Shown here one piece after another: positions 1 to 64,000 of a DNA stretch of 64,000 nt. Numbering within the stretch: position 1 is the stretch's first letter; each line of letters opens with the position of its first letter. The position numbers were made by a program, and so were the translations under genes. Origin of the DNA: an uncultured Chthonomonadaceae bacterium. GTDB taxonomy: Bacteria > Armatimonadota > Chthonomonadetes > Chthonomonadales > Chthonomonadaceae. The notes beneath the pieces were generated by a model. That model had not been told where the DNA came from. It worked only from the letters and a program-made list of their open reading frames with translations, and made no database searches. The stretch is taken from positions 25,184 through 89,183 of the forward strand of contig CAWIEK010000033.1 in NCBI GenBank assembly GCA_963835065.1, read 5' to 3'.

Positions 1-49
1 CTCTGTGTTCCCCCTCTGTGCCTCTGTGTCTCTAGCGAAGCGGGTGGTT
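1..49. repeat. CTCTGTG-type tandem array, right arm of an inverted-repeat cassette
   Basis: ctctgtg..ctctgtg cctctgtgtctctagc..gcgggtggtt, similar to 48881-48932. Confidence 0.65.
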
Positions 50-1151
50 ATTTTCTCTTTGTCTCGTTCGTTGGCAGGGCCGCGATTTGCAGCAGGCGCG
101 TGTCGAGCAGTTGGGCGACATCTATGGTGCGCGGCAGGTAGCCGGCTTCAAATTGCGCCTGCATGAACGCGGCGATGCTCGTCGGGTTGGGATCGGCGGT
201 GAAGTCGCACCGATGCCAGGCTTCGCGCAGGACGGCGGGTGACAAAGCTCTGCCGGTCAGCCGTTTTAATTCTTTGTTGGTGTCGGCCTGCGCTTCGTCG
301 GGATGCGTTTGCATCCAGGAAAGCGTTTGCAGGTGCGCGGTCAGGAGTTTCTGCACTTCCTGCGGGTGCTGTTCCAAATAGGCGCGGCGGGCGACGACTA
401 CGGTTGTCGTTACTTTGTGGTCGGGCCACAGGTCGCGCTCATCGAGTACCAGCATGGCGTGGGCGTCGGCAATCAGGCGGGCCGCCCAGGGTTCGGGAAC
501 CCAGGCCGCGTCCAGTTCGCCGCGCAGAAACAGGGTCAGCATGTCGGCGTTTTTCACGGGCAGGATTTGTACCGTGCCGCCCTTTTCGGTTCCGCGCAAG
601 CCTTGCAGCGCGAGAAAATGCCGCAGGGAAATGTCCTGTGTGCCGCCGATTTGCGGCACGGCCACGCGCTTGCCTTCCAAATCCCGCACACTGGTAACGT
701 TGGTTCCCTCGCGGGCAATCAGCGCCGCGCCCCCACTGCAAGCGCCGGCAATAATCTTCAGCGCGCGGCCATTGGACTTCAAAAACGTATTGACGGCAGG
801 GCCGGGGCCGACATAACTCACATCAATCTCACCCGCAAGCAGGGCTTCCATCGCTTCCGGCCCGGCATTGAACACTTTGGCGTCTAAGGCGATTTGACTG
901 CCCAACGCCTGCTGAAAAGTGCCGCGTCCCACGCCCAGCACGGCGGGCGCATGGGTGACATTGGCAAAATAGCCCAGCCGTACCCGCTCCGCGCCGGACA
1001 GCGGCACATCAGGCGGGCGTCCCACCACAAACGCCAGCAAAAACAGCGTCACGATGCCGAACAGGGGTACGGCATTTTGCCGCGTTGTCTGTATCCACTG
1101 GCTTGTTTGTGATTGTGGCTTTTGCCAATCGGTCATTAAGGAAATCCTCAA
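48..1151 (-). CDS. ABC transporter substrate-binding protein, aliphatic sulfonate/nitrate (SsuA/TauA-like)
   Basis: N-terminal TM, RLGYFANVTHAPA, FNAGPEAMEAL, GELDAAWVPEPW motifs typical of SsuA-like SBPs; overlaps Rrf2 stop; start could be 1136. Confidence 0.85.
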   Translation of the reverse strand: MRISLMTDWQKPQSQTSQWIQTTRQNAVPLFGIVTLFLLAFVVGRPPDVPLSGAERVRLGYFANVTHAPAVLGVGRGTFQQALGSQIALDAKVFNAGPEAMEALLAGEIDVSYVGPGPAVNTFLKSNGRALKIIAGACSGGAALIAREGTNVTSVRDLEGKRVAVPQIGGTQDISLRHFLALQGLRGTEKGGTVQILPVKNADMLTLFLRGELDAAWVPEPWAARLIADAHAMLVLDERDLWPDHKVTTTVVVARRAYLEQHPQEVQKLLTAHLQTLSWMQTHPDEAQADTNKELKRLTGRALSPAVLREAWHRCDFTADPNPTSIAAFMQAQFEAGYLPRTIDVAQLLDTRLLQIAALPTNETKRK

Positions 1152-1606
1152 ATCACATAATCAAAAAGTTCGTTTTGCTGCGCCTGCAAGGTTCCGTGCC
1201 GTTCGGCAAGCTGCGCGAACGTGGTGGTATCCAGCACTTTTGCCAGCGCGTCGCGGGCTTCCTTCCACGCGGTGCGCAGGCTGCACGTCAAAGGTTCGGG
1301 ACAGCCGCACTCGTTGTAATCGGATGTGCTGACGCAGCTCATGGGCGCGAGCGGCCCGTCGGTTGCCCGCACAACCGCGCCGAGCGTGATGGCAGCGGGC
1401 GGCATGGCAAGCAGATACCCGCCGCCCGGCCCTTTGCGGCTTTTCACAAACCCGAACCGTTTCAGCGTCAGCAGTATCTGCTCCAGAAACTTCACGGGGA
1501 TGTTCTGCCGCGCCGCGATCTCATGGATCAGCACGGGGCCTTGTCCGCTGTGAAGCGTCAGGTCAATCAAGGCGCGGGTCGCGTATTTTCCTCGGCAAGA
1601 TAGCAT
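1148..1606 (-). CDS. Rrf2 family transcriptional regulator (CymR/IscR-like)
   Basis: KYATRAL, EIAARQNIPVKFLEQIL, SRKGPGGGY motifs; three Cys (CVS..CGC..C) region. Confidence 0.92.
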   Translation of the reverse strand: MLSCRGKYATRALIDLTLHSGQGPVLIHEIAARQNIPVKFLEQILLTLKRFGFVKSRKGPGGGYLLAMPPAAITLGAVVRATDGPLAPMSCVSTSDYNECGCPEPLTCSLRTAWKEARDALAKVLDTTTFAQLAERHGTLQAQQNELFDYVI

Positions 1607-1647
1607 CAGGGTTAGGCTTCATACGAACAGGAGGGAACAATCATTAC

Positions 1648-1672
1648 ATAGTCTATCGAATTAGTAGAGTAT
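1648..1672. promoter_or_regulatory. Putative Rrf2 autoregulatory operator
   Basis: 25-bp imperfect palindrome ATAGTCTATCGAATTAGTAGAGTAT about 40 bp upstream of the Rrf2 start; shape resembles IscR/CymR-type boxes. Confidence 0.55.
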
Positions 1673-1700
1673 TCTAGCATATCGCCGCGTAATTGTCAAT

Positions 1701-1765
1701 AGAAGAATGAAAGAAGGATGAACGAGCATTTGTTTCATCCTTCACCCTTCATCCTTCATTCTTCT
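1701..1765. repeat. GGATGAA/TTCATCC heptamer inverted arms
   Basis: agaatgaaagaaggatgaa ... ttcatccttcacccttcatccttcattc. Confidence 0.6.
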
Positions 1766-2496
1766 CTTCTCGCGCACCACAGGGCCGCGTTGTAAAGCAC
1801 CGTTTGCACGTTGGCGTCGAAGTATGTGGGGTACGTTTCATGGCCGGGGCGGAAGTAGAACACGCGCCCCGCTCCCTCGCCTTCTCCGATCCCCTTGCCC
1901 GGTCCCGACGTAAAGCCCTGTGTTTTGCCGCGCCCGACTGTCCAGCAGATGCCGCTTGGAAAGTATTCGCCGCCGAGGGGAAAATAGGATTGCAGCACGA
2001 GACATTGCGGCGGCGGCACGTCGAACGGAGCGCCGTACATCTCTTCTTCCGCCAGCACAAAATCGGACACGCCCTGCGCAATGGGGTGGTGAGGGGCGCA
2101 TACGGTGATTTCTTCGGTATCGGCGGGCGTTTGCTCACGCCAGCCGCCTTTGAGATGGCCGGGACAGGCGAGAACGGCCTGCAAGGTTTTGGAATAGTGC
2201 GCGGAGTGCAGGGCTACAAAGCCCATGCCCCGCTCGTGAACGTGTCCGTACACGCGCATCATCGTGTCGTCGCTGACTTCCCGATGCCGGGCATGCGCCC
2301 ACCAGAACAGCACGTCGGTCTGGTGTAAAATGTCGTCGCCGCAGCCCTGCTCCAGGTCGTCCAAATTGGCGGTTGTCGCCTTGATTTTGCCGTTCCCTTT
2401 GGCGTTCAAGCCAGCGGCAATCGCGCCGTTGATGCTGTCCGGGTACAGCGATTTCGGCGCATGGGTGGGCGCTTCATCCCACACCAGTACACGCAC
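1756..2496 (-). CDS. ThuA-like (trehalose utilisation, GATase-like fold) protein
   Basis: RVLVWDE, DVLFWWAH, GMGFVALHSAHYSK, EEEMYG, GRVFYFRPGHETYPTY. Confidence 0.88.
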   Translation of the reverse strand: MRVLVWDEAPTHAPKSLYPDSINGAIAAGLNAKGNGKIKATTANLDDLEQGCGDDILHQTDVLFWWAHARHREVSDDTMMRVYGHVHERGMGFVALHSAHYSKTLQAVLACPGHLKGGWREQTPADTEEITVCAPHHPIAQGVSDFVLAEEEMYGAPFDVPPPQCLVLQSYFPLGGEYFPSGICWTVGRGKTQGFTSGPGKGIGEGEGAGRVFYFRPGHETYPTYFDANVQTVLYNAALWCARREE

Positions 2497-2630
2497 AGGG
2501 GCTGGCGCTCGTCGTATTCTCTGCCATTCGATTTATATTCTCCTTTGCGTTCAAATGCGCTTTTCCTCAATCTCGCTGCAAGATTGCGCGTCCGCGAGTC
2601 AAAACCCTGCTTTGTTTTTGATTATTCAGG

Positions 2631-2673
2631 CCCTCACCCCCGCCCCTCTCCCAAAAAGCATGGGAGAGGGGCG
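2631..2673. repeat. CCCTCACCCC..CCCTCTCCC/GGGAGAGGG REP-like hairpin
   Basis: ccctcacccccgcccctctccc aaaaagcat gggagaggggcg. Confidence 0.6.
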
Positions 2674-2828
2674 CAGTGTTTTTGCAGGCGCAGCCCTGCC
2701 GCGCTGTAAAATTTCCCGGTTGTGGTAGCCGGAACTTGGATTGCGCGTCTTGTTTGCAGTGAAGCTGAGTTCATTGTGACGTTGAGTTCCCCGTGAAGCT
2801 GAAGAGCGCGTAAAAGAGAGGAGGTTCT

Positions 2829-3788
2829 ATGGACGGACTGTTTCATAATCCTGTGGCCGAGATGTATGGGCCGACGTTTCTCATGGTGTACGGTATGGTG
2901 ATTGTCGCCACGCTGATTTTGTGTTACCATGCCGCTCGGCGCGGAACGTCCGCAGGGAGTGGACCGCCGGAAGTGCCTTCGCGTCCTGACCCGTATGAGA
3001 TCGCGTATTTGCGCGGGGGTGAGAACGAGGTGATACGGCTGGCGATATTCCGCCTGATGCAGTCCGGCTATTTGCAGGCCGAAGGCGACAAGGTGAAAAA
3101 ACTGCGCAGCACGGGTCTGGCCTACCCCGCCGGTAGCCTGTCTTCCCGCGAATCTCAGATCGAAACGGAAACCCTGTCGTACTTTGCCATGCCGCGCGGC
3201 GTGGGCGAAGTGTTCACCTCCTCCCTGCTCGGGCATGTCCGGCGGTTGTGTTCCGATTATGAGGAGCGGCTGCGCTGGCAAGGGCTGCTCAACGGGGATG
3301 AGGCTGCCGAACATGCCCGCCACGCTTTTCAAGTGGGCGCAGTGGTGATTTACGGCCTGGGCGGGTACAAGCTGATGGCGGCGGTCAACAACGGTTATTA
3401 CAACATCGGCTTTCTGATTGTCATGGGACTGTTCGCGCTTCCCTGCCTGGCAGGGGTGTGCCGCCTGCCCCGCCTGAGCGAGTTGGGGAAGCAGTACGTG
3501 CAGCGACTGCAAGCCGCGTTCGGCGGGCTGAGGTCGCGCCTGCCGAATGAGGAGACGGGCGATGATTCGGTTCCGCTCGTCCTCGCCGTCTTCGGCGTGG
3601 GAGCATTGGCGGCTACCGCTTACACCGATTTTCACCTGATGTTTCAGCGCGCCGCCAATGCCGGAACGAGCGGCGGGGGCTGCGGGGGCATGAGCAGTTG
3701 TGGCAGTGGCGGAGGCTGCGGCGGGGGCGGGGGTTGTGGGGGCGGGGGTGGTTGTGGCGGTGGGTGCGGCGGTTGCGGAGGAGGGTAA
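2829..3788 (+). CDS. TIGR04222-domain membrane protein with Gly/Cys-rich C-terminal tail
   Basis: RBS gaggagg; GPTFL..Y, DPYEIAYLRGG motif, TM segments, tail GGGCGGMSSCGSGGGCGGGGGCGGGGGCGGGCGGCGGG. Confidence 0.88.
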   Translation: MDGLFHNPVAEMYGPTFLMVYGMVIVATLILCYHAARRGTSAGSGPPEVPSRPDPYEIAYLRGGENEVIRLAIFRLMQSGYLQAEGDKVKKLRSTGLAYPAGSLSSRESQIETETLSYFAMPRGVGEVFTSSLLGHVRRLCSDYEERLRWQGLLNGDEAAEHARHAFQVGAVVIYGLGGYKLMAAVNNGYYNIGFLIVMGLFALPCLAGVCRLPRLSELGKQYVQRLQAAFGGLRSRLPNEETGDDSVPLVLAVFGVGALAATAYTDFHLMFQRAANAGTSGGGCGGMSSCGSGGGCGGGGGCGGGGGCGGGCGGCGGG

Positions 3789-3794
3789 TACATC

Positions 3795-4673
3795 ATGGCG
3801 CAAACAACATCCGGGATCGCATCGAATTCTTTTTCATCTTTTTCAATGGAAGCGTTGCCGGTTTTGGGCATCGGGCTGGGGATGCGCGAGCCGTTTCTGA
3901 GCGACCTGTTTTTGCACCGGCAGGACGTAGACTTTTTGGAAATCGTTGCCGACCACTATTTCGATCCCACACCGCGCAAAGCGGAGGAATTGGAACTGCT
4001 GCGGGCGCATTTCCCGCTTGTGCCGCACGGCCTGGATTTGTCGCTCGGCAGCGCGGAAGGCTTGGATATGGCGTATTTGGAGCGGATGGCAAAATTGGTG
4101 AACCATCTTAACCCGCCCTGGTGGAGCGAGCATATCGCGTTTACCAGAGCCGGAAGCGTGGACATCGGGCATTTGTGCGGCCTGCCGTTCACCCGTGACG
4201 CGCTGGATACCTTGTGCGGCAACATCCGCCGCGTACAGGAACGGATTGCCGCGCCGTTGATTTTGGAAAACATCACGTACACGCTGCAATGGCCGGGCGC
4301 GGAAATGACCGAAGCGCAGTTTCTAACCGAACTGGTCACGCGCGCGGATTGCGGACTGCTGCTGGACATTACGAACCTGTACACGAACTCGGTAAATTGG
4401 GGTTACGACCCGTGCCGGTTTCTGGACGAATTGCCGCTTGAAAAAGTGGTACAGTTCCATTTCGTCGGGGGCGAGTGGCAGGGCGATCAGTTGATTGACA
4501 GCCATTCGCAGTCCACGCCGCCGGAAGTATGGCAGCTTATGGAAGAAGCCTGCCGTCGTACTCAGGTAAAAGGCATTTTGCTGGAGCGGGACGAAAATCT
4601 GCCGCCGTTCAAAGAAATCACCGAAGAACTGGCGAAGGCGCGGGAGATAATGCGGTTGAGGGTTGAGGGTTGA
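3795..4673 (+). CDS. DUF692 family multinuclear non-heme iron oxidative enzyme (MNIO)
   Basis: GIGLGMR, DFLEIVADHY, HGLDLSLGS, WWSEHIAF, LENIT, LLLDITNLY, IDSHS, LERD; start may be 3846. Confidence 0.93.
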   Translation: MAQTTSGIASNSFSSFSMEALPVLGIGLGMREPFLSDLFLHRQDVDFLEIVADHYFDPTPRKAEELELLRAHFPLVPHGLDLSLGSAEGLDMAYLERMAKLVNHLNPPWWSEHIAFTRAGSVDIGHLCGLPFTRDALDTLCGNIRRVQERIAAPLILENITYTLQWPGAEMTEAQFLTELVTRADCGLLLDITNLYTNSVNWGYDPCRFLDELPLEKVVQFHFVGGEWQGDQLIDSHSQSTPPEVWQLMEEACRRTQVKGILLERDENLPPFKEITEELAKAREIMRLRVEG

Positions 4674-4775
4674 GAGTATTGGGTGTTCGGTGTTCGGTGT
4701 TCGGTATTTGGGTATTTGGTGTTGGGGGAGTGGCATTGTCTTAAATGCTCAATGCTTCATGCTCAACGCTCAATC
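4653..4775. repeat. Mixed heptamer arrays (GGTTGAG, GTGTTCG/GTATTTG, AATGCTC)
   Basis: Tandem 7-mers directly visible between the DUF692 gene and the next gene. Confidence 0.8.
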
Positions 4776-4787
4776 GAAGGATGAGAA

Positions 4788-5429
4788 ATGGGATTACGGG
4801 ACGTGCAGCATGGGCTGGCGCGGCTGCTGACGGATGATGGTCTGCGGGAACGGTTTGCGGTTGACCCGCAGGGCGTGGCGCAAACGCTGAATCTGGATGC
4901 GGCGGATGCGGCGCAGTTGTCCCTTCTGGCAAGCGCGGAAGTGGAGCGCTTTGCCCGTTCGCTGCGCGCCAAGCGGTGGAACGAAATTCAGAAGTTGCTG
5001 CCGGTTTCCACGCAGGCGGCGCAAAATTTCGGGTTTCCGTTGCGGCGGTTGTTCTTCGATTTCGCGCAAACGTATGCGCCACAGGGCGGCAAGCGCCATA
5101 CGCAGGACGCCCTTGCTTTCGCCGATTGGACAGCGCGGCAGTCGAGCGGAACGCCGCAAGATTTCATTCCCACAAACGCGGTATGGCTTTCCGACTTACT
5201 GCGCTATGAAGCGGCGTGGCTGGAAATGCATCTGCTGCCGTCACGACGCTGGATGCTGCGCCGGTTCGCCTACCCTATTCCCCAATGGATACGCGCCCAA
5301 ACGCTTGCTGCCGCCGAAGGTAAAGTTACCGACAGTTCCCCATCTATGCGAACAACTCTGAGCATATGGCTGCGCCTGTCACCTTCGGGTAAGCTGCGCC
5401 ATTACAATTTGTCTGCGCCCAAACTATGA
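4788..5429 (+). CDS. Putative MNIO partner/peptide-recognition protein (DUF2063/SCO6045-like)
   Basis: Follows DUF692; LARLLTD..LRERF, FARSLRAKR, DALAF and DLLRYEAAWLE resemble MNIO partner proteins. Confidence 0.65.
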   Translation: MGLRDVQHGLARLLTDDGLRERFAVDPQGVAQTLNLDAADAAQLSLLASAEVERFARSLRAKRWNEIQKLLPVSTQAAQNFGFPLRRLFFDFAQTYAPQGGKRHTQDALAFADWTARQSSGTPQDFIPTNAVWLSDLLRYEAAWLEMHLLPSRRWMLRRFAYPIPQWIRAQTLAAAEGKVTDSSPSMRTTLSIWLRLSPSGKLRHYNLSAPKL

Positions 5430-5471
5430 CAAGCGGGCAGAGAAAGCGAGGCGAAAACACCATCTTGTACG

Positions 5472-6266
5472 CTACTTCCCGTCCTTTCGCAGCAGCGCCA
5501 CAAAGTCAGGACGTTTCTGTTCGCGCGCCAGGGAAAGCGGGGTTTCCGCGTTGACGTTGCGAAGGTTGGGGTTGGCTCCGCGCGCCATCAATTCCTGCAC
5601 CAAACGCTTGCTTTTGCCGTTCCAAATCGCAAAATGCAGGGCTGTGTTGCCGTCGCGGTTCTGGATGTTCACATTGGCATGGCGCGTCAGCAGCAAGCGC
5701 GTCATGGCTTCAGCATTGGCAGCCGCGGCCACCATCAGCGAAGTGGAGCCGTTCGTACCCTGCGTGTCCACGTTTGCGCCATGCGCAAGCAGCAGTTCTA
5801 TGAGACACAGGCGGTTCCGATTGACAGCGGCGCGTATAGGCGTATCGTCATCGGATTGCGGGGCGTTGAGGTCTGCGCCATGCGTAAGCATGGTTTCGGC
5901 CAATTGACAGCAGCCTGCGTCATCGGCAAGCGCCGGTATGCCGGCATCGTCTGTCCATTGCAAGCCTCCCCCACAGGCAAGCAAAAACGCGGTCGGGCTG
6001 TCATCGGCAGGGGCAAGCGAGCGGTGCAGCAGTTGGTCGAGCAGCCGCTTGAAGGTTGGGGCAGGCGGCGGATGGCAGCGCGTATTCGGGTCGGCTCCGG
6101 CATGGACAAGGACAAGCGCCTGCCTGCTGTCGTTGTGGACAAGAGCGGCAATCAGTTGACGATTAAGCGTGTACTGCCGATTCGCCTTCCATACCCACCA
6201 TCCGCTTGAGCCGACGATCACGAGAACAGGCGTCAGCGCCAAAACTAACGAACGTCGCGCTTTCAT
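5472..6266 (-). CDS. Ankyrin repeat protein with N-terminal membrane anchor
   Basis: GADPN, GANVD, GSTSLMVAA, GNTALHFA, GANPN..ETPL repeats. Confidence 0.9.
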   Translation of the reverse strand: MKARRSLVLALTPVLVIVGSSGWWVWKANRQYTLNRQLIAALVHNDSRQALVLVHAGADPNTRCHPPPAPTFKRLLDQLLHRSLAPADDSPTAFLLACGGGLQWTDDAGIPALADDAGCCQLAETMLTHGADLNAPQSDDDTPIRAAVNRNRLCLIELLLAHGANVDTQGTNGSTSLMVAAAANAEAMTRLLLTRHANVNIQNRDGNTALHFAIWNGKSKRLVQELMARGANPNLRNVNAETPLSLAREQKRPDFVALLRKDGK

Positions 6267-6274
6267 GGGCGTTT

Positions 6275-7153
6275 CTACCCTCCCCTATCACCTGGTTCCG
6301 CCAGGCCGGCGCGCAAAAGCTGCTGCGGTTCGGAAGCGGGAGAAGTATGGGCGCGCAGCATGGTATCGGGGCGCATGTCAGGCGTGTCGGACGCGCGCAG
6401 CAGGGTTTGAAGGGAATGTTGACGCTGTATCCGCGCTTCCATCTGTAAAATCAACGCCTGCATCTGCGCGTTCAGCCGATGTTCCGCCGGATACACCGCC
6501 GAACGGCTGGCGATACGCCGCATGGATGTCAGGGTTTCTCCGTCGCCAATATGCGCGAACGCCTGCAATGCGCTGAAACCGAACGCTTCATCCGCATTAT
6601 TGCGCAGGGTCAGGGGCAGCACGGCAAGGGTCCAGAGGATTTCCTGCTCGTCCCGATTCAGCAGGCCGATGTCTGCCTCCGTTACCTGTTCCAGCAAGCG
6701 GCGGATGGCGGCAAGCACGGCAGGGTCACGCCCCCAGTCATGGTGGGTCGCTTTAATCAGCGTCGGCAGGACCGCGATATTCCCCGTTTGCGTCAGCGCG
6801 TACACCATACAACGCTGCGTCTGCTCAACATGAACGACCATTCTTGCAAACAGCAGTCCCCAAGCGAATAGCGCAGCCATCGCAAGAGCGGTATGATGGC
6901 CGGAAAAGCCAAAAATAAGCAGGCCGCCGGCGACAAGGCCGATCCAGGCGAGTGTCGCGCGTACCGCTGCCGCTTCTTCTATTCCATGCTGCAGAGCGGC
7001 GACAATAGGGGGAGGAAGGTGGGCCAGCGTCGGTTCGGACGCCCAATCTGATTTCAAGCGGACAAGGCGTTTCGCCAGGCGCAGGGCTTCCATGCGGGAG
7101 GCTTTGTCAGGTATGGATTTGGGCATTATACTTCTCCCTTTTTGCCGTTCCAC
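6275..7153 (-). CDS. Hypothetical 2-TM protein with HEAT-like region and C-terminal LLRA repeats
   Basis: Long ORF; C-terminus TLLRAS..TMLRAH..EPQQLLRAG; paralog of 33366-34168; start may be 7126. Confidence 0.7.
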   Translation of the reverse strand: MERQKGRSIMPKSIPDKASRMEALRLAKRLVRLKSDWASEPTLAHLPPPIVAALQHGIEEAAAVRATLAWIGLVAGGLLIFGFSGHHTALAMAALFAWGLLFARMVVHVEQTQRCMVYALTQTGNIAVLPTLIKATHHDWGRDPAVLAAIRRLLEQVTEADIGLLNRDEQEILWTLAVLPLTLRNNADEAFGFSALQAFAHIGDGETLTSMRRIASRSAVYPAEHRLNAQMQALILQMEARIQRQHSLQTLLRASDTPDMRPDTMLRAHTSPASEPQQLLRAGLAEPGDRGG

Positions 7154-7198
7154 TTTAGGTAAGGAATTTACCAGGCTGCCGCAACTATATCCGGTCTC

Positions 7199-8059
7199 TC
7201 AAAGCGATATGGCATCCAGCAGGGCGCGGTGTTCGGGCGTTAAGTCGGAAAACGGCAGGCGGGCATGTCCCATATCGAAGCCTTGCCGCCCGCAAAGATA
7301 TTTTAAGGCCGGAATGGAACCCATCTGTTTTAAGGTCGTTCGCAGTTCATCTACCTGCGGCTGCAAATGATCTTCGCCTGCCCACAACTGCGCGAACAGG
7401 CGCGGCGTGGCGTTGGCAATGGCGGAAATAAACCCATGCGCGCCGATCTGACGGCCTTCCCTTGCAAAGCCGTCACTGGCCGCGAACACAACCGCATGAC
7501 TGCCGAACTCCTGTACCAGTTCCGTCATCCGCTCCGTTTTGCCCATCGAATCCTTGACGCCCGCAATGATGCCGTCGTTCAACATCCGCTTCAGGCAGGC
7601 AACCGAAATCATATTGGCGGCATACTGCGGGATGTTGTACGCGAACACGGGCAGGCTTGTCGCCTTGTGTATCTGCGCGTACCATTGATAAATCGCCTCA
7701 TCGCTTGCCGGGTAGTAAATCGGCGGCGGCAAAAACACGCCCTGCGCCCCGCTGTCTTCGGCATGACGCGCCAAATCACGCGCGGCCTCGCTTTGCAGCG
7801 CCCACACGCCGGCAAGAACGGGAACGCGCCCGCCTGCGCCTTCCATTGCCGCCGTCACAATCGCGCGTTTCTCCGCCTCCGAAAGAAACAAAAACTCGCC
7901 CGTCGTGCCTGCCGGGCATAATCCTGCCGCGCCGTTTTCCACCAGCCAATGCGCGTGTTCCCGCGCGACGCCCGTATCGAGGGTATCATCCTTTTGAAAC
8001 GGCGTTAATGTCGCCACATAGCACCCTTGTAACGCTTGTTTTCCTTCATTCACCGCCAT
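7199..8059 (-). CDS. Dihydrodipicolinate synthase (DapA/NanA) family aldolase
   Basis: ATLTPF, GTTGEF, GRVPVLAG, YNIP, GVKDS; start set at MAVNEG after RBS aagg. Confidence 0.9.
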   Translation of the reverse strand: MAVNEGKQALQGCYVATLTPFQKDDTLDTGVAREHAHWLVENGAAGLCPAGTTGEFLFLSEAEKRAIVTAAMEGAGGRVPVLAGVWALQSEAARDLARHAEDSGAQGVFLPPPIYYPASDEAIYQWYAQIHKATSLPVFAYNIPQYAANMISVACLKRMLNDGIIAGVKDSMGKTERMTELVQEFGSHAVVFAASDGFAREGRQIGAHGFISAIANATPRLFAQLWAGEDHLQPQVDELRTTLKQMGSIPALKYLCGRQGFDMGHARLPFSDLTPEHRALLDAISL

Positions 8060-8228
8060 TATTTCGCCTTTCCTTGCGTCGTAACAGGTATGCCGCATAA
8101 TCAGGCAGGAACCCGCGCCTGCTTGCTCGAAATTCGTCTTAGATGCTACAGTAGTATAGCACGAGGACAAGGGCACGGAGCGAAACCTGCCGCGCCCATA
8201 TTGGCTCAACAACGTTTGGAGCGCGTTC

Positions 8229-8330
8229 TTGTCTGAACCATGATTTTTCATGATTATTGTGATTATCATGATTCGGAGGCGCATTTCTCATGGCAATCAT
8301 CAAAATCATGAAAAATCATGGTTCAGACAA
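8229..8330. repeat. Inverted-repeat cassette with CATGATTAT-type 9-mer arms
   Basis: ttgtctgaaccatgatttttcatgatt... / ...aatcatgaaaaatcatggttcagacaa; same architecture as 49819-49921. Confidence 0.8.
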
Positions 8331-9643
8331 GAGGCGCACAGACGCGAAAGCGGCAAAACAGGCTTGCGCCCGCGCTTTGTTTGGCTGCCCTGCTGCTTTG
8401 CGGCTGCCGGATGGGAACGGAGGCGGGCGCGTCCGACAAAGAGATAACCATCTGGTCTATGTGGAGCGGGGCTGAAGAGCGCAATTTTGAGCGGGTTCTG
8501 CGCTTGTACGAGCGCAGCCATCCGGGCGTTCATATCCGCAATTTGGGCGCGGTCAGCGACGATACCAAAACCATTCGCGCCCTTGTGGCCGGAGCGACGC
8601 CCGACGTGTTCACGCTTGCCAATCCCGCGTACCTGGGCGCGCTGGCCCGTAACAAGGCCGTACGCCCGCTGGATGATTTACTGAACAACGGCGGACTGCA
8701 TGAAGCCGATTTTGTACCCGCGTCCCTGCGCCTGTGCCGCTATGAAAACCATTTGTATGGCCTGCCGTTCCTGATTGACGATGTAGCGCTGCTGTGGGAC
8801 AAGCAGGCGTTCCGCGAGGCCGGACTCGATCCCGAACGCCCGCCGCAAACGCTGGAAGAACTGGCGGATTACGCCGTCAAACTGACTAAACGCGACTCAA
8901 GCGGCAAAATCACGCGCCTGGGGTTGCGCCCGCCAAACGACCTGTTCATCCTGTTCTTTCTGTTCGGCGGCGGTTTGACGGACGCGCAAACCGGGCAGGC
9001 AACGCCGGACGCGCCGGGCAATGTGGCCGGAATGGAATGGTACAAAACGCTTGTGGATAGATTGGGCGGCATTGAGCAGATCAACGCTTTTTCGTCCGGC
9101 TTCGGTTCCAATCAGGGCGCGAGCAACCCGTTTTATGTGGGCAAAGTGGCGATGATGCTGGATGGCGAGTGGAATCCGTATTGGGTTTCGCGCTACGCCC
9201 CACAGATGCAGTACGGGGTCGCGCCCGTGCCGCCGCCTGCCGCGCATCCCGAACGCGCCGGCACGACCTGGATTGGCGGCAACGTGTTCTGCATCCCCGC
9301 CGACAGCAAGCATCCCCGCGAAGCGGCGGAGTTTCTCGTCTGGATGCAGTCGCCCGAAGCCCAAACCGCCTTTGCCCACGACATGAACAACGTGCCCAAC
9401 ATCCGCGCCGCGCTGCAATCGCCGCAACTGCGAACGGGCACAGCCTTTCGCCGTCAGTTCGGCAAGTTTCTTGATCTGGCCGATAGTCCCAACGCCGCGT
9501 ATTTCCCCGCCATGCCCTCCGCCAGCCTGTACATGAGCGAAATGAGCAACGCCACCGACAAAGTTCTCTACGGCGAACAAACCTCGATGCAAGCCCTTCA
9601 CGCCGTCAAACTTCACATGCAAAAAGAGGAAGCGCAGCCATGA
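8318..9643 (+). CDS. Carbohydrate ABC transporter substrate-binding lipoprotein
   Basis: Lipobox LLCGC, ITIWSMW, LYGLPF, LLWDKQAFREAGLDP, GKVAMMLDGEW. Confidence 0.9.
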   Translation: MVQTRGAQTRKRQNRLAPALCLAALLLCGCRMGTEAGASDKEITIWSMWSGAEERNFERVLRLYERSHPGVHIRNLGAVSDDTKTIRALVAGATPDVFTLANPAYLGALARNKAVRPLDDLLNNGGLHEADFVPASLRLCRYENHLYGLPFLIDDVALLWDKQAFREAGLDPERPPQTLEELADYAVKLTKRDSSGKITRLGLRPPNDLFILFFLFGGGLTDAQTGQATPDAPGNVAGMEWYKTLVDRLGGIEQINAFSSGFGSNQGASNPFYVGKVAMMLDGEWNPYWVSRYAPQMQYGVAPVPPPAAHPERAGTTWIGGNVFCIPADSKHPREAAEFLVWMQSPEAQTAFAHDMNNVPNIRAALQSPQLRTGTAFRRQFGKFLDLADSPNAAYFPAMPSASLYMSEMSNATDKVLYGEQTSMQALHAVKLHMQKEEAQP

Positions 9644-10548
9644 TTCAATCGAAAATCGAAAATCGAAAATCGAAAATCGAGTGGCTTGGTCTTGCCTTCG
9701 TATCGCCCTGGCTGATCGGCTTTTTCATTTTCACGCTATACCCGATTCTGGCTTCGCTGTACTACAGCTTTTGCGATTACCGCGTGTTGACGCCGCCGCA
9801 TTGGGTGGGCGTTCGCAACTATGTGGAACTGTTTACGGATCACGATTACTTTTTGCCAAGTCTGTCGAATACGCTGTTCATGTTTTTGGAACTGCCCATC
9901 GGCCTGGTTATCGGGCTGGCGATTGCGCTATTGCTCAATCTCAAACTGCGCGGCATGGCGTGGTTTCGGACATTGTATTATATTCCGTCCGTCGTGCCGA
10001 CCGTCGCTTCGGCCATTTTGTGGCTGTGGCTGCTGAACCCGGAATACGGATTGGTGAACAAAAGTCTGGGCTGGCTGCATCTGCCCACGCCCGCCTGGCT
10101 CTCAGATCGCGTCTGGGCCAAGCCGGGTTTTATCGTCATGGATTTGTGGGGCGTGGGCGGCAGCATGATCATCTATCTGGCCGCTTTGCAGGGAGTTCCC
10201 GCGCATCTGTACGAAGCGGCGGAACTGGACGGCGCGACGGGCTGGGACAAACTGCGCCACGTCACCCTGCCCGCCATTTCGCCCGTGATTTTCTTCAACC
10301 TGATTTTGAGCGTCATCGGCACGTTCCAGTATTTCACGCAGGCGTTTGTAATGACGGGCGGCGCGGGCGGGCCTGCCAAAAGCACCCTGTTCTACGCCCT
10401 TTATCTCTACCAGAACGCTTTCCAGTATTTCCGCATGGGCTACGCCTGCGCAATGGCCTGGGCGCTGTTCGTCCTGACTTTAATTGCCTCCTTCATCGTC
10501 TTCAAAACCTCGGCACGGTGGGTGTACTATGAGGGCGGGGAACGGTAG
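9640..10548 (+). CDS. Carbohydrate ABC transporter permease
   Basis: FVSPWLIGF, EAA motif LYEAAELDGA, GYACAMAW. Confidence 0.93.
   Translation: MIQSKIENRKSKIEWLGLAFVSPWLIGFFIFTLYPILASLYYSFCDYRVLTPPHWVGVRNYVELFTDHDYFLPSLSNTLFMFLELPIGLVIGLAIALLLNLKLRGMAWFRTLYYIPSVVPTVASAILWLWLLNPEYGLVNKSLGWLHLPTPAWLSDRVWAKPGFIVMDLWGVGGSMIIYLAALQGVPAHLYEAAELDGATGWDKLRHVTLPAISPVIFFNLILSVIGTFQYFTQAFVMTGGAGGPAKSTLFYALYLYQNAFQYFRMGYACAMAWALFVLTLIASFIVFKTSARWVYYEGGER
9647..9678 (+). repeat. AATCGAA heptamer array (left arm, translated as QSKIENRKSKIE)
   Basis: aatcgaa x4; complementary array at 10549-10580. Confidence 0.85.
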
Positions 10549-10580
10549 GATTTTCGATTTTCGATTTTCGATTGCCGATT
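10549..10580 (-). repeat. TTCGATT heptamer array (right arm)
   Basis: gattttcgattttcgattttcgattgccgatt immediately after the permease stop. Confidence 0.85.
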
Positions 10581-10707
10581 GTGGATGTGGCTTATGTCTT
10601 TTCTTCTCTTCTTCTCTTTATTAGGTGTCGGCAGGAGATTAGAAGCGACGTGAAGAATTAACTTTCGGAAACGCTGCGCAGAAAAGTGACGCGCCAGGAG
10701 GCCGATT

Positions 10708-11964
10708 GTGCGGATACTGATGCTTTCGTGGGAATATCCTCCCAAAATCGTGGGCGGCATTGCCCGCCATGTGGAAGAATTGTCGTGGGAACTGGCAAAA
10801 CTGCCGGGCGTGGAAGTGCATGTCGTGACGTGCGACTTTCCGGGCGCGGCGGAAGAAGAGGTGTTTGCGGGCGTCCATATTCATCGCGTTGCCGCGTATG
10901 ACGCGCCCGGAGGCCATAAAGACTTTTTCCACTGGATACACCAACTCAACGCCGCCATGCGTGACCGGGCGGACGCGCTGTGCCGCGAATGGCTGGCCGG
11001 CAAAAAACCCGGCGACCCGCCCCGCGATCCGAAAACGCTTTCGGACGCAGACGCCATTGTGCTGCACGCGCACGACTGGCTGGTCTGGTTCGCGGCCAAT
11101 GAACTGAAATACACGTACAAACTGCCGCTCGTGGGCACGATCCACGCGACGGAATATGGGCGCAACAACGGCATCCACAACGAAACGCAGCGCTACATCA
11201 ACAGCATCGAGTGGAAACTGGCGTATGAGTCGTGGCGCATCATCGTTTGTACTCACTTCATGCGGGGCGAAGTGATGCATGCCCTCCACGCGCCCGCCGA
11301 TAAATTGGACATTATTCCGAACGGCGTTAATGCCGAAAAATTCGCGTTTGATTTTCCCCCGGAAGAAGCGGCGGAGTTTCGGGCGCAGTTCGCCGCGCCC
11401 AATGAGAAAATCATCATGTTTGTCGGGCGCGGCGTCCGGGAAAAGGGCGCGCAGGTGCTGATCGCTTCCCTGCCGAAAGTGCGCCATTTCTACCATGACG
11501 CCAAATTGGTAATCGCGGGCGGCGGCTATCGGCAGCATTTGATAGACCAGGCGCATGCTATCGGCATGGGCGCGCACGTCCTGTTTACAGGCTTTATTCC
11601 CGATGACGCGCTGCTGCGGCTGTACAAAGTGGCCGACATCGCGTGTTTCCCAAGCCTGTACGAGCCATTTGGAATTGTCGCGCTGGAAGGCATGGCCGCG
11701 CATGTCCCGCTTGTGGTATCCAACGCGGGCGGCCTGCCCGAAGTGGTGGAAAACAACGTGACCGGCATCACCACGTTTGCCGACAATCCCGACAGCCTTG
11801 CGGATGGCCTGCTGTATGTGCTGCACAACCCTGACCGCGCGCAGGCAATGGCCGACGAAGCCCTGAAGCGCATTGCAACCGTGTTCAACTGGGCCAACAT
11901 CGCCCAACAAACCAATGATGTGTACGTCCGCTGCTGGCAGGAGTATGTAAAATCCGACTGGTAG
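10708..11964 (+). CDS. Glycosyltransferase family 4 (GT-B)
   Basis: MRILMLSWEYPP..GG, HAHDWL, TIHATE, FPSLYEPFGIVALE. Confidence 0.93.
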   Translation: MRILMLSWEYPPKIVGGIARHVEELSWELAKLPGVEVHVVTCDFPGAAEEEVFAGVHIHRVAAYDAPGGHKDFFHWIHQLNAAMRDRADALCREWLAGKKPGDPPRDPKTLSDADAIVLHAHDWLVWFAANELKYTYKLPLVGTIHATEYGRNNGIHNETQRYINSIEWKLAYESWRIIVCTHFMRGEVMHALHAPADKLDIIPNGVNAEKFAFDFPPEEAAEFRAQFAAPNEKIIMFVGRGVREKGAQVLIASLPKVRHFYHDAKLVIAGGGYRQHLIDQAHAIGMGAHVLFTGFIPDDALLRLYKVADIACFPSLYEPFGIVALEGMAAHVPLVVSNAGGLPEVVENNVTGITTFADNPDSLADGLLYVLHNPDRAQAMADEALKRIATVFNWANIAQQTNDVYVRCWQEYVKSDW

Positions 11965-12104
11965 CCTTTTCGCGCCATCTGACAATCTAAACGTTCTCAC
12001 GCTGTGGTCGGGCGCATACGTCTTTATACTTTTTACCAAAAAATAAAGAACATGGGAGTCACAGTATTGTCTGATTCTCGTAATAGTACAGGGGGAGGAA
12101 CCCC

Positions 12105-13913
12105 ATGCGCGCGATTTGCAGAGGAGAACACCCCGTTATGCCAGCGTTCCCGGCAAGAAAACCACATTCCGCCCATAGTTGCGGACAACAATGGGATTCT
12201 GACTTTTTGTCGCGCCTTCCGCGATTTTGGAAGCGGCGTGGCATTTGCCTTGCGCTGCCATTTGCGCTGACGGTCGGGATAGGAACGCATGCAAACGCGC
12301 AGGACAAGGCGGCGGGCGATCTCTTTTCGGTGTTTGCCGTTGCTTCGCCCCTGCCTTCCAGGCCGTTGGGAGAACTTGCGCCGTCCGGCACGCTGTCGCG
12401 CTTCGATGCGCTGGCGGGCATCCAAACGGATGTGATTTTCGGGACCAACACCGGCGGCCCGTATGCGCTTTCGTGGAAAAAGGCGCAGTCCAACAGCGAA
12501 ACTGTCGAATGTGGCGGGCGAACCTTGCAGCGCGACATTGATTACACCGTCAACGCGGATGCGGGAACCATCCAGTTCGCTTCGCCCCTGCCGACCGGAA
12601 CCGCCGCCAGCGTCACCTATTCCACCAACGCGCCCGGCGCGATCCGCAGCGTTCCCGAAGCCCGCCTGCTGCACATGGATTTACTCAGCAAAGGCAAGAA
12701 TCGCCTGCGCCTGCGCACCCGGATTCAGGACGAGACCGCATCCGGCGTCCTTCCCTCTGCTCCGTCCGCCACGACTCCCAACAGTGCGTCCACAGCGGCG
12801 CAGTTCGGCGTCAACGCGTTGCAATGGACGGGCAGTACGCCCCTGCTGCGCAATTCCCTCTTCACGTCGCAGTTGGATTCTCGCTTGTTTTTGGATTTGC
12901 AGGGCGGCGATTGGATGGATCGGGGCGGCATGGCATTGGCGCAGCAGACGAAGATGGGCAAGGCCAACATAAACTTCGCGTATGCCCGCGCCGGGGCGCA
13001 GTTTACGCAAACCGACGAAAGCGGCATCGCGGCGGGACAGGAAACGCTGGGCGCAAAACTTGCGGTTGCCCCGGCAAAAGGCGTCACGGTTGCGGGCGGC
13101 GTTCAGGAAACCACGTTCGTACCCGCCGCAGGCAGCGCATCCGCGCCCGTGAAAACCCTGCAAACCAGTGGCGAAATCGGTTTGGAAATACCCGCGCTTG
13201 CCAAAACCAAAATTACGTCGAAGGTGGAAGACCGCGTTAATAAGGACGGCCAAACGCTGACGGCGGAAACCAATGTTCAGCTTCCCCGCCTGCCGCTTGC
13301 GCAAACGCAAATTACAGGCGGCGTTCAGTATTCCGCCGATCCCAAACAGGAGCGCACTGTGGGCCTGCTTTCCGCCACCTCCAAACCGCAGCGCTATCTC
13401 GAGGTGACCGGTGACGCCCGTATTCGCGCCGGCCAGCTTGCCGACAACGCGCCCGACCCTACTATCCGCAACACCTACGGGTTAAAACTCAACTTTGCGC
13501 CTTCCAAACGGCTTCGGCTTGGTGGCGGCACGATTTTCAACCCGGAAGCCGGAAGCGGAATCCTCAACGGACAGCGCAACACCCTGAATCTGGAATCGGA
13601 TTGGGGCTTTTTTGCCCTGAAGGGGCAGATGGGGCTAGACCAGGATTACGACAAGGCTCATTCGTCCGGCACATCCGAATTGGGACTTGACCTGCGCCTC
13701 ACCCGTTGGGACGTGTTCAGCACGGGTTTTCGCGGGCAGGGATTGTTCGACGCCACCACGCCGGGCACGGGAACCTACCTGCTCGGCTTCAAGCACCGCC
13801 TGGGTTCCGCGTTCGACTTAATGCTCAATGGCGAAGTGACTCGCCCGCTCCTCGGCGGTGACGCTTCCAAAACCGAAATCAAAACAGAGGCCAAGTTGGG
13901 GCTGCGGTTTTAA
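12105..13913 (+). CDS. Secreted/outer-membrane beta-barrel-like protein
   Basis: Signal-like segment ending ANA-Q, DYTVNADAGTIQF module, amphipathic strands, C-terminal LGLRF; true start uncertain. Confidence 0.6.
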   Translation: MRAICRGEHPVMPAFPARKPHSAHSCGQQWDSDFLSRLPRFWKRRGICLALPFALTVGIGTHANAQDKAAGDLFSVFAVASPLPSRPLGELAPSGTLSRFDALAGIQTDVIFGTNTGGPYALSWKKAQSNSETVECGGRTLQRDIDYTVNADAGTIQFASPLPTGTAASVTYSTNAPGAIRSVPEARLLHMDLLSKGKNRLRLRTRIQDETASGVLPSAPSATTPNSASTAAQFGVNALQWTGSTPLLRNSLFTSQLDSRLFLDLQGGDWMDRGGMALAQQTKMGKANINFAYARAGAQFTQTDESGIAAGQETLGAKLAVAPAKGVTVAGGVQETTFVPAAGSASAPVKTLQTSGEIGLEIPALAKTKITSKVEDRVNKDGQTLTAETNVQLPRLPLAQTQITGGVQYSADPKQERTVGLLSATSKPQRYLEVTGDARIRAGQLADNAPDPTIRNTYGLKLNFAPSKRLRLGGGTIFNPEAGSGILNGQRNTLNLESDWGFFALKGQMGLDQDYDKAHSSGTSELGLDLRLTRWDVFSTGFRGQGLFDATTPGTGTYLLGFKHRLGSAFDLMLNGEVTRPLLGGDASKTEIKTEAKLGLRF

Positions 13914-13918
13914 TCCGC

Positions 13919-14009
13919 TTAGAGCCTCTCCCTATAGGCCGGGGATTGAAAATCCCCGGCAGGAAAGTACAAGCGTCCTGCGGACGCAAATGCCGCGCCT
14001 ATTGGGAGA
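13919..14009. mobile_element. MITE/REP-like palindromic element, copy 1
   Basis: TCCC.ATAGGC..GCCTATTGGGA terminal stem with two internal hairpins; near-identical copy at 57097-57190. Confidence 0.7.
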
Positions 14010-14014
14010 AGTTC

Positions 14015-15404
14015 TCAAAGCTTCAGATGGATTGATTTCGGGTCGGCATTGTGGAATTGTTTTGCCAGTCTCGGCCTGTCTACCTTGCTGCCGCCAGCGT
14101 ACACGGCTCTAATGTGACGCAAATTGCGTATGTCGCGCAACGGGTCGGCATCCAGCAGAATAAAATCGGCATAGCGTCCGGGCTGTATGGTTCCCACTTC
14201 CCTACCCTTGCGCAAGATGCGCGCGGCGTTGCCCGTTGCCGTCTGCAAGGCTTCGTTGGGCGTCAATCCGGCCTGCGTGAGCAGGTATAGTTCCGTCAAT
14301 AGTCCGGCTCCGGGCAGTACCCAGGGCGCGGGCGTGTCGGTTCCCGCAATGATGGCAATATGATTCTGTTTTAACTTTCTGACCAGTTGCAGGAATTGAA
14401 CTTTCGCGCGCTTCGCCCGCATAAAATCTCGCTTCGTCCAGCCTTTGGTTCCGATAAATTCCCAGTAGGGATTGTGCCAGAAACGATTCCAGCCTGCCGG
14501 GACTTTGGCCCAATTGCCATACGTGGTTTTCGCGCCTCTTTGACCCTGCCAGGGCAGCAGAGCAACAGCAAGCGTGGGCGTTACGGCGACATGGTTTTTG
14601 GCGAGCGTGGTAATCAAATTCTTTGTCGCCGCGCCCTCTAAGTTTACATTTTCCACGCCCGCGAACGTTTTGCCGTACCCTTCCGGCGTGTGGGGCGGCA
14701 ATACGCGCAGTTCCTGAAACAGCGTGGTAACGTGTTCCAGATTGTCAATTCCCGCCTTCGCCGCAACGCTCGGCAGGGTCGCGCCCAGATGCGCGGTCAC
14801 GGGAAGCCCGCGCCGGTGCGCCTGCGTAATGACGGCCCGCGTCACGTCCGGCTTCGCCAAAATGTATAATTTCACGCCGTCCACGCCCTGCTTTTGCATG
14901 TCATCCAATAATGCCGGCACTTCTCCCGGCGTTCTTCACCGCCACCGCGCCCCACCAACTCGGCTTGCCCTCGTCAATGTTCTGCCCCATCCAATAAATG
15001 CGCGGGATTGTTTCGGTCGCGCCGATTTGCCGCAAATGCTGTATGGTTTTCAGGTTCGAGCCGACATCGCGCACACTTGTCACGCCGTACAGCGCGAATG
15101 TGCCGGGCGTCAGCACTTCATCCAAATGGACGTGCATATCAATCAGGCCGGGAACCAGCCATTTGCCCTTTGCCGCCACAACATGCGCGTTTGCCGGAAT
15201 ATGTACCTGTCGGCGCGTTCCCACAGCAGTAAAACGCCCGTTTCGTATCACCACGACGCCATTATGAAGGGGCGCTTTGCCCGTGCCGTCAACAATCGTC
15301 GCCCCTGTAATTACAAGCGGCGCGTCTTGAGCGGCAGAAGGAACAGAAGCGGGCGCAGGAACAGCCTGCATCCCAAATAGCATTGCCAGCGCCCAGGCGA
15401 TCAT
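14015..15404 (-). CDS. Secreted amidohydrolase family protein (frameshift near 14925)
   Basis: PGLIDMHVH in ORF 14901-15404 continues into ORF 14015-14920 with AGTD and GTIQPGRYADFILLDADPL. Confidence 0.85.
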
Positions 15405-15461
15405 AATGCCATCCTTTCGTTCTATGAAGCAATGGTAGTTCTAAAAACCATCGTTTCCGGC

Positions 15462-15491
15462 TTGACACGGGTACAAAGATACGGGTAGTAT
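15462..15491 (+). promoter_or_regulatory. Sigma70-type promoter for the purH leader
   Basis: TTGACA-N18-TAGTAT upstream of the riboswitch. Confidence 0.55.
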
Positions 15492-15510
15492 CAAAGTAGA
15501 AAACAACAAC

Positions 15511-15586
15511 GGCCTGCGCAACTGGCGTTCACAGGGAAACCACCCTGGGGAAGCGCAAGGCCGAGGAACTGTCGCGCGCCTGGGCA
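15511..15586 (+). ncRNA. ZMP/ZTP (pfl) riboswitch
   Basis: P1 ggcctgcgc/gcgcaaggcc, ACTGGCG and 3' CGCCTGGGCA pseudoknot signature, upstream of purH. Confidence 0.88.
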
Positions 15587-15619
15587 TCTGCATTTTCACT
15601 GCGGAAGTCCGGGTTTTTT
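15579..15619 (+). terminator. Riboswitch expression-platform terminator
   Basis: cctgggcatctgca..tgcggaagtccggg followed by T6, overlapping the aptamer 3' strand. Confidence 0.7.
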
Positions 15620-15635
15620 GTCGTCTATGCGGATG

Positions 15636-15777
15636 AGGCATCAGGCATCAGGCATTAGAGGAGAAGACAGAAGACAGAAGACGGAATATAGGAAGCCTGA
15701 ACACCGAACACCGAACACCTGAACACCCAATACCGAATACCGAATACCGAACACCGAACGCCTAATACCCAACACCT
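15636..15777. repeat. Mixed heptamer arrays (AGGCATC, AGAAGAC, CCGAACA/CCGAATA)
   Basis: Tandem 7-mers in the purH 5' region. Confidence 0.85.
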
Positions 15778-15795
15778 ATTCATGGAGGTACGTTT

Positions 15796-17514
15796 ATGCC
15801 GGAAAATCAACCCAACGCCAGCCGTCGCGCCCTTCTCAGCGTTTCCAACAAGGACGGCCTGATTGCGTTTGCCCAATCGCTTCGGGAACTTGGCTTTGAG
15901 ATCATTTCTACAGGCGGAACGGCGGCGGCGTTGAGCGCGGCCAACATCCCCGTTCTCAATGTCAGCGACGTGACCGGCTTTCCTGAAATGCTGGAAGGAC
16001 GGGTCAAGACGCTGCATCCGGGCGTGCATGGCGGCCTGCTGGCGGACCGCAGCAAGCCGGAACATCTGGCAGCCATTGCCGCGCACCACATTATGCCCAT
16101 TGATCTGCTGTGCGTCAATCTTTATCCCTTCGCCGCTACAATCGCCAAACCCGATGTCACGCTGGAAAACGCGATTGAAAACATTGACATCGGCGGGCCG
16201 GCCATGATCCGCTCCGCCGCCAAAAACCACAATCATGTTCTGGTTGTGGTAGACCCCGCCGACTATGCGCCTCTCATTGCCGAACTGCAATCTTCCTCTG
16301 ACGGCATCGGACAATCCACGCTGGCAACCCGGCGTCGTCTCGCGGCCAAAGCGTTTACGCACACTGCGCAGTATGATACCACCATCAGCCAGTGGCTGAC
16401 GCAGCGATTTGCGCAGGAAGAACAAGCGAAAGAACAAGCAACAGAACAAACGGAAGCGCCGTCGGCAGACCCCGGCACAGTTCCGGCGGCGCAGCAGGCC
16501 GACACGCAGCCTGACGACACAAGCGTATTGCCGTCTTCATTCGCCATTCATTACAGCAAGGCGCAGGATTGCCGGTACGGCGAAAACCCGCACCAGCAGG
16601 CCGCGTTTTATGTGGCTCCCAATGTGACGGAACCCTGCGTGGCAAACGCAAGGCAGATTTGGGGCAAGGAACTGTCGTTTAACAACATCTACGACCTGAA
16701 CGGCGCGCTGGAAACCGTCAAGGAATTCAGCGAGGAAGACCGCCCCGCCGCCGTCATTATCAAGCACACCAATCCCTGCGGCGCGGCTCTGGGCGATACC
16801 CTTGCCGACGCTTTCCAGAAAGCGCGATTGGGCGACCCGATTTCCGCGTTCGGCGGCATCCTTGCCGTGACGCGCATTCTGGATGTGGCGACGGCGGAAG
16901 CGATTACGGGCAAAAACACGTTCTTCGAGGCCATTATCGCGCCGGGTTACGAGGCGGAAGCGATTCCCATTTTAAAGGAGCGCAAAGCGTGGGGCGCGAA
17001 CCTGCGCCTGCTGGAAGTGGCGGATTTGCGCGATTGGCGCGACAAAGCGGAAGTGACAGGCCCGGACTTCAAGCGCGTGACGGGCGGCGTCCTCGTACAA
17101 ACGCCCGATCATGTCGTTATCACGCCCGACAAACTGGAAGTCGTGACCGAACGCGCCCCCACCCCCGAAGAAATCGAGGAACTGCTGTTCGCGTGGCGTA
17201 TCGTCCGGCACGTCAAAAGCAACGCGATTGTGTTCACGAAAGCCCGGCAGGTCGTTGGCGTGGGCGCGGGGCAGATGAACCGCGTCCGCTCCGTGAAGCT
17301 GGCGGTGGAGCAGGCGGGCGAGCAGGCGCGGGGCGCAGTGATGGGTTCCGACGCCTTCTTCCCCTTCCCCGACGGCCCCGAAGCGGCAGCCGCCGCCGGC
17401 ATTACGGCCATCATTCAGCCCGGCGGCAGCAAAAAGGATCAGGAAACCATAGACGTGTGCAACAAAAACGGTATCGCAATGGTGTACACAGGCATCCGCC
17501 ACTTTTTACATTAA
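15796..17514 (+). CDS. purH: Bifunctional AICAR transformylase/IMP cyclohydrolase
   Basis: RRALLSVS, GRVKTLHP, IDIGGP, RYGENPHQ, KHTNPCG, SDAFFPF, RHFLH. Confidence 0.97.
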   Translation: MPENQPNASRRALLSVSNKDGLIAFAQSLRELGFEIISTGGTAAALSAANIPVLNVSDVTGFPEMLEGRVKTLHPGVHGGLLADRSKPEHLAAIAAHHIMPIDLLCVNLYPFAATIAKPDVTLENAIENIDIGGPAMIRSAAKNHNHVLVVVDPADYAPLIAELQSSSDGIGQSTLATRRRLAAKAFTHTAQYDTTISQWLTQRFAQEEQAKEQATEQTEAPSADPGTVPAAQQADTQPDDTSVLPSSFAIHYSKAQDCRYGENPHQQAAFYVAPNVTEPCVANARQIWGKELSFNNIYDLNGALETVKEFSEEDRPAAVIIKHTNPCGAALGDTLADAFQKARLGDPISAFGGILAVTRILDVATAEAITGKNTFFEAIIAPGYEAEAIPILKERKAWGANLRLLEVADLRDWRDKAEVTGPDFKRVTGGVLVQTPDHVVITPDKLEVVTERAPTPEEIEELLFAWRIVRHVKSNAIVFTKARQVVGVGAGQMNRVRSVKLAVEQAGEQARGAVMGSDAFFPFPDGPEAAAAAGITAIIQPGGSKKDQETIDVCNKNGIAMVYTGIRHFLH

Positions 17515-17528
17515 ACACTTACCGCATA

Positions 17529-17557
17529 GCAGCCGGCTTCAGGTTCGTGCCGGCTGC
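17529..17557. terminator. Hairpin between convergent purH and DJ-1 genes
   Basis: gcagccggc..gccggctgc. Confidence 0.45.
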
Positions 17558-17665
17558 TTGCGGCTTGGCGGCGGTTTTGCGGACAGCGGGCAGCGTTTCC
17601 ACGCGAAAAAGGGTCTCTGCGGAGCGTCCATAACGGCATTGTAACGCTCCCGTTCCGTTTTCTTG

Positions 17666-18568
17666 TTATAAGCCCGCTTGCCGGGTTTTCCAGCTTTTTG
17701 TAACGCGGGCCGCCGCCGTACGCACATCATCGCGCAGGGGCGCGAACATGGCCCATTCCATCTGTAACACGTCGGGCGGGGCGCTTTCCGGGGTTCCCGA
17801 TTGGTAGGGCGGCTGCGGGTTGTACTCATACGCCAGCTGCAGCGATTTGGCGCACTTTTCATTGCGGAGCATGGCCGCAAGATGCAGGCCGAAATCCAGC
17901 CCTGCGGTGACGCCCGCGCCCGTGATGCGGTTGCGGTCTTCGACAAAGCGCTCCCTGACGGGCGTTGCGCCAAATAACGCGAGCAGATCGCGCATACCCC
18001 AATGCGAGGTGGCTTTGTAGCCACGCAGCAAGCCCGCCGCGCCCAAGACGAGGGAACCGGTGCAAACGCTGGTGACATAACGCGCGGTTTTGCCCTGCTT
18101 TGCCAGAAAGCCAAGCGTTGGCGCATCGTCCATCAGGGCGAGAGTGCCACGCGAGCCACCCGGCACGAACAGAACGGTCAGGCTATTGGGGCAGTCGGCG
18201 AAGGTTGTTGTCGGCTGAATGGAAACGCCCAAATCACTGGTCACGAGTTCGCGCGTTTTCGCCACCAGATGCACCTTCACGTTGCCAAGCGTGGCGAAAA
18301 TCTGCTGCGGGCCAATCAAGTCCAGTGTGGTCATTTTCGGATACAGCAGCATGGCGATGTGTTGCGGCGGGCCGTCGGGGATGCCATAGCCGCTCATGTC
18401 GTGTTTGGGATGCGTACCGGGCGGGGGCGGCGTGGCAGGATCGGCAATGCTGTTTTGCGTGGGCGCATCCAATAAGGTTTCGGCGTCGCCCTGCGTCTTA
18501 GCAAAAGAAGCGCCGGCCAGCGACAACCCCGCCGTGCCAAGTGTTTGCAGTAACTCTCTGCGGTTCAT
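17666..18568 (-). CDS. Tat-exported DJ-1/PfpI family protein (isonitrile hydratase-like)
   Basis: MNRRELL Tat signal; LDLIGP, LFVPGG, SVCTG, GVTAGLDFGL, EYNPQPPY.SGTP. Confidence 0.88.
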   Translation of the reverse strand: MNRRELLQTLGTAGLSLAGASFAKTQGDAETLLDAPTQNSIADPATPPPPGTHPKHDMSGYGIPDGPPQHIAMLLYPKMTTLDLIGPQQIFATLGNVKVHLVAKTRELVTSDLGVSIQPTTTFADCPNSLTVLFVPGGSRGTLALMDDAPTLGFLAKQGKTARYVTSVCTGSLVLGAAGLLRGYKATSHWGMRDLLALFGATPVRERFVEDRNRITGAGVTAGLDFGLHLAAMLRNEKCAKSLQLAYEYNPQPPYQSGTPESAPPDVLQMEWAMFAPLRDDVRTAAARVTKSWKTRQAGL

Positions 18569-18586
18569 ATAGTCTCCTTCTTTCCG

Positions 18587-19321
18587 TTACTGGCGGGGGT
18601 CAAAAGCGCCCTCATAAATGTTGTGGGTTGTATCCTGGAACCAGAGCTGCGTCCACTTGCCCCATTTGGCGTGTCCGTCGGCGTAGGCGTTGTTCATCCC
18701 CTCGCTGTGGCGCAGAAAGGCCAATTCTTTTGTCTGCGTAAGCGCGTCGTTCCAGACCATCGTGTGCATCATGCCGATCATCATGGCGTCGGCTTCGGGA
18801 TCGTTTTTCACCCAGTAGGGCGGGTGAAAGTGGTCGCGGGTCAGATTCTCCTTGCTTTCGCTGACGTAGATGACTGACGCGGGGCTTTGGATCGCCGCCA
18901 GGTTTCCGTATTTCTGTTCCCCTTCCAGCCAGAGGTTCAGGAAGTAGGACGACAGGCGCAATCCCTGCTGCTCGGATGTGGGATTGGCAAGCGGCGCGGT
19001 CCAGTTCTGGCTCTGGTCATCGGGGCAGCGCAGAATCTGGCGGCTCTTGATGTAAGGCTGCATGGTGTTCACCCATGACAGCGCAAGGCCGTCATAGGAG
19101 GCGAGCGGAAAACACTCGTCATAGTCCTGAACGTACTGCGCGAAGCCCATTCCGATCTGCCGAACGTTGGACAGGCAGGCGGTTTGCCGCGCCTTTTCCC
19201 GCGCCTGGGCGAAGACGGGAAACAGGATAGCGGCGAGAATCGCGATAATGGCGATCACGACGAGCAATTCAATCAGCGTAAAGGCGCGCGCAGCGGCGCG
19301 GCCATGATGTAAGCAAAGCAT
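18587..19321 (-). CDS. DUF1559 / prepilin-type N-terminal cleavage protein with H-X9-DG motif
   Basis: [53 protein letters not shown]. Confidence 0.93.
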
Positions 19322-19372
19322 GGTCGAAAAACCTCCTCAGAAATTATGTTGACAGTGCAGACAGGAAACCGG

Positions 19373-19782
19373 TCAACAGGCGCGAGGAGGCGGATACAAA
19401 GGAGTGAGGAAACGGATGCGCAGCAGGAGGGGAGCAGGAGTAAAGACTTGAATGGCAGGGGGCACAAGCACAAAACAAGGGGCGGGAAGCGAAGGCAGAA
19501 TAAAGGTCAAACTCCTGTCGGGAACAGCAGGAAACACAACCGGCGCGCTGCACTGCGCGGCAGCACATGCGGCAATTCCAGTGTGAGGCGACGTGGGATT
19601 ACCGGGACAGTTTGCCATCCTACATGTACTCGCCGCGCAGCAACAGGGTTGTAGAGACACGGCAGGCAGGGATTTGTTTGCAGCGGAGGCGTGAACAGGC
19701 GGCGGCGAGAAAGGCCATAAACTCGCCAGCAGGCACAAACTCAACAAAATTCCCAGCCACCGACGCGAAACGATGATTTCAC
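19373..19782 (-). CDS. Small exported Cys-rich protein ending in PPPRAC (DUF2946-like leader)
   Basis: Signal-like N-terminus, CCCAASTCRMANC, ACAAAQC, LYPPPRAC; GTG start at 19782 needs one extra T in a homopolymer, otherwise TTG at 19747. Confidence 0.6.
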
Positions 19783-19954
19783 CTGTCCCTAAAAGGCGTT
19801 GGCATCAGTATACCCATAAGAAAAGGCTTTTTGAGGTATGCTTTGAAAATAGTTCTTTGTTCACACAATGCGCCTGCGCGGATGGGCATCCTGCTATCAG
19901 TCAGGAACTGCTTTTCAGGTATCAACAGCAACGCCACAAGGAAGATTTATTTTT

Positions 19955-20500
19955 ATGTCCCACAATGAAGCCGATAACAACGCATTGGAAATTTCCGCTG
20001 CTTCCGCCGCCCCCGGCGCGGACACAGAGGAACTGGTACGGTTCGGTATTTCTATGGCCGCGCCCCTTGTGCGCGATCTGGACACATGGCGCAAGGGACG
20101 CGGCTACGCCAACCGCTCGGAAGCGATACGCGATTTGGTGCGGGACGCGCTTGTGGAAACGCGCTGGGAACAGGAGGGAGAAAGCGACGGGGAAATGGTG
20201 GGCGTGGTGTCCATCGTGTACGACCACACCACGCGCCAACTGAGCGACCACTTAACGGATATGCAGCACCACGCCCACCACATCTCCCAGGCAACGCTGC
20301 ATATCCATCTTAATGCCGACCACTGTTTGGAAGTGATTGTTTTGCGCGGCCCGCGCGCCGATGTCGCCGAACTCGCCAACCATCTTATCAGCACCAAAGG
20401 CGTCCTGCACGGCAAGTTTATTCCTACTACGACGGGCGAAAATCTCACACCTTCTCACCCTTCTCACCCCCATGCGCCACAGCCGACGTTGCCGGAGTGA
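19955..20500 (+). CDS. nikR: Nickel-responsive regulator NikR
   Basis: RFGISM, GYANRSEAIRDLVR ribbon-helix-helix; YDH, HIHLNADHCLE Ni site. Confidence 0.93.
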   Translation: MSHNEADNNALEISAASAAPGADTEELVRFGISMAAPLVRDLDTWRKGRGYANRSEAIRDLVRDALVETRWEQEGESDGEMVGVVSIVYDHTTRQLSDHLTDMQHHAHHISQATLHIHLNADHCLEVIVLRGPRADVAELANHLISTKGVLHGKFIPTTTGENLTPSHPSHPHAPQPTLPE

Positions 20501-20527
20501 CCGCGCCCCGTTAGTATAATTCAATCA

Positions 20528-21466
20528 TCAGCGAGCATTTTGGTTTGTAGCAGGTGGCATTGTCGGCGCAGGACTGTCGGCTGCCGACGCGGGAAGGCCG
20601 GATGTCTTCTGCGCGACTTGGCCTGCGCTGGCGTTTGACGCCGGCTGTACCGGCAGGTCGAGACGCGGCGAATTGACAGGCTGATCCGCGCCCGGTACGC
20701 TCACCTGCCCCGTAATGCTGCTGATGCCGATCAGCGCTCCCGTCGCTTCAAACGTGCCGTCCGACCCTACCCCTGTCACCTTGAAGCCATCCAAAACCAG
20801 GCTGGGAACCAGGTAATTTCCGGTTTGCGCGCTGATGAGCGGCATGTTGTTGCGATCCAGCATGCGCGCGGTAAACTGGAATGGGCTGCCCGTTGTAACG
20901 CCGTTTGCGCTTGCGGCGGGCGCAGTGATGCTGACCTGGCCTACTTGACTGACATCGAACGACGTGGGCGGCAGGGCGACAACCACTTCCGTTGCGCGGC
21001 CTTCCGTCAGCAGCAGCGAAATCTTTTGCGTCTGATAAGGCGTTTTGGCCGGGTCTACGCTGACGACCACGTTGCTCACGCTGAGCGGCCCGCTCGCCTG
21101 ATGCTTGCCCGTGACAATGCCTTTCACCGTAAACAAGCCCTGCGCGTCCGTCGTCACCCGGTAGCTGACAGTCGCCTGCCCTGTCGCCGTGGAACTCACC
21201 GTCACATTAAGGTTGGCAAGCGGCTGCTGCGCATTGTCCGCCGCCAGCACCTTTCCTACCAGTTTCGACGTGCCGGGCGGAATGCCATCGCCAATCAGGG
21301 CGTTGATGCCACAGCCTGTCGAGAAAAGCAGAATCGCGCACCCTGCCAGCAACAATGTTCTGCGCAGCCATCCGCTTCTGACGCCGCGTAAAGCAGAATT
21401 TTGCTTTGCGTCTGCCTGTGTTTCCAACATGGGTCTTACATTTTCATCTTCGGTTTCAGGCGTCAT
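20528..21466 (-). CDS. Lipoprotein with carboxypeptidase-regulatory-like/Ig domains
   Basis: LFSTGC lipobox, GKVL..PLANLNV..TTDAQGLF; start uncertain (21466 or 21430). Confidence 0.65.
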   Translation of the reverse strand: MTPETEDENVRPMLETQADAKQNSALRGVRSGWLRRTLLLAGCAILLFSTGCGINALIGDGIPPGTSKLVGKVLAADNAQQPLANLNVTVSSTATGQATVSYRVTTDAQGLFTVKGIVTGKHQASGPLSVSNVVVSVDPAKTPYQTQKISLLLTEGRATEVVVALPPTSFDVSQVGQVSITAPAASANGVTTGSPFQFTARMLDRNNMPLISAQTGNYLVPSLVLDGFKVTGVGSDGTFEATGALIGISSITGQVSVPGADQPVNSPRLDLPVQPASNASAGQVAQKTSGLPASAADSPAPTMPPATNQNAR

Positions 21467-21467
21467 G

Positions 21468-23471
21468 TCATTCCTCACTGGCAGGCGACACAAAATCAAT
21501 CGCCGCGCGAACCTGCGCAGTCAGCGGCGGCCATCCGGCTTGATCCAAAAAGACGGCAACGGCATCGGCGCGTCCTGTTTCCCGCAATAGCAGCGCCAAG
21601 TCGGCATACACGCGGCGACAATCTTCGTTTTCCAGCAGTGTATCCGTCAGCCCGGAGGCAAGCAGTTCGGCGCGTAAACTCTCCAAAACAGCAACGGCGG
21701 CGCGCAATTGCGTTTCCGCTTCAAGGACATTGTTTTCCCTACGAGCCAGCAGTCCCAGGGTGCTTTGCGCGCGCCATCGCGTTTCCACAAGCCCGGTATC
21801 CGCCGCCAATTCCAGAGCAAGCACAGCTTCCTGCCGCGCTTGCGCAAAGCCGTTATTGAATGTGGAGTTGGTTTCCGCCTCGTTCGCGGATACTCCCTGC
21901 GCCCCCGGCGCAGCCTTGACTGCTTCCTCACCACGCGGCAAAGCGCGGCGCAAGGCTTCCGCCCGCCAGGCATACGCCAGGCTTTCCAGATGCCGCGCGC
22001 CGAAATTTTGCGCCAGTTCCAGGGCACGGGTCGAGGTCGCCAGCAAATCGGCATTTTCCCCCGCCCGCGCATGAATCCGGCACAAGCGCAGCCGACATTC
22101 GATTTCCCAGCGGAAGAAGCGGGCCGATGTGGTCACGGCAAGGGACTGATCCGCGTGGTAACGCGCTTCACGAATACGGTCCGGCTGCCCGGCGTAAGCA
22201 TCGGCGAGCGCCAGTTGCGCGTAAAGTTCGGCAGGCCGGACGCCGTTGGAAAGGGCTTGCGCAAGCGCGTCCTTGCCATACGAAACTGCCAGGTCAAAAT
22301 CGCCGGAGGCCGCGAAAAACATGCCCAGCGTGGCGCGCGCCATGGCTTCGCGCCGCTCGTCGCCCACAAAACGGGCCAACTGCAGCATCGTTTCCAGTCC
22401 CGCCTGCGTCTGCATCCACTGCCCCATATAAAAGTTACACCAGCCCATATCCAGCCGCGCAGCCAGATTTTGATCGGCGTTTCCCAGCGCCTCCGCATCG
22501 GAAAGGCAGGTCTGCGCCAGGCGGCGCGCTTCTTCCAAATCTCCCCCCGCAAGATACACATTCCGGCGGTTGGTGTTGACATACAACAGCGCCACCGCGA
22601 TTTCCTGCCGATCCATGGCGCGGCTTGCTTCCGCTTCCTCCAACAGCAAAGCCGCTTCTTCAAAACGCTGCATGGCCTGCTGATACTCTCCCTGTTGGTC
22701 GTGCAGACTCCCTAACGCCAGCAGGCCACGCCAGCGCGTATCTATGTCGGCGCTGTCCACGACGCGCAAGAATTGTTCGCGCGCTTCCTCTGCGCGCCCC
22801 ATCATGGTCAGCGCGCGTCCCAGATTATGCCGCGCCGACATTTCCAGTTTCTTATTGCCGATCTCCGCCGCCAGCACAATGGCGCGATTGAGAGCATCTG
22901 CAGCGCGCGGAAAATCGCCGATGTTGTTGAGCGCGTTTCCCAGATCGCGTTCCGCTCGCGCCTGCATCGCCCGGTCGCCGGTTTGCGCTGCCAGAGTCAG
23001 AATACGCTCGCAGGTAGACGCCACAGCGCGATAATCCGGCGGGCTTTCCTGCGCGCCCGCCAGTTCCTGCAGGGTGCGCAAGCCTTCGTTGAGGCGTGTG
23101 GTGACATCCTGAGCGGTAATCACAGGGGCAGGAGGCGTGGCGGCAGCATCGGGCGCGGTTTCGGCAGCCGTTTCCGCATCCGGCGCGACTTCGGTCACGG
23201 AAGAATTGGACGCGCTTTGAGTTTGCGCGTTACGCAGTTCTTCGTCCGGGGCTTCGGTGTAGAAATACGTCAGGGGAACGCCGCATTGTACGGCGATTTG
23301 CTGAAGGCGATCCGGTTGCGCCAATGTGGAGCCGGAAAGATATTGGTATATCAGGGCGCGCGAACAGCCGATGCGCCCGGCCAATTCCTCAATGGAAATG
23401 CCGGCGCGCTCTACGGCCTGCTGAATCCGTTGTCCTTGTTCGCGTCGTCCCTGTCGGGTACTTAAATCCAT
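21468..23471 (-). CDS. XRE-HTH plus TPR-repeat protein
   Basis: GISIEELAGRIGCSRALIYQYLSG HTH followed by many TPR-like helices (LGNAL, LGRAL, LGSLH). Confidence 0.85.
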   Translation of the reverse strand: MDLSTRQGRREQGQRIQQAVERAGISIEELAGRIGCSRALIYQYLSGSTLAQPDRLQQIAVQCGVPLTYFYTEAPDEELRNAQTQSASNSSVTEVAPDAETAAETAPDAAATPPAPVITAQDVTTRLNEGLRTLQELAGAQESPPDYRAVASTCERILTLAAQTGDRAMQARAERDLGNALNNIGDFPRAADALNRAIVLAAEIGNKKLEMSARHNLGRALTMMGRAEEAREQFLRVVDSADIDTRWRGLLALGSLHDQQGEYQQAMQRFEEAALLLEEAEASRAMDRQEIAVALLYVNTNRRNVYLAGGDLEEARRLAQTCLSDAEALGNADQNLAARLDMGWCNFYMGQWMQTQAGLETMLQLARFVGDERREAMARATLGMFFAASGDFDLAVSYGKDALAQALSNGVRPAELYAQLALADAYAGQPDRIREARYHADQSLAVTTSARFFRWEIECRLRLCRIHARAGENADLLATSTRALELAQNFGARHLESLAYAWRAEALRRALPRGEEAVKAAPGAQGVSANEAETNSTFNNGFAQARQEAVLALELAADTGLVETRWRAQSTLGLLARRENNVLEAETQLRAAVAVLESLRAELLASGLTDTLLENEDCRRVYADLALLLRETGRADAVAVFLDQAGWPPLTAQVRAAIDFVSPASEE

Positions 23472-23542
23472 GCCGTGCGATGCTTTCTGCGCGCCAGCCT
23501 GGGGGGAGGTGGGGTACTTGGGGTCTAGGCTACCGAAAATCA

Positions 23543-23578
23543 GTGTTCGGTGTTGGGTATTCGGTATTGGGTGTTGGG
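23543..23578. repeat. GTGTTCG/GTATTGG heptamer array
   Basis: gtgttcggtgttgggtattcggtattgggtgttggg. Confidence 0.75.
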
Positions 23579-23811
23579 ATGCCGGACAGTTTCCTGCGCC
23601 GACCAGTAGCCTTCACCCACCGCTTAAAATAAAATTGCCTTGTGGCAGGCGCGTGGAGGGACACGGCCAAACCACCTACAGTATAGCACGTTTGTTTTAC
23701 TGTCGTCAAGATGCCTCAAGACGGTATCGCCCAAATGCTTCCTGAAAACCTCTTTTATTAAGCCTGATTGCCGCGAGAGGAAGCCTCGTTCACATGGACC
23801 TGGAAAAAAGT

Positions 23812-24841
23812 CTATCGGGCAAAGTTCTTATTTACTTCTTCGTCGGAGAAAGTCAGATTGCTTACCTGCCCCGTATCCTGCAGGATTTTGCCTGCAATGA
23901 GTTCGTTGGTCGGCGCAAGCGTGGCGAAGTGGCTGGCTCCCCTTATCTCGACGAAATGCGCTTTGGGATTCGTGGAGGCTTTTGCCATTGCCTGCAAACA
24001 GTCAATGTTGCCCTCCGTACCCTCAAAAACCCACACCGGCGATTGTATCGAGGATAGCCAATAGCCTGGCGACCTTAATTCAATCTCCTGCCGGTTCGAG
24101 GTGTCAAAAGGGAGAAATGCAGAGTTGGTTCCATAACTGGCAACATCATCTATTGGGCCAAACGAAAAGACAGCGCGAAATCCGCCGGTAAACTCCGCGA
24201 CAAGCAAAGCCAGGGTTCCCCCGGTGCTATGACCGCCCAGGTAGATGCGCTCTGGATCCACGTAACTTTGTGCTTCCAGATATCTCGCGGCGGCAAGAAC
24301 ATCGTCCACTTCGCCCAAAAAGCCTTCCTTGACGCCCGGATTGTTGTTACCGCCCCGCAGTGAAGGAAACATCATGATGATGCCCGCCTGACGAAAGGCT
24401 GCCGCTGTTTGATCGTTACTGCGCGGGGCAGGCGACCAGACATCGCCAATCGAGTTGCAGTCACCCCCCGTAATCCAAATAATTGCCGGATGTTTGCTGC
24501 CGTCGCCGGGGTCGGGAGAAAGATAAGCCGCCAGATTGCCGGGCGGAGCCGGATAGGTAATGGTGCGGAAGAGGGCGGGCGGAGCGTTTTCAAACGGTTC
24601 CCTCGCAGCGTTTTTCGACACCAACGTGGTCTCTGAAACCGCGCCGCGCTTCAGGCAGGGACGTCATCTGTTGAGAGCGCGTCTGACGCGGCGTACAGCC
24701 GGCGAGTAAGAGAAGTAACAGCACCGCGGCATAAGCGAATGTGAAGGGCCTGCGTCTGAAGTCTTCAACTTCCGGCGCGCAAACAGGAACAACATTTAGC
24801 GACAAAAAGGCAGGAGCCGGCTTGAAACGGTCTTTTTTCAT
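23812..24841 (-). CDS. Alpha/beta hydrolase (S9-like) lipoprotein, frameshift near 24630
   Basis: GHSTGG nucleophile motif, FPSLRGGN, GEVDDVLAA; LLAGC lipobox in the upstream frame; start uncertain. Confidence 0.75.
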
Positions 24842-24868
24842 CAGACAATGCCCCTCAAAAGTTGGCGA

Positions 24869-25522
24869 TTATACCGAGCCAAGGGTGTCATGCCACTCTT
24901 TGGCCTGGAGTTTGGCGAGGTGCGCCGCTTCGCGCTCCTGCTGCAAGGCTTCGTCGCTTGCCAGGCTGTCCTCGATCTCTTCGGCTTCCGTGGAAACGAT
25001 GCGATCCGCAAACACGCAGCCCAGCCCCGCCGTCAGCCCCGTGCCGCACAACAGCAGCGCCTGCCAACTGAAACGCCATAACAGATTGATAACGCCCAGG
25101 CCGAGGAAATACAGGGAAGCCGCGCCGAAGTAACACCGCCGCGCCCATACGGTTCCCGGCTGCCGGGTTTCCACCACGCCCGCCGTCACCGACAAGCCCG
25201 CAACCGCCAGCAGCAGGAGGGTGCGAATCACTTCGTAGCTTTCGTAATTTAACTGCTGCGGCACTCCCGTTTGCGACAAACGCACAATATCGCGCAGGGC
25301 CAGAAACGATACGCCATAACACAACGTAATCATCAGCAGATGCCGCAGGCGCGGATGTACCAGAATAGAGACGAGCAGCAGCGTCGCCAGGGGCAGCACT
25401 TCGATGTGGCTCTGGCTCCATTCGGTCAACGGGCGCTCGATGCTGACCGCCAGCAGCGCCAACCCCGCCGCAATGGAAGTTGTCCCGACAAACGACAGTT
25501 GTTGAACAGGCTTTGCAGTCAC
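24869..25522 (-). CDS. Hypothetical multi-pass membrane protein
   Basis: About six hydrophobic segments, acidic tail; GTG start after gagg. Confidence 0.65.
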   Translation of the reverse strand: MTAKPVQQLSFVGTTSIAAGLALLAVSIERPLTEWSQSHIEVLPLATLLLVSILVHPRLRHLLMITLCYGVSFLALRDIVRLSQTGVPQQLNYESYEVIRTLLLLAVAGLSVTAGVVETRQPGTVWARRCYFGAASLYFLGLGVINLLWRFSWQALLLCGTGLTAGLGCVFADRIVSTEAEEIEDSLASDEALQQEREAAHLAKLQAKEWHDTLGSV

Positions 25523-25840
25523 AGAAGTTTCCTCGCAAACAACACTATCCGCTGCGTGGCAATGCGAATACAATCTGCAAAAAAGCCTTCGTTCACGCAA
25601 ATTGCGACACTGCAACGTGAAATCAATGCTGAGAGAAGCCGAATTATATCAGTATACGGCTTCGATTCCCATCTGTCAACGCGCCGCAGCAAAGATTTAC
25701 GCTCACAGACAGCCATTTGCCGCTTTTCATTGTCCTTACCTGTAATTTCCCGTATTTTTGCAGACGCGCCAAGACGATTATTTTTACCAAAAGCCCATTT
25801 CATACAGGAACCACGCTGCTTTTGTCGAATTATACAGACA

Positions 25841-25940
25841 TTAGGCACTAGATATTAGATATTGGATATTAGGGAAGAAGACAGAAGACAGAAGGCAGCA
25901 GCCTAACACCCGATACCCGACACCCGACACCCGACACCCT
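25841..25940. repeat. Mixed heptamer arrays (AGATATT, AGAAGAC, CCCGACA)
   Basis: Tandem 7-mers upstream of zwf. Confidence 0.8.
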
Positions 25941-25959
25941 ACTCATTCCAGGAGTTGTT

Positions 25960-27630
25960 TTGACTATGACTACATCTTCCGCGCCCATGCCCGCCGCGCC
26001 GGTCAGCGCCGCGTTTCCCACCTCCATGACTGATCTGCTCAAGCGACCGGATGAGACCAATTGCTTTGTCATTTTCGGCGCGTCCGGCGACCTTACCAAG
26101 CGCAAATTGATTCCGGCCCTGTACAATCTGGCCTGCTCCGACCTGCTGCCCCGCGATTTCAAAGTGATCGGCTTTTCACTGACGCCGATGGACGACGCTT
26201 CATTTCGGGACGGCATGTGCCAGGCCGTGAAAGAAAGCCACGAAGCCAATCCCTTCGATGCCAAAATTTGGGACAAGTTCGTGCAGGGGCTGTACTATAT
26301 CACGGCGGATTTCAAATCGCCCGAAGGCTACCAAACCCTCAAGCAGCGATTGAGTGAGATCGAGCAGCATACCAATGCCCCCGACAACCGCCTGTTTTAT
26401 CTTGCCACGCCGCCCAGTTTTTATGCCGACATCGCGGCGCGGCTTGGCGAGCATGGCCTGGCGGAAGTGAATGAGCAACGCCCGACGGGTTGGACGCGCA
26501 TCATCATCGAAAAACCGTTCGGGCACGACCTGACGTCCGCGCAGGATTTGAATAATCGCCTGCACGACGTTTTTAAGGAAGAGCAGATTTACCGCATTGA
26601 CCACTATTTAGGCAAGGAAACAGTTCAAAACATCCTCGCGTTCCGTTTCGCCAACGCCATCATCGAACCCATCTGGAACCGCAACTACATTGATCACGTT
26701 CAGATTACGGCTGCGGAAACCCTGGGCGTGGAGCATCGGGGCGGCTATTACGAGCAGGCGGGCGCGTTGCGCGATATGTTCCAGAACCACCTGCTGCAAC
26801 TGATGACGATTGTGGCGATGGAGCCGCCCGTGCGGTATGGCGGCAGCAGCGTCCGTGACCGCAAGGCGGACGTGATGAAAGCCATCGTGCCTATCAATCC
26901 CGAAAACATTGCGGAAACAGCCGTGCGCGGGCAATACGGGCCGGGCCGCATGAACGATCTGAACATGGCGGGCTACCGCGAAGAGGAGGGCGTCAATCCC
27001 CTGTCGAACACGGAAACTTTTGTCGCCATGAAACTGTTCGTGGACAACTGGCGGTGGGCGGAAGTGCCGTTTTATCTGCGTTCCGGTAAGCGCCTGCCCA
27101 ACAAAGTGACCGAAATCGTGATTCAGTTCAAGCGCGTGCCGCACTTGTTCTTCCATTTGACGCCCGAAGACCAGATGGAGCCGAACCTGCTGACGATGCG
27201 TATCGCCCCGGACGAGGGCATTTCCCTGCGCTTCGGCGCGAAAGTGCCCGGCCCGGAAATGCACCTGCGGCAAGTACAGATGAATTTCAGTTACGCCGAC
27301 GCCTTCAAAGTGGCTCCGGCAACCGCGTATGAAACCCTGCTGCTCGACGCGATGGCTGGCGACCCGACCCTGTTCAACCGCTCCGATCAAGTGGAAATGG
27401 CGTGGGGCGTTCTGGAACCCCTCATAGACATCTGGTCTGCCACCAAGCCCTTCCAGCCGTTCCCGAACTATGCGGCGGGAACGTGGGGGCCGTCCGCCGC
27501 CGACGCCTTAGTCGCCCGCGACGGACGCGCCTGGCGCAACGCCCCCGCGTCCATCCCCTCCCACCAGACGCAGGCCAAAGTGGAAATCGCCCACGAAGGC
27601 GAGCCGATGGGAGCAAGAAGGACGAAGTAA
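25960..27630 (+). CDS. zwf: Glucose-6-phosphate 1-dehydrogenase
   Basis: [46 protein letters not shown]. Confidence 0.97.
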
Positions 27631-27631
27631 A

Positions 27632-27760
27632 GGTGTCAGGTGTCAGGTGTCAGGTGTCAGGGAATACGCTACTTATTTCTTGCGCTTACTTACAGTAACA
27701 TCAATGTAAGGAGAGACAATTCCCTGACACCTGATACCTGACACCTGACACCTGACACCT
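27632..27760. repeat. Inverted cassette with GGTGTCA/TGACACC heptamer arms
   Basis: (ggtgtca)x4 gggaat ... attccc (tgacacc)x5. Confidence 0.9.
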
Positions 27761-27770
27761 CGGAGCCACC

Positions 27771-28625
27771 ATGTCCCGTACCATCACCGTCATTACGCCG
27801 GAAAATATGACCATCACGTATCAGGCGGCGGGGATTGCCTCGCGGTTTATGGCCGTGATCGTGGATTTGCTTATCCAGCTGGCGAGCATTTTGCTGGTGC
27901 GGTTGGGCGTACAATCCCTCGTGGGGGGCGGGCATAGCAGTGTCGGGCCGTCCAGCTTGGTTTCCACAGTGGGTATTATCATCGTCGGGATTGTGATACC
28001 GTTTGTGTACTCAATCTTCTTTGAAATAGTGTGGAGCGGCAGAACGCCGGGCAAGCGCTTGTTCGGGCTGCGAACCGTGCGCGACGGCGGCTATCCCATC
28101 AACTTTTTCAGCAGCGTCGTGCGCAATATACTGCGTATCATTGATTTCGGCTTATTGCCGCTTTCCACGCCCCTGGTTTTGTGCGGCCTGCCGGGATTGG
28201 CCTGCATGTTTCTCAGTCCCACATACAAGCGCATCGGGGATTACGCGGCGGGAACGCTGGTGGTAGTGGACAACAATGCGCCCGTGAATACAGGTCTCAG
28301 CGTGAGCGCCGGTCCCAAAAGAAAAGGTAAACTCAAAGCCGACGCGCACATTCAAGCCAGTATAGAGGCTGAAGCCGTTGCCGCGTTTGTGCCGCTTGTC
28401 CGAAACATCGAGCGCCTGACCCGCGAGGAGTACGAACTCATACGGCGCTTTACCACGCGCAGGCGGCAGTTCGATCCCCTCATTCGCGCCGGCCTTGCGG
28501 AACGATTGGCGCGTCCCCTACTGGCAAAATTAGACATGAACATTGCCATTCACTATCAACTCCAATACCTGGACATACTGCAGGCCATTGAGCGCCGCTT
28601 TGCGGAGGAGCGTGGCCTATTGTGA
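27771..28625 (+). CDS. RDD family membrane protein
   Basis: TPEN..AGIASRFMAVIVD, GRTPGKRLFGLR, KRIGDYAAGTLVV. Confidence 0.9.
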   Translation: MSRTITVITPENMTITYQAAGIASRFMAVIVDLLIQLASILLVRLGVQSLVGGGHSSVGPSSLVSTVGIIIVGIVIPFVYSIFFEIVWSGRTPGKRLFGLRTVRDGGYPINFFSSVVRNILRIIDFGLLPLSTPLVLCGLPGLACMFLSPTYKRIGDYAAGTLVVVDNNAPVNTGLSVSAGPKRKGKLKADAHIQASIEAEAVAAFVPLVRNIERLTREEYELIRRFTTRRRQFDPLIRAGLAERLARPLLAKLDMNIAIHYQLQYLDILQAIERRFAEERGLL

Positions 28626-31051
28626 TGCCAGCCGACACTTTTCCCCCGGACGATAACGCCATCTCAGGCGAGAGCGCCATTTCAGACGATAATGCCATTT
28701 CAGGCGAGAGCGCTACTTCAGGCGAGAACGTCATTATAGACGAGAACACCCTTCCAAGCGAGAACGTCATTTCTGAGGGTGAAATCCCAACGCCGCCTGC
28801 CGCGCCGCCCCCGACTGTTTCCCTTTCTTTCGGACAGACATTGCGCTCTGCGCTGCTGCCTGTCGCTGCGTTCCTGCTTGTCGGCTTGCTGTGGGGCTTG
28901 CGCGTGACGGCGCAGGCCACGCTGCCGCATATCTTTCAGCCGGGCGATTACGTCAATTTTCAGGGCGTCGTGGATGGCCTGCCCGTGCCGCGCCCGCTTG
29001 CCTGGAATGTGGAAGCCATGGACTTGCTGGCAACGCTGCGCGACCTGTCCGGCATGTCGCTGCTGCTTGCCATTTTGTTCGTTTTCGGTCCCCTGTGGCT
29101 GATTATCCTGCGCCGCGTCAACCCCACCTTCCGCCTTGTCAGCCATGCGCCTGCCGCATCATTTTCCGCGCCCAATTCTGCCGCGCCCAATTCTAATGAA
29201 ACTCCCGCATCCGGTTCACCTGTTCCCGCCGCGCTGTCCACCCAAACACCGAATACCGAACACCGAACACCGAACACCGGGGTTTCCCGGATTACCGCTT
29301 CTTCCGCTTTGTCTACGCCGCTTGAATTTTACGGATTGGTGAAAGCGCTTTCCGTGCTTGCGATTACGGGAGTGCCGATTGCCGCCGCGTGGATACTGTT
29401 GGATTGGGATGATCTCGGCGGGTCATTGGCGGGCGGCAGCCTTGCCGCCAACAATCCGCCTTTGATCGGTTCCGTGTGGGCGCTGCGGCTTGCGTTGATC
29501 GGTATCGCGTTTTGGATTGGCTTTCATCGGGACGGACTGGCAGGCGATTTCACGCGCCCCGAATGGAACCCGACGCGCTCCAAACTGCCGTTCCTTGCTC
29601 TGCGCGGCGCGTGTTTCGGCCTGCTGGCGTTTGCCGTTTGCCGCATTGCCCTGCCGCAGCATATAGAGGACGCGCTCCTGCGCCTGCAAACCCTGGGCGA
29701 CTTCAACAGGGCGGCGTGGAACCGGATTGCCGCGCATGTTCTGCTCGGTTTTGCCCTGGCCTGGCTTGCCATCGGGAGCATTTTTGTCTTTCTCAGCCCA
29801 CCGCCCCATGTTCGCGCCCATCGCGCTCTGCTGTGCCTGCCCCTGCTTGCCTGCATAGTGGCGGGAATTTATCAGCGCCGTCTTGCCCCGCAAGTTCTGG
29901 CCGCGCGTTATGATATGCGCCCCGCCGTGCTGCAAGCCATCCCGGAAAATGGTTCGTACCGCCCGAATGTTCCCGCTTCCGGCGTTCCTGACGGCACAGC
30001 CGCCGCAATGGAAATGGCGAGGCAATTGCATCTGCCGTTGGGTACGCGAACCGATGATCCGAATACGGCTTTATCGGGCCGCACATTGGCGCTGTTTGCG
30101 CCTCCCCGTTCGCTCATGAGATTACTTTCTTCTGTAAGCGGTGTGCCTCCCCCATCCGATCCAAGCCAACCTCTATTCGTGTACCAGAACAATATGACGC
30201 TTGACGGACTTGCCCCGGACGCCGCTTCCGCCGGTCGGATAACGAGTTTTCTTGAGCAGCGCGGGTACGAATCCGCCCTCTCGTGGATGGCGCTGAGGAC
30301 GCTGTTCAACTTCCCCCTACTCCGCTTTGATACAACCGGGGCCATTCGCGCCAGCCTGCAAGATTTGACGCATTATCCGCATAACGCGCAGTTTGCCATA
30401 ACGCTGGAGCAAATGTTCGCCATCTGCGCCGCTACGCCGGAAAACTTAGCCTTGCTCGATCAATGGGCGGACGAAACGCATTTCGCTTTTCCAGACCGGG
30501 AAAGCCGCCGCCTGATGGGAGATTTGTACCGGCGCTTCGGCAGTATTGAAAAAGCCTTAACATGGTATCGCAAAGCCGATATGCCTTCCTCGTTCTTAGA
30601 TCGTATCCGCAGGGAAACGCCCGTGCTGCGCACCGGGTACATTCAGGGCGTTCTGCGCTGGAACGGACGCCCGCTTGTCGGCGCGCAGGTCGCCGTCGTT
30701 CCGTCCCTGATGGATGGCCTGCCATCCGGCATGGAAATGCCGGTTTCGCAGGCGTTCGCGGGCATGGCAAACATCCCGCCCCGCGCCAATCCCGGCCTGT
30801 TCCCCGCTTACCATCCCTACCCCTGGCAGTTCCGCTGGATCAGCGCGACGGCCACAACGGACAGCCGGGGCGCGTACCGCATTGACCATCTCATACAGGG
30901 AACCTACAACGCCCTTTGTACGCTTCCCCCCGATGTGAAACCGACCCTGCCGTTCGACAATCGCCTGCAAATCATCCATCCCATCCCGCGCTTCAATCTG
31001 TACTCGGAACAAACATTTTTTGATGCGGGAACGACGGAATTCAAGTGGTAG
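28625..31051 (+). CDS. Large membrane protein with C-terminal TPR-like and carboxypeptidase-regulatory-like domains
   Basis: Several TM segments; GYIQGVLRWNGRPLVGAQV..TDSRGAYRIDHLIQGTY; N-terminal 18-nt repeats (ISGES/ISDDN). Confidence 0.7.
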   Translation: MPADTFPPDDNAISGESAISDDNAISGESATSGENVIIDENTLPSENVISEGEIPTPPAAPPPTVSLSFGQTLRSALLPVAAFLLVGLLWGLRVTAQATLPHIFQPGDYVNFQGVVDGLPVPRPLAWNVEAMDLLATLRDLSGMSLLLAILFVFGPLWLIILRRVNPTFRLVSHAPAASFSAPNSAAPNSNETPASGSPVPAALSTQTPNTEHRTPNTGVSRITASSALSTPLEFYGLVKALSVLAITGVPIAAAWILLDWDDLGGSLAGGSLAANNPPLIGSVWALRLALIGIAFWIGFHRDGLAGDFTRPEWNPTRSKLPFLALRGACFGLLAFAVCRIALPQHIEDALLRLQTLGDFNRAAWNRIAAHVLLGFALAWLAIGSIFVFLSPPPHVRAHRALLCLPLLACIVAGIYQRRLAPQVLAARYDMRPAVLQAIPENGSYRPNVPASGVPDGTAAAMEMARQLHLPLGTRTDDPNTALSGRTLALFAPPRSLMRLLSSVSGVPPPSDPSQPLFVYQNNMTLDGLAPDAASAGRITSFLEQRGYESALSWMALRTLFNFPLLRFDTTGAIRASLQDLTHYPHNAQFAITLEQMFAICAATPENLALLDQWADETHFAFPDRESRRLMGDLYRRFGSIEKALTWYRKADMPSSFLDRIRRETPVLRTGYIQGVLRWNGRPLVGAQVAVVPSLMDGLPSGMEMPVSQAFAGMANIPPRANPGLFPAYHPYPWQFRWISATATTDSRGAYRIDHLIQGTYNALCTLPPDVKPTLPFDNRLQIIHPIPRFNLYSEQTFFDAGTTEFKW

Positions 31052-31172
31052 GTTTCAGGTTTCAGGTGTCAGGGAATACGCTTTCATCGCCTACGACGGC
31101 TCATAGCAACACCAAAACGGGCAAGAAACGCTTTCCTGAAACCTGAAACCTGAAACCTGAAACCTGAAACCT
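31051..31172. repeat. Inverted cassette with GGTTTCA/TGAAACC heptamer arms
   Basis: ggtttcaggtttcaggtgtcagggaatacgct ... (tgaaacc)x5. Confidence 0.9.
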
Positions 31173-31184
31173 ACCGAGGTAGCC

Positions 31185-31967
31185 ATGACCGACATTGACA
31201 TCAACTACGTGCAGCAGGTAGCCCGTGAAGCGGGAAACCTTGCCATATCCATGCTCGACGGCATGAAGCCGGAACTGAAAGCCGACAGTTCTTACGTCAC
31301 CAACATTGACCGCGACGTGGAACAGTTTGTCCGCGCCCGGTTAGAGGAGCGTTACCCGGATTTTGCGTTTTTAGGGGAGGAGTTCGGGCGGCATGGCGAG
31401 GCGGACGCGCCGCTGTGGGCGGTAGACCCGATTGACGGCACGACCAATCTCGTCTTCGGGCTTCCCATCTGGTGCGTATCCATCGGGCTTATCGTGCAGG
31501 GCGAAGCCGTCGCGGGAGCCATTTACATGCCCCGGACAGGCGATATGTTTCACGGCGAACGGGGCAAGGGCGGCTACTGCAACGGCGTCCGCCTGAACGT
31601 CACGGACAGAGACAGTCTGCATGTGGAAGACACATTAGGCTTTACCAGCACCGCCCTGAAAAGACTGGAAGTTTCCTTTTTAGAAGGCCGCATACGCTGT
31701 CTGGGCAGCATTGCCCTTGACATCGCCTTTACTGCTCGCGGAACCCTCTGCGGCTTGATTGGCTGGAACGAGGGCGCGTATGACATGGCCGCCGCCCTGT
31801 GCATTGCCAGAGAAGCGGGCTGCGTCGCCCAGCATTTCTCCGGCGAACCGCTCGACATGGCCCGCTTGCTGCGCGAAGGCAAAACCTACGCGCCCTTCAC
31901 CGTCGCCCCGCCCCGCCTCACCGCCTACCTCCAGGCAAACCTGCACCCCAAAGCCGGGAAGGAATAA
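31185..31967 (+). CDS. Inositol monophosphatase family protein
   Basis: GEE, WAVDPIDGTTN, YDMAAA..AREAG. Confidence 0.92.
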   Translation: MTDIDINYVQQVAREAGNLAISMLDGMKPELKADSSYVTNIDRDVEQFVRARLEERYPDFAFLGEEFGRHGEADAPLWAVDPIDGTTNLVFGLPIWCVSIGLIVQGEAVAGAIYMPRTGDMFHGERGKGGYCNGVRLNVTDRDSLHVEDTLGFTSTALKRLEVSFLEGRIRCLGSIALDIAFTARGTLCGLIGWNEGAYDMAAALCIAREAGCVAQHFSGEPLDMARLLREGKTYAPFTVAPPRLTAYLQANLHPKAGKE

Positions 31968-32004
31968 AGAAAAGGAGAAAAGGAGAAAAGGAGAAGAAAA
32001 AGGG
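31967..32004 (+). repeat. GGAGAAAA octamer array (left arm)
   Basis: agaaaaggagaaaaggagaaaaggagaag; complement at 32413-32449. Confidence 0.85.
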
Positions 32005-32005
32005 A

Positions 32006-32407
32006 ATGAAGATTACGCACCATAGAGAACTGGACGTGTATAAGAAGGCAATGAATGCCGCCATGCACATTTTTCAGGAGAGTAAAACATTTCCGAAGGA
32101 TGAAACCTACTCGCTCACGGATCAGTTACGGCGTTCTTCGCGTTCTGTTTGTGCCAACCTCGCGGAAGCATGGCGCAGACGTCGCTACGAAGCCGCTTTT
32201 GTCGCCAAACTCAACGAATGTGAAGCCGAAGCCGCCGAAACACAAACATGGCTGGAATTTGCCGTTCGCTGCGACTACTTGGATGCAGACAAAGGCAAAG
32301 AGCTTTATCAGAGCTATAACGAGATTCTTGCCATGCTTTCTGCCATGATTTACAATCCTGCGCCCTGGCTTATTCCCCTTGCTTCTCATCCAAACAAAGG
32401 AACATAG
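32006..32407 (+). CDS. Four helix bundle protein (23S rRNA IVP / TIGR02436 family)
   Basis: HRELDVY, FPKDETYSLTDQLRRSSRSVCANLAEAW, EAAETQTWL. Confidence 0.92.
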   Translation: MKITHHRELDVYKKAMNAAMHIFQESKTFPKDETYSLTDQLRRSSRSVCANLAEAWRRRRYEAAFVAKLNECEAEAAETQTWLEFAVRCDYLDADKGKELYQSYNEILAMLSAMIYNPAPWLIPLASHPNKGT

Positions 32408-32412
32408 AAATG

Positions 32413-32449
32413 TTTTCCCTTCTCCTTTTCTCCTTTTCTCCTTTTCTTT
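32413..32449 (-). repeat. TTTTCTCC octamer array (right arm)
   Basis: ttctccttttctccttttctccttttctt. Confidence 0.85.
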
Positions 32450-33314
32450 ACTTCGGTTTTACTCCTGCACGGTTGAAGATGGTATCAAGAGCGGTAGCAA
32501 CGGTTTGCAGGCGGGCGTCGTCGGAGGGCAGGGCGGCCAGTTCTTTGGCGAAGGGTTCGGCGACAACCGGGCCGTCATAGCCGATGGCTTGCAGGGCTTG
32601 CAGGAAGCCGGCGATGTTGATAACGCCGGTTGCGCCGGGCAGGCCGCGTATGTTGTCTACCTGCGCGTCGGTTTCCACGCCTGCGGGCGCGTCGTTGACG
32701 TGAACATAAACCACTTGTTCGGGTGTCAGGCTGTGCAGTTCTTCCACTGTGCCGTGTGACGTGTGCCAGTGCCAGCAGTCCAGCAGCAGGCCGACATTGG
32801 GGCCGATTTGCGCCGCCATGTCCAGCATTTGCGACATTGTATGGACAAACGGGTACTTCTGGCTGTCGCGCAGGGTTTTGGGGCCGATGAATTCCAGACC
32901 GAGGGACACGCCTTCATGGGCTAAAATGCGGGCAATGGGCTGGAAACGCGCGATGTGGAAAGCAAGGTTTTCCTCCCAATCGCGCTCGTTGGAACCGGGC
33001 ATGATCCACGTAGACACGCGGGTTCCGCCAATCGCGGCAGACGCTCTGGCAAGCCGGGGCAAATCGTCCAGTTCCGCGCGCCATTTTGCTTCGGGACCGC
33101 GCCAGTCCGTCGGCAATCCCCACCCCGCCGGTTTCACCTTCGCGCCCGCAAACAGGTTTTTCACGGCTTCCGCGCCCTGCTGCTCAATCAGAGTCGCCAC
33201 TTCCTGTGGGCTGAACTCCACGCCTGCGAACCCGTGCTTCGCCGCCAGCGCAATCGCGTTGGGCAAATTGCCCGCGTGGACGCCAATAGCTCCCGCGCTT
33301 AATGCTTTATACAT
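32448..33314 (-). CDS. Sugar phosphate isomerase/epimerase (xylose isomerase-like TIM barrel)
   Basis: GFAGVE, LGLEF, GLLLDCWH, VHVNDA, PGATGVI, GYDGPVVAE. Confidence 0.9.
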   Translation of the reverse strand: MYKALSAGAIGVHAGNLPNAIALAAKHGFAGVEFSPQEVATLIEQQGAEAVKNLFAGAKVKPAGWGLPTDWRGPEAKWRAELDDLPRLARASAAIGGTRVSTWIMPGSNERDWEENLAFHIARFQPIARILAHEGVSLGLEFIGPKTLRDSQKYPFVHTMSQMLDMAAQIGPNVGLLLDCWHWHTSHGTVEELHSLTPEQVVYVHVNDAPAGVETDAQVDNIRGLPGATGVINIAGFLQALQAIGYDGPVVAEPFAKELAALPSDDARLQTVATALDTIFNRAGVKPK

Positions 33315-33365
33315 GGTACAATCCTCCAAGATTGAAGTTAATTTGAGGTGACATATTTAGACACG

Positions 33366-34168
33366 CTATTCGGCGCTGTCACTATGATTTCCTGCGCTGA
33401 GGCCAGCGCGCAGCAATTGTTGCGGTTCGGAAGCGGTGTTTTGGGCGGGACGGAGGAGAATATCGGGAGTGTTGAAATGGCTGTCAGCCGCGCGCAGCAG
33501 CGTGTGCCGGACTTCCTGCCGCTCGGCGTTGGCTTGCAAAAATGGCAGGCACTCCTGCGCGGCATAAATGACTTCAGGTTTAGCTTTGGCTTTGCCCCTG
33601 ATTTTGCCTTCCGTTTTCCGGTTTGCCAAAGTTTGCACGGCGTTCCAATCGCGCAGGTCGCCAACCTGTTCTAATGCGTGAAGCAAAATCAGCGTAAGTT
33701 CCGCGTCCTGTTGCTTGAAAATGCCGTGCAGATGCTGACGCTGCGTGGTACTGAGTAAATCGGAGTCTGTAGCCTGCAAACGCGGCAGCAGTATTTTAAG
33801 CGCTTCGCGGGCAATTTTCTTCAGTTCCACATCTTCAAAGCCAAGCACATCCGCCATTGCGCCGCACGCCTGTTTATCCTCTATGGTGGCGAGTTGTTTT
33901 ACCAGTGCTTTTCGTTTGATCTGCTGTTGATGGTATTTGCAATAATCATTACAGCGATGTTGACAGCCTGCATACCGGCATTGACAATCATTGGATTGTT
34001 GTGCCAATGCAGCAGGTAAGCCAACAGGAAGTAGAGCGGCAGCGTTACCAGCCAGGCGACCACAACGCCAATGCGCAGTTTGCGCAATCTTCTGGCCTTA
34101 CGCGCTTCGTGCTTCATTGCCGTCAGCAGGTCTTCTATTTCCAGCGATGTTGTGTCTGATGCTTCCAT
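33366..34168 (-). CDS. Hypothetical 2-TM protein with HEAT-like region and C-terminal LLRA repeats (frameshift near 33916)
   Basis: ORF 33899-34168 joins ORF 33366-34007; tail TLLRAA..DILLRPA..EPQQLLRAG like 6275-7153. Confidence 0.65.
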
Positions 34169-34256
34169 AGCCTGTTGATTCGCCGTTTCGCCGCGTTTTC
34201 CCTGTGCGTTTCGTTCGTAATTGGTACAGGTTCTCTGCTATTTCTGTCACGATGCT

Positions 34257-35720
34257 ATGATGAAACTGATTGCACACGATACCATTGCTGCTGTTGCCAC
34301 GCCGCCGGGGGAGGGCGGGATTGCCGTTATTCGCGTTTCCGGGCAGGACGCGCTTGCGGTTGCTGGTCGCGTCTTTCGTTCCCGGAATGCCGGGGATGTT
34401 GCGCTATGGGCGGGGTATACCGTCCGCTATGGGCAGTTTGTGGAAGCCGAAAATGGCAATGTTGTTGACGATGGCCTGCTCACCGTTTTTCGCGCCCCGC
34501 ACTCGTATACGGGCGAAGATACGGTAGAATTGTCCTGTCATGGCGGGCGCGTGACCACTGCGCGCATACTGCAATTAACGTTGCAGGCGGGCGCGCGACT
34601 GGCAGAACCGGGCGAGTTCACGCAGCGCGCGTTTGTAAACGGGCGCATGGATCTGGCGCAGGCGGAAGCGGTTGCCGATGTGATACGGGCGCGCACAGAT
34701 GCCGCGCAGCGCGTGGCCCGGCAGCAGCTTGACGGCGCGTTATCACAGGCCGTTATCCAACTCAAAGACGAACTGATCGGCATTGTGGCCGCCATTGAAG
34801 TGACCATTGATTACAGCGACGAGGTTGGCGAACTGGACCACGCCACGATTTTGCCGCGTATCGAAGCGGTTCAGCGCGGCCTTGCGCAGTTGCTGCAAAC
34901 GGCGGAACGCGGGCGTATTTTGCGGGAAGGTTTGCGCGCGGCCATTGTGGGACGGCCCAACGTCGGCAAATCGTCCCTGCTGAACGCGCTGCTGCGGCAG
35001 GAACGCGCCATTGTCACGCCCATAGCCGGCACAACCCGCGATCTGGTGGAAGAATCCGCCAACATCGGCGGCGTTCCCGTCGTGTTTGTGGATACGGCGG
35101 GTATTCGCGCTACGGACGATGTTGTGGAGCGTATCGGCGTGGAACGGGCGCGCAGAGCCATTGCCGAAGCGGACACCATTTTATTCGTTGTAGACGCGAC
35201 AGCCGAGTTTACCAAACGAAGATGGAGAAATTGCCGATTTCATCCGGCGCGAAACCAACACGCCCGTTCTTGTCGTCGTGAACAAGTGTGATCTTGCGAA
35301 CGGGCAGGAGTGGATTCGCAACAGCGTTTCCACTAAATTCGATTTGTTGGATGCAGAGCGCTTCCGCCCTGTGTATGTTTCGGCGCAGACAGGGGAAGGG
35401 TTGGACACCTTGGAAGCGACTCTAATTCAGCCCGCGTCCACCAACACGGTTTCCAATCCTGAATACACTATTGACGACGTTACCTATCAGGATACCAACA
35501 ACGGCGTTGTCGTCGCCAATGCGCGGCACAAGCAGGCGCTTGTCTGCCGCGTTCGCCAGTTTGCAGGAAGCGGAAGCCACGACGCGCGCCGGGTCTGCCC
35601 GGTGACTTCATCGCCATAGATGTACGCGGCGCGTTGGACGCGCTCGGCCAAATCACCGGCGAAACCGTTACGGAAGATATTATCCACCGCATCTTCCGTG
35701 ATTTCTGTGTCGGTAAATAG
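34257..35720 (+). CDS. mnmE: tRNA modification GTPase MnmE (three apparent frameshifts near 35214, 35542 and 35591)
   Basis: [32 protein letters not shown], ends [13 protein letters not shown]. Confidence 0.93.
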
Positions 35721-35736
35721 AAAAGGAAATCATACT

Positions 35737-38590
35737 TTGGAACATATAGACGCGCAGGAAACGAAAACGGGACTGACGAGCGGGGTGGTACGTGAAACGC
35801 TTGCAAATGGCCTGACGGTGCTGGTCAAAGAAAATCGTGCGGCTCCGGTTGCCGCCGTACTGGTGTCGGTGAAGGCCGGGTATTTTCAGGAACCGGATCG
35901 CGTCAACGGAATTGCGCATGTTATAGAACACATGTTGTTCAAGGGTACGCCCCGCCGCCCTGAAGACGAACAGATCGCCCGCGAAGTGCGCGAACTCGGC
36001 GGCTACATCAACGCGGGCACGTATTATGAAGAAACCACCTACTACCTGACCGTTCCCTCGCAGCATGTTGTTGCGGCTATGGACATTCTTGCCGACGCCT
36101 GCCAGAACTCCCTTTTTGACGGCGAGGAACTGGCAAAAGAAATTGAAGTGATTGTTCAGGAAAGCCTGCAAAAGCGGGACAATCCCAACGCCATGCTGCT
36201 GGAATCGCTGTACGCGCTGGCCTATGACGCGCACCGTATACGGCGCTGGCGCATCGGCCACCCGGAAACCCTGCGCGAATTTCGCCGCGACGATTTGAAG
36301 CAGTTTGTGGCCGACAACTACACGCCCGACAACATGGTTTTAACGGTTGTCGGGGATGTGGATACGGAAGCGGTATTGAGCGCGGCGCGTAGTTTGTGGG
36401 GCGATGTCGGCGCAAAGCGACAAGCCGCGCGAACTGTCTCCCGTCGAAGCCCCGCATCCCGGCCTGCGTTATCAGCGCTTGACTGGCGACACCAAACAAC
36501 GCCTGCTGATGTTTACCCTGCCCGCGCCCGATACGCTGCACCCGGACGCCGCCCCGCTGATGGTATTGAGTTCCCTGCTCAGTGATGGCCGCTCAGCCCG
36601 CCTGTACCGCCGCCTGAAAGAAGAACTTAACATCGTCAACAGCGCGTGGGCGTCGTATGAGAGTTTCGAGCAGATGGGCATCTTCACGCTCGGCGCGGAA
36701 GTGGTCGAGGACGATCCGCTGCCCGCCGAACGGGGATTGTGGGAGGAAGTCCGGCGCGTTCAGCAGGAGCCGATTGATCCCGCCGATCTGGAACGCATCA
36801 AAACCCGCATCCAAACCCGCCGCCTGTTCGCGCAGGAAGAAGTGATGGGCATGGCGCGTAATCTCTCGCACTATGAGCAGTTAGGCGATTATCAACTGGC
36901 CGATGTACTGGTAGAGCGTTTACGCGCGGTCACGCCGGAAGACATTCAGCGCGTCGCCCGCACATATCTGCAAGTAGAAAATGCCGCCCTGCTGGAATAC
37001 CTGCCCGCCGACAGCAATCCTCCGGCTCCCCTTGCAACGCCACAGCTAACCAACATCCTCGTAGGGGCGCAATTTATTGCGCCCGATGCCGCTTCTGCGC
37101 CCGATGCCGCTTCTGCGCCCGATGCCGCTTCTGCGCCAGAGAGTGTAATGCGTAAAGAGGGCGCAATAAATTGCGCCCCTACGGATGCTGAGCGGGTGGA
37201 AGAAGGCGGCACACGCGCTCAGGCCGAACCGATCAACCCGGCGAATGTGCCAACCGTTTTTGTTCGTTCCGAAAATTCGGAAACACAGGAGATTATGCTG
37301 CCGGGCGGCGGGAAACTGCTGCTGAAAGAGCGGCGCGACCTGCCGATTATCGCGCTCAACGCCCTCTTTCGCGGCGGCAAAAAACGCGAACACCGCGCCA
37401 TCGCCGGCCTGACCAACCTGATGTTGAAATCTTCCCTGAAAGGCACACGGGGAACCAACGCCCTGCCGCCCCTGTCCGCCGAGGCGATCGCCAACCGCGT
37501 GGAAAGTCTGGGAACCGGCATCGGGCTGTCTGCCGGCATGGAATACTTCGGGTGGGGCATCAAGAGCAGCCGGGACGTGTTCCGCGAAGCGTTCGACGTG
37601 TTTGCCGCCGTCGCCACCGCCCCCGCCTTTGCGCCCGATGAAATGGAAAAGGAAAAACAATCCATTTATGCCGAAATCCGCCGCCAGCAGGATCACAACT
37701 ATTCGCTCGCCAACGACCTGCTTGCCGCCGCCCGTTTCGGCGACGACCATCCCTACGGCCTGCCCGCCAGCGGCCTCGCCGAAGCCGTAGAATCGTTCAC
37801 CGCCGACGATTTACACAACTGGTACAACGCGCAAGTCCTCCCCGAAAATCTCATCATCGCCTGTGTAGGCGACATCAGTGCGCAGCAAGCCGTTGATTTG
37901 TTCGGCAGGATTTTAGAGAAGACAGAAGACAGAAGACAGAAGACAGAAGCAGAGGATGCGCTATCAACTATCAACTATCAACTATCAACTGCTCCTTCAT
38001 CCTTCCCCAATACCCAAGACCCAACACCCAACACCCGCATCCTTCATCGTCAAAAGCAGCAAACGGCGGCCATGATGGGCTTTGGGGGCGCGGATATGTT
38101 CAGCCCGGATCGGTTTGCGCTGGATGTGCTGAATGAAATCACGTCGGGCATGGGCGGGCGCTTATTCCGGGCGGTGCGGGGCGAAAACTCGCTGGCATAT
38201 CAGGTGACAAGCGCCCATCGGTCACGGGTGGATGTGGGCACGTTTATCACGTACACGTCTACCGCGCCCGAAAACGAGCAACGCGCCCAGGACCTGATTT
38301 TGAACGCCCTGCGCGAATTGCAGCGCGAACCGGTCACGGACGAAGAATTGAAGATGGCGAAAGCGTCCATCGTCGGCGAACACGTCATCAACATGCAGAC
38401 ATTCGCGGCGCAGGCGGGCGAACTGGCGGTTATCGGCGTGTACGGCCTGCCCCTCGATGAGTCGGAACGCTACCTGCGCGAAGTTCAAAACGTCACAGCG
38501 GAACAAATACGCGAGGTCGCCGTTCGCTATCTGGACACGGAGCGTTACTGGCTCGGCGTGGTACGCGGCGGCACAACAAAGGAGTCTTGA
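35737..38590 (+). CDS. M16 (pitrilysin/insulinase) zinc peptidase, about 950 aa (frameshift near 36410)
   Basis: TLANGLTV, HVIEH (HXXEH), GGYINAGT; C-terminal half in ORF 36404-38590. Confidence 0.9.
37061..37182. repeat. GTAG-type REP doublet (REPIN) inside the peptidase CDS
   Basis: GTAGGGGCGCAATTTATTGCGCCC ... GGGCGCAATAAATTGCGCCCCTAC with an internal 18-nt x3 repeat. Confidence 0.85.
38487..38590 (+). repeat. Direct repeat copy 1 (peptidase 3' end)
   Basis: 104 nt aligned without gaps to 41199-41302. Confidence 0.9.
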
Positions 38591-38645
38591 TTAAAGCAGG
38601 AAACATCAGCAGAAAGGCGAAATAGAAGAAGCAGGAAGTGGCACA

Positions 38646-38918
38646 ATGGAAGCAACAAAAATGAGCATTGAAGAAGTGGCGCGGCGCGGCGAAGCGTTGT
38701 ACGCGCAGAGTCTTCGCGCAAAGGTCGAAACGGAGGAGAACATCGGCAAGGTGTTGGTGATTGACGTAGAAACAGGCGAGTACGCCATTGACGATACCGG
38801 GATTGAGGGGTCACGACTTCTTCACGCCAAACGTCCTGACGCTCCCCTGTATGGCATCCGTATCGGCTATCGGGCGATGGAAACGTTTGGCGGAATGAGG
38901 GTACGAACGGCCCTCTGA
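38646..38918 (+). CDS. Small hypothetical protein (RRGEALY..GKVLVIDVETGEY family)
   Basis: Compact ORF with RBS; the family is usually found in TA-like gene pairs. Confidence 0.7.
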   Translation: MEATKMSIEEVARRGEALYAQSLRAKVETEENIGKVLVIDVETGEYAIDDTGIEGSRLLHAKRPDAPLYGIRIGYRAMETFGGMRVRTAL

Positions 38919-38995
38919 TTTTGATTGTGCATTGTTCCACAAGCAGATATATTGATACTGCTTGTGCTATAATAAATGTGAACCGGAGGAAGCAA

Positions 38996-39256
38996 ATGGC
39001 TCAACTAGATTCATATCAACCGAACATGACGTTTCGGGGAACAGTAGATGAGGTATTCAGACATCGCGGCGAAATTCCTGTCGGCGCAACTGTCGAACTC
39101 AGGGTGTTCGCTGAGAAACCTGTCAGCGTCAGCGCAAAAACGCTGGCTGAGGCGCTGCAAGAGATTGGAACCGTCAGCGGCTTACCGACAGACCTTTCCA
39201 CTAACCCCGACTATATGCAGGGCTTTGGCGAAACAAAGCCTTCGCAGGCAACCTAA
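38996..39256 (+). CDS. Putative antitoxin
   Basis: RBS ggagg; GLPTDLSTNPDYMQGFG tail; directly upstream of a PIN toxin. Confidence 0.7.
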   Translation: MAQLDSYQPNMTFRGTVDEVFRHRGEIPVGATVELRVFAEKPVSVSAKTLAEALQEIGTVSGLPTDLSTNPDYMQGFGETKPSQAT

Positions 39257-39259
39257 ACA

Positions 39260-39658
39260 ATGGCGCTTTCCGACACGGGCTTCCTTGTGGGAGGCATCAG
39301 TAAGGACGATCAACATCACCGACGCTGCATGGAGATAGCGGCCACGCTGCCACCGTTTCAGGTGACAACATGGCCGTGCGTCACCGAAGCGATGCACCTT
39401 CTGAGGTTTCCTGTCGCTCAGGAGAAACTACGTCGGCAAATCGAAACCGGTATTCTGCGCCTGTATGAGCCTGACTATGCCGATGGCTTACGCGCCTGTG
39501 CCCTCATGCGCAAATACGCCGATGCGCCTATGGACTTTGCCGATGCTTCGCTTGTTGTTGCCGCCGAACGCCTGAACATTACCTGCATTTTAACATTTGA
39601 TCGCCACTTTTACGCTTACCGCATCAATGACAATACCTCGTTTGAAGTGCTGCCCTGA
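39260..39658 (+). CDS. PIN-domain (VapC) toxin
   Basis: DTGFLV, TWPCVTEA, MDFADASLV, ILTFDRHF. Confidence 0.9.
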   Translation: MALSDTGFLVGGISKDDQHHRRCMEIAATLPPFQVTTWPCVTEAMHLLRFPVAQEKLRRQIETGILRLYEPDYADGLRACALMRKYADAPMDFADASLVVAAERLNITCILTFDRHFYAYRINDNTSFEVLP

Positions 39659-39986
39659 TTTCCGCTTCCATCGCTGGTAACTCGCCCCGCTTAAATTCCC
39701 CGTTCCCTTTGTACACAGCATGGTGATTCAAATTGTGAAATTTTCCACAATCACGCAACGCTCTTTCAGAGGAAGCGTATTTCTTTTATCACTGCTTTTG
39801 GTGAAATGGAACTGCGGGCAGAGGACGGCGGGTTCATGCCAATTCAGAAAACGAACGTTTTCCGAACAACGCAGCAGCAACGCCCCGGATCAGCACCGAT
39901 CCTGGGCGTTTTCACGTCAAGAAACCCATTCGTAAATCTATGTCAACTTACTTGCAGGGTACAATGAGATTCCGAAGCCTATGCTC

Positions 39987-40367
39987 CTATTTTGTCTTGC
40001 TCTTGATGTACTCTATGGCTTGGTCGAGCGTTTCGGGCGTGGCCGCGTTGATCATTTGAGCGGCCTTAATTGCCCCTACATAATAAATCTTAGTACCGTT
40101 TTCAACGTGCTGAAGGCCGCCGAGCATTTTCGACAGCACCTCCAGGTCACTACGATCCATCTCCAGATGAGAGAGGATATACTGCCACTGCTTACCCCGT
40201 GCAGCGTTCATGGCGGCACGGGCGGCTTTTTGTTCCCCATCCTTGTTGTCCAATATTGTCTCCTTTTGTGAGATCGTTGGGAGATTGTACCTGCTGTTCC
40301 TGAAAATTGCAGATTGTACTGTACTCATTGAAACGTCCGTTTCAGTGGAGTACGCCCCATCGCCCAC
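39987..40367 (-). CDS. Hypothetical protein
   Basis: GTG start after gggagg; open frame to 39987; lower GC. Confidence 0.5.
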   Translation of the reverse strand: MGDGAYSTETDVSMSTVQSAIFRNSRYNLPTISQKETILDNKDGEQKAARAAMNAARGKQWQYILSHLEMDRSDLEVLSKMLGGLQHVENGTKIYYVGAIKAAQMINAATPETLDQAIEYIKSKTK

Positions 40368-40460
40368 AGAAAACCTCCCGTACTTTGATTTTGTGCATTG
40401 TGACTGTTGGTAAGGTACGGGTTGTACACAACTCCAGAGCAAAAATTGATTGCCTGTGAC

Positions 40461-40979
40461 TCACTCGCCTACTTGTTGCAAAGCGTGGGCAACATACGCT
40501 TCTGTGTCCAGTTGGGCGCGGAGGTGAGGCAGTTGGGAGTCTTCAGGATGGATGGCTTCCCAATTTGCCAGCGCGTCTCGCGCATTGCAGAGCGCGGCTG
40601 CAAATAATTCGGGCGCGTCCTCTGCGCGAACACGCCGACGTAGGGCAAAGAGTTGTTCGCGTTGCTGACACTCTTCCGGTGTCAGGCGCATGACTTCGGC
40701 TTCAGCCTGTGCTTCACGAGCGCTGTCTTCCAGCATGGCAAGTTGCTCGAATACGGCGGACAGTCGCGTTCGCTCTTCCGGGCGTTGCTTTGTCCACGCT
40801 CGCAATGCGGCTTTGACTTCCATTATTTCAGCAAGCGTCTGCGCGTTTCCGATCTGCGCTCCGATTTGAGCCAATTCTGCCTGCTCCACTGTCGAGCGGA
40901 TGCTTGCCTTGCCATTTGAAGAATTACCCTCTGCTGCCATCCCCCTCGCCACCGGTGGCAAAACGTCTACAATCGTCAT
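40461..40979 (-). CDS. Hypothetical helical protein
   Basis: ATG after ggggag; two similar helical halves (ALRAW../ALANW..). Confidence 0.55.
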   Translation of the reverse strand: MTIVDVLPPVARGMAAEGNSSNGKASIRSTVEQAELAQIGAQIGNAQTLAEIMEVKAALRAWTKQRPEERTRLSAVFEQLAMLEDSAREAQAEAEVMRLTPEECQQREQLFALRRRVRAEDAPELFAAALCNARDALANWEAIHPEDSQLPHLRAQLDTEAYVAHALQQVGE

Positions 40980-41198
40980 CGCTTTTCTCCCCTGCCTACA
41001 AGCCGACACTCACGGCTTTAATCTGCGCCGCAATGTCGCGCTGACAAAAGCAAACGTCCGCACAAAGGTTGCCGAGGCTTCCGGCGGGTTTTCACCTACG
41101 AAATCTTGCTTTATGGTATGCAGTAATACCCCACCCTGCTTCACAAGGACTGCTATCAATAAAGCCTCGTCCGCAGAACGACTGACCGCAGGCCATAA

Positions 41199-41302
41199 AA
41201 AACGTCACGGCGGAACAAATACGCGAAGTCGCCGTCCACTACTTGGACACGGAGCATTACTGGCTCGGCGTGGTGCGTAGCGGCATAGTGGAAAGAACTT
41301 GA
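41199..41302 (+). pseudogene. Displaced duplicate of the M16 peptidase 3' end (direct repeat copy 2)
   Basis: Encodes NVTAEQIREVAVHYLDTEHYWLGVVRSG...stop versus NVTAEQIREVAVRYLDTERYWLGVVRGG...stop. Confidence 0.85.
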
Positions 41303-41328
41303 TACGTCATGGAGGCGCAGGAGAAGAT

Positions 41329-41664
41329 GTGAAGAAGAGAAGCAACGCCTTAACCAACAGACAGTTGGCGGTACTACGCCATATACACCAACACATTCAG
41401 CAACAGGGCTTTGCGCCCAGCAACCGCGAAATGTGCGAAACCTTCCACATTTCCACCGTGACGGGAGTCAGCTCGCATTTGCATGCGCTCGTGGGCAAAG
41501 GGATGCTCCTTCGTCCGGGAAAACGTTCGCGCAGTATGACCGTCACGGAGGCTGGCAAGCGGGCGCTGGGCGAGTTCCCGGAGATGCCCGGAACCTTCGC
41601 CTACTTCCTCTACGACGAAGACGCGCGGTGTATGAAACCGATGGATGAGGAGAAGTCCGATTAA
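41329..41664 (+). CDS. LexA-type DNA-binding domain protein without peptidase domain
   Basis: LTNRQLAVL..I....GFAPSNREM..F..S...V..HL.AL..KG.L.R..RS. Confidence 0.8.
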   Translation: MKKRSNALTNRQLAVLRHIHQHIQQQGFAPSNREMCETFHISTVTGVSSHLHALVGKGMLLRPGKRSRSMTVTEAGKRALGEFPEMPGTFAYFLYDEDARCMKPMDEEKSD

Positions 41665-41814
41665 CGGCCTTGTGCTTTTTTGCCCATGTTGCTGCTGCCT
41701 TCTCCGCCCGTGCCTGATTTTTCGCCTCGCGCCATTGCCACAAGGCGAATTCTTTCCGTTCCAAAAAAGACGCGCAGAAATTAGAAAAAAATTTACATAA
41801 AACATCAGACAAGC

Positions 41815-41842
41815 GAACCTTCTTAGCCTCCGACTCGTCTAA
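41815..41842 (+). promoter_or_regulatory. ECF-sigma-type promoter, copy 1
   Basis: GAACC-N16-CGTCTAA; the same motif and spacing occur at 58911-58938 (-). Confidence 0.7.
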
Positions 41843-41849
41843 CAGTATA

Positions 41850-42095
41850 CATTCGTCTATTAAAATAGATATGCTAACGAGCCAGGTGGCGGGACGTTGA
41901 AAGTTCGGAGATATTCTCCCCTCTCAACAATCTAACCTGGAAGGGAGGTGCAAGAAGATGCCTGTACACTCTCCCCGTTCGCCCTGACGCGCATGAGGTC
42001 ACGACGCCTCTTCTGAAAAACTTGACACAACGAGACATCGGGCTGGAAGCGCTGCATTGCCAAGATTTCGACGATCTCTCTACATATCCTTTTTC
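41850..42095 (+). ncRNA. Conserved structured leader RNA with uORF, copy 1
   Basis: About 155-nt core closely matching the reverse complement of 58712-58870; hairpins and uORF conserved. Confidence 0.55.
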
Positions 42096-42386
42096 CAAAG
42101 CACTCGCATAACTTCCCCACTTCCTATTGTCAAAAGTCGGGCTGCCCAATGATTCGGGAAGTTATAGATTTACGAACACTTACAGCAAAAAAATCATTTC
42201 TTTACTCTCCTTCAAATCGCGCGACAGCCTCGTTAAGTATGCACAGTTTGGCACTCTCATCAGAAGTCTGTGAATTTTTGCACAAACATGCAACGCCACG
42301 CGCATACGAGCGTAAGTAGAATTAAGCAAGTTCTCGTTTGTTGTGTTTGCCTGCGACGCGCCCTGCGCGTTAAAGGAGGTACGCTC

Positions 42387-43787
42387 ATGGATTCCCATAC
42401 CAATAAGATTCCGCGCGTGGTTATTGTCGGCGGCGGGTTTGGCGGCTTGTACGCCGCCCGCACACTCGCCAATGCTCCCGTTGAGGTTGTGCTGATTGAC
42501 AAAACCAACCATCATGTCTTTCAGCCGCTTTTGTATCAGGTGGCGACGGCCAGCCTGTCGCCCGCGCAAATCACGGCTCCCCTGCGCAGCGTGGTTCGCA
42601 ACGCCCGCAACACGGAAGTAATGATGAGCGAAGTGCGCGGCGTGGACACGAAGCGGCAGGTTGTGCATACGGATGTTAAGGACGTTCCCTACGACTACCT
42701 GATACTCGCAATGGGATCCCGGCACAGCTACTTCGCGCATCCCGAATGGGAAAGGTTTGCCCCCGGTTTGAAAGCGGTCACGGACGCCACTTCGGTTCGG
42801 CGCAACATTTTGATGGCGTTTGAAGCGGCGGAGATTGAGGAAGACGAGGCCAGGCGCCGCGCCCTGATGACGTTCGTGATGGTAGGCGGCGGGCCGACGG
42901 GCGTGGAAATGGCCGGACAGATCGCCGAAATTGCGCATCGCGCCCTGACAACCGACTTCCGGCATATCAATCCCAAGTGGGCGCGGATTTTGCTCGTGGA
43001 AGCCGGGCCGCGTATTTTAGCCGGGTTTGATGAAGGGCTTGCCGCCAAATCCCAAAAGTATCTGGAAGGCATGGGCGTGGAAGTGCGTACCAACTCGCGG
43101 GTTGAAAATGTGGACGCGCACAGCGTCACGGTCAACGGCGAGCGCATCGGCTGCGGTTCCATTCTGTGGGCGGCGGGCAATACGGCGTCCCCGGCAGGCA
43201 AATGGGTGGGCGCGGAACTGAGCAAGTCAGGGCAGGCCAAAGTCAGCCCGAAACTGAACGTGCCCGGATTGGAAAACGTGTTTGTGATCGGCGACTCGGC
43301 GTACTTCGAGCAGGACGGCCATCCCCTGCCCGCAGTGGCGCAGCCGGCCATCCAAATGGGCAAATACGTGGCGATACGCATTAAAAACCTGACAACCGGC
43401 AAACCCGATTTGCCGCCGTTCCGCTATTTCGACAAGGGCAACATGGCAACCGTAGGCCGCCGCTTCGCCATTTACGACCTTGCCGAACTGAAAACGCCGA
43501 GCGGCAAGCGCCTTACCGGGCCGATCCGCTTTGCCGGGTTTTTCGCGTGGCTGATGTGGCTCGCCATCCACATTACGTACTTGATCGGTTTCGGTAATCG
43601 CCTGATGGTCATGCTGAACTGGGCAAGTTCCTACCTGACCTTTGCGCGCGGCGCCCGCCTGATAACCCCGGACATGGGCGCAAACGCGCCGGAACCGGCC
43701 ATGCTTCTTAACAGCGCCAACGGCAGCAGCGATGGCAAAAGCGCTGTCGTACCGTTGAAGCCGCAGGAAGTTGCTACGCGCGTCTAA
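42387..43787 (+). CDS. ndh: Type II NADH dehydrogenase
   Basis: RBS aggagg; VVIVGGGFGG, FQPLLYQVAT, VGGGPTGVEMAG, YFDKGNMAT. Confidence 0.92.
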   Translation: MDSHTNKIPRVVIVGGGFGGLYAARTLANAPVEVVLIDKTNHHVFQPLLYQVATASLSPAQITAPLRSVVRNARNTEVMMSEVRGVDTKRQVVHTDVKDVPYDYLILAMGSRHSYFAHPEWERFAPGLKAVTDATSVRRNILMAFEAAEIEEDEARRRALMTFVMVGGGPTGVEMAGQIAEIAHRALTTDFRHINPKWARILLVEAGPRILAGFDEGLAAKSQKYLEGMGVEVRTNSRVENVDAHSVTVNGERIGCGSILWAAGNTASPAGKWVGAELSKSGQAKVSPKLNVPGLENVFVIGDSAYFEQDGHPLPAVAQPAIQMGKYVAIRIKNLTTGKPDLPPFRYFDKGNMATVGRRFAIYDLAELKTPSGKRLTGPIRFAGFFAWLMWLAIHITYLIGFGNRLMVMLNWASSYLTFARGARLITPDMGANAPEPAMLLNSANGSSDGKSAVVPLKPQEVATRV

Positions 43788-43800
43788 GGAGGGTAGAAAC

Positions 43801-44925
43801 TTACGTACAATCCGGCTGCGTCTGGAAGAGTTTTATCAATTCCACTTCTTCCAGCGTGTATTCCTCATGGTGGCGGCGAATGACGCGCTGCGCTGCCGGG
43901 CGGAAATCGCGCAGGGTAATCCCCTGCTGATACCGCTCAAAGACGACCGGGTGAATGTAGCTTTCGCGGCAGACTGAGGGCGTATTGCCCAAACGATCCG
44001 CTACGATTTTTGCCGTTTCGACGATGTTATGCTTGGCCTGCTTGTCGTTTTCCGGCTTGCCCATTTCGGCCAGCGCGATAGCCGCTTGCAGTGTGCCGCC
44101 CCATGTCCGAAAATCTTTGGCGGAAAACGCGCTCCCCATCGCCGATTTGATGTAATGGTTGACATCCGTAGGCGTAATCGGGCGTGGATTGCCTTCCGCA
44201 TCCAGGTAATTGAACAGCCTGACACCCGGAATGGCTCTGATTTCGCGCATCAACTCGACCAATGCCCCATCCACCAGTATGCGCCGCTGATGGATGTGGT
44301 GCTTGCCCGTAAACTGAAACAGCAGGTGCGATTCATCCAGTTCGTGCAAATGGTAATTGCGCAGCGACGTGATGCCATACGTTTTGTACTGCTCCACGCT
44401 GTCTTCCGAGCCAAGCCGGAAGTACAGGTCATTGATGAGCCGCGTCACCACTGCCAGTACGCGGTTTTTGCCCAATCCCTCTTCCGCGATGTGCTGATTG
44501 CTGACATGGCGCAGTTTCGGCAGATGTTCGCCGAAATGCTCGATCTTCTCGAACTTTTTGCGCGCCTGGCAGGCGGCATAATCTATATGGTAGCGGTACT
44601 GAATACGCCCGCTGGAATCAACGGCAATGGCCTGCAAGTTGCTGTGCGACGAAGGCGCAACCCGCACTTCGGTATAGCCGGGAGGAATGGCGAGATGCGC
44701 AATCCGCGCAAGCTGCTCCTCGTCCGTAACGCGCCGTCCTTTCGCGTCCTCGTACCAGAAGCCGTCTTCCTTCGCGCCTTTCCGATGCCACCATTGCGCC
44801 CGCCCGCCCCGTTCCATCACGCGGCGCAAGCGTTCGGCAATAGCCTGCCCTTCCTCAGACATATTCCGGTTCACATGCGCTCCTGCGTCGGCTATTTCTG
44901 CTTCTCTAATATCTAATGTTGTCAT
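43801..44925 (-). CDS. Bacterial DNA topoisomerase IB
   Basis: LAIPPGY, GRIQYRYH, FRLGS, FTGK, KDFRTW, LGNTPSVCRESYIHP. Confidence 0.92.
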   Translation of the reverse strand: MTTLDIREAEIADAGAHVNRNMSEEGQAIAERLRRVMERGGRAQWWHRKGAKEDGFWYEDAKGRRVTDEEQLARIAHLAIPPGYTEVRVAPSSHSNLQAIAVDSSGRIQYRYHIDYAACQARKKFEKIEHFGEHLPKLRHVSNQHIAEEGLGKNRVLAVVTRLINDLYFRLGSEDSVEQYKTYGITSLRNYHLHELDESHLLFQFTGKHHIHQRRILVDGALVELMREIRAIPGVRLFNYLDAEGNPRPITPTDVNHYIKSAMGSAFSAKDFRTWGGTLQAAIALAEMGKPENDKQAKHNIVETAKIVADRLGNTPSVCRESYIHPVVFERYQQGITLRDFRPAAQRVIRRHHEEYTLEEVELIKLFQTQPDCT

Positions 44926-45099
44926 AAGGCTGGTAATTTCCTGTACAATGAAGGACGAGCCGGCATGTTTATGTCCGCCATCCGTTATCAGGCCGGATGC
45001 AAAAAGGTCATGCAGCCAATGGACTCCAAATCAAGCAGGCAGGTTCCGGCACTTGAAATTCAATCAAAGCCGTAATGCAGCAAACTGTGAATTGAGCGC

Positions 45100-45128
45100 T
45101 TGACAAATGCGCCCGTTTGCTCTACAAT
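45100..45128 (+). promoter_or_regulatory. Sigma70-type promoter upstream of rpoZ
   Basis: TTGACA-N17-TACAAT. Confidence 0.65.
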
Positions 45129-45291
45129 GTACGGTCTATATACGCCTGCCTGCGCTTTTCTCATGCGTCCGCCAACAATCTTCACAGGAAGAAAGATTGC
45201 CGCGTCTTTGCCTCTTTTAACTGGCAAGACACGCGCCAGCGGGCTACATTTCTGTTTGCGCGCAGCCGAGCGTTTCCCGGAGAATTTCATT

Positions 45292-45777
45292 ATGAGCATC
45301 TATCCCTCCCCCGATAAACTCGATAGTCAGGAAAGCAAGTACGCGCTTGTGATTCTGGCCGCCAAGCGCGCCCGCCAGATCAAGGACGGGGCGCGCGCCC
45401 TGGTTCCCAATCGTTCCACCAATGCGCTGACCGGCGCGCTGGAAGAAATCGCCGAAGGCGCGATCATTGCCCGCGTCGTGGAAGATTCCGCCGCTGCCGC
45501 GCAAAAAGCCGCGCTGAAACCCAATACGCCGAGCCTCGAAGACATCATCGCCGCCGGCCCGGTCATTTCTCTGGAACCCGATCCTGACAGTACTGCCGGT
45601 CAGATTGCCGCCCTGCGCGCCGCCGATTCCGATGGCGACGACGACGATCTGATTGAAGACGACCGCGACGACGTTCTCACGCCCGTAGACGTGTTCGCCC
45701 AGGACGCCCCCGGCCTGATGAGCGAAATGGACGAGGACGACGACCTGATTCCCTCCATTGAGGATGAGGACGAGTAG
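45292..45777 (+). CDS. rpoZ: RNA polymerase omega subunit with long acidic tail
   Basis: YPSPDKL..SKYALVILAAKRARQI..ALEEIAEG. Confidence 0.9.
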   Translation: MSIYPSPDKLDSQESKYALVILAAKRARQIKDGARALVPNRSTNALTGALEEIAEGAIIARVVEDSAAAAQKAALKPNTPSLEDIIAAGPVISLEPDPDSTAGQIAALRAADSDGDDDDLIEDDRDDVLTPVDVFAQDAPGLMSEMDEDDDLIPSIEDEDE

Positions 45778-45785
45778 CACTTAGG

Positions 45786-45855
45786 AGACAGGGAACAGTG
45801 GACAGGGAACAGAAGTAGGAAGTTCCTGTTCCCTGTTCCCTGTTCCCTGTTCCCT
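45786..45855. repeat. GGGAACA/TGTTCCC heptamer inverted arms
   Basis: acagggaacagtggacagggaacag ... ctgttccctgttccctgttccctgttccct. Confidence 0.85.
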
Positions 45856-45864
45856 TACTTTGCC

Positions 45865-47343
45865 ATGCCAAAAATCGTAGGAATTGACTTAGGAACGACC
45901 AACTCGGTCATTGCCGTTATGGAGGGCGCGGAGCCTGTGGTGATTTCCCTTGCGGAAGGAACCCGGCTCTGCCCCTCCGTTGTCGGGTTTACCCGAACGG
46001 GGGAGCGGCTTGTCGGCCCGCTTGCCAAACGCCAGGCATTAGCCGCGCCGGAGCGCACCATTCGCAGCATCAAGCGGCACATGGGCACAGACTATACTGT
46101 TGAAATTGACAACCGGCGCATGACGCCGCAGGAAGTTTCCGCTCTAATTTTGCAAAAATTGAAAGCGGACGCGGAAAGTTATCTCGGCGAACCGGTGGGA
46201 AAAGCCGTGATTACGGTTCCCGCCTATTTTTCCGACGCGCAGCGCCAGGCCACCAAAGACGCAGGCACTATCGCCGGTCTGGAAGTGGTTCGTATTCTTA
46301 ATGAGCCAACGGCAGCCGCGCTTGCGTATGGCGCGAAGCGCGACGATGTGCAGAACGTGCTTGTGTGGGATTTGGGCGGCGGCACGTTCGATGTTTCTCT
46401 TTTGGAAGCGGGCGACGGCTTGTTTCACGTCCGCGCCACCAATGGCGATACCCGATTGGGCGGCGACGATTGGGACACACGCCTGATGGAGTGGCTGGCT
46501 GACCAATTTCAGCGAGTCAACAGCGTCAACATACGCGGCGACCGATCCGCCATGCAGCGCTTGCAGGAAGCGGCGGAAAAAGCCAAAATTGAACTCAGCG
46601 CCCTATCACAAACCAACGTCAACCTGCCCTTTCTGTCCGTCGGCGCGGACGGCCCGCTCCATCTGGATGTGGATTTAAGCCGCGCGCAAATGGAGAAACT
46701 GTGTTCTGATCTGCTGGAACGATTGATTGCGCCGTCCAAACAAGCGCTTGCCGACGCCAAAATGAAGGCGGAGGAGTTAGACCTTGTCCTGCTCGTCGGC
46801 GGCTCCACGCGAATGACGGCGGTGCAGGAACTTGCGCGGAAAATGTTCGGTAAGGAACCGTATCGGGGCTTAAACCCGGAAGAAGCCATTGCGCTTGGCG
46901 CGGCATTGCAGGGCGGCATTCTCAACGAGGAAGTCACCGATTTGCTGCTGCTGGACGTGACGCCGCTTTCCCTGGGCATCGAAACGCTGGGCGGCGAAGT
47001 CACGCACATCATCAGCCGCAACACGACTGTTCCCACGCAAAGCAAAAAAGTCTTTACAACCGCCAATGACGGCCAGACTACCGTTGAAATCAAAGTTTAT
47101 CAGGGCGAACACCGTTTGGCGCGGTATAATAAATTTCTGGCGAACTTTCAACTGACCGACATTCCCAGGCTTGGGCGCGGCCTGCCCAAAATCGAAGTGA
47201 CATTCGACATTGACGCTAACGGCATCGTCCACGTCACCGCAATGGAACAAACAACAGGCCGTCAACAGCATATTCAGATCAACAACACCGTCGGCCTGAG
47301 CGCGGAAGAAATCACCCGGTTAAGCCAGGCCGTTCAGCAGTAG
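45865..47343 (+). CDS. dnaK: Hsp70 chaperone DnaK, C-terminally short (492 aa)
   Basis: [45 protein letters not shown]. Confidence 0.92.
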
Positions 47344-47344
47344 G

Positions 47345-47421
47345 CAGGCATTAGATATTAGATATGAGGCATTAGGCAAAACATACAAGCCCAATACCGA
47401 ACACCTGAACACCGAACACCG
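47345..47421. repeat. Mixed heptamer arrays (AGATATT/AGGCATT, CCGAACA)
   Basis: Tandem 7-mers between dnaK and dnaJ. Confidence 0.7.
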
Positions 47422-47436
47422 ATTTTGAGGAGCAAC

Positions 47437-48573
47437 ATGACGACGGAATCGCGCGATTATTACGATTTGTTGGGCGTGTCCCGCAGTGCCAGCCCGGAAG
47501 AGCTGAAGCGCGCGTACCGCAACCTTGCCAAAAAACTGCATCCCGACATCAACAAAGCCCCGGACGCGGCGGACAAGTTCAAGGAGATACAGGCCGCGTA
47601 TGACGTTCTCAGCGATGAAGGCAAGCGCCGTCAGTACGATCGCTTTGGCGTGGAAGGCTTGAACGGCGGTGGCGGAGGCTTCAACGGCGATTTTGGTGGG
47701 GGCGCGGCTCCGTTCGGCGATATATTCGATATTCTGTTCAACCAGGCGGCGGGTGGAACACAGAACCGGCAGGCGCAGGCGGCGCGCGGCGATGACCTGC
47801 GCGAAGACATTGAACTGACGCTGGAAGAAGTGGCGACGGGCGTAGAAAAAACCATCCGGTATTCCCGCATGGAAACCTGCGAAACCTGCCAGGGCGAGGG
47901 AGCCAAACCGGGCACAACGGCGGATACCTGTCCCCAATGTCACGGCCAGGGCCAGATACGCTTTTCCCAAAACACCCTGCTTGGCACATTCCACAGCAGC
48001 CAGACCTGCACCAAATGCCGGGGCACGGGCAAAGTGATCCCCAACCCCTGCCAGACATGCAGCGGCAGCGGGCGCGTCCGCAAAACCTCGGAGCGCACCC
48101 TGAAAATCCCTGCGGGCGTGGAAGCGGGCAAGCATCTGCGGCTTGTCGGCATGGGCGATGTCGGCGAGCGCGACGGACGGGCGGGAGATTTATACGTCGT
48201 CGTGTATGTGCGCGACCATCCCACTTTCGAGCGGCAGGGTAACGACATTTATTGCGAAATCACGCTTTCCTTTGCCCGCGCCGCGCTTGGCGGCACGATT
48301 GAAATTCCGATTTTGGGCGGCAAGGACGATTTCAAGCTGAACGAGGGTACGCAGCCCAACCAGGTTTACACCCTGCGTGGCAAGGGCCTGCCCGATATGA
48401 ACGGACGGGGCAAGGGCGACCAGCATATCGTCGTCAAAGTGGAAGTGCCGACCCGCCTCACCAACGAACAGCGCGACCTGCTGCGTCAGTTCGCCGCCAC
48501 AACCGGCGAAAAATTAGGCGAAACCAAACACGATGGCCCCAATATCCTGGGCCGCATCCTCGGCAAACATTAA
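47437..48573 (+). CDS. dnaJ: Chaperone DnaJ
   Basis: HPD J-domain, G/F region, four CxxCxGxG repeats. Confidence 0.97.
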
Positions 48574-48584
48574 GAATAAAAATA

Positions 48585-48932
48585 AACCACCCGCTTGGCT
48601 ATAGACACAGAGACACAGAGGAAAAGCCAATACGAGAAAGACAGAAGAGATAAGAACCGCGAAAGAAACGAACCAAGACGAAACAGAGAAAAAACAAAAG
48701 AAATAGACAGCATTAACAGGATTAGAAGGATTGAACAGGATTACGTACAGAAAAGGGAACCCTGTTTGTTCGGAATATGCGCGAGCATCTGCGGATTTGT
48801 CCGTGTTCTTTTTCATCTTTTCGTCTTTTTCGTTTATTTCGTTTGTTTTGCGGTTCCCTCTCTTCTTTTCTTCTTTTCCTCCCTCTGTGAAACCTCTGTG
48901 TCTCTGTGTCTCTAGCCGCAGGCGGGTGGTAA
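48585..48932. repeat. Nested inverted-repeat mosaic of 7-9-mer arrays
   Basis: accacccgc..acacagag / ctctgtgt..gcgggtggt outer arms; aaccgcgaaa / ttttgcggtt inner arms; aacaggatt array. Confidence 0.8.
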
Positions 48933-48950
48933 ATTTGAATTGGAGCAACT

Positions 48951-49817
48951 ATGCGGTGGGCGCAGATGACGGTGCAGTGCGCGCCGGAAGCGACGGAAGC
49001 AGTCAGTTACGCTTTTTTGCAGGCGGGCTGTGGCGGCGTAATGATGCGCGGCAGCGATCCCGTAGCGGTGCAGGGCAGTCTTCCCGTTTCGGATGAACTG
49101 TCGGCGAAGCTGGCGGAATTGAAGGCGCATCTGGAGCGGCTGCCGGAATTCGGCCTGCCGCCCCTGCTTGATGGCCTGACCATTCAGTACGCTGAAGACG
49201 AGGATTGGGCCAACGCCTGGAAGCAGTATTTCAAGCCGTCCAAAGTGGGCGAGCGGCTGGTAATCGTGCCCTCGTGGGAAGCATACGCGCCCCAATCGAA
49301 CGATCTTGTGTTGAAACTCGACCCCGGCATGGCGTTCGGCACGGGCGGACACCCGACCACGCGCCTCTGCATGCAGGTTTTGGAAACAACGGTCACGCCC
49401 GGTATGAAAGTGGCGGACGTTGGCACGGGCAGCGGGATACTCGCCATTGCCGCCGCGCGATTGGGCGCGGGGGAAGTGTGGGCAACCGACATTGACCCGC
49501 TCGCCTGCCGCATCGCAAATGAAAATGTCGCAGTGAATGAATTGTCTGAAACCGTTCACGTTCTCGACCTGCCGCAGTGGGACAAGCAGGCGAACGATTG
49601 CGATCTTATCGTCGCCAACATCCTCGCCGGAACCATCATCGAACTCGCGCCCTCCCTCGCGTCCCGCCTGAAACCCAACGGTATTTTCATCGCATCCGGC
49701 ATTGTAGAAGAATATCGTGAGGCCGTCTTAGAAGCGCTGTCAACCGTCGGACTGCGCCACGTTGAAACACACAGCGAAGATATTTGGGTATGCCTTGTCT
49801 TTGAATATATAGTGTGA
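48951..49817 (+). CDS. prmA: Ribosomal protein L11 methyltransferase
   Basis: DWANAWKQYF, LDPGMAFGTGGHPTT, DVGTGSGIL, VANIL. Confidence 0.95.
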   Translation: MRWAQMTVQCAPEATEAVSYAFLQAGCGGVMMRGSDPVAVQGSLPVSDELSAKLAELKAHLERLPEFGLPPLLDGLTIQYAEDEDWANAWKQYFKPSKVGERLVIVPSWEAYAPQSNDLVLKLDPGMAFGTGGHPTTRLCMQVLETTVTPGMKVADVGTGSGILAIAAARLGAGEVWATDIDPLACRIANENVAVNELSETVHVLDLPQWDKQANDCDLIVANILAGTIIELAPSLASRLKPNGIFIASGIVEEYREAVLEALSTVGLRHVETHSEDIWVCLVFEYIV

Positions 49818-49818
49818 G

Positions 49819-49921
49819 TTTGTCTTGAACCAGGATTTTCAGGATTAACGGATTAACAGGATTGAGAAGGCGCGTCCAGCATGGTAATCCAATAATCCTG
49901 AAAATCTTGGTTCAAGACAAA
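49819..49921. repeat. Inverted cassette with CAGGATTAA-type 9-mer arms
   Basis: ttgtcttgaaccaggattttcaggatt... / aatcctgaaaatcttggttcaagacaa. Confidence 0.85.
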
Positions 49922-49936
49922 TAGTATGACAACATT

Positions 49937-50728
49937 ATGCAGCGCATCTTTCTATCTCCCGAACAATTTCAAGACGAAACCGCGCTTATTACAGGTATGG
50001 AGCATCAGCATCTTGCCAGAGTGCTGCGGGCGCGGGTTGGGGAGAAAGTGGTTTTACTGGATGGCATGGGAAACGCTTTTCACGCCGTTCTCGTAAGCAT
50101 CGAAAAGAACCAGACGACGGCGCGACTGGAAGAAGCCGTTTCATTGCCGCCTGAACCGTCCGTGCATTTGACGATTGCGCAGGCGTTGGGCAAGGGCGAC
50201 AAGTTCGAGCAGGTGATACAGCACGGCACGGAAGCGGGCGCAAGCGCGTTTGTGCCTGTGCGGGCGGAACGTTGCGTAGTGGATATTCCCGCCGCGAAAA
50301 CAGCGGAAAAAGTGACGCGCTGGCAGCAGATCGCCAAAAGCGCGGCGGAACAATCGGGACGCGCCAAAATTCCTGCCGTAGCCGCGCCGGTCACGTCCAA
50401 ACAACTGCTGTCGCAGGGCATAATTCAGCCGGGAATAGTGGAGAATATGGAAGTGGGAGCGGTTTTGCTGCTGCATCCTGTGGAAAGCGCTCTGCCCCTT
50501 TCGGAAGCGTTGAAGCGTTTTGAAGCCACGCCGCGCCTGATTCTGGCGATTGGGCCGGAAGGCGGCTGGAGTCCTACAGAGGTAACACAGGCACAGGCGG
50601 CGAATATACCGCTCGTGTCGCTTGGCCCGCGCATCCTGCGCACCGAAACCGCCGCGCTCGTCGCCATAAGCCAGATTTTGTACCATTTTGAAAACATGCG
50701 GCAGGAAACCACCGCCGCCCCAATATAG
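49937..50728 (+). CDS. rsmE: 16S rRNA m3U1498 methyltransferase
   Basis: HLARVLR, KGDKFE, AAEQSGR, IGPEGG, LGPRILRTETA. Confidence 0.95.
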   Translation: MQRIFLSPEQFQDETALITGMEHQHLARVLRARVGEKVVLLDGMGNAFHAVLVSIEKNQTTARLEEAVSLPPEPSVHLTIAQALGKGDKFEQVIQHGTEAGASAFVPVRAERCVVDIPAAKTAEKVTRWQQIAKSAAEQSGRAKIPAVAAPVTSKQLLSQGIIQPGIVENMEVGAVLLLHPVESALPLSEALKRFEATPRLILAIGPEGGWSPTEVTQAQAANIPLVSLGPRILRTETAALVAISQILYHFENMRQETTAAPI

Positions 50729-50842
50729 CCGCAGTGTGTATTCTTGTGACTGCGTAAGGCTGCGGCAGCCAATCGTGTCAAGGTATCCGAACACCGAATA
50801 CCCAACACCCAACACCGAATTCTGACGGGAGTCAATATCATC

Positions 50843-52355
50843 ATGCGTATCTTAGGACCGGACGGACAGCCACTCGGCGGCTCCGGCAGCATACTGGGGC
50901 CGAACGGCCAGCCACTCGGCGGGAACGAACCCGCCGGCATACTCGGCCCAGGCGGGCAGACTATCGGCGGGCTTGCGCCGGACACATCGGATGTTTCCGA
51001 AGAAGTTAAAGAAGTCCTTGCCCGCGTCAACGAACTGGCGTCGCAGGGCGATTTGCAGTCGGCTTTGCAGCAAATGGTCGTCGCGTTCCAAACCGATGTC
51101 TCTTCCGATGTGGTACTGAACACTGTGATTGCCCTGCTCCGGCAGATTGCGCAGGCGCAGGGCGCGCAGCAAAGTGACGAGTTGGAACTGTTCGAGCAGT
51201 TGCGCGACAACCGCGAGGAACCCGCCGCGTATTTCGCTGTCGGCTACCGCTTCTTCCAGTTGCAGCAGATGTTTTTGGCGCGTCCGTTTCTGGCAAAAGC
51301 CCGCGAACTGCTTGGCGACCAGGTGAGCGAACTCAGTCAGGGCGTGGATATGCACCTGGCGCAGGCCAGCATGGATCAGGGCGATTACGAGGAAGCGATT
51401 GCGATCTTCCACGCCATGAACGACAAGTACGGCGGCCTTCCCATCTGGCTGCTGCTGTCTATGGGCGAATGTTACGCGCTGATGGGCCAGATTGACGAGG
51501 CCGAAGCCGTTTACCAGATCGCGCCGCCCGAAGCCGCCGCGCAGTTTGAAGGACTGGAAGACGTGCGCGAGGAAGTGGGCGACATGCTTGCCCGCGTCCG
51601 CGATTACGATGAGCAGGAAATGGGACTGCGCGCCTGGCATTACGTGCAGACGCGGGGCATTCTGGTGGAAACCAACCCGGATGAAAACGTGCCGGGCGAG
51701 CGTTTCGTGTTCTTCCAGCCGAGCGAGGAAGACGTGGCGTATGTGTGCGGCGTCACGGCTGCCCTGCTCGAATTCGCGGGGTTACGCGCCCACCAAATTG
51801 CTGTGGATCGGCGAATCTTCCGAACCCCTGGCGCGTATCTTTTCGCAATGGTGGGAAATTGACGAAGCCAACATCCGCCCCTATCAGCCGACGGATAATA
51901 CGGACGATGAGGAAGAATTGGCGCTGCTCGTTATGGCGCACAGCTACGATGTGCTGAACCTGCCGGACGAACAGGCGTTTTTCGATCTTGCCGAAGCCCG
52001 TTCCGGCCTGCTTACCTTCGCGCTGGACTTGCGCTGGACCGAACGGCAGCCGCTCACGCCCGACATCGCCGGCTTTATGACGCAGGTTTGCCATCTGCCC
52101 TGGGAAACCCGCTTCCAGGTAGGCGACGACCAGCAGACGGTCACGCAGATTGACGAAACCCGCGATGCCCTGACCATTGCGCAGGACGTTGCCAAACAGT
52201 TCCCAAGCGAAGAGGACTGCGACCAGTTCGCCAAAGAACTGCTGGAAGAGTATGCCGGCTGCACCGACCTGATTATAGACCACCGCGACGGCACACTCAA
52301 CCGCCGCTCACTCGCCACGCACTCGCCGGTGAAAAGCCCGCGATTTGGATTTTGA
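50843..52355 (+). CDS. TPR-containing hypothetical protein (frameshift near 51772)
   Basis: ORF 50843-51862 continues into ORF 51492-52355; N-terminal ILGP.GQ repeats. Confidence 0.7.
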
Positions 52356-52360
52356 AGGAG

Positions 52361-52490
52361 GTAGACAGTAGTCAGTAGCCAGTAGTCAGTAGAACAGCCT
52401 GTTTCTGCAAGACTGTACTGACTTTGAAAGCTATATGTAGGAGCGCATTGCCTACTGACTACTGTCTACTGTCTACTGACTACCGTCTAC
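52361..52490. repeat. AGTAG(T/A)C / G(A/T)CTACT heptamer inverted arms
   Basis: gtagacagtagtcagtagccagtagtcagtag ... ctactgactactgtctactgtctactgactac. Confidence 0.85.
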
Positions 52491-52495
52491 CCACC

Positions 52496-53533
52496 ATGAA
52501 ATCTCTCGTCTACAGCGCCTTGAAAACCGTTACTCTTGAAGACCGGCCCGAACCTGCGCCGCGCCCGGATGAGGTTGTATTGTCCGTGCGGGCAACCGGC
52601 ATTTGCGGGTCGGATTTGGCCGGGTTTTTGGGACACTCGCCGCGCCGTCAGCCTGGTTTGGTACTGGGGCATGAAGCGGTGGGAACCATTGCGCAGATGC
52701 CGAATGCGCCGCCGTCTGAGGGCAAAGCCTGGCCGTTTGCGGTTGGACAGCGCGTGGTTGTCAATCCCCTGATGCCGTGCGGCGAGTGCGCGGCCTGTGA
52801 CGCGGGGCAAACCAACATCTGCGCGGCCTGGCGGATATTGGGCATGGACAACGTGGCGGGCGCGTTTGCCGAGCGCGTGGCCGTTCCCGCCGCCAATGTC
52901 TTTCCCATTCCCGATACGCTTTCGGATGAACGGGCGGTGATGATCGAACCGCTGGCAAACGGCGTTCACCTGTTCAATCTTATCAGTCGGCATCAGTTCG
53001 GCACACTGGCAATTTTTGGCGCGGGAACACAGGGCAGCCTGCTTATTTCGCTTGCCCGCATGTTGGGCTACCGCGATATTGCCGTTGTAGATGTAAACGC
53101 GGAACGTCTCGCGGTGGCGCAGGGATTGGGCGCAAAATATCTCATCAATGCACGGGATGGTGACCCGGTTGCCGCCATTAAAGAGTCGTTTGGTGGGGCA
53201 GGAGCCGACATCGTGATTGACGCGCACGGCAGCGAAACCGCGCGGCAATCGTGCGTCAATGCCTGCCGCAAAGGTGGCGAAATCCTCCTGCTCGGCCTGC
53301 ACGAAACCTTCAGCCGCGTGGAATTTAACCTCATCGTGCGCAACGAACTGCGGGTACAGGGATCGTTTGCCTACACGCCCCGCGACTTCGCCCAATCCAA
53401 AAAACTCATCGAAAACGGCGACATAGACCTTGCCGCGTGGACGGAAGTTCTTTCCTTTGAACAGGGACAGGCCGCGTTCGACAAACTCACTTCCGATCCC
53501 GGCTCTACCCTCAAAATCGCTTTAACGCCGTAG
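52496..53533 (+). CDS. Zinc-dependent alcohol/sugar dehydrogenase (MDR family)
   Basis: GICGSD, GHEAVG, CGECAACDAGQTNIC, GAGTQG. Confidence 0.93.
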   Translation: MKSLVYSALKTVTLEDRPEPAPRPDEVVLSVRATGICGSDLAGFLGHSPRRQPGLVLGHEAVGTIAQMPNAPPSEGKAWPFAVGQRVVVNPLMPCGECAACDAGQTNICAAWRILGMDNVAGAFAERVAVPAANVFPIPDTLSDERAVMIEPLANGVHLFNLISRHQFGTLAIFGAGTQGSLLISLARMLGYRDIAVVDVNAERLAVAQGLGAKYLINARDGDPVAAIKESFGGAGADIVIDAHGSETARQSCVNACRKGGEILLLGLHETFSRVEFNLIVRNELRVQGSFAYTPRDFAQSKKLIENGDIDLAAWTEVLSFEQGQAAFDKLTSDPGSTLKIALTP

Positions 53534-53569
53534 AGGGCATAGCAACAAAAGCGGAAAGGAGATCAAGCA

Positions 53570-53821
53570 ATGGCGACAACATTGGAAGAGCGCGTAAGCG
53601 CGTTGGAAGCGCAGGTAGCGCAACTGCTGGCAGAAAAAAATGCGGAGAAGAATGAGGTTCCCTGGTGGCAGCGACATTATGGCGCGTTTAAGGATGATCC
53701 GATATACGACGAAGCAATGCGCTTAGGGGCAGAGTACCGGCGTTCTCAACCGACAGCGGCGGAAGAGATCGAAGCGTTGGAAAGAGCAGGCGTATATGTA
53801 CCCCTACCTGATGGACAGTGA
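53570..53821 (+). CDS. Putative antitoxin
   Basis: LEERVSALE..PWW..GAFKDDPIYDEAMRLG; overlaps the PIN gene. Confidence 0.75.
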   Translation: MATTLEERVSALEAQVAQLLAEKNAEKNEVPWWQRHYGAFKDDPIYDEAMRLGAEYRRSQPTAAEEIEALERAGVYVPLPDGQ

Positions 53822-54227
53822 CCATGTTTCGCTTATCCACCGGGCGGGGCCGGAGGGAGCGCGAATCATAGCGCGTATCAACGCGCTCCCACCAAACAGC
53901 GTTGCCGTTGGCCTTGTCAGTTACGAGGAGCAGATACGCGGATGGATGGCGGAAATCGCCCGGATGCAAAGCGTTGACCGGCAGATGACGGCATATTCCC
54001 GACTGGACAGGATGCGCGATTATTACTGCGCCACGCCCGTATTGCCCTTCGATGATAAAGCGCTGGCGCAGTTTCAAAGTTTGTGGCTGCTGCGGCTCCG
54101 CGTTGGCACAATGGACTTGAAAATCGCCGCCACTGCGCTTGCCAATAATGCTACGCTGATTACGCGCAACGCATCCGATTTCGGCAAGATTCCCGGCCTC
54201 AACATTGAGGACTGGAGCGGCGAGTAG
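53796..54227 (+). CDS. PIN-domain (VapC) toxin
   Basis: YLMDSDH, SYEEQIRG, MDLKIAATAL, LITRNASDF..IPGL.IEDW. Confidence 0.9.
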   Translation: MYPYLMDSDHVSLIHRAGPEGARIIARINALPPNSVAVGLVSYEEQIRGWMAEIARMQSVDRQMTAYSRLDRMRDYYCATPVLPFDDKALAQFQSLWLLRLRVGTMDLKIAATALANNATLITRNASDFGKIPGLNIEDWSGE

Positions 54228-54352
54228 GCAACGTTTACCACTTCGCGCGACATTCTCCATCGAATTACCTAGACGCGGGTATGACTTACACAGGGAACAA
54301 TCCCGGCTTCTTTGCTTTCTTACGCTTGAATAACGGCGCGAAAGGAAAGTTT

Positions 54353-54838
54353 ATGGAAAGCCGCTCGAAATTTCTGGGGCATCCCATTCATACGATGCTG
54401 ATTGTGTTTCCTCTTGGGCTGCTGGCAACTTCGGTTATGTTCGCCGCTTTGTTTCTCGCTACGGGCAACACTGCCCTGTCGCAAACAGCGTATTATCTGG
54501 TTGCGGCGGGCATTTGGGGCGGGTTGGCTGCTTCGCCGTTCGGGTGGTGGGATTGGTTTTTCATTCCGGCTGGAACGCGGGCTAAATCGGTCGGCCTGCT
54601 GCATGGCGTCGGCAATGTGATTGTGCTGCTGCTGTTTATGCTGAGTTGGCTGCTGTGGCGTCCGCAGCCGACGCAGCCGGGTACGCTGGCTTTGGTTCTC
54701 GCCTTTGTCGCGTTTGCGCTTGCGGGCGTTACAGGTTGGCTTGGCGGCGAGTTGGTAGACCGGCTTGGCATCGGCGTGGATATCGGAGCCAATCCCAACG
54801 CGCCCAGTTCCCTTTCAAAACGTCCCGCGCAACCGTAA
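54353..54838 (+). CDS. DUF2231 membrane protein
   Basis: GHPIHTMLIVFPLG, HGVGN, TGWLGGELV.R.GIGV. Confidence 0.85.
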   Translation: MESRSKFLGHPIHTMLIVFPLGLLATSVMFAALFLATGNTALSQTAYYLVAAGIWGGLAASPFGWWDWFFIPAGTRAKSVGLLHGVGNVIVLLLFMLSWLLWRPQPTQPGTLALVLAFVAFALAGVTGWLGGELVDRLGIGVDIGANPNAPSSLSKRPAQP

Positions 54839-54966
54839 CAGCCGTTACCCCGCGATACGGCTATATTCCAATTGGAGCAGGTTCTTGAGGGGCGGCAAAG
54901 GAACAACTTCCCGGCTGTAAACGTCGGTTTCAACGTTCAGCCGGGAAGTCAGACAGTCACAACCTC

Positions 54967-55440
54967 TTATCGCGCGCCCGCAAACGCCATTTCCGGTTTT
55001 TTCGTTTCACAGGTTTGCATCAGCGCCGGGAGGGCCTTGATTACCTGGACAATGGCCTCCTTGGAGGTTTCGTTGTGGGCAAAGGCTTTCTCCGTGAATT
55101 GACGCAACTGCGCGAAATCGCAGCGGTTGATGGAATAATGCTGTTCAATGTTGAAAAATCCCATATTCCACTGCGCGAACATTCTGGATTGGCTGGGCGC
55201 TTTATAAATAACCCGCACCTCATTATGGCGTTCATCGGCTGCGATTTTTTCCAACAGGAAAGACAATGCTTCCGAGTGCCCTTCCAGCACTTGAACAAAG
55301 TAATTTCCTACCTGCAGCAGTAAGCCTGTAACGTTGAGGTTCCGATTCTTATGTGCAGCCGCCGCTGAAATCTGCGCCGTCTCTTCGGAACTAAGAGGCC
55401 GGGTTGCGTGGCTGATGTAAATAATGACTTCCTGATCCAT
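54967..55440 (-). CDS. BLUF-domain blue-light sensor
   Basis: IYIS, N..LNVTGLL, FVQVLEG, I.ADERH, RMFAQWNM. Confidence 0.9.
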   Translation of the reverse strand: MDQEVIIYISHATRPLSSEETAQISAAAAHKNRNLNVTGLLLQVGNYFVQVLEGHSEALSFLLEKIAADERHNEVRVIYKAPSQSRMFAQWNMGFFNIEQHYSINRCDFAQLRQFTEKAFAHNETSKEAIVQVIKALPALMQTCETKKPEMAFAGAR

Positions 55441-55546
55441 TGGGTTTCCTCCATAGCGTGTAACTTGAACACAAATTCATCCCGAAGAGTTATTCCACAA
55501 ATTGCGGTAATTCAGCAGTCGCAACGCGCATGCTTTGGAATAAAAT

Positions 55547-55588
55547 GAACCGGCGCACATGGACAGTATTATCTATGCGCGCCGGTTC
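55547..55588 (-). terminator. Hairpin after the PEP-CTERM gene
   Basis: gaaccggcgc..gcgccggttc. Confidence 0.5.
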
Positions 55589-55617
55589 GGTTGGCAGTAC
55601 CGGTAGCCGGTACCGCC

Positions 55618-56805
55618 TTATTTGCTGACGCGCTTGCGGCGGCTCAGGAAGCCTACGCCGGTGACAATCATGCCCGCCAGCATCGCCACATTACCCGGCT
55701 CCGGCACAACGCCGACGTCGTTTACTTTGGCGAAGTTGATGTCGAATTGCAGGTACTTGGGCGCGGACAGGCCGCTTGGTCCCACCGGGCCGCTCTTTTC
55801 CGTGTAACCCTGAATGAACTGCGAAACAGAGTTACTGGTCGGGTCGAACGCATAGATGCCGTCCGAATAGCCCGCCGTGACGTTGAAAGCGCCGCTCCCG
55901 CCACCGCCGAGCGCGGCAACGTAGAGTTTACCGTCGGGGCCGATGTTGTTGCCGAAGGTAAACTCAAGGGCGTTGTTGGCGGAACTGCCGACGTAGCCCT
56001 TGGTTGGGTCGAGGGTCGCAGTCAGAGTGCCGCTGTTATTTGCCAGCGTGTAGTGCTGGATGCTGTCGGGGCCACCCTGCGCGTTGTCATCCACGTACAG
56101 CGAGCCATCCGCGGCAATGGAAAGGCCGGTGGGTCGGAAGCCGCTGCTATGCGCGATCAGGTCCTGCTTGTAGTTGAGGTTGCCATCCAGTCGGATTACT
56201 TTCGCGTCACCATTCTGGTAGTTGGCGGCGTAAATGTCACCGTTTGCGGCGAGCGCCAGATCATGCGCCTGCGAGAACTGATAGTTGGCGATGATGTTGC
56301 CGGTCTTCAGGTCCACTTTCACGACATAGCCCGCATTTTCCAGCGGCGCGTACAGGTACTTGGCATCGGGAGAGACCAGAACGTTGCCGATGCCGACGTT
56401 GCCGCCGTTGTAACTGCTGAAGTCAATCGGGATCGTGCCGATGAGGTTGCCGTTCAGGTCGTACCGGGTGATGTTGGTCACGCCGGTGCCGTGATTGCCG
56501 CCGACAATAATCAGATCGTTGGCCGTGCCGTTGACGCCCTCCTTGATGGGAGCGGAACTTCCGCCGAGAAAGAAGGCATTGGAAGTGTTGTTGCCGATGC
56601 CATAGGGCGTGATGGCCGTGATCTTGTTGATAGTCTGGTCGTAGGTGTACTGGTAGCGGTCAAGCAAAGACTTGCCATAGTCGCTGACGTACAGAAGACC
56701 GGTGTTAGTCGTGTCTGCATGCGCAATGGCTGCGAGGGAAACCATGCCGACGCCGAGGCCCAGAGCGAGCAGGCCGTGAAGTTTGGGGGTTCTGTTGTAA
56801 GTCAA
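55618..56805 (-). CDS. PEP-CTERM surface protein, beta-propeller (NHL/SMP-30-like)
   Basis: Signal peptide ending AHA, repeats such as GPDGKLYVA, C-terminal VPEPG + TM + RRKR. Confidence 0.9.
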   Translation of the reverse strand: MTYNRTPKLHGLLALGLGVGMVSLAAIAHADTTNTGLLYVSDYGKSLLDRYQYTYDQTINKITAITPYGIGNNTSNAFFLGGSSAPIKEGVNGTANDLIIVGGNHGTGVTNITRYDLNGNLIGTIPIDFSSYNGGNVGIGNVLVSPDAKYLYAPLENAGYVVKVDLKTGNIIANYQFSQAHDLALAANGDIYAANYQNGDAKVIRLDGNLNYKQDLIAHSSGFRPTGLSIAADGSLYVDDNAQGGPDSIQHYTLANNSGTLTATLDPTKGYVGSSANNALEFTFGNNIGPDGKLYVAALGGGGSGAFNVTAGYSDGIYAFDPTSNSVSQFIQGYTEKSGPVGPSGLSAPKYLQFDINFAKVNDVGVVPEPGNVAMLAGMIVTGVGFLSRRKRVSK

Positions 56806-56960
56806 ATTGCCATCCTGAAAATAAAGAATGAGGCCATCGCGGCAAACGCGACGGCGCTCGAAATGCGGTACAGCGCCGCGCCGGAATGGAGTAACGCGGG
56901 TTCCTGAACACAACGCTGTGCAGGGAACCCGGCCATGCCGATGTGTCGCCGCTTTCTTTA

Positions 56961-56979
56961 TTGGCAGGATTTATGCCAA
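56961..56979 (-). promoter_or_regulatory. Sigma54-like -24/-12 element
   Basis: TTGGCATAAATCCTGC (GG-N10-GC) on the minus strand; the palindrome gives the same spacing on plus. Confidence 0.5.
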
Positions 56980-57096
56980 CTTGACGTATGTATATGCAAA
57001 AACGGTATATCTATCCGGTGTAAATGGTAGTTTTACCGCCCCTGTTTTCTTGAGTCTGCCGTCGTATCTGCGCCTTTGTGTCGGGTAAACTAAAAA

Positions 57097-57190
57097 CCTA
57101 TCCCAATAGGCCGGGCATTGAAAATACCCGGCAGGAAAAATCAAGCGTCCCTCAGACGCAAATACCGCGCCTATTGGGATAGGCTCTAAG
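57097..57190. mobile_element. MITE/REP-like palindromic element, copy 2
   Basis: cctatcccaataggc..gcctattgggataggctctaag; matches 13919-14009. Confidence 0.7.
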
Positions 57191-57259
57191 GGTTGAAGGA
57201 ATCAGTCAGGTACAGCTACAAAGGAACCCTTCCTGACAAATCACACAAGGCGAGGAAGC

Positions 57260-57751
57260 ATGAACAAAGCGGATTTTTGTCGTCTCCTGCATCATTCGGA
57301 TAACTGCTGGCGTCTCCTGGGGGAAATTCTGGCGACGGGCCTGCCTGCCGCTGAACAGTGGGAGACACCGTTCGAGACCACATCGCAATGGAATACGATT
57401 CGCCTGCTCCTGGCGCATAGCATCGGCGCGGAAGAGCGGTGGATTACTCTGCGTCTCCAAAAGCAGCCCCTCCCTGTGGTCTATGAGGAGCGGGCCGCGC
57501 CGGATTGGAATGGCCTCTACCAGGATCATCAGACCATCCGCGAGGCTACTTATGCCTATCTCGACTCTCTGACCGATGCCGAAGTGGAGGAGGAAAAAGA
57601 GGTCTGGATAAACGATTACCGCGCCCTGACACGGGCCGATGTCCTGTTCCATATTCTGAACCATGAGAACTATCATCGGGGACAGGTGGTAATGGCGCTC
57701 CAGCGGCTTGGCATGGATCCGCCCAATTTTGATTACGCCTTCCTCAAATAA
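57260..57751 (+). CDS. DinB family protein
   Basis: TIRLLLAH..AEERW; LFHILNHENYHRGQV. Confidence 0.88.
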   Translation: MNKADFCRLLHHSDNCWRLLGEILATGLPAAEQWETPFETTSQWNTIRLLLAHSIGAEERWITLRLQKQPLPVVYEERAAPDWNGLYQDHQTIREATYAYLDSLTDAEVEEEKEVWINDYRALTRADVLFHILNHENYHRGQVVMALQRLGMDPPNFDYAFLK

Positions 57752-57835
57752 GTCGGCGCGAAACCGCTTTGCCGACGCCAGGGAACTTGTGAGACACGAA
57801 CGGACAGCAACAACACAGCCTCTTGCCTGCGCGGT

Positions 57836-58132
57836 CTACGGGAGCGGTTCTCTCACTTCACTTTCACGAGTCGCTCCGCGCGTAAAACTTTCGACGGTAC
57901 GCCCCAGCCATCGCACCATAGCCAGCATTCCGTCCACTTCCATGCGTCCGCCTCGTTTCGCGCGGGTCAGGGTTGAGGCGCTGACGCCGACCTCCAAGGC
58001 CACCTGCTGCCAGGACATCCCCCGCGAACAGCGCTGCGCATCAAGCGCGAGATACAGAGCGTGAGCGTCGAAGCGTCCGGCGTTTTCAGTCTCTCTTTCG
58101 GTCGTTGAAACCGTCACGGTATTGTCATTCAT
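57836..58132 (-). CDS. Small XRE-type HTH protein
   Basis: RGMSWQQVALEVGVSASTLTR; RBS gggagg. Confidence 0.75.
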   Translation of the reverse strand: MNDNTVTVSTTERETENAGRFDAHALYLALDAQRCSRGMSWQQVALEVGVSASTLTRAKRGGRMEVDGMLAMVRWLGRTVESFTRGATRESEVREPLP

Positions 58133-58167
58133 ATCCCACCTCCCTTTTCCTTAGGGTTCTATACGGC

Positions 58168-58686
58168 TCACGCTTGCCCGGCATGAACAACCGTATTCTC
58201 ATTGTTGGCCCACCACCAGTCAGCATAGTCGGTGTCTGTCGTTTCTCCGCCCAATTGGTCCACAAGCAAGGCGACCTGCCCCCGATGGTAGGAAGCATGG
58301 CCGATCAATTGAACGATCTGCACTTCGACAGGCAGGCGAAAACGTTCCCCGTTCAATTCGGTGAACTCAAAATCCTGCGCCAGTTGGTCTGCATTGAGAC
58401 GCGCGAGATAGTCTGTCCACCGGCTTTCGAGGGCGGCGAAACGGGGCCGCAGCGTGGCAAGTTCACATTGCGCGTCCCACCAGGCGGCCTGATTGGGGCC
58501 TTTCCCCTCCATGTAATCCAGCCATTTCTCCCGGCAAGCCGCCAGATGATCCGCGAGGGTAACGGCCTGCTGAAAACGGGCATCCGTGCGATTGGCTTCG
58601 GGAACCAATTCGAGCATGGCAAGCATTTTCCGGTTACAGTCTTTTTCGTATGCGTACAACCCGCGATAATGTTCGAGCAACGACAT
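58168..58686 (-). CDS. DinB family protein
   Basis: RBS ggaggtg; Y...CNRKML, HL, QLIGHASYHRGQVA. Confidence 0.88.
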   Translation of the reverse strand: MSLLEHYRGLYAYEKDCNRKMLAMLELVPEANRTDARFQQAVTLADHLAACREKWLDYMEGKGPNQAAWWDAQCELATLRPRFAALESRWTDYLARLNADQLAQDFEFTELNGERFRLPVEVQIVQLIGHASYHRGQVALLVDQLGGETTDTDYADWWWANNENTVVHAGQA

Positions 58687-58711
58687 GAGAAACACCTCCC
58701 AAAAAGGTATG

Positions 58712-58900
58712 TAGAAAAAGGGATATGTAGAGGCATCGTCGAAATCTTGGCAATACAGCGCTTCCAGCCCGATGTCTCATTGTGTCAAATTGTAGAAGAG
58801 AGGCGTCGTGGCCTCAGCAGCATCAAGGCGAACGGGAGGGGTGAAACATAGGACTTGCACCTCCCTTCCTGTGGATATAACATCTGTAAAGTAGACGTAT
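58712..58900 (-). ncRNA. Conserved structured leader RNA with uORF, copy 2 (5' of the DinB gene)
   Basis: Reverse complement of the 41938-42095 core. Confidence 0.55.
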
Positions 58901-58910
58901 GTACCACTGT

Positions 58911-58938
58911 TTAGACGGCTGTGTGAGGCAAAGGGTTC
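58911..58938 (-). promoter_or_regulatory. ECF-sigma-type promoter, copy 2
   Basis: GAACC-N16-CGTCTAA on the minus strand. Confidence 0.7.
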
Positions 58939-59317
58939 ATCTTTTTTGGCGTTACTTGGCTCTTTTTTGTGTCTTTTTACGGAATTATTTTTGCAGGATG
59001 GTTGCTGGATGGTTGCTGTTGGCGCTGCGCGGGAAACGGGGGCACTTGCTTTGGGGTTAGAAGTTTATCCTTCCCTGCGGCATAATAGGTGATACGGGTT
59101 TTATTTCGCCACTGTCTTCGACGGCGTTTCTCCTATTGCCTCTGGTCGTCTACATTTCTGACATGTAGCCATAAATCTAATTTTGCTGTTTTTGGCGTAT
59201 AATGGGAGCAGGAAATCCGCGCAACGGAGCAGGAAGCCCTCTGTTCGCCGTCAAAGAGATAACACCGTTTTTGAAACGCACACAAGACGCCCTCTTAAAA
59301 TGTGGAGAAGAGGAAGC

Positions 59318-59629
59318 ATGAGTCTGACACTGACACGCGAACAGGAAGCGAAACTGCTGCGCAAAGCGGCGCGGATGGGCAAGCCCGTCGAAGTGGTTCT
59401 GGAGGAACTTCTGGAGGAACAGGAACTACAAGCCCCAAGCGCTCGCCAACTCCTTGCCCTGCCAAAAGCGGAACGAGCGCGAATCCTCCGGGCGCAAGCA
59501 GAGCAGGCGGCGGCAGAGTATGAAACAGACCTGGCCCGTCCGGTGGCAGAGCGGGAACTGACCGCCTTTACGGCATTGGATGGCGAGGCGTTTTACGAGT
59601 ACCCGACCGAAGGAACGCCTCATGCCTGA
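59318..59629 (+). CDS. Putative antitoxin (partner apparently truncated)
   Basis: LTLTREQEAKL..AARMGKPVE; ELTAFTALDGE tail; overlapping ATG ORF stops after 14 codons. Confidence 0.65.
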   Translation: MSLTLTREQEAKLLRKAARMGKPVEVVLEELLEEQELQAPSARQLLALPKAERARILRAQAEQAAAEYETDLARPVAERELTAFTALDGEAFYEYPTEGTPHA

Positions 59630-59686
59630 GATACCGCAACCCTGCGGCTTTCCAACACCCAATTGAGAATACTGTAACCTTTCGAG

Positions 59687-60030
59687 CTACTCCTCAGTCT
59701 CTACATCTGCGGCTGTAATTTCGTCTCGCGCCCCATGCCAGATACGAAGTACCCGAACGCGAGGGCCTTCCTCAGACTGCTCTTGAATGTCAAAGATGAT
59801 CCGATATATTCCGCTTCACTTACCGTAAAGAAGCTGTCTAAGCGGTTGTCCGATTTCTGCGGCCTCCGAGATAAAAGGACAGCGCGCGGGCATCTCATCA
59901 AGGGTAAAGATCGCCTAAAAAATTCTTTCAGCCACTTCTCAGCGCTCCGGGGCGCAAGTTCCCGAATGTATTCGTAAGCGGCGTAAGCGTCGGCCTCTGC
60001 CGGCGCGGTGAGTTTAACCTTGTATGCCAT
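59687..60030 (-). pseudogene. RelE/ParE toxin pseudogene
   Basis: YKVKLTAPAEAD..; after a frameshift near 59915 it reads LDEMPARCP..LLYGK*SGIYRIIF..VLRIWHGAR with an in-frame TGA. Confidence 0.75.
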
Positions 60031-60301
60031 ACCTGGCTTTCATCTCCGCGTAGACTTGAGCCGCATCTTTTAGCTCGCCGCGCTCGGCAGAAGCAAGCCC
60101 TTCTCGAATGGCTGTAAGCGTCTCCATGTGCTGAAGACGCTCAACCATTTCTTGATAGCTTTCCGCGTCCTGGACAATTACCGCCGCTTTGCCGTTGACG
60201 GTAAGGACTTCCGGGGTCTTGGTTTCCTGCAATCGGGCGATATGAGACTTGTGATTCCGTAAAAAGTCTGTCAGTGAGTGAATGTTCCGAGTGTGGAGCA
60301 T
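60014..60301 (-). CDS. Phd/YefM antitoxin
   Basis: IHSLTDFLRN, PEVLTVNGKAAVIVQDAESYQ. Confidence 0.88.
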   Translation of the reverse strand: MLHTRNIHSLTDFLRNHKSHIARLQETKTPEVLTVNGKAAVIVQDAESYQEMVERLQHMETLTAIREGLASAERGELKDAAQVYAEMKARYGIQG

Positions 60302-60502
60302 GGTGTTCTCCTAATACAATTATCCGATAATTATAGGATACTATATTCGGTCCTCACATAAACTTGTTCGCAGGCTATTTGTTGTTGACATTGAACCGAA
60401 TTTCAACCATCCGCTTACGCTACGCCGCCTTTACCTGCGCCTTCAGTCGGGTAAACTGTGGGTGACACCAATCTGATCTGATAAGCAAGCAATGGAGTCG
60501 CC

Positions 60503-60771
60503 ATGAAATTTTTTACGATCCCGAAGTGGATGCCTTCAACCTGCGAATCTCCGACGCCCAAGTTGAGGACACGGACGAAGTAGCGCCTGGCATCATCGTG
60601 GATTATGATGAAAAGGGTGAAGTGATCAGCATTGAAATGCTGGACGTGAGCAAGCGTTTGGAACATGTTGAAGTGGAAATCCCCCGACTTTCCGTTTCAA
60701 GCTTCCCGATAGCACATTCTTCTACTGAAGACGCTGGGAACATGGCGGGGGTATATCCATCAATAAACTAG
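60503..60771 (+). CDS. DUF2283 protein (1-nt deletion near the start)
   Basis: YDPEVDA..I, EVAPGIIVDYDEKGEVISIE. Confidence 0.75.
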
Positions 60772-60964
60772 GCCGGAAATGTTTCAGCCGGATAAATTAG
60801 CGCTATAAATTCTTTATTGCATTTTGGTTTTCTACAGTGTTTTTCCTGTCACCTGTTCATCTCCACGTTCCTGACAGGCATGATTGTCTTTGCGATAATG
60901 GGTTCCTTCCTCCTTCATTCCATTAATGTTGTAACCCGAATACATTTTGTTTCTGAACAGCACA

Positions 60965-60994
60965 AAACGCCCCGGATTAGTGCTGGTCCGGGGC
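60965..60994 (-). terminator. Intrinsic terminator
   Basis: gccccgga..tccggggc followed by GTTTT on the minus strand. Confidence 0.6.
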
Positions 60995-61135
60995 ATTGTC
61001 ACTTCAGGACATCCATTCTGCAATGAACCCCACTTGCTGCAAATCCAATTATGGAAAGTCAGTGTAGGGAGACGCAAATGCAGAGGCAACCCTGATCCAA
61101 CTCTCCATAATAAGCAGTGACAAGGAGATGATGTG

Positions 61136-61396
61136 TTAGTTCAAAATGCGGACGCCCGTTCGGATGGTTCCCGAACCACCACCTAGATCAATGACAAGAT
61201 GCCAGTGTCCCGTGTGCGGAACTGATATATTTATAGGGCTTCTTTTTGCCAGCCCACCGTGATAGTGGAATGACGCTCCGCTACGGTACTGGTAATAATC
61301 CATGTCACTCATCAACAAAACGTTCGCTTGCTGATCAAGAGAAACTTGGACAACCTGCCCACTAAGCAAATTGTATTCTTGGTGTAAGTAATTCAT
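61136..61396 (-). CDS. DUF1883 domain protein
   Basis: VQVSLDQQANVLLM, YHGGLAKRSP...VPHTGHWHLVIDLGG. Confidence 0.85.
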   Translation of the reverse strand: MNYLHQEYNLLSGQVVQVSLDQQANVLLMSDMDYYQYRSGASFHYHGGLAKRSPINISVPHTGHWHLVIDLGGGSGTIRTGVRILN

Positions 61397-61543
61397 CTGT
61401 TTTCACCTGTCTGTTGCAAATTCACTTCTTTTAATCAGTTTCGAGAAAAGAAATGAGGAAAGGTTAGCCATAGAAAGTTGTCTTTTTAGGCCGTTCGTAA
61501 TCTTGTCTTAAAGGCGCGTCATGTTGCTATTGCATCACCCCCT

Positions 61544-61828
61544 TTACTTGACCATAAGCAGGCCGTTCCAAGTTGAAGACGTGGTTTCGCTGAGGATTAC
61601 GCCGTACTTTCTCTGGGTTTTACTTGCGGCTCGCTCGGCTGAATCAAGAACTTGTTGAAGAGTGAGTGTGCAGATACGATAATACTCTGCAGTGGGCAGA
61701 TAATACCAAGTTCCATCGCTTTCTTGAATTAGTCGGGAGAAGCCTTCTGCCTCCATTGCTTTGTGAAGTGTTTCGTAATCCGAGTAGTTAGCGTTGTGGA
61801 GTTCCACACGGGTAATGAATCTTGCCAT
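61544..61828 (-). CDS. DUF2622/GhoS-like ferredoxin-fold protein
   Basis: FITRVELH..DYETLHKAME..GFSR..DG..Y.LPTAEY; RBS gaggag. Confidence 0.75.
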   Translation of the reverse strand: MARFITRVELHNANYSDYETLHKAMEAEGFSRLIQESDGTWYYLPTAEYYRICTLTLQQVLDSAERAASKTQRKYGVILSETTSSTWNGLLMVK

Positions 61829-61895
61829 TGATTTTGCTCTCCTCTATATTTAAATAGTGGATTGTTCGCACATCAGTACAGTGATGCTCACCTTA

Positions 61896-61942
61896 TATGT
61901 AATAGCGGAAGCGATATGGGGGACAATGTTCTGAAAATAATT
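61896..61942 (-). repeat. 47-bp repeated upstream motif, copy 1
   Basis: 42/47 identical to 63189-63235. Confidence 0.85.
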
Positions 61943-62145
61943 GTTGGTGCGAGAAAGTTCAGGGCTGTCGTTCGCCGGAATGAATTCCTGCGCTGCAAAG
62001 AACGATTTTCCTGCGGACAAATCCCACCCTGCGTGTTGTGCCTGCGCAACAGCCACTTGCTTTTTGCACAACGCCGAATGGACGACGCACGTAGCAATTT
62101 ACTGCGGCGCAACAGCCCAAAACGTTTTCGCGTCAACAAATAATT

Positions 62146-63141
62146 TTACGCCGCGCATAATTGCCGCGCTTTGTGGCGCAACCGTGCGGTCTGTTTCTTA
62201 ACGCTCTCTGTCCCAATGTTCAGCACTTCTGCTATTTCTATTCGCTCATAGTCTGCTGCCAGCAAATGTGCTATAAGTTGCTGTTGCTCTGACAAATTTT
62301 CGAGATAGAATCTTGCTTCTCCCCGTGCAATTGCGATTGCCTCCGGGTTGCAGCCAGGTTCTACTTCTATTACCTGATCCGTCAGATACTCATGCTTTGA
62401 TACATAAAATTGTTCCTGAATGCTGGAAGCGGCTAATTTCGGTAACTCTGTGAATTCAAGTTCCGCTTTGAGCAAGGCTGGTGTCATTGCTACGACCTCT
62501 CCAATTAACTCTGACACCAGAGCCGCAGGTGAAGCCAGATCAGGGCGAGCCTTATGTAATGCTCTTTCCAGTTCTGGATAGACGGCTATATTGGCTGCCG
62601 TAAAGCCTACCAGTGCGAAATAGGTCATCTCAACACCTGCCGTGTACTGCCGAAGTGCTTGAGAATCATTGCTGATGAAGGAGATTTGTGGGATGAAGTA
62701 ATGTTTGAAAAAGGTATGGAAAATTGAACTGCCGAAAAGTTGGCAGACACGCCAATATGACTGGCAATAACTTTGTTGTCCTTGATGACTGCGGCGAATC
62801 TGCTCCCTGACAAACACTACATATTCATCCCAGAAGCGAACGCCGACAAGTTGATACATCGGACAGTCTTTTCCGCGATCTCCAATAAAGTAGGATTGCA
62901 CGGCTCCATGCTCTGCTTGTAGGCCATAACGCCGCCGCAAGTATCCAGCGTCTTCATCGCGATAGCGTCTGAGAGTATCATAGGTGCGGTTAAGCCATAG
63001 CCGAGCATCAATTTCACTGACGCTATGTTGTTTGACAGAACGCAGAGAACTTGCAGACAAGCAATTCCGCTTCATATCAATAAATGCCTGCCGCCAAGTC
63101 AGAAGGCGCAGGATTAAAAACGAAGGCTCCAAGTTCATCAC
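62146..63141 (-). CDS. Hypothetical protein with C-terminal sigma70 region 4/LuxR-like HTH
   Basis: LENLSEQQQLIAHLL..YERIEIAEVLNIGTESVKKQTARLRHK; low GC; start may be 63075. Confidence 0.65.
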   Translation of the reverse strand: MMNLEPSFLILRLLTWRQAFIDMKRNCLSASSLRSVKQHSVSEIDARLWLNRTYDTLRRYRDEDAGYLRRRYGLQAEHGAVQSYFIGDRGKDCPMYQLVGVRFWDEYVVFVREQIRRSHQGQQSYCQSYWRVCQLFGSSIFHTFFKHYFIPQISFISNDSQALRQYTAGVEMTYFALVGFTAANIAVYPELERALHKARPDLASPAALVSELIGEVVAMTPALLKAELEFTELPKLAASSIQEQFYVSKHEYLTDQVIEVEPGCNPEAIAIARGEARFYLENLSEQQQLIAHLLAADYERIEIAEVLNIGTESVKKQTARLRHKARQLCAA

Positions 63142-63188
63142 CCTTTCTAACTGCTCTTATAGAATAGGACAACGGCAGTTCTACCTAC

Positions 63189-63235
63189 TATGCAATGGCA
63201 AAAGCGATTTGGGGGACAATGTTCTGAAAATAATT
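63189..63235 (-). repeat. 47-bp repeated upstream motif, copy 2
   Basis: tatgcaatggcaaaagcgatttgggggacaatgttctgaaaataatt. Confidence 0.85.
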
Positions 63236-63529
63236 TAGAATTTTTGATCGTGAACGGCAACTTTATGGATTTTCACTTAGACGCGCTATCTGTAGCTAAA
63301 TTCTTGAACACCAACACTAAATAAACAAAATTAGATAGTCCAAAGTTCCCAAAGCACATTAATTGACGTAAAAGTATGCACTATACTTTGAAAGTTCATT
63401 TGGCTCTTGTGACTTGGGCAACAAGTATCCTAATTCTAATACAAACGGCCATTTGTTCAAAGGATGTTGCCCCTTTCGGGTAAACTGTAACCACTAAACA
63501 CTCTTTTCTGCTTTTGGTGGGGAACTCAA

Positions 63530-63949
63530 ATGGCAAGTACCTATCGTTACCGCGTCTTCAAATCGTCCTGGGGGATCGCCGTAGACCTCACTGCCAAAGC
63601 CGTAACCTGTACCGAAGGAGCGCTGCCAGTCACAGATAACCTCTATTTGCGCCTTGAAGATTTTCTGCCACTGACGGTAGACGAACCATCCTACCTTGTG
63701 CAAGGTCTGCGCCTGGTTGCCGCAAAACTTCAAGCGCTTGCTGCGCCCGATGTGCCTATTGTGATACATGTACTCGCTATTGAGTTCAATGAGTGTGATT
63801 ACCTGCCCGAAGGCTTGACCTGCGCGATAGCAGGTTGGGCCGCGCAAGAATATGGCTTTGAGCCGCCAGCCATGCAAGTAACCTTTGACCGTCAAGCCAA
63901 CCGCTACCACTTCGATTTTTCACAAAACAAACAAGACGCTTTGCCTTAA
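63530..63949 (+). CDS. Hypothetical protein
   Basis: ATG after gggga; compact 139-aa ORF. Confidence 0.65.
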   Translation: MASTYRYRVFKSSWGIAVDLTAKAVTCTEGALPVTDNLYLRLEDFLPLTVDEPSYLVQGLRLVAAKLQALAAPDVPIVIHVLAIEFNECDYLPEGLTCAIAGWAAQEYGFEPPAMQVTFDRQANRYHFDFSQNKQDALP

Positions 63950-64000
63950 CAGTGTCCAATCTTCGGTGTGCAGTACAACTGCTCCGTTGGATATGTCGGG

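Follow-up and report, generated by a model that had tools for sequence, protein, structure and literature searches.

The Three-Gene Locus

MNIO (DUF692) enzymes oxidise peptide substrates with the help of O2 and Fe, and the locus described here raises the question which peptide such an enzyme acts on when no small precursor gene stands beside it. The window analysed, a stretch of 64,000 nucleotides from an uncultured Chthonomonadaceae bacterium, carries three consecutive genes on the plus strand with products of 319, 292 and 213 amino acids, the run that a first-pass annotation had described as a TIGR04222 membrane protein, a DUF692 enzyme and a partner-like protein. Gene 1 (2829–3788) reaches 100.7 bits on TIGR04222 (cut-off 43) and its start is preceded by an SD-like GGAGG. 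Gene 2 (3795–4673) starts 6 nt after the end of gene 1, at the distance given in the annotation; its product matches PF05114 with 302.5 bits (cut-off 25) over profile positions 1–262 of 263, and its start is not signal-peptide-like. An alternative start of gene 2 is possible at position 3846. Gene 3 (4788–5429) encodes a PME-type-2-like partner and is preceded by a spacer of 114 nt (4674–4787), which consists partly of short repeats common genome-wide (two motifs with 60 and 80 occurrences), shows no terminator-like site on the plus strand and has no part in the mechanism. TIGR04222 and PF05114 are each represented by one copy in this genome. A search of 2450–5600 revealed no sigma-70-like promoter and no more terminator-like sites than expected by chance; no RNA holder is listed for the operon.

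Upstream lie genes for a divergent ThuA-like protein, an Rrf2 regulator and a sulfonate-binding protein, and downstream those for a convergent ankyrin protein, a hypothetical protein and a DHDPS-family enzyme. None of these encodes a protease or an exporter and none of the small ORFs listed nearby is precursor-like, in agreement with the annotation. A link to the Rrf2 and sulfonate genes was considered and rejected, as no flank protein of the window appears among the printed recurrent neighbour clusters; moreover, a genome of the same genus carries neither TIGR04222 nor MNIO.

This trio, arranged in this order, makes up the TIGR04222-MNIO-PME-type 2 clusters proposed computationally by Antoine et al. 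(Microb Genom 2025; PMC12452194), and the locus is an ordinary member of this published class. The idea that the tail of the membrane protein is the substrate is likewise not new, as the same paper proposes a C-proximal Cys-rich membrane-protein segment for this role and places the MNIO near the bufferin enzymes. It names the partner class PME-type 2, shows no chemistry and treats the modification of TIGR04222 proteins, and its nature, as an open question. No experiment on this type was found in the literature searched, which bears out the annotation's statement that no chemistry is established for it. New here are the predicted cytoplasmic position of the tail, the exclusive and swappable enzyme slot, and an SbtM-family enzyme behind a tail gene.

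The Cysteine-Rich Tail

The proposed substrate is the Gly/Ser/Cys tail of gene 1 (3672–3788, plus strand; residues 282–319), which carries seven cysteines (285, 291, 297, 303, 309, 313 and 316), as the annotation had quoted it, and ends in C313-G-G-C316-GGG. It thereby shows the low-complexity Gly/Ser C-terminus with interspersed Cys that is a trait of TIGR04222 proteins. Homologues were aligned after excluding 10 truncated, frameshifted or fused sequences from the 120 listed. Across the remaining 110 the C313-G-G-C316 columns are invariant, and CGGC lies within the final 14 residues in 106, so that the tail is no chance feature. C313 and C316 are the only invariant cysteines, the number of upstream ones ranging from 4 to 10. 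A tail cysteine is followed by Gly in 572 and by Ser in 60 of the counted cases, and just 7 of the 110 homologues have a K or R among their final 30 residues. Within this genome, 17 stop-to-stop frames passed a loose filter for Gly/Ser/Cys ends, and the CGGC-G tail end is confined to gene 1. We regard it as very probable that this tail is the MNIO substrate. An apparent TIGR04222-MNIO fusion (P0109) was discarded, as a shifted frame carries its tail into the MNIO start and it was taken as a frameshift artefact.

The Enzyme, Its Partner and the Probable Product

Alignment of the gene 2 product with 3BWW, TglH and MbnB demonstrated that H78, H113, E158, D191, N194, H222, D235, H237, E264 and D266 are retained; all ten are invariant in the 44 aligned clade members (44/44). 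Nine conserved His/Asp/Glu/Asn positions align to TglH and 3BWW and are presumably the Fe ligands, the N/D/H of site 3 having been mapped by motif to N175, D242 and H244 of HvfB. The invariant Asp of the ERD motif (D266), mapped by motif to the proposed base Asp249 of FonB, is also present in MbnB, whereas TglH has LEY at that place. The best NCBIfam matches were BufB (245.7 bits, cut-off 310) and HvfB (217.5, cut-off 360), both thiooxazole-forming (PMC12452194, PMC13097082), followed by ApyH (119.2, cut-off 400), ChrH (61.2, cut-off 600) and MbnB (43.2, cut-off 325); the enzyme thus lies under every curated MNIO subfamily cut-off. No curated model for TglH was among the HMM matches of gene 2.

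By score, the closest characterised families are those of the bufferins, oxazolin and fontiphorin (captophorins; BufBC, HvfBC and FonBC), with which the locus shares a multi-Cys substrate and the retained metal-site and ERD residues. However, captophorin substrates are small precursors with Sec signal peptides and Lys-Cys, Cys-Lys or DUF2282 motifs, whereas the candidate here is a 319-aa integral membrane protein with three TM helices and a Lys-free Gly/Ser tail. Captophorin partners are of PME-type 1 (DUF2063 plus RRE), often accompanied by DoxX and regulators; the partner here lacks the DUF2063 signature. The small precursors typical of the MbnBC (methanobactin), TglHI (pearlin) and ChrHI (chryseobasin) systems are absent as well.

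The gene 3 product is probably helical and DUF2063/MbnC-like, its N-terminal hairpin resembling NHLP/LigA. A full RRE was not detected, and Pfam gave nothing at E ≤ 0.05, PF09836 (DUF2063, PME-type 1) included. NF038399 is matched weakly. Partners of the published class are structural relatives of NGO1945/TglI; one homologue matches NGO1945_C weakly (E 0.0027). The Atlas look-alikes are PF26136 SCO6045_C (0.91) and, as leads only, PF27805 MbnC-like (0.84) and PF09836 DUF2063 (0.83); SCO6045 itself was met as a single expression-table row in the portions of the literature that were searched. PDB sequence searches with the partner profile yielded no significant match, and a single-sequence model built with no alignment was poor (pLDDT 41.7) and was left out of the fold search.

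We propose that the MNIO and its partner would oxidise the tail cysteines with O2, the most likely products being 5-thiooxazoles (−4 Da each). The product is not fixed, since BufB and HvfB are matched below cut-off, the partner is of PME-type 2 and the ERD Asp also occurs in MbnB; 5-thiooxazole is nonetheless the probable one. A complex prediction with MNIO, partner, residues 240–319 and three Fe (score 0.03, mark 0.32) was used neither way. Elsewhere, at a single locus (L214/L248), the tail gene is followed by one that reaches 458.4 bits on TIGR04082, the SbtM model (cut-off 350), and whose product nests inside the SbtM clade. SbtM, a different enzyme class not present in the window, converts Cys to thiooxazole (−4 H; PMC11002830), and some SbtM genes have precursor-like ORFs next to them that contain Ser-Cys-Gly repeats. 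This tail linkage was seen at 1 of the 23 SbtM-family loci examined, and none of 22 full-length SbtM loci of another phylum has a TIGR04222 gene within ~1.5 kb. The common radical SAM substitute was also considered as SbtM and rejected, as it scores ~115–155 bits against the cut-off of 350, sometimes scores higher on TIGR04340 and forms its own clade.

A different outcome is unlikely, be it an oxazolone-thioamide, the excision of a carbon, or a cross-link or ring restricted to the terminal CGGC. It would suit the invariance of C313 and C316 alone, an enzyme outside all curated subfamilies, a partner other than PME-type 1 and the separate clade of the main radical SAM substitute, SPASM enzymes often making thioether cross-links. 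Against it, the BufB and HvfB scores far exceed those of ApyH, ChrH and MbnB, the LEY of TglH is replaced by ERD, the last residue of the tail is not Cys, and an SbtM-family enzyme has once taken the same slot.

Exchange of the Enzyme among Relatives

Among 61 GTDB loci, which were chosen via one peptide pattern, include many Pyrinomonadaceae and hence are not independent, the TIGR04222 gene is accompanied by an MNIO in 42, a SPASM radical SAM protein in 5 and a His-rich domain in 4; 7 loci are cut by a contig end and 3 have no partner. Two partner types were never observed in one locus (0/61). A cultured carrier is Nostoc sp. NIES-4103 (L032). A gene 3 homologue was found in 38 of the 42 MNIO-type loci. 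Other tailed homologues lack an MNIO and stand beside a different partner; 490 of 1372 TIGR04222 genomes were reported without MNIO (PMC12452194). In a sample of 301 genomes from the organism's own phylum, all 23 genomes above the TIGR04222 cut-off had exactly one partner type, namely MNIO in 7, SPASM radical SAM in 3 and the His-rich PF27765 domain in 13, weak partial PF05114 matches (29–76 bits) not being counted as this MNIO type. In samples of two further phyla outside Actinomycetota, the home of most TIGR04222 proteins, a partner lies within ~1.5 kb of 25 of the 26 complete genes with a terminal CxxC and of 2 of the 8 genes lacking it. On a tree of 97 rows the partner label changes 10 times, and well-supported branches force at least three changes for MNIO and at least three for radical SAM. 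At one locus (L183) the same MNIO and partner clade stands behind a non-TIGR04222 protein that has no Pfam match and the same tail type; another CxxC tail (L211) lies on a contig of 3.8 kb that carries no partner.

The slot of the enzyme is thus both exclusive and swappable. Because relatives fill it with any one of three proteins unrelated to each other, the tail cysteines are likely to be modified. It is quite improbable that the tail stays unmodified as a CxxC or poly-Cys metal or redox site, with the enzyme acting elsewhere or only loading or protecting it. Such a role would accommodate the 13 genomes that retain the tail although searches for a full-length MNIO and for the radical SAM protein found none, the PF27765-like His-rich domain of MNIO-less TIGR04222 proteins being without shown activity. 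In the forms fused to this domain the histidines of a W-H-x-H-L motif are invariant. It would also accommodate the DUF2207 relatives, whose Gly/Ser tail is Cys-free, so that the tail predates any Cys chemistry. Nevertheless, MNIO, the SPASM clade and SbtM, which are unrelated and known or likely to modify Cys, share the slot without ever occurring together in one locus, loss of CxxC accompanies loss of the partner in 6 of 8 cases, and the surroundings of the operon yielded no alternative substrate candidate.

Membrane Topology

Three TM helices are predicted in the gene 1 product (~14–37, ~164–188 and ~194–210), together with a single soluble domain assembled from residues ~52–155 and ~215–277 and a disordered C-terminal tail; the AlphaFold2 model has a pLDDT of 86.8, with <50 in the tail. 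Structural alignment resolved a three-helix bundle and a GOLPH3-like domain. Aligned as one soluble domain, residues 52–277 resemble the GOLPH3/Vps74 (GPP34) fold weakly (Z 7.3, rmsd 6.4, 166 aligned; Foldseek E 0.16), a likeness that shows no function. Foldseek with the membrane protein gave nothing at E ≤ 0.001, and PDB sequence searches with the TIGR04222 profile gave no significant match. The top Z-scores belonged to generic three-helix bundles.

The tail is very likely cytoplasmic, as predicted from charge bias, an internal lipobox, DUF2207 homology and fold. K+R average 8.7 on the domain/tail side versus 1.3 on the opposite side and are higher there in all 110 homologues, and the N-terminus ahead of TM1 is nearly free of K/R (0.14). 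In long forms a lipobox or signal-like segment lies immediately ahead of TM1 (lipobox in 8 of 12). The membrane/soluble core is homologous to the part of DUF2207 (PF20990) proteins that follows the first TM (HHalign 97%) and hence comes after an exported N-domain and one TM; DUF2207 proteins share the Gly/Ser-rich C-terminus but, unlike the gene 1 product, carry a large N-domain that is exported and a tail that lacks Cys and ends in Trp. The periplasmic exposure of domain and tail predicted in PMC12452194, with modification before or during insertion and the tail then outside as a tethered bufferin or clipped by a housekeeping protease, recalls the exported copper binders bufferin and oxazolin, and a fourth TM is compatible with hydropathy alone because the fourth hydrophobic stretch is borderline, with a Kyte-Doolittle mean of 1.61 and with 62 of 110 homologues attaining 1.6; yet AlphaFold places this stretch as a 9-residue helix within the soluble domain and no protease is recognisable among the recurrent neighbours, and together with the charge bias, lipobox and DUF2207 homology this makes the arrangement highly unlikely. 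A cytoplasmic tail would remove the puzzle of a cytoplasmic enzyme with a periplasmic substrate. The gene-context tests and this predicted topology, which sets the tail on the side of the enzyme, lend good support to the annotation's proposal that the MNIO acts on a membrane-tethered tail.

Possible Function and Significance

On balance we favour the reading that MNIO and partner oxidise the tail cysteines to 5-thiooxazoles at the inner membrane face, where the product would stay membrane-tethered and not be released. The least supported step is its purpose, tentatively an array for soft-metal (Cu(I)) buffering or sensing at the inner membrane face. A copper role is unsupported by gene context, as no copper-resistance, DoxX, sigma/anti-sigma or metal-stress gene is recognisable in the recurrent neighbour clusters, which leaves the copper or redox array of the first-pass annotation an analogy.

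The tail behaves like a portable C-terminal tag open to a range of unrelated maturases. In the broadest and rather doubtful form of this view, (G/S)nC...CGGC would mark full-length proteins in the cytoplasm as a portable tag that receives the same thiooxazole array from four unrelated catalysts: the O2-dependent MNIO, the O2-independent SPASM radical SAM clade, the SbtM-family enzyme and the His-rich PF27765/GRDP-like domain, the last as an undescribed metalloenzyme modifying the cysteines of its own tail, with plant GRDP1/2 sharing the chemistry. A similar C-terminus is known from plant GRDP proteins (DUF1399/PF07173), AtGRDP2 having a [CG]GGGCGG[GC] region at the C-terminal side of its DUF1399 (PMC4299439). 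The link between PF07173 and the PF27765 UCP032817-like domain is one Atlas row at 0.80, and no enzyme activity of GRDP or PF27765 is reported in the excerpts searched. A tblastn search of this genome gave no match to a PF27765/GRDP-like domain.

More than 3,500 TIGR04222 proteins are known. Since partners replace one another exclusively, a function can be predicted for two uncharacterised families, the tail-linked SPASM clade and the PF27765/GRDP-like domains, and one cheap assay would serve all swappable partner families. If true, RiPP-type heterocycle chemistry would take place on an integral membrane protein in place, without leader removal or export.

The Three-Gene Locus

The three open reading frames recorded in the first-pass annotation, the 6-nt gap between the first two and the seven-Cys tail were all found as described in the window sequence. 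Gene 1 (2829–3788, plus strand), whose Gly/Ser/Cys tail comprises residues 282–319, passed TIGR04222 with 100.7 bits (cut-off 43) and gene 2 (3795–4673, plus strand) passed PF05114 with 302.5 bits; for gene 3 (4788–5429, plus strand), the Pfam profile search found no family. TIGR04222 and PF05114 occur once each in the source genome (8.0 Mb, 92% complete). The genes flanking the cassette are unrelated and lie on the opposite strand, and its distribution is patchy, with TIGR04222 matches in 3/17 same-family genomes and none in the same-genus genome.

On the divergent side of the operon, 48–1606 (minus strand) holds the genes for an Rrf2/CymR-like regulator and, after it, a sulfonate ABC substrate-binding protein, a pair that was not observed in related loci. 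At 4655–4760 and 2631–2675 lie short-repeat spacers of a kind typical of the source genome, where two of the motifs recur 60 and 80 times, and a 13-bp G+C-rich hairpin upstream of the operon. Elsewhere in the source genome (C2, minus strand, around 57092), a stop-to-stop frame of 50 residues has many Cys, Gly, Tyr and Ala; it may encode a small RiPP-like peptide unrelated to this operon, or may have arisen by chance.

Aligned with 3BWW, TglH and MbnB, the gene 2 MNIO keeps H78, H113, E158, D191, N194, H222, D235, H237, E264 and D266, all invariant in 44/44 aligned clade members. By motif match, D266 would correspond to Asp249 of FonB, whose Asp249-to-Ala variant is inactive. A gene 3 homologue follows the MNIO in 38 of 42 MNIO loci, and language-model look-alikes of gene 3 include SCO6045_C, MbnC-like and DUF2063 clusters; these observations would fit a PME-type 2 partner. 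At L246:5603-7018 (minus strand, genome G304), an MNIO shares its frame with an N-terminal part resembling a SAM methyltransferase; a possible partner comes next, and the TIGR04222 genes of that genome lie far away.

PMC12452194 puts forward TIGR04222 proteins as substrates of MNIO enzymes that work with PME-type 2 partners, reports MNIO missing from 490 of 1372 TIGR04222 genomes, and leaves modification and role for future investigation; PMC5183585 mentions TIGR04222 once in passing. In the literature searched (subscription papers outside coverage), no experimental paper was found for this cluster type, and none that contains UCP032817 or PF27765. The locus adds one member to a class that computational analysis described in 2025.

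An Exchangeable Enzyme beside a Common Tail

MNIO accompanies the tail gene in 42 of 61 GTDB loci picked with one peptide pattern. The others carried a SPASM radical SAM enzyme (5) or a His-rich, PF27765-like domain (4), were cut by a contig end (7) or had no partner (3). One partnerless locus (L050) has a same-clade MNIO-partner pair elsewhere in its genome, with no tail gene in 12 kb, which would fit action in trans.

A sample of 301 genomes from the window's phylum gave 23 above the TIGR04222 cut-off: MNIO and partner were adjacent in 7, a radical SAM gene was adjacent in 3, and the His-rich domain was fused or adjacent in 13. Genome-wide, the 16 non-MNIO genomes held no full-length MNIO (one partial hit, 28.8 bits) and the 20 non-radical SAM genomes no radical SAM of the tail-linked clade at E ≤ 1e-30; the His-rich domain was searched genome-wide in G000 only. 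Across 80 metagenome loci of this radical SAM clade, 52 had a TIGR04222 gene or another similarly tailed frame and 28, many of them short contigs, had neither; MNIO or His-rich domain occurred in 0/80. The pairing of tail and partner gene is exclusive.

Samples of two other phyla gave 36 loci, including two seeded centre genomes and two cut loci. Complete genes with a terminal CxxC had a partner within ~1.5 kb in 25/26 cases versus 2/8 without it (Fisher P 1.4e-4, overstated as kin are not independent). A quickly built tree of 97 TIGR04222 proteins, with tails removed and partnerless, short and duplicate rows excluded, showed 10 changes of partner label, well-supported branches forcing at least three changes each for MNIO and radical SAM. 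The phylum sample gave nine strong MNIO hits: seven follow TIGR04222, one follows an unrelated, similarly tailed protein (L183), and around the ninth (L186) no tail gene lies within 1.5 kb. The element common to the loci is the tail, not the membrane domain.

Neither a Pfam family nor TIGR04222 matches the L183 protein (L183:2399-3640, minus strand, genome G086), which ends in a Gly/Ser/Cys tail and lies directly ahead of an MNIO and partner of the window's clade. Small or unrelated membrane proteins with GGCGGCGG-type terminal tails and no clear TIGR04222 domain stand beside the tail-linked radical SAM (L152:924-1115, L153:244-408, L128, L162 and L126). DUF2207-like membrane proteins at L025:529-2418 and L026:318-2120 (the latter without a Pfam hit) end in tandem (A)CHSAC(V)HS repeats, another kind of Cys-rich tail borne by a related scaffold. 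Tandem TIGR04222 paralogues, each with a tail, that share a single maturase gene occur in L032, L033, L042, L083, L088, L151 and L171, and a tail-less second copy in L019 and L057. A polymerase-beta-type nucleotidyltransferase-like gene directly precedes TIGR04222 in L038:5247-5987, L080, L085, L091 and L092, occurs in loci of the MNIO as well as the radical SAM type, and is fused to TIGR04222 in protein P0058. In Pyrinomonadaceae-type loci (L045, L046, L051, L053, L063-L071, L084), the operon is unbroken yet contains inserted genes for zinc-ribbon membrane proteins, an HbpS-like protein or a methyltransferase.

Membrane Topology of the Tailed Protein

The AlphaFold2 model of gene 1 (110 sequences, pLDDT 86.8) has long helices at 14–37, 157–188 and 194–210, a nine-residue helix at 247–255 and a disordered tail. 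Since structure comparison joins the three long helices in one bundle and residues 52–277 align with GOLPH3, weakly (Z 7.3, rmsd 6.4, 166 residues), as one domain, domain and tail would share one membrane side; GOLPH3/Vps74 also fills the top three Foldseek rows (E 0.16–0.37).

That side is predicted to be cytoplasmic. Mean K+R is 8.7 flanking the domain/tail side versus 1.3 on the other, and is higher on the domain/tail side in 110/110 homologues. Long TIGR04222 forms have a lipobox just before the first transmembrane helix in 8/12 cases and a hydrophobic signal-like stretch in the other 4, so its N-terminal end should lie outside. Gene 1 is also homologous to part of DUF2207 (HHalign 97.1%, E 7e-11, against a three-sequence alignment), a part that comes after an N-terminal domain and one transmembrane helix. 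Against the cytoplasmic placement stand the periplasmic tail predicted in PMC12452194 and a fourth stretch of borderline hydropathy (at least 1.6 in 62/110 homologues).

In the long forms (L003-L012, L014 and L015; frames of 483–617 aa), the PF27765-like domain is fused ahead of TIGR04222 via an internal signal-like segment. With a lipobox Cys in 8/12, cleavage might release this enzyme-like domain and leave the rest anchored by a lipid.

Predicted Chemistry and Function

The top curated families for gene 2 were BufB (245.7 of 310 bits) and HvfB (217.5 of 360), both below cut-off, with ApyH, ChrH and MbnB far below these. BufB and HvfB install 5-thiooxazoles (PMC12452194, PMC13097082 and 10.64898/2026.07.17.739211), and under the action of SbtM Cys loses four hydrogens and becomes a thiooxazole (PMC11002830). 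The common tail-linked radical SAM forms its own clade and scores about 115–155 bits on the SbtM profile TIGR04082, below cut-off. At L214:1417-3443 (= L248; G490:C10), a nucleotidyltransferase-like gene and a TIGR04222 tail gene are directly followed by a radical SAM gene scoring 458.4 bits (cut-off 350), although over profile positions 198–516 only, the first ~196 being absent. The enzyme nests in the SbtM clade (branch SH-aLRT support 100%) and is the sole SbtM-family hit among 301 genomes of its phylum sample; TIGR04222 lay near 0/22 full-length SbtM loci from another phylum. Because two unrelated enzyme families with characterised members making the same product meet on the same tail, we predict from sequence that the window's MNIO would yield 5-thiooxazole, an argument drawn from one locus (L214/L248) plus similarity below cut-off.

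Matching PF27765 UCP032817-like clusters (0.96), the His-rich domain keeps an invariant D-x-x-W-H-x-H-L and one further His in 16/16 aligned copies; its slot suggests a putative maturase. Tails linked to it are shorter (mean 3.7 Cys, n = 12, versus 6.6 in MNIO-linked tails, n = 46). According to PMC4299439, the plant protein AtGRDP2 combines DUF1399 with a [CG]GGGCGG[GC] region.

The genes, their families, the intact active-site residues, the conserved tail and the exclusive pairing are established. In the proposed mechanism, gene 1 would insert N-out with three helices, and the cytoplasmic tail would be the target of MNIO and partner, which would use O2 and probably treat one Cys after another. 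With no recognisable protease or exporter among the recurrent neighbours, the product would stay tethered to the membrane. Since the thiooxazole peptides of bufferins and captophorins bind copper, our leading guess at the purpose, the weak step, is Cu(I) buffering or sensing on the inner face of the membrane. Recurrent neighbour clusters held no recognisable copper, DoxX or regulator gene; the neighbours that did recur were lineage-specific genes and, at 5 loci, a nucleotidyltransferase-like gene.

The revised tail topology predicted here and the swappable partners, neither found in print within the literature searched, bring the fate of these tails within reach of a direct experiment.

Follow-up and report, generated by a model that had tools for sequence, protein, structure and literature searches.

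A stretch of 64,000 nucleotides from an uncultured Chthonomonadaceae bacterium (the window) contains two related sequences, at 41815–42095 on the forward strand and 58712–58938 on the reverse strand, in which a promoter-like motif precedes a very short reading frame ending in Pro-stop, a hairpin and a conserved core. The initial annotation described them as a two-copy structured leader RNA, either attenuating the gene behind it or belonging to a small RNA family. The locus raises the question of whether such a unit serves the neighbouring genes, acts on its own or is simply the interior of a mobile element.

Organization of the two window copies

All six features described by the initial annotation were recovered in both copies, and the unit proved longer than previously drawn, extending to phased A-tracts 5′ of the promoter motif and, on the 3′ side of copy 1, to an end derived from ISAzo13. 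Copy 1 (forward strand) opens with an A-tract-rich stretch at 41760–41814, which may be UP-element-like and is common to most copies, followed by the ECF-type promoter-like motif GAACC-N16-CGTCTAA at 41815–41842 with near-invariant hexamers and a free spacer. A second GTCTA motif at 41854–41861 lies in the region where the RNA is predicted to start. The additional CCAGGT..ACCTGG hairpin is present at 41882–41940 as reported, but it is not specific to this copy and instead marks a subfamily of 31 copies. The Shine-Dalgarno sequence GGAGGTG (41944–41950) can pair with CAC..CTCCC of the micro-ORF MPVHSPRSP-UGA (41958–41987); its predicted occlusion across folds is barely above that of shuffled sequences (median pairing 0.99 compared to 0.89). 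The hairpin GAGGT-CACGAC-GCCTC at 41995–42010 begins 7 nt past the stop codon and is followed by a core stem-loop at 42032–42080 containing the self-complementary AGCGCT (42048–42053). Directly after the core, CTCTACATA and a pyrimidine tract (42078–42096) form the predicted 3′ end, where no canonical intrinsic terminator was found. The ISAzo13-derived mini-MITE remnant at 42111–42179 includes the right terminal inverted repeat (TIR), which departs at one position from the pattern seen in the host ISAzo13 elements. The next gene on the same strand, encoding an NDH-2-type oxidoreductase, starts approximately 290 nt downstream.

Copy 2 (reverse strand) has the same arrangement without the insert. 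Upstream sequence at 59011–59049 is common to the ISAzo13-flanked B/C lineage, and is followed by the ECF-type promoter-like motif (58911–58938), a second GTCTAC motif inside a short 5′ hairpin (58890–58897), the Shine-Dalgarno sequence GGAGGTG (58858–58864) and the micro-ORF MFHPSRSP-UGA (58823–58849), which is the commonest variant with 51 copies. The hairpin at 58800–58815 again lies 7 nt past the stop, the core stem-loop occupies 58730–58778 with AGCGCT at 58757–58762, and CTCTACATA with its pyrimidine tract directly after it covers 58713–58732. A DinB/YfiT-family gene (PF05163) starts at 58686, giving a gap of about 27 nt to the tract, close to the 25 nt estimated before.

Copy number and distribution

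The element is far from two-copy. In the host genome (G000; 71 contigs, 8.0 Mb in total), iterated nhmmer detected 162 copies and blastn 164 loci. With a covariance model trained on 33 copies, at least 47 copies were identified in the congener G002 and 13 in the congener G001; scans of 65 further genomes of the order, each with 54 candidates scored, yielded none. An exact pattern was found in 0 of 399 other genomes of the phylum, two patterns gave no matches in metagenomes, and searches of plasmids and phages gave no match; eleven viral matches were checked and were not elements. Among the 80 matches listed for a 16-nt pattern in GTDB, the only full elements were two G001 loci. So far as searched, the copies appear as a family of scattered mini-genes that is confined to one Armatimonadota genus.

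Rfam contained no matching family at gathering score or by E-value, in keeping with the initial annotation, which recognized no known riboswitch in it: the window scan returned only an unrelated ZMP-ZTP riboswitch and the E-value scans only chance matches. The literature searched held no paper describing such an element; most subscription papers and the supplements of RNA-motif screens fell outside it and could hold one. A protein gene on either strand was rejected, as the overlapping opposite-strand ORFs have no Pfam match and linker indels of 1–3 nt break the frames. These indels likewise leave no conserved longer frame, and recoding at CCC-UGA into a longer protein was discarded for that reason. 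None of the observations named beforehand as grounds for abandoning a novel RNA was made: there is no Rfam family, homologues keep the ORF ending, and the opposite-strand ORFs have neither a Pfam match nor a frame that survives the linker indels.

Promoter and 5′ region

The expectation of an ECF-type motif was borne out in 150 of the 162 copies, which carry a GAAC(C/A)-type box, then GTCTA(A) beyond a spacer of free sequence, and a second GTCTAC 9–17 nt past the −10-like box. The strict form of this pattern occurs 101 times inside elements and once outside them in the host genome, and a relaxed matrix gave 46 weaker intergenic matches outside elements, many of them 5′ of genes. The AAC/GTC consensus is of a kind that we take to be ECF-type, and the motif suggests that the RNA could depend on an ECF sigma factor and be induced by stress.

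Three 5′ subfamilies were distinguished, A with 31 copies (carrying the CCAGGT insert, as window copy 1), B with 59 and C with 72. Five G001 copies (L014, L016, L018, L020, L022) have a different, longer 5′ region. The 5′ side is thus modular, while what stays constant is the Shine-Dalgarno sequence, the ORF ending, the hairpin, the linker and the core. The shared 5′ region of the five carries a CAACATATAGT motif, presumably akin to an NrdR box, and their ORFs are 15 aa long with GTG, TTG or CTG starts. Remnants with the promoter and without the core were seen at G000:C54:109077 and C19:86582, one of them split by another MITE.

The micro-ORF and its ending

GGAG and an ATG are present in 158 of the 162 host copies, and 153 of these 158 read through 8–11 residues to the same Pro-stop, confirming that the frame is maintained. 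It survives 3n indels, shifted ATG codons and varied N-terminal residues. In 161 of 162 copies a Pro codon directly precedes the stop, and it varies at its third base only (CCC 144, CCT 14, CCG 3); the stop codon is TGA in 155 and TAA in 6. Two residues before the Pro, the host copies carry Arg (150), His (6) or Leu (5), so that nearly all copies end in (R/H/L)-(S/P/A)-Pro-stop. The 38 distinct congener copies end in RSP (20), RPP (10), LPP (6), RAP (1) or RPS (1), and between them use each of the four Pro codons and each of the three stop codons. In G001 the ORFs are 9–16 aa long, start with ATG, GTG, TTG or CTG and end in RPP-stop or LPP-stop, with one copy lacking an intact start. This pattern of substitution indicates that selection acts on the micro-ORF through the end of its peptide, Pro-stop. 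Selenocysteine insertion at UGA was rejected because TAA and TAG take the place of TGA in other copies.

The ending was compared with 3,979 larger, high-scoring ORFs from our own gene calling of the host genome. None ended in (R/H)(S/P/A)P-stop, compared to 7.3 expected (p = 7e-4), and four ended in PP-stop, compared to 15.7 expected (p = 4e-4); Pro-stop as such is not rare, at 7.8% against a background of 6.2%. RF3 was not found in the three congeners. In the available text of PMC7246954, PP-stop stalls termination in Escherichia coli and the depletion of Pro-stop is stronger without RF3, while that of PMC12992588 lists RSPP and HGPP as arrest sequences and states that RAPP-like motifs require an N-terminal region for arrest.

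Hairpin, core and RNA structure

The hairpin starts 7 nt past the stop in 157 of 162 host copies and in 37 of 38 congener copies, so the stem seen in both window copies as GAGG(T/C)-CACGAC-GCCTC keeps a fixed distance to the stop across the family. With the Pro codon in the P site, the hairpin would begin 10 nt past that site; trans-translation favours overhangs of up to 9 nt past the P site and still acts on those of 12–15 nt (PMC8012679, in the part available). Within the hairpin, a compensating change from A-U to U-A occurs in 4 of 33 aligned copies.

The 21-nt core showed 10 mismatches in 3,402 sites across the 162 copies, and the palindrome AGCGCT is present in all 162. Fitting a 20-pair model to 33 aligned copies gave 96.4% of cells paired and 13 double-change cells, more than in all 500 shuffles; only three pairs carry double changes, a number matched by 241 of the 500 shuffles, and subfamily history accounts for most of the mutual information. 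By these measures covariation is modest and partly phylogenetic. The core is conserved mainly as sequence. An alternative GGC/GCC fold of the core was dismissed, with 79.8% of cells paired compared to 98.2% for UGGAA/UUUCG.

The description of the RNA as structured held in part. Whole-RNA folding energies are ordinary (z of 0.52 for copy 1 and −0.53 for copy 2), and as they are no better than those of shuffled sequences the term rests on local pair conservation. The core has no complementarity to rRNA above shuffles, and an origin from tmRNA or tRNA was rejected on best local alignment scores of 26 or less, without a meaningful match.

Insertion sequence ends

A clean empty site in G002 delimits a unit of 465 bp that is bordered by imperfect TIRs and a duplication of 10 bp. 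The 19-bp TIR of this unit matches a 1,271-bp ISAs1 element in G002 (NF033564, E 1.6e-120); no autonomous ISAs1 of matching kind was found in the G000 assembly, and the autonomous copy examined has no target duplication. Both ISAs1 ends flank 18 of the 162 copies (two of them doubtful), compared to 0 of 162 random sites, and among these 18 the target duplication is identical at 10/10 positions in six and 9/10 in three. This ISAs1-derived subfamily is a MITE, with the TIRs of an autonomous IS, a target duplication and an empty site. The ISAzo13 right end lies shortly downstream of 39 copies, window copy 1 included, and both ISAzo13 ends are present in six; the end matches two G000 ISAzo13 elements (PF07592, E 2.3e-105) and 44 solo mini-MITEs. 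Neither type of end was found at 81 of 162 copies, and five G001 copies have no consistent TIRs around them. The family as a whole is not a one-TIR MITE, as most copies are not bounded by the ends of one IS family. The RNA unit and its core are missing from the ISAs1 and ISAzo13 bodies, and the copies have likely spread as cargo between the ends of these two unrelated families.

For 16 copies with ISAs1 ends, comparison with the IS gave 77 differences in 608 TIR sites, some of which may predate insertion as the reference is the G002 element; the core had 0 in 336 sites and the hairpin 4 in 256. These rates indicate that the core has been selected after insertion, while the IS ends decayed.

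A candidate ribosome-holding RNA

Our preferred reading, held tentatively and short of an even chance, is that each copy would be a stand-alone, stress-induced RNA gene which loads a ribosome and holds it at termination, amplified by IS ends and selected copy by copy. The gene is predicted to be turned on by an ECF sigma factor, and the transcript would load a ribosome on the 8–11 codon frame and hold it at the Arg/His-x-Pro-stop ending. The hairpin, placed at the mRNA entry channel, could then protect the stalled ribosome from tmRNA rescue. With intergenic copies spread by ISAs1 and ISAzo13 ends, the outcome would be a dose-dependent brake on translation under stress.

Each copy likely makes such an RNA because the promoter-like site, the Pro-stop frame and the core all stay intact. 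The conserved ending that host ORFs avoid, the constant distance from stop to hairpin, the lack of a detected RF3, the core outlasting the TIRs and the independence from neighbours all argue for it. Against it, the peptides are very short and variable whereas RAPP-like motifs need an N-terminal region, and nothing found links the core to the ribosome, be it rRNA pairing or likeness to tmRNA or tRNA. Pro-stop alone is not rare, covariation is modest, half of the copies have no IS end, and a purely trans-acting RNA leaves a 10-kb exclusion between copies and an antisense bias unexplained. A fuller version would make the family a new class of RNA gene, in which about 160 evenly spaced, individually selected copies park ribosomes at a tmRNA-shielded R-x-Pro-stop upon ECF induction and are linked through their palindromic loops, coupling translational shutdown to chromosome organization, with amplification by two unrelated IS families; we regard this version as doubtful.

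Alternative explanations

The exclusion and the antisense bias would be accounted for if each copy mattered at its own site, either through transcription into, or colliding with, a neighbour gated by the Pro-stop ribosome, or as a nascent-RNA chromosome anchor pairing via AGCGCU. Neighbouring copies lie less than 10 kb apart in 4 of 105 cases, compared to approximately 22.7 expected (0 of 3,000 permutations), and the coefficient of variation of the spacing is 0.74 compared to 0.96. Six other repeat families gave no such pattern in the same test and a seventh was too sparse. In gaps between co-directional genes the antisense orientation predominates (63 of 91 copies, p = 3e-4), and the missing terminator of copy 1, the universal AGCGCT and certain positions common to species also fit action at the locus. 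However, as the control repeats are shorter than the element, recombination between long repeats could have removed close copies and produced the spacing without any function. Positions also turn over: a comparison that covered 1.2 Mb, roughly one sixth of the G002 genome, included 31 loci, and 2 of these carry the element in G002. Four other positions are common to species, and the three that were aligned hold different 5′ or ORF variants. From their positions the G002 copies look clumped, neighbour genes are of mixed, unrelated function by inspection, and the predicted gain from RNA dimerization is within the spread of shuffles (−9.9 compared to −7.4, sd 2.6). Action at the locus is judged rather unlikely. 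Copies show no replication-strand bias (37 compared to 39), and a role of elements as rearrangement breakpoints was not established (18 of 20 compared to 178 of 255, p = 0.07). Among neighbouring G000 pairs closer than 25 kb, 17 are convergent and 4 divergent, and beyond 50 kb 1 and 9, a post hoc observation.

The unit might instead promote its own spread or retention, a reading that we consider unlikely; it could do so, for instance, by helping mobilization or by acting as a toxin of the minigene type, which would deplete tRNA-Pro once its control is lost. Copy numbers from 13 to 162 among congeners and capture by two unrelated IS-end systems agree with selfish cargo. Type I toxin mRNAs also have a Shine-Dalgarno sequence that can be occluded, a likeness that counts in the same direction. 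The strong Shine-Dalgarno sequence and very short ORF fit minigenes, which inhibit growth via accumulation of peptidyl-tRNA (PMC2490762, in the part available). The best-pair identity among copies, however, has a median of 87% and a maximum of 94.8% outside segmental duplicates, and therefore there has been no recent burst. The core is intact even in copies with decayed ends, and no antitoxin-like partner was seen. A type XIII retron reverse transcriptase (RT) is encoded by each of the three congeners, and four genomes that lack the element have it too. A type XIII retron ncRNA or retro-element found no support: in G001 and G002 no element lies closer to the RT than about 9 kb, and the nearest G000 copy is about 11 kb away.

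An ordinary MITE family, with an interior conserved only by common descent and gene conversion, is strongly disfavoured. It would account for the TIRs, 10-bp duplications, empty site and autonomous partners, and different subfamilies at orthologous loci suggest gene conversion. Yet invariant and saturated positions interleave every few bases, the Pro codon and stop change only synonymously, the unit is absent from the IS bodies, and the ends decay faster than the interior, the opposite of QMITE1 as described in the available text of PMC10969869.

Least probable of all is the TnaC-type attenuator of a downstream gene proposed by the initial annotation: the short distance from copy 2 to the DinB-family gene, a same-strand gene as the nearest downstream in 62 of 161 copies (median gap 237 nt) and a Pro-UGA with a C-rich linker that we take to resemble tnaC speak for it, but in 99 of 161 copies the element faces the 3′ end of an opposite-strand gene (median 97 nt; gene starts in this tally are approximate, and that of the window DinB gene was mis-called), neighbours share no function, no sensor residues or co-oriented downstream operon are conserved, and no element lies upstream of the DinB ortholog in G002 or the NDH-2 orthologs in G001 and G002. 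Its other suggestion, a small RNA family, is supported.

Comparison with known systems

To our knowledge, uORFs that stall ribosomes serve to regulate a downstream gene, and the interiors of MITEs decay. Type I toxin-antitoxin repeats (Ibs/Sib, Ldr/Rdl, AapA) likewise are multi-copy with a small ORF and an occludable Shine-Dalgarno sequence, and encode hydrophobic membrane peptides of about 17 or more residues; in contrast, the peptide here is 8–11 aa, MFHPSRSP-like and mostly hydrophilic, and no antisense antitoxin was seen.

Prokaryotic MITEs with cargo (Coxiella QMITE1/2, Neisseria Correia and ERIC; PMC5896051 and PMC10969869, as far as their available text goes) resemble the family in being dispersed, intergenic and present in tens to hundreds of copies, with TIRs, target duplications, an internal promoter, short ORFs and eroded copies. 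Here, however, the interior is not IS-derived, is common to two unrelated IS-end families and to copies without ends, and is more conserved than the TIRs; the predicted promoter is of ECF type rather than sigma-70, and a peptide C-terminus is selected. ISAs1 (NF033564) and ISAzo13 (PF07592), whose autonomous copies in G002 and G000 match the element TIRs, are carriers with bodies that lack the RNA unit.

The RAPP-like or R(H)xPP arrest peptides and Pro-stop stalling (ApdA, ApdP, SecM, TnaC; PMC12992588 and PMC7246954, in the parts available) share (R/H)-small-Pro at the peptidyl-transferase centre and an ending avoided by the proteome. In the micro-ORF a stop codon stands in place of the A-site Pro, so that it lacks the full R/H-x-P-P, and it differs further in its 8–16 residues, the lack of a conserved N-terminal module or regulated downstream gene and its presence in more than 100 copies. 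Toxic minigenes of the lambda bar type (PMC2490762 and PMC8012679, likewise in part) also combine a strong Shine-Dalgarno sequence with a very short ORF in which the last codon and termination matter, whereas the frame described here is slightly longer, lies within a conserved folded RNA and is chromosomal in many maintained copies.

On sequence evidence the RNA unit appears to be new, and its carriers, the ISAs1 and ISAzo13 MITEs, are of known kinds. It joins a stalling-type micro-ORF and a folded RNA in a stand-alone unit that stays intact in up to 162 copies regardless of neighbours. If transcribed and translated, it would be an RNA-encoded means of sequestering ribosomes in proportion to gene dosage, and would clearly illustrate how the ends of unrelated insertion sequences amplify a functional RNA as cargo. 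The unit is only about 250 nt long, and its 200 natural variants provide a ready mutational map.

Other features of the window and host genome

Directly upstream of copy 1, 41299–41664 (+) encodes a small protein consisting of a LexA DNA-binding domain alone. Elsewhere in the window were a ZMP/ZTP riboswitch (RF01750, 51.1 bits) at 15508–15592 (+), 5′ of a 572-aa ORF, a bacterial topoisomerase IB at 43801–44925 (−), a short Hsp70 of 492 aa at 45865–47343 (+) ahead of dnaJ-prmA, and a BLUF protein at 54967–55440 (−). ARAGORN reported one tRNA-SeC and one 'tRNA-Stop' in the tRNA set of G000.

The retron-like RT of G000 (type XIII, Mx162/Ne144 clade; C50:52482-55980, L084 and L085) lies beside a SWIM/BRCT gene, with only heptamer repeats between the two and no msr-msd detected by Rfam. 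Two ISAzo13 elements (G000:C41:162040-163430 and C53:451920-453285; L353 and L354) have 121-aa and 322-aa frames split at an A-run, which suggests programmed frameshifting. Gene order between G000 and G002 is heavily shuffled even over short gaps. The intergenic DNA of G000 contains dense nested small repeats, including heptamer arrays of TCAACTA, TCATCCT and ACTACTG, a REP-like CCTGCCGGG palindrome at 132 sites and IS5-type mini-MITEs.
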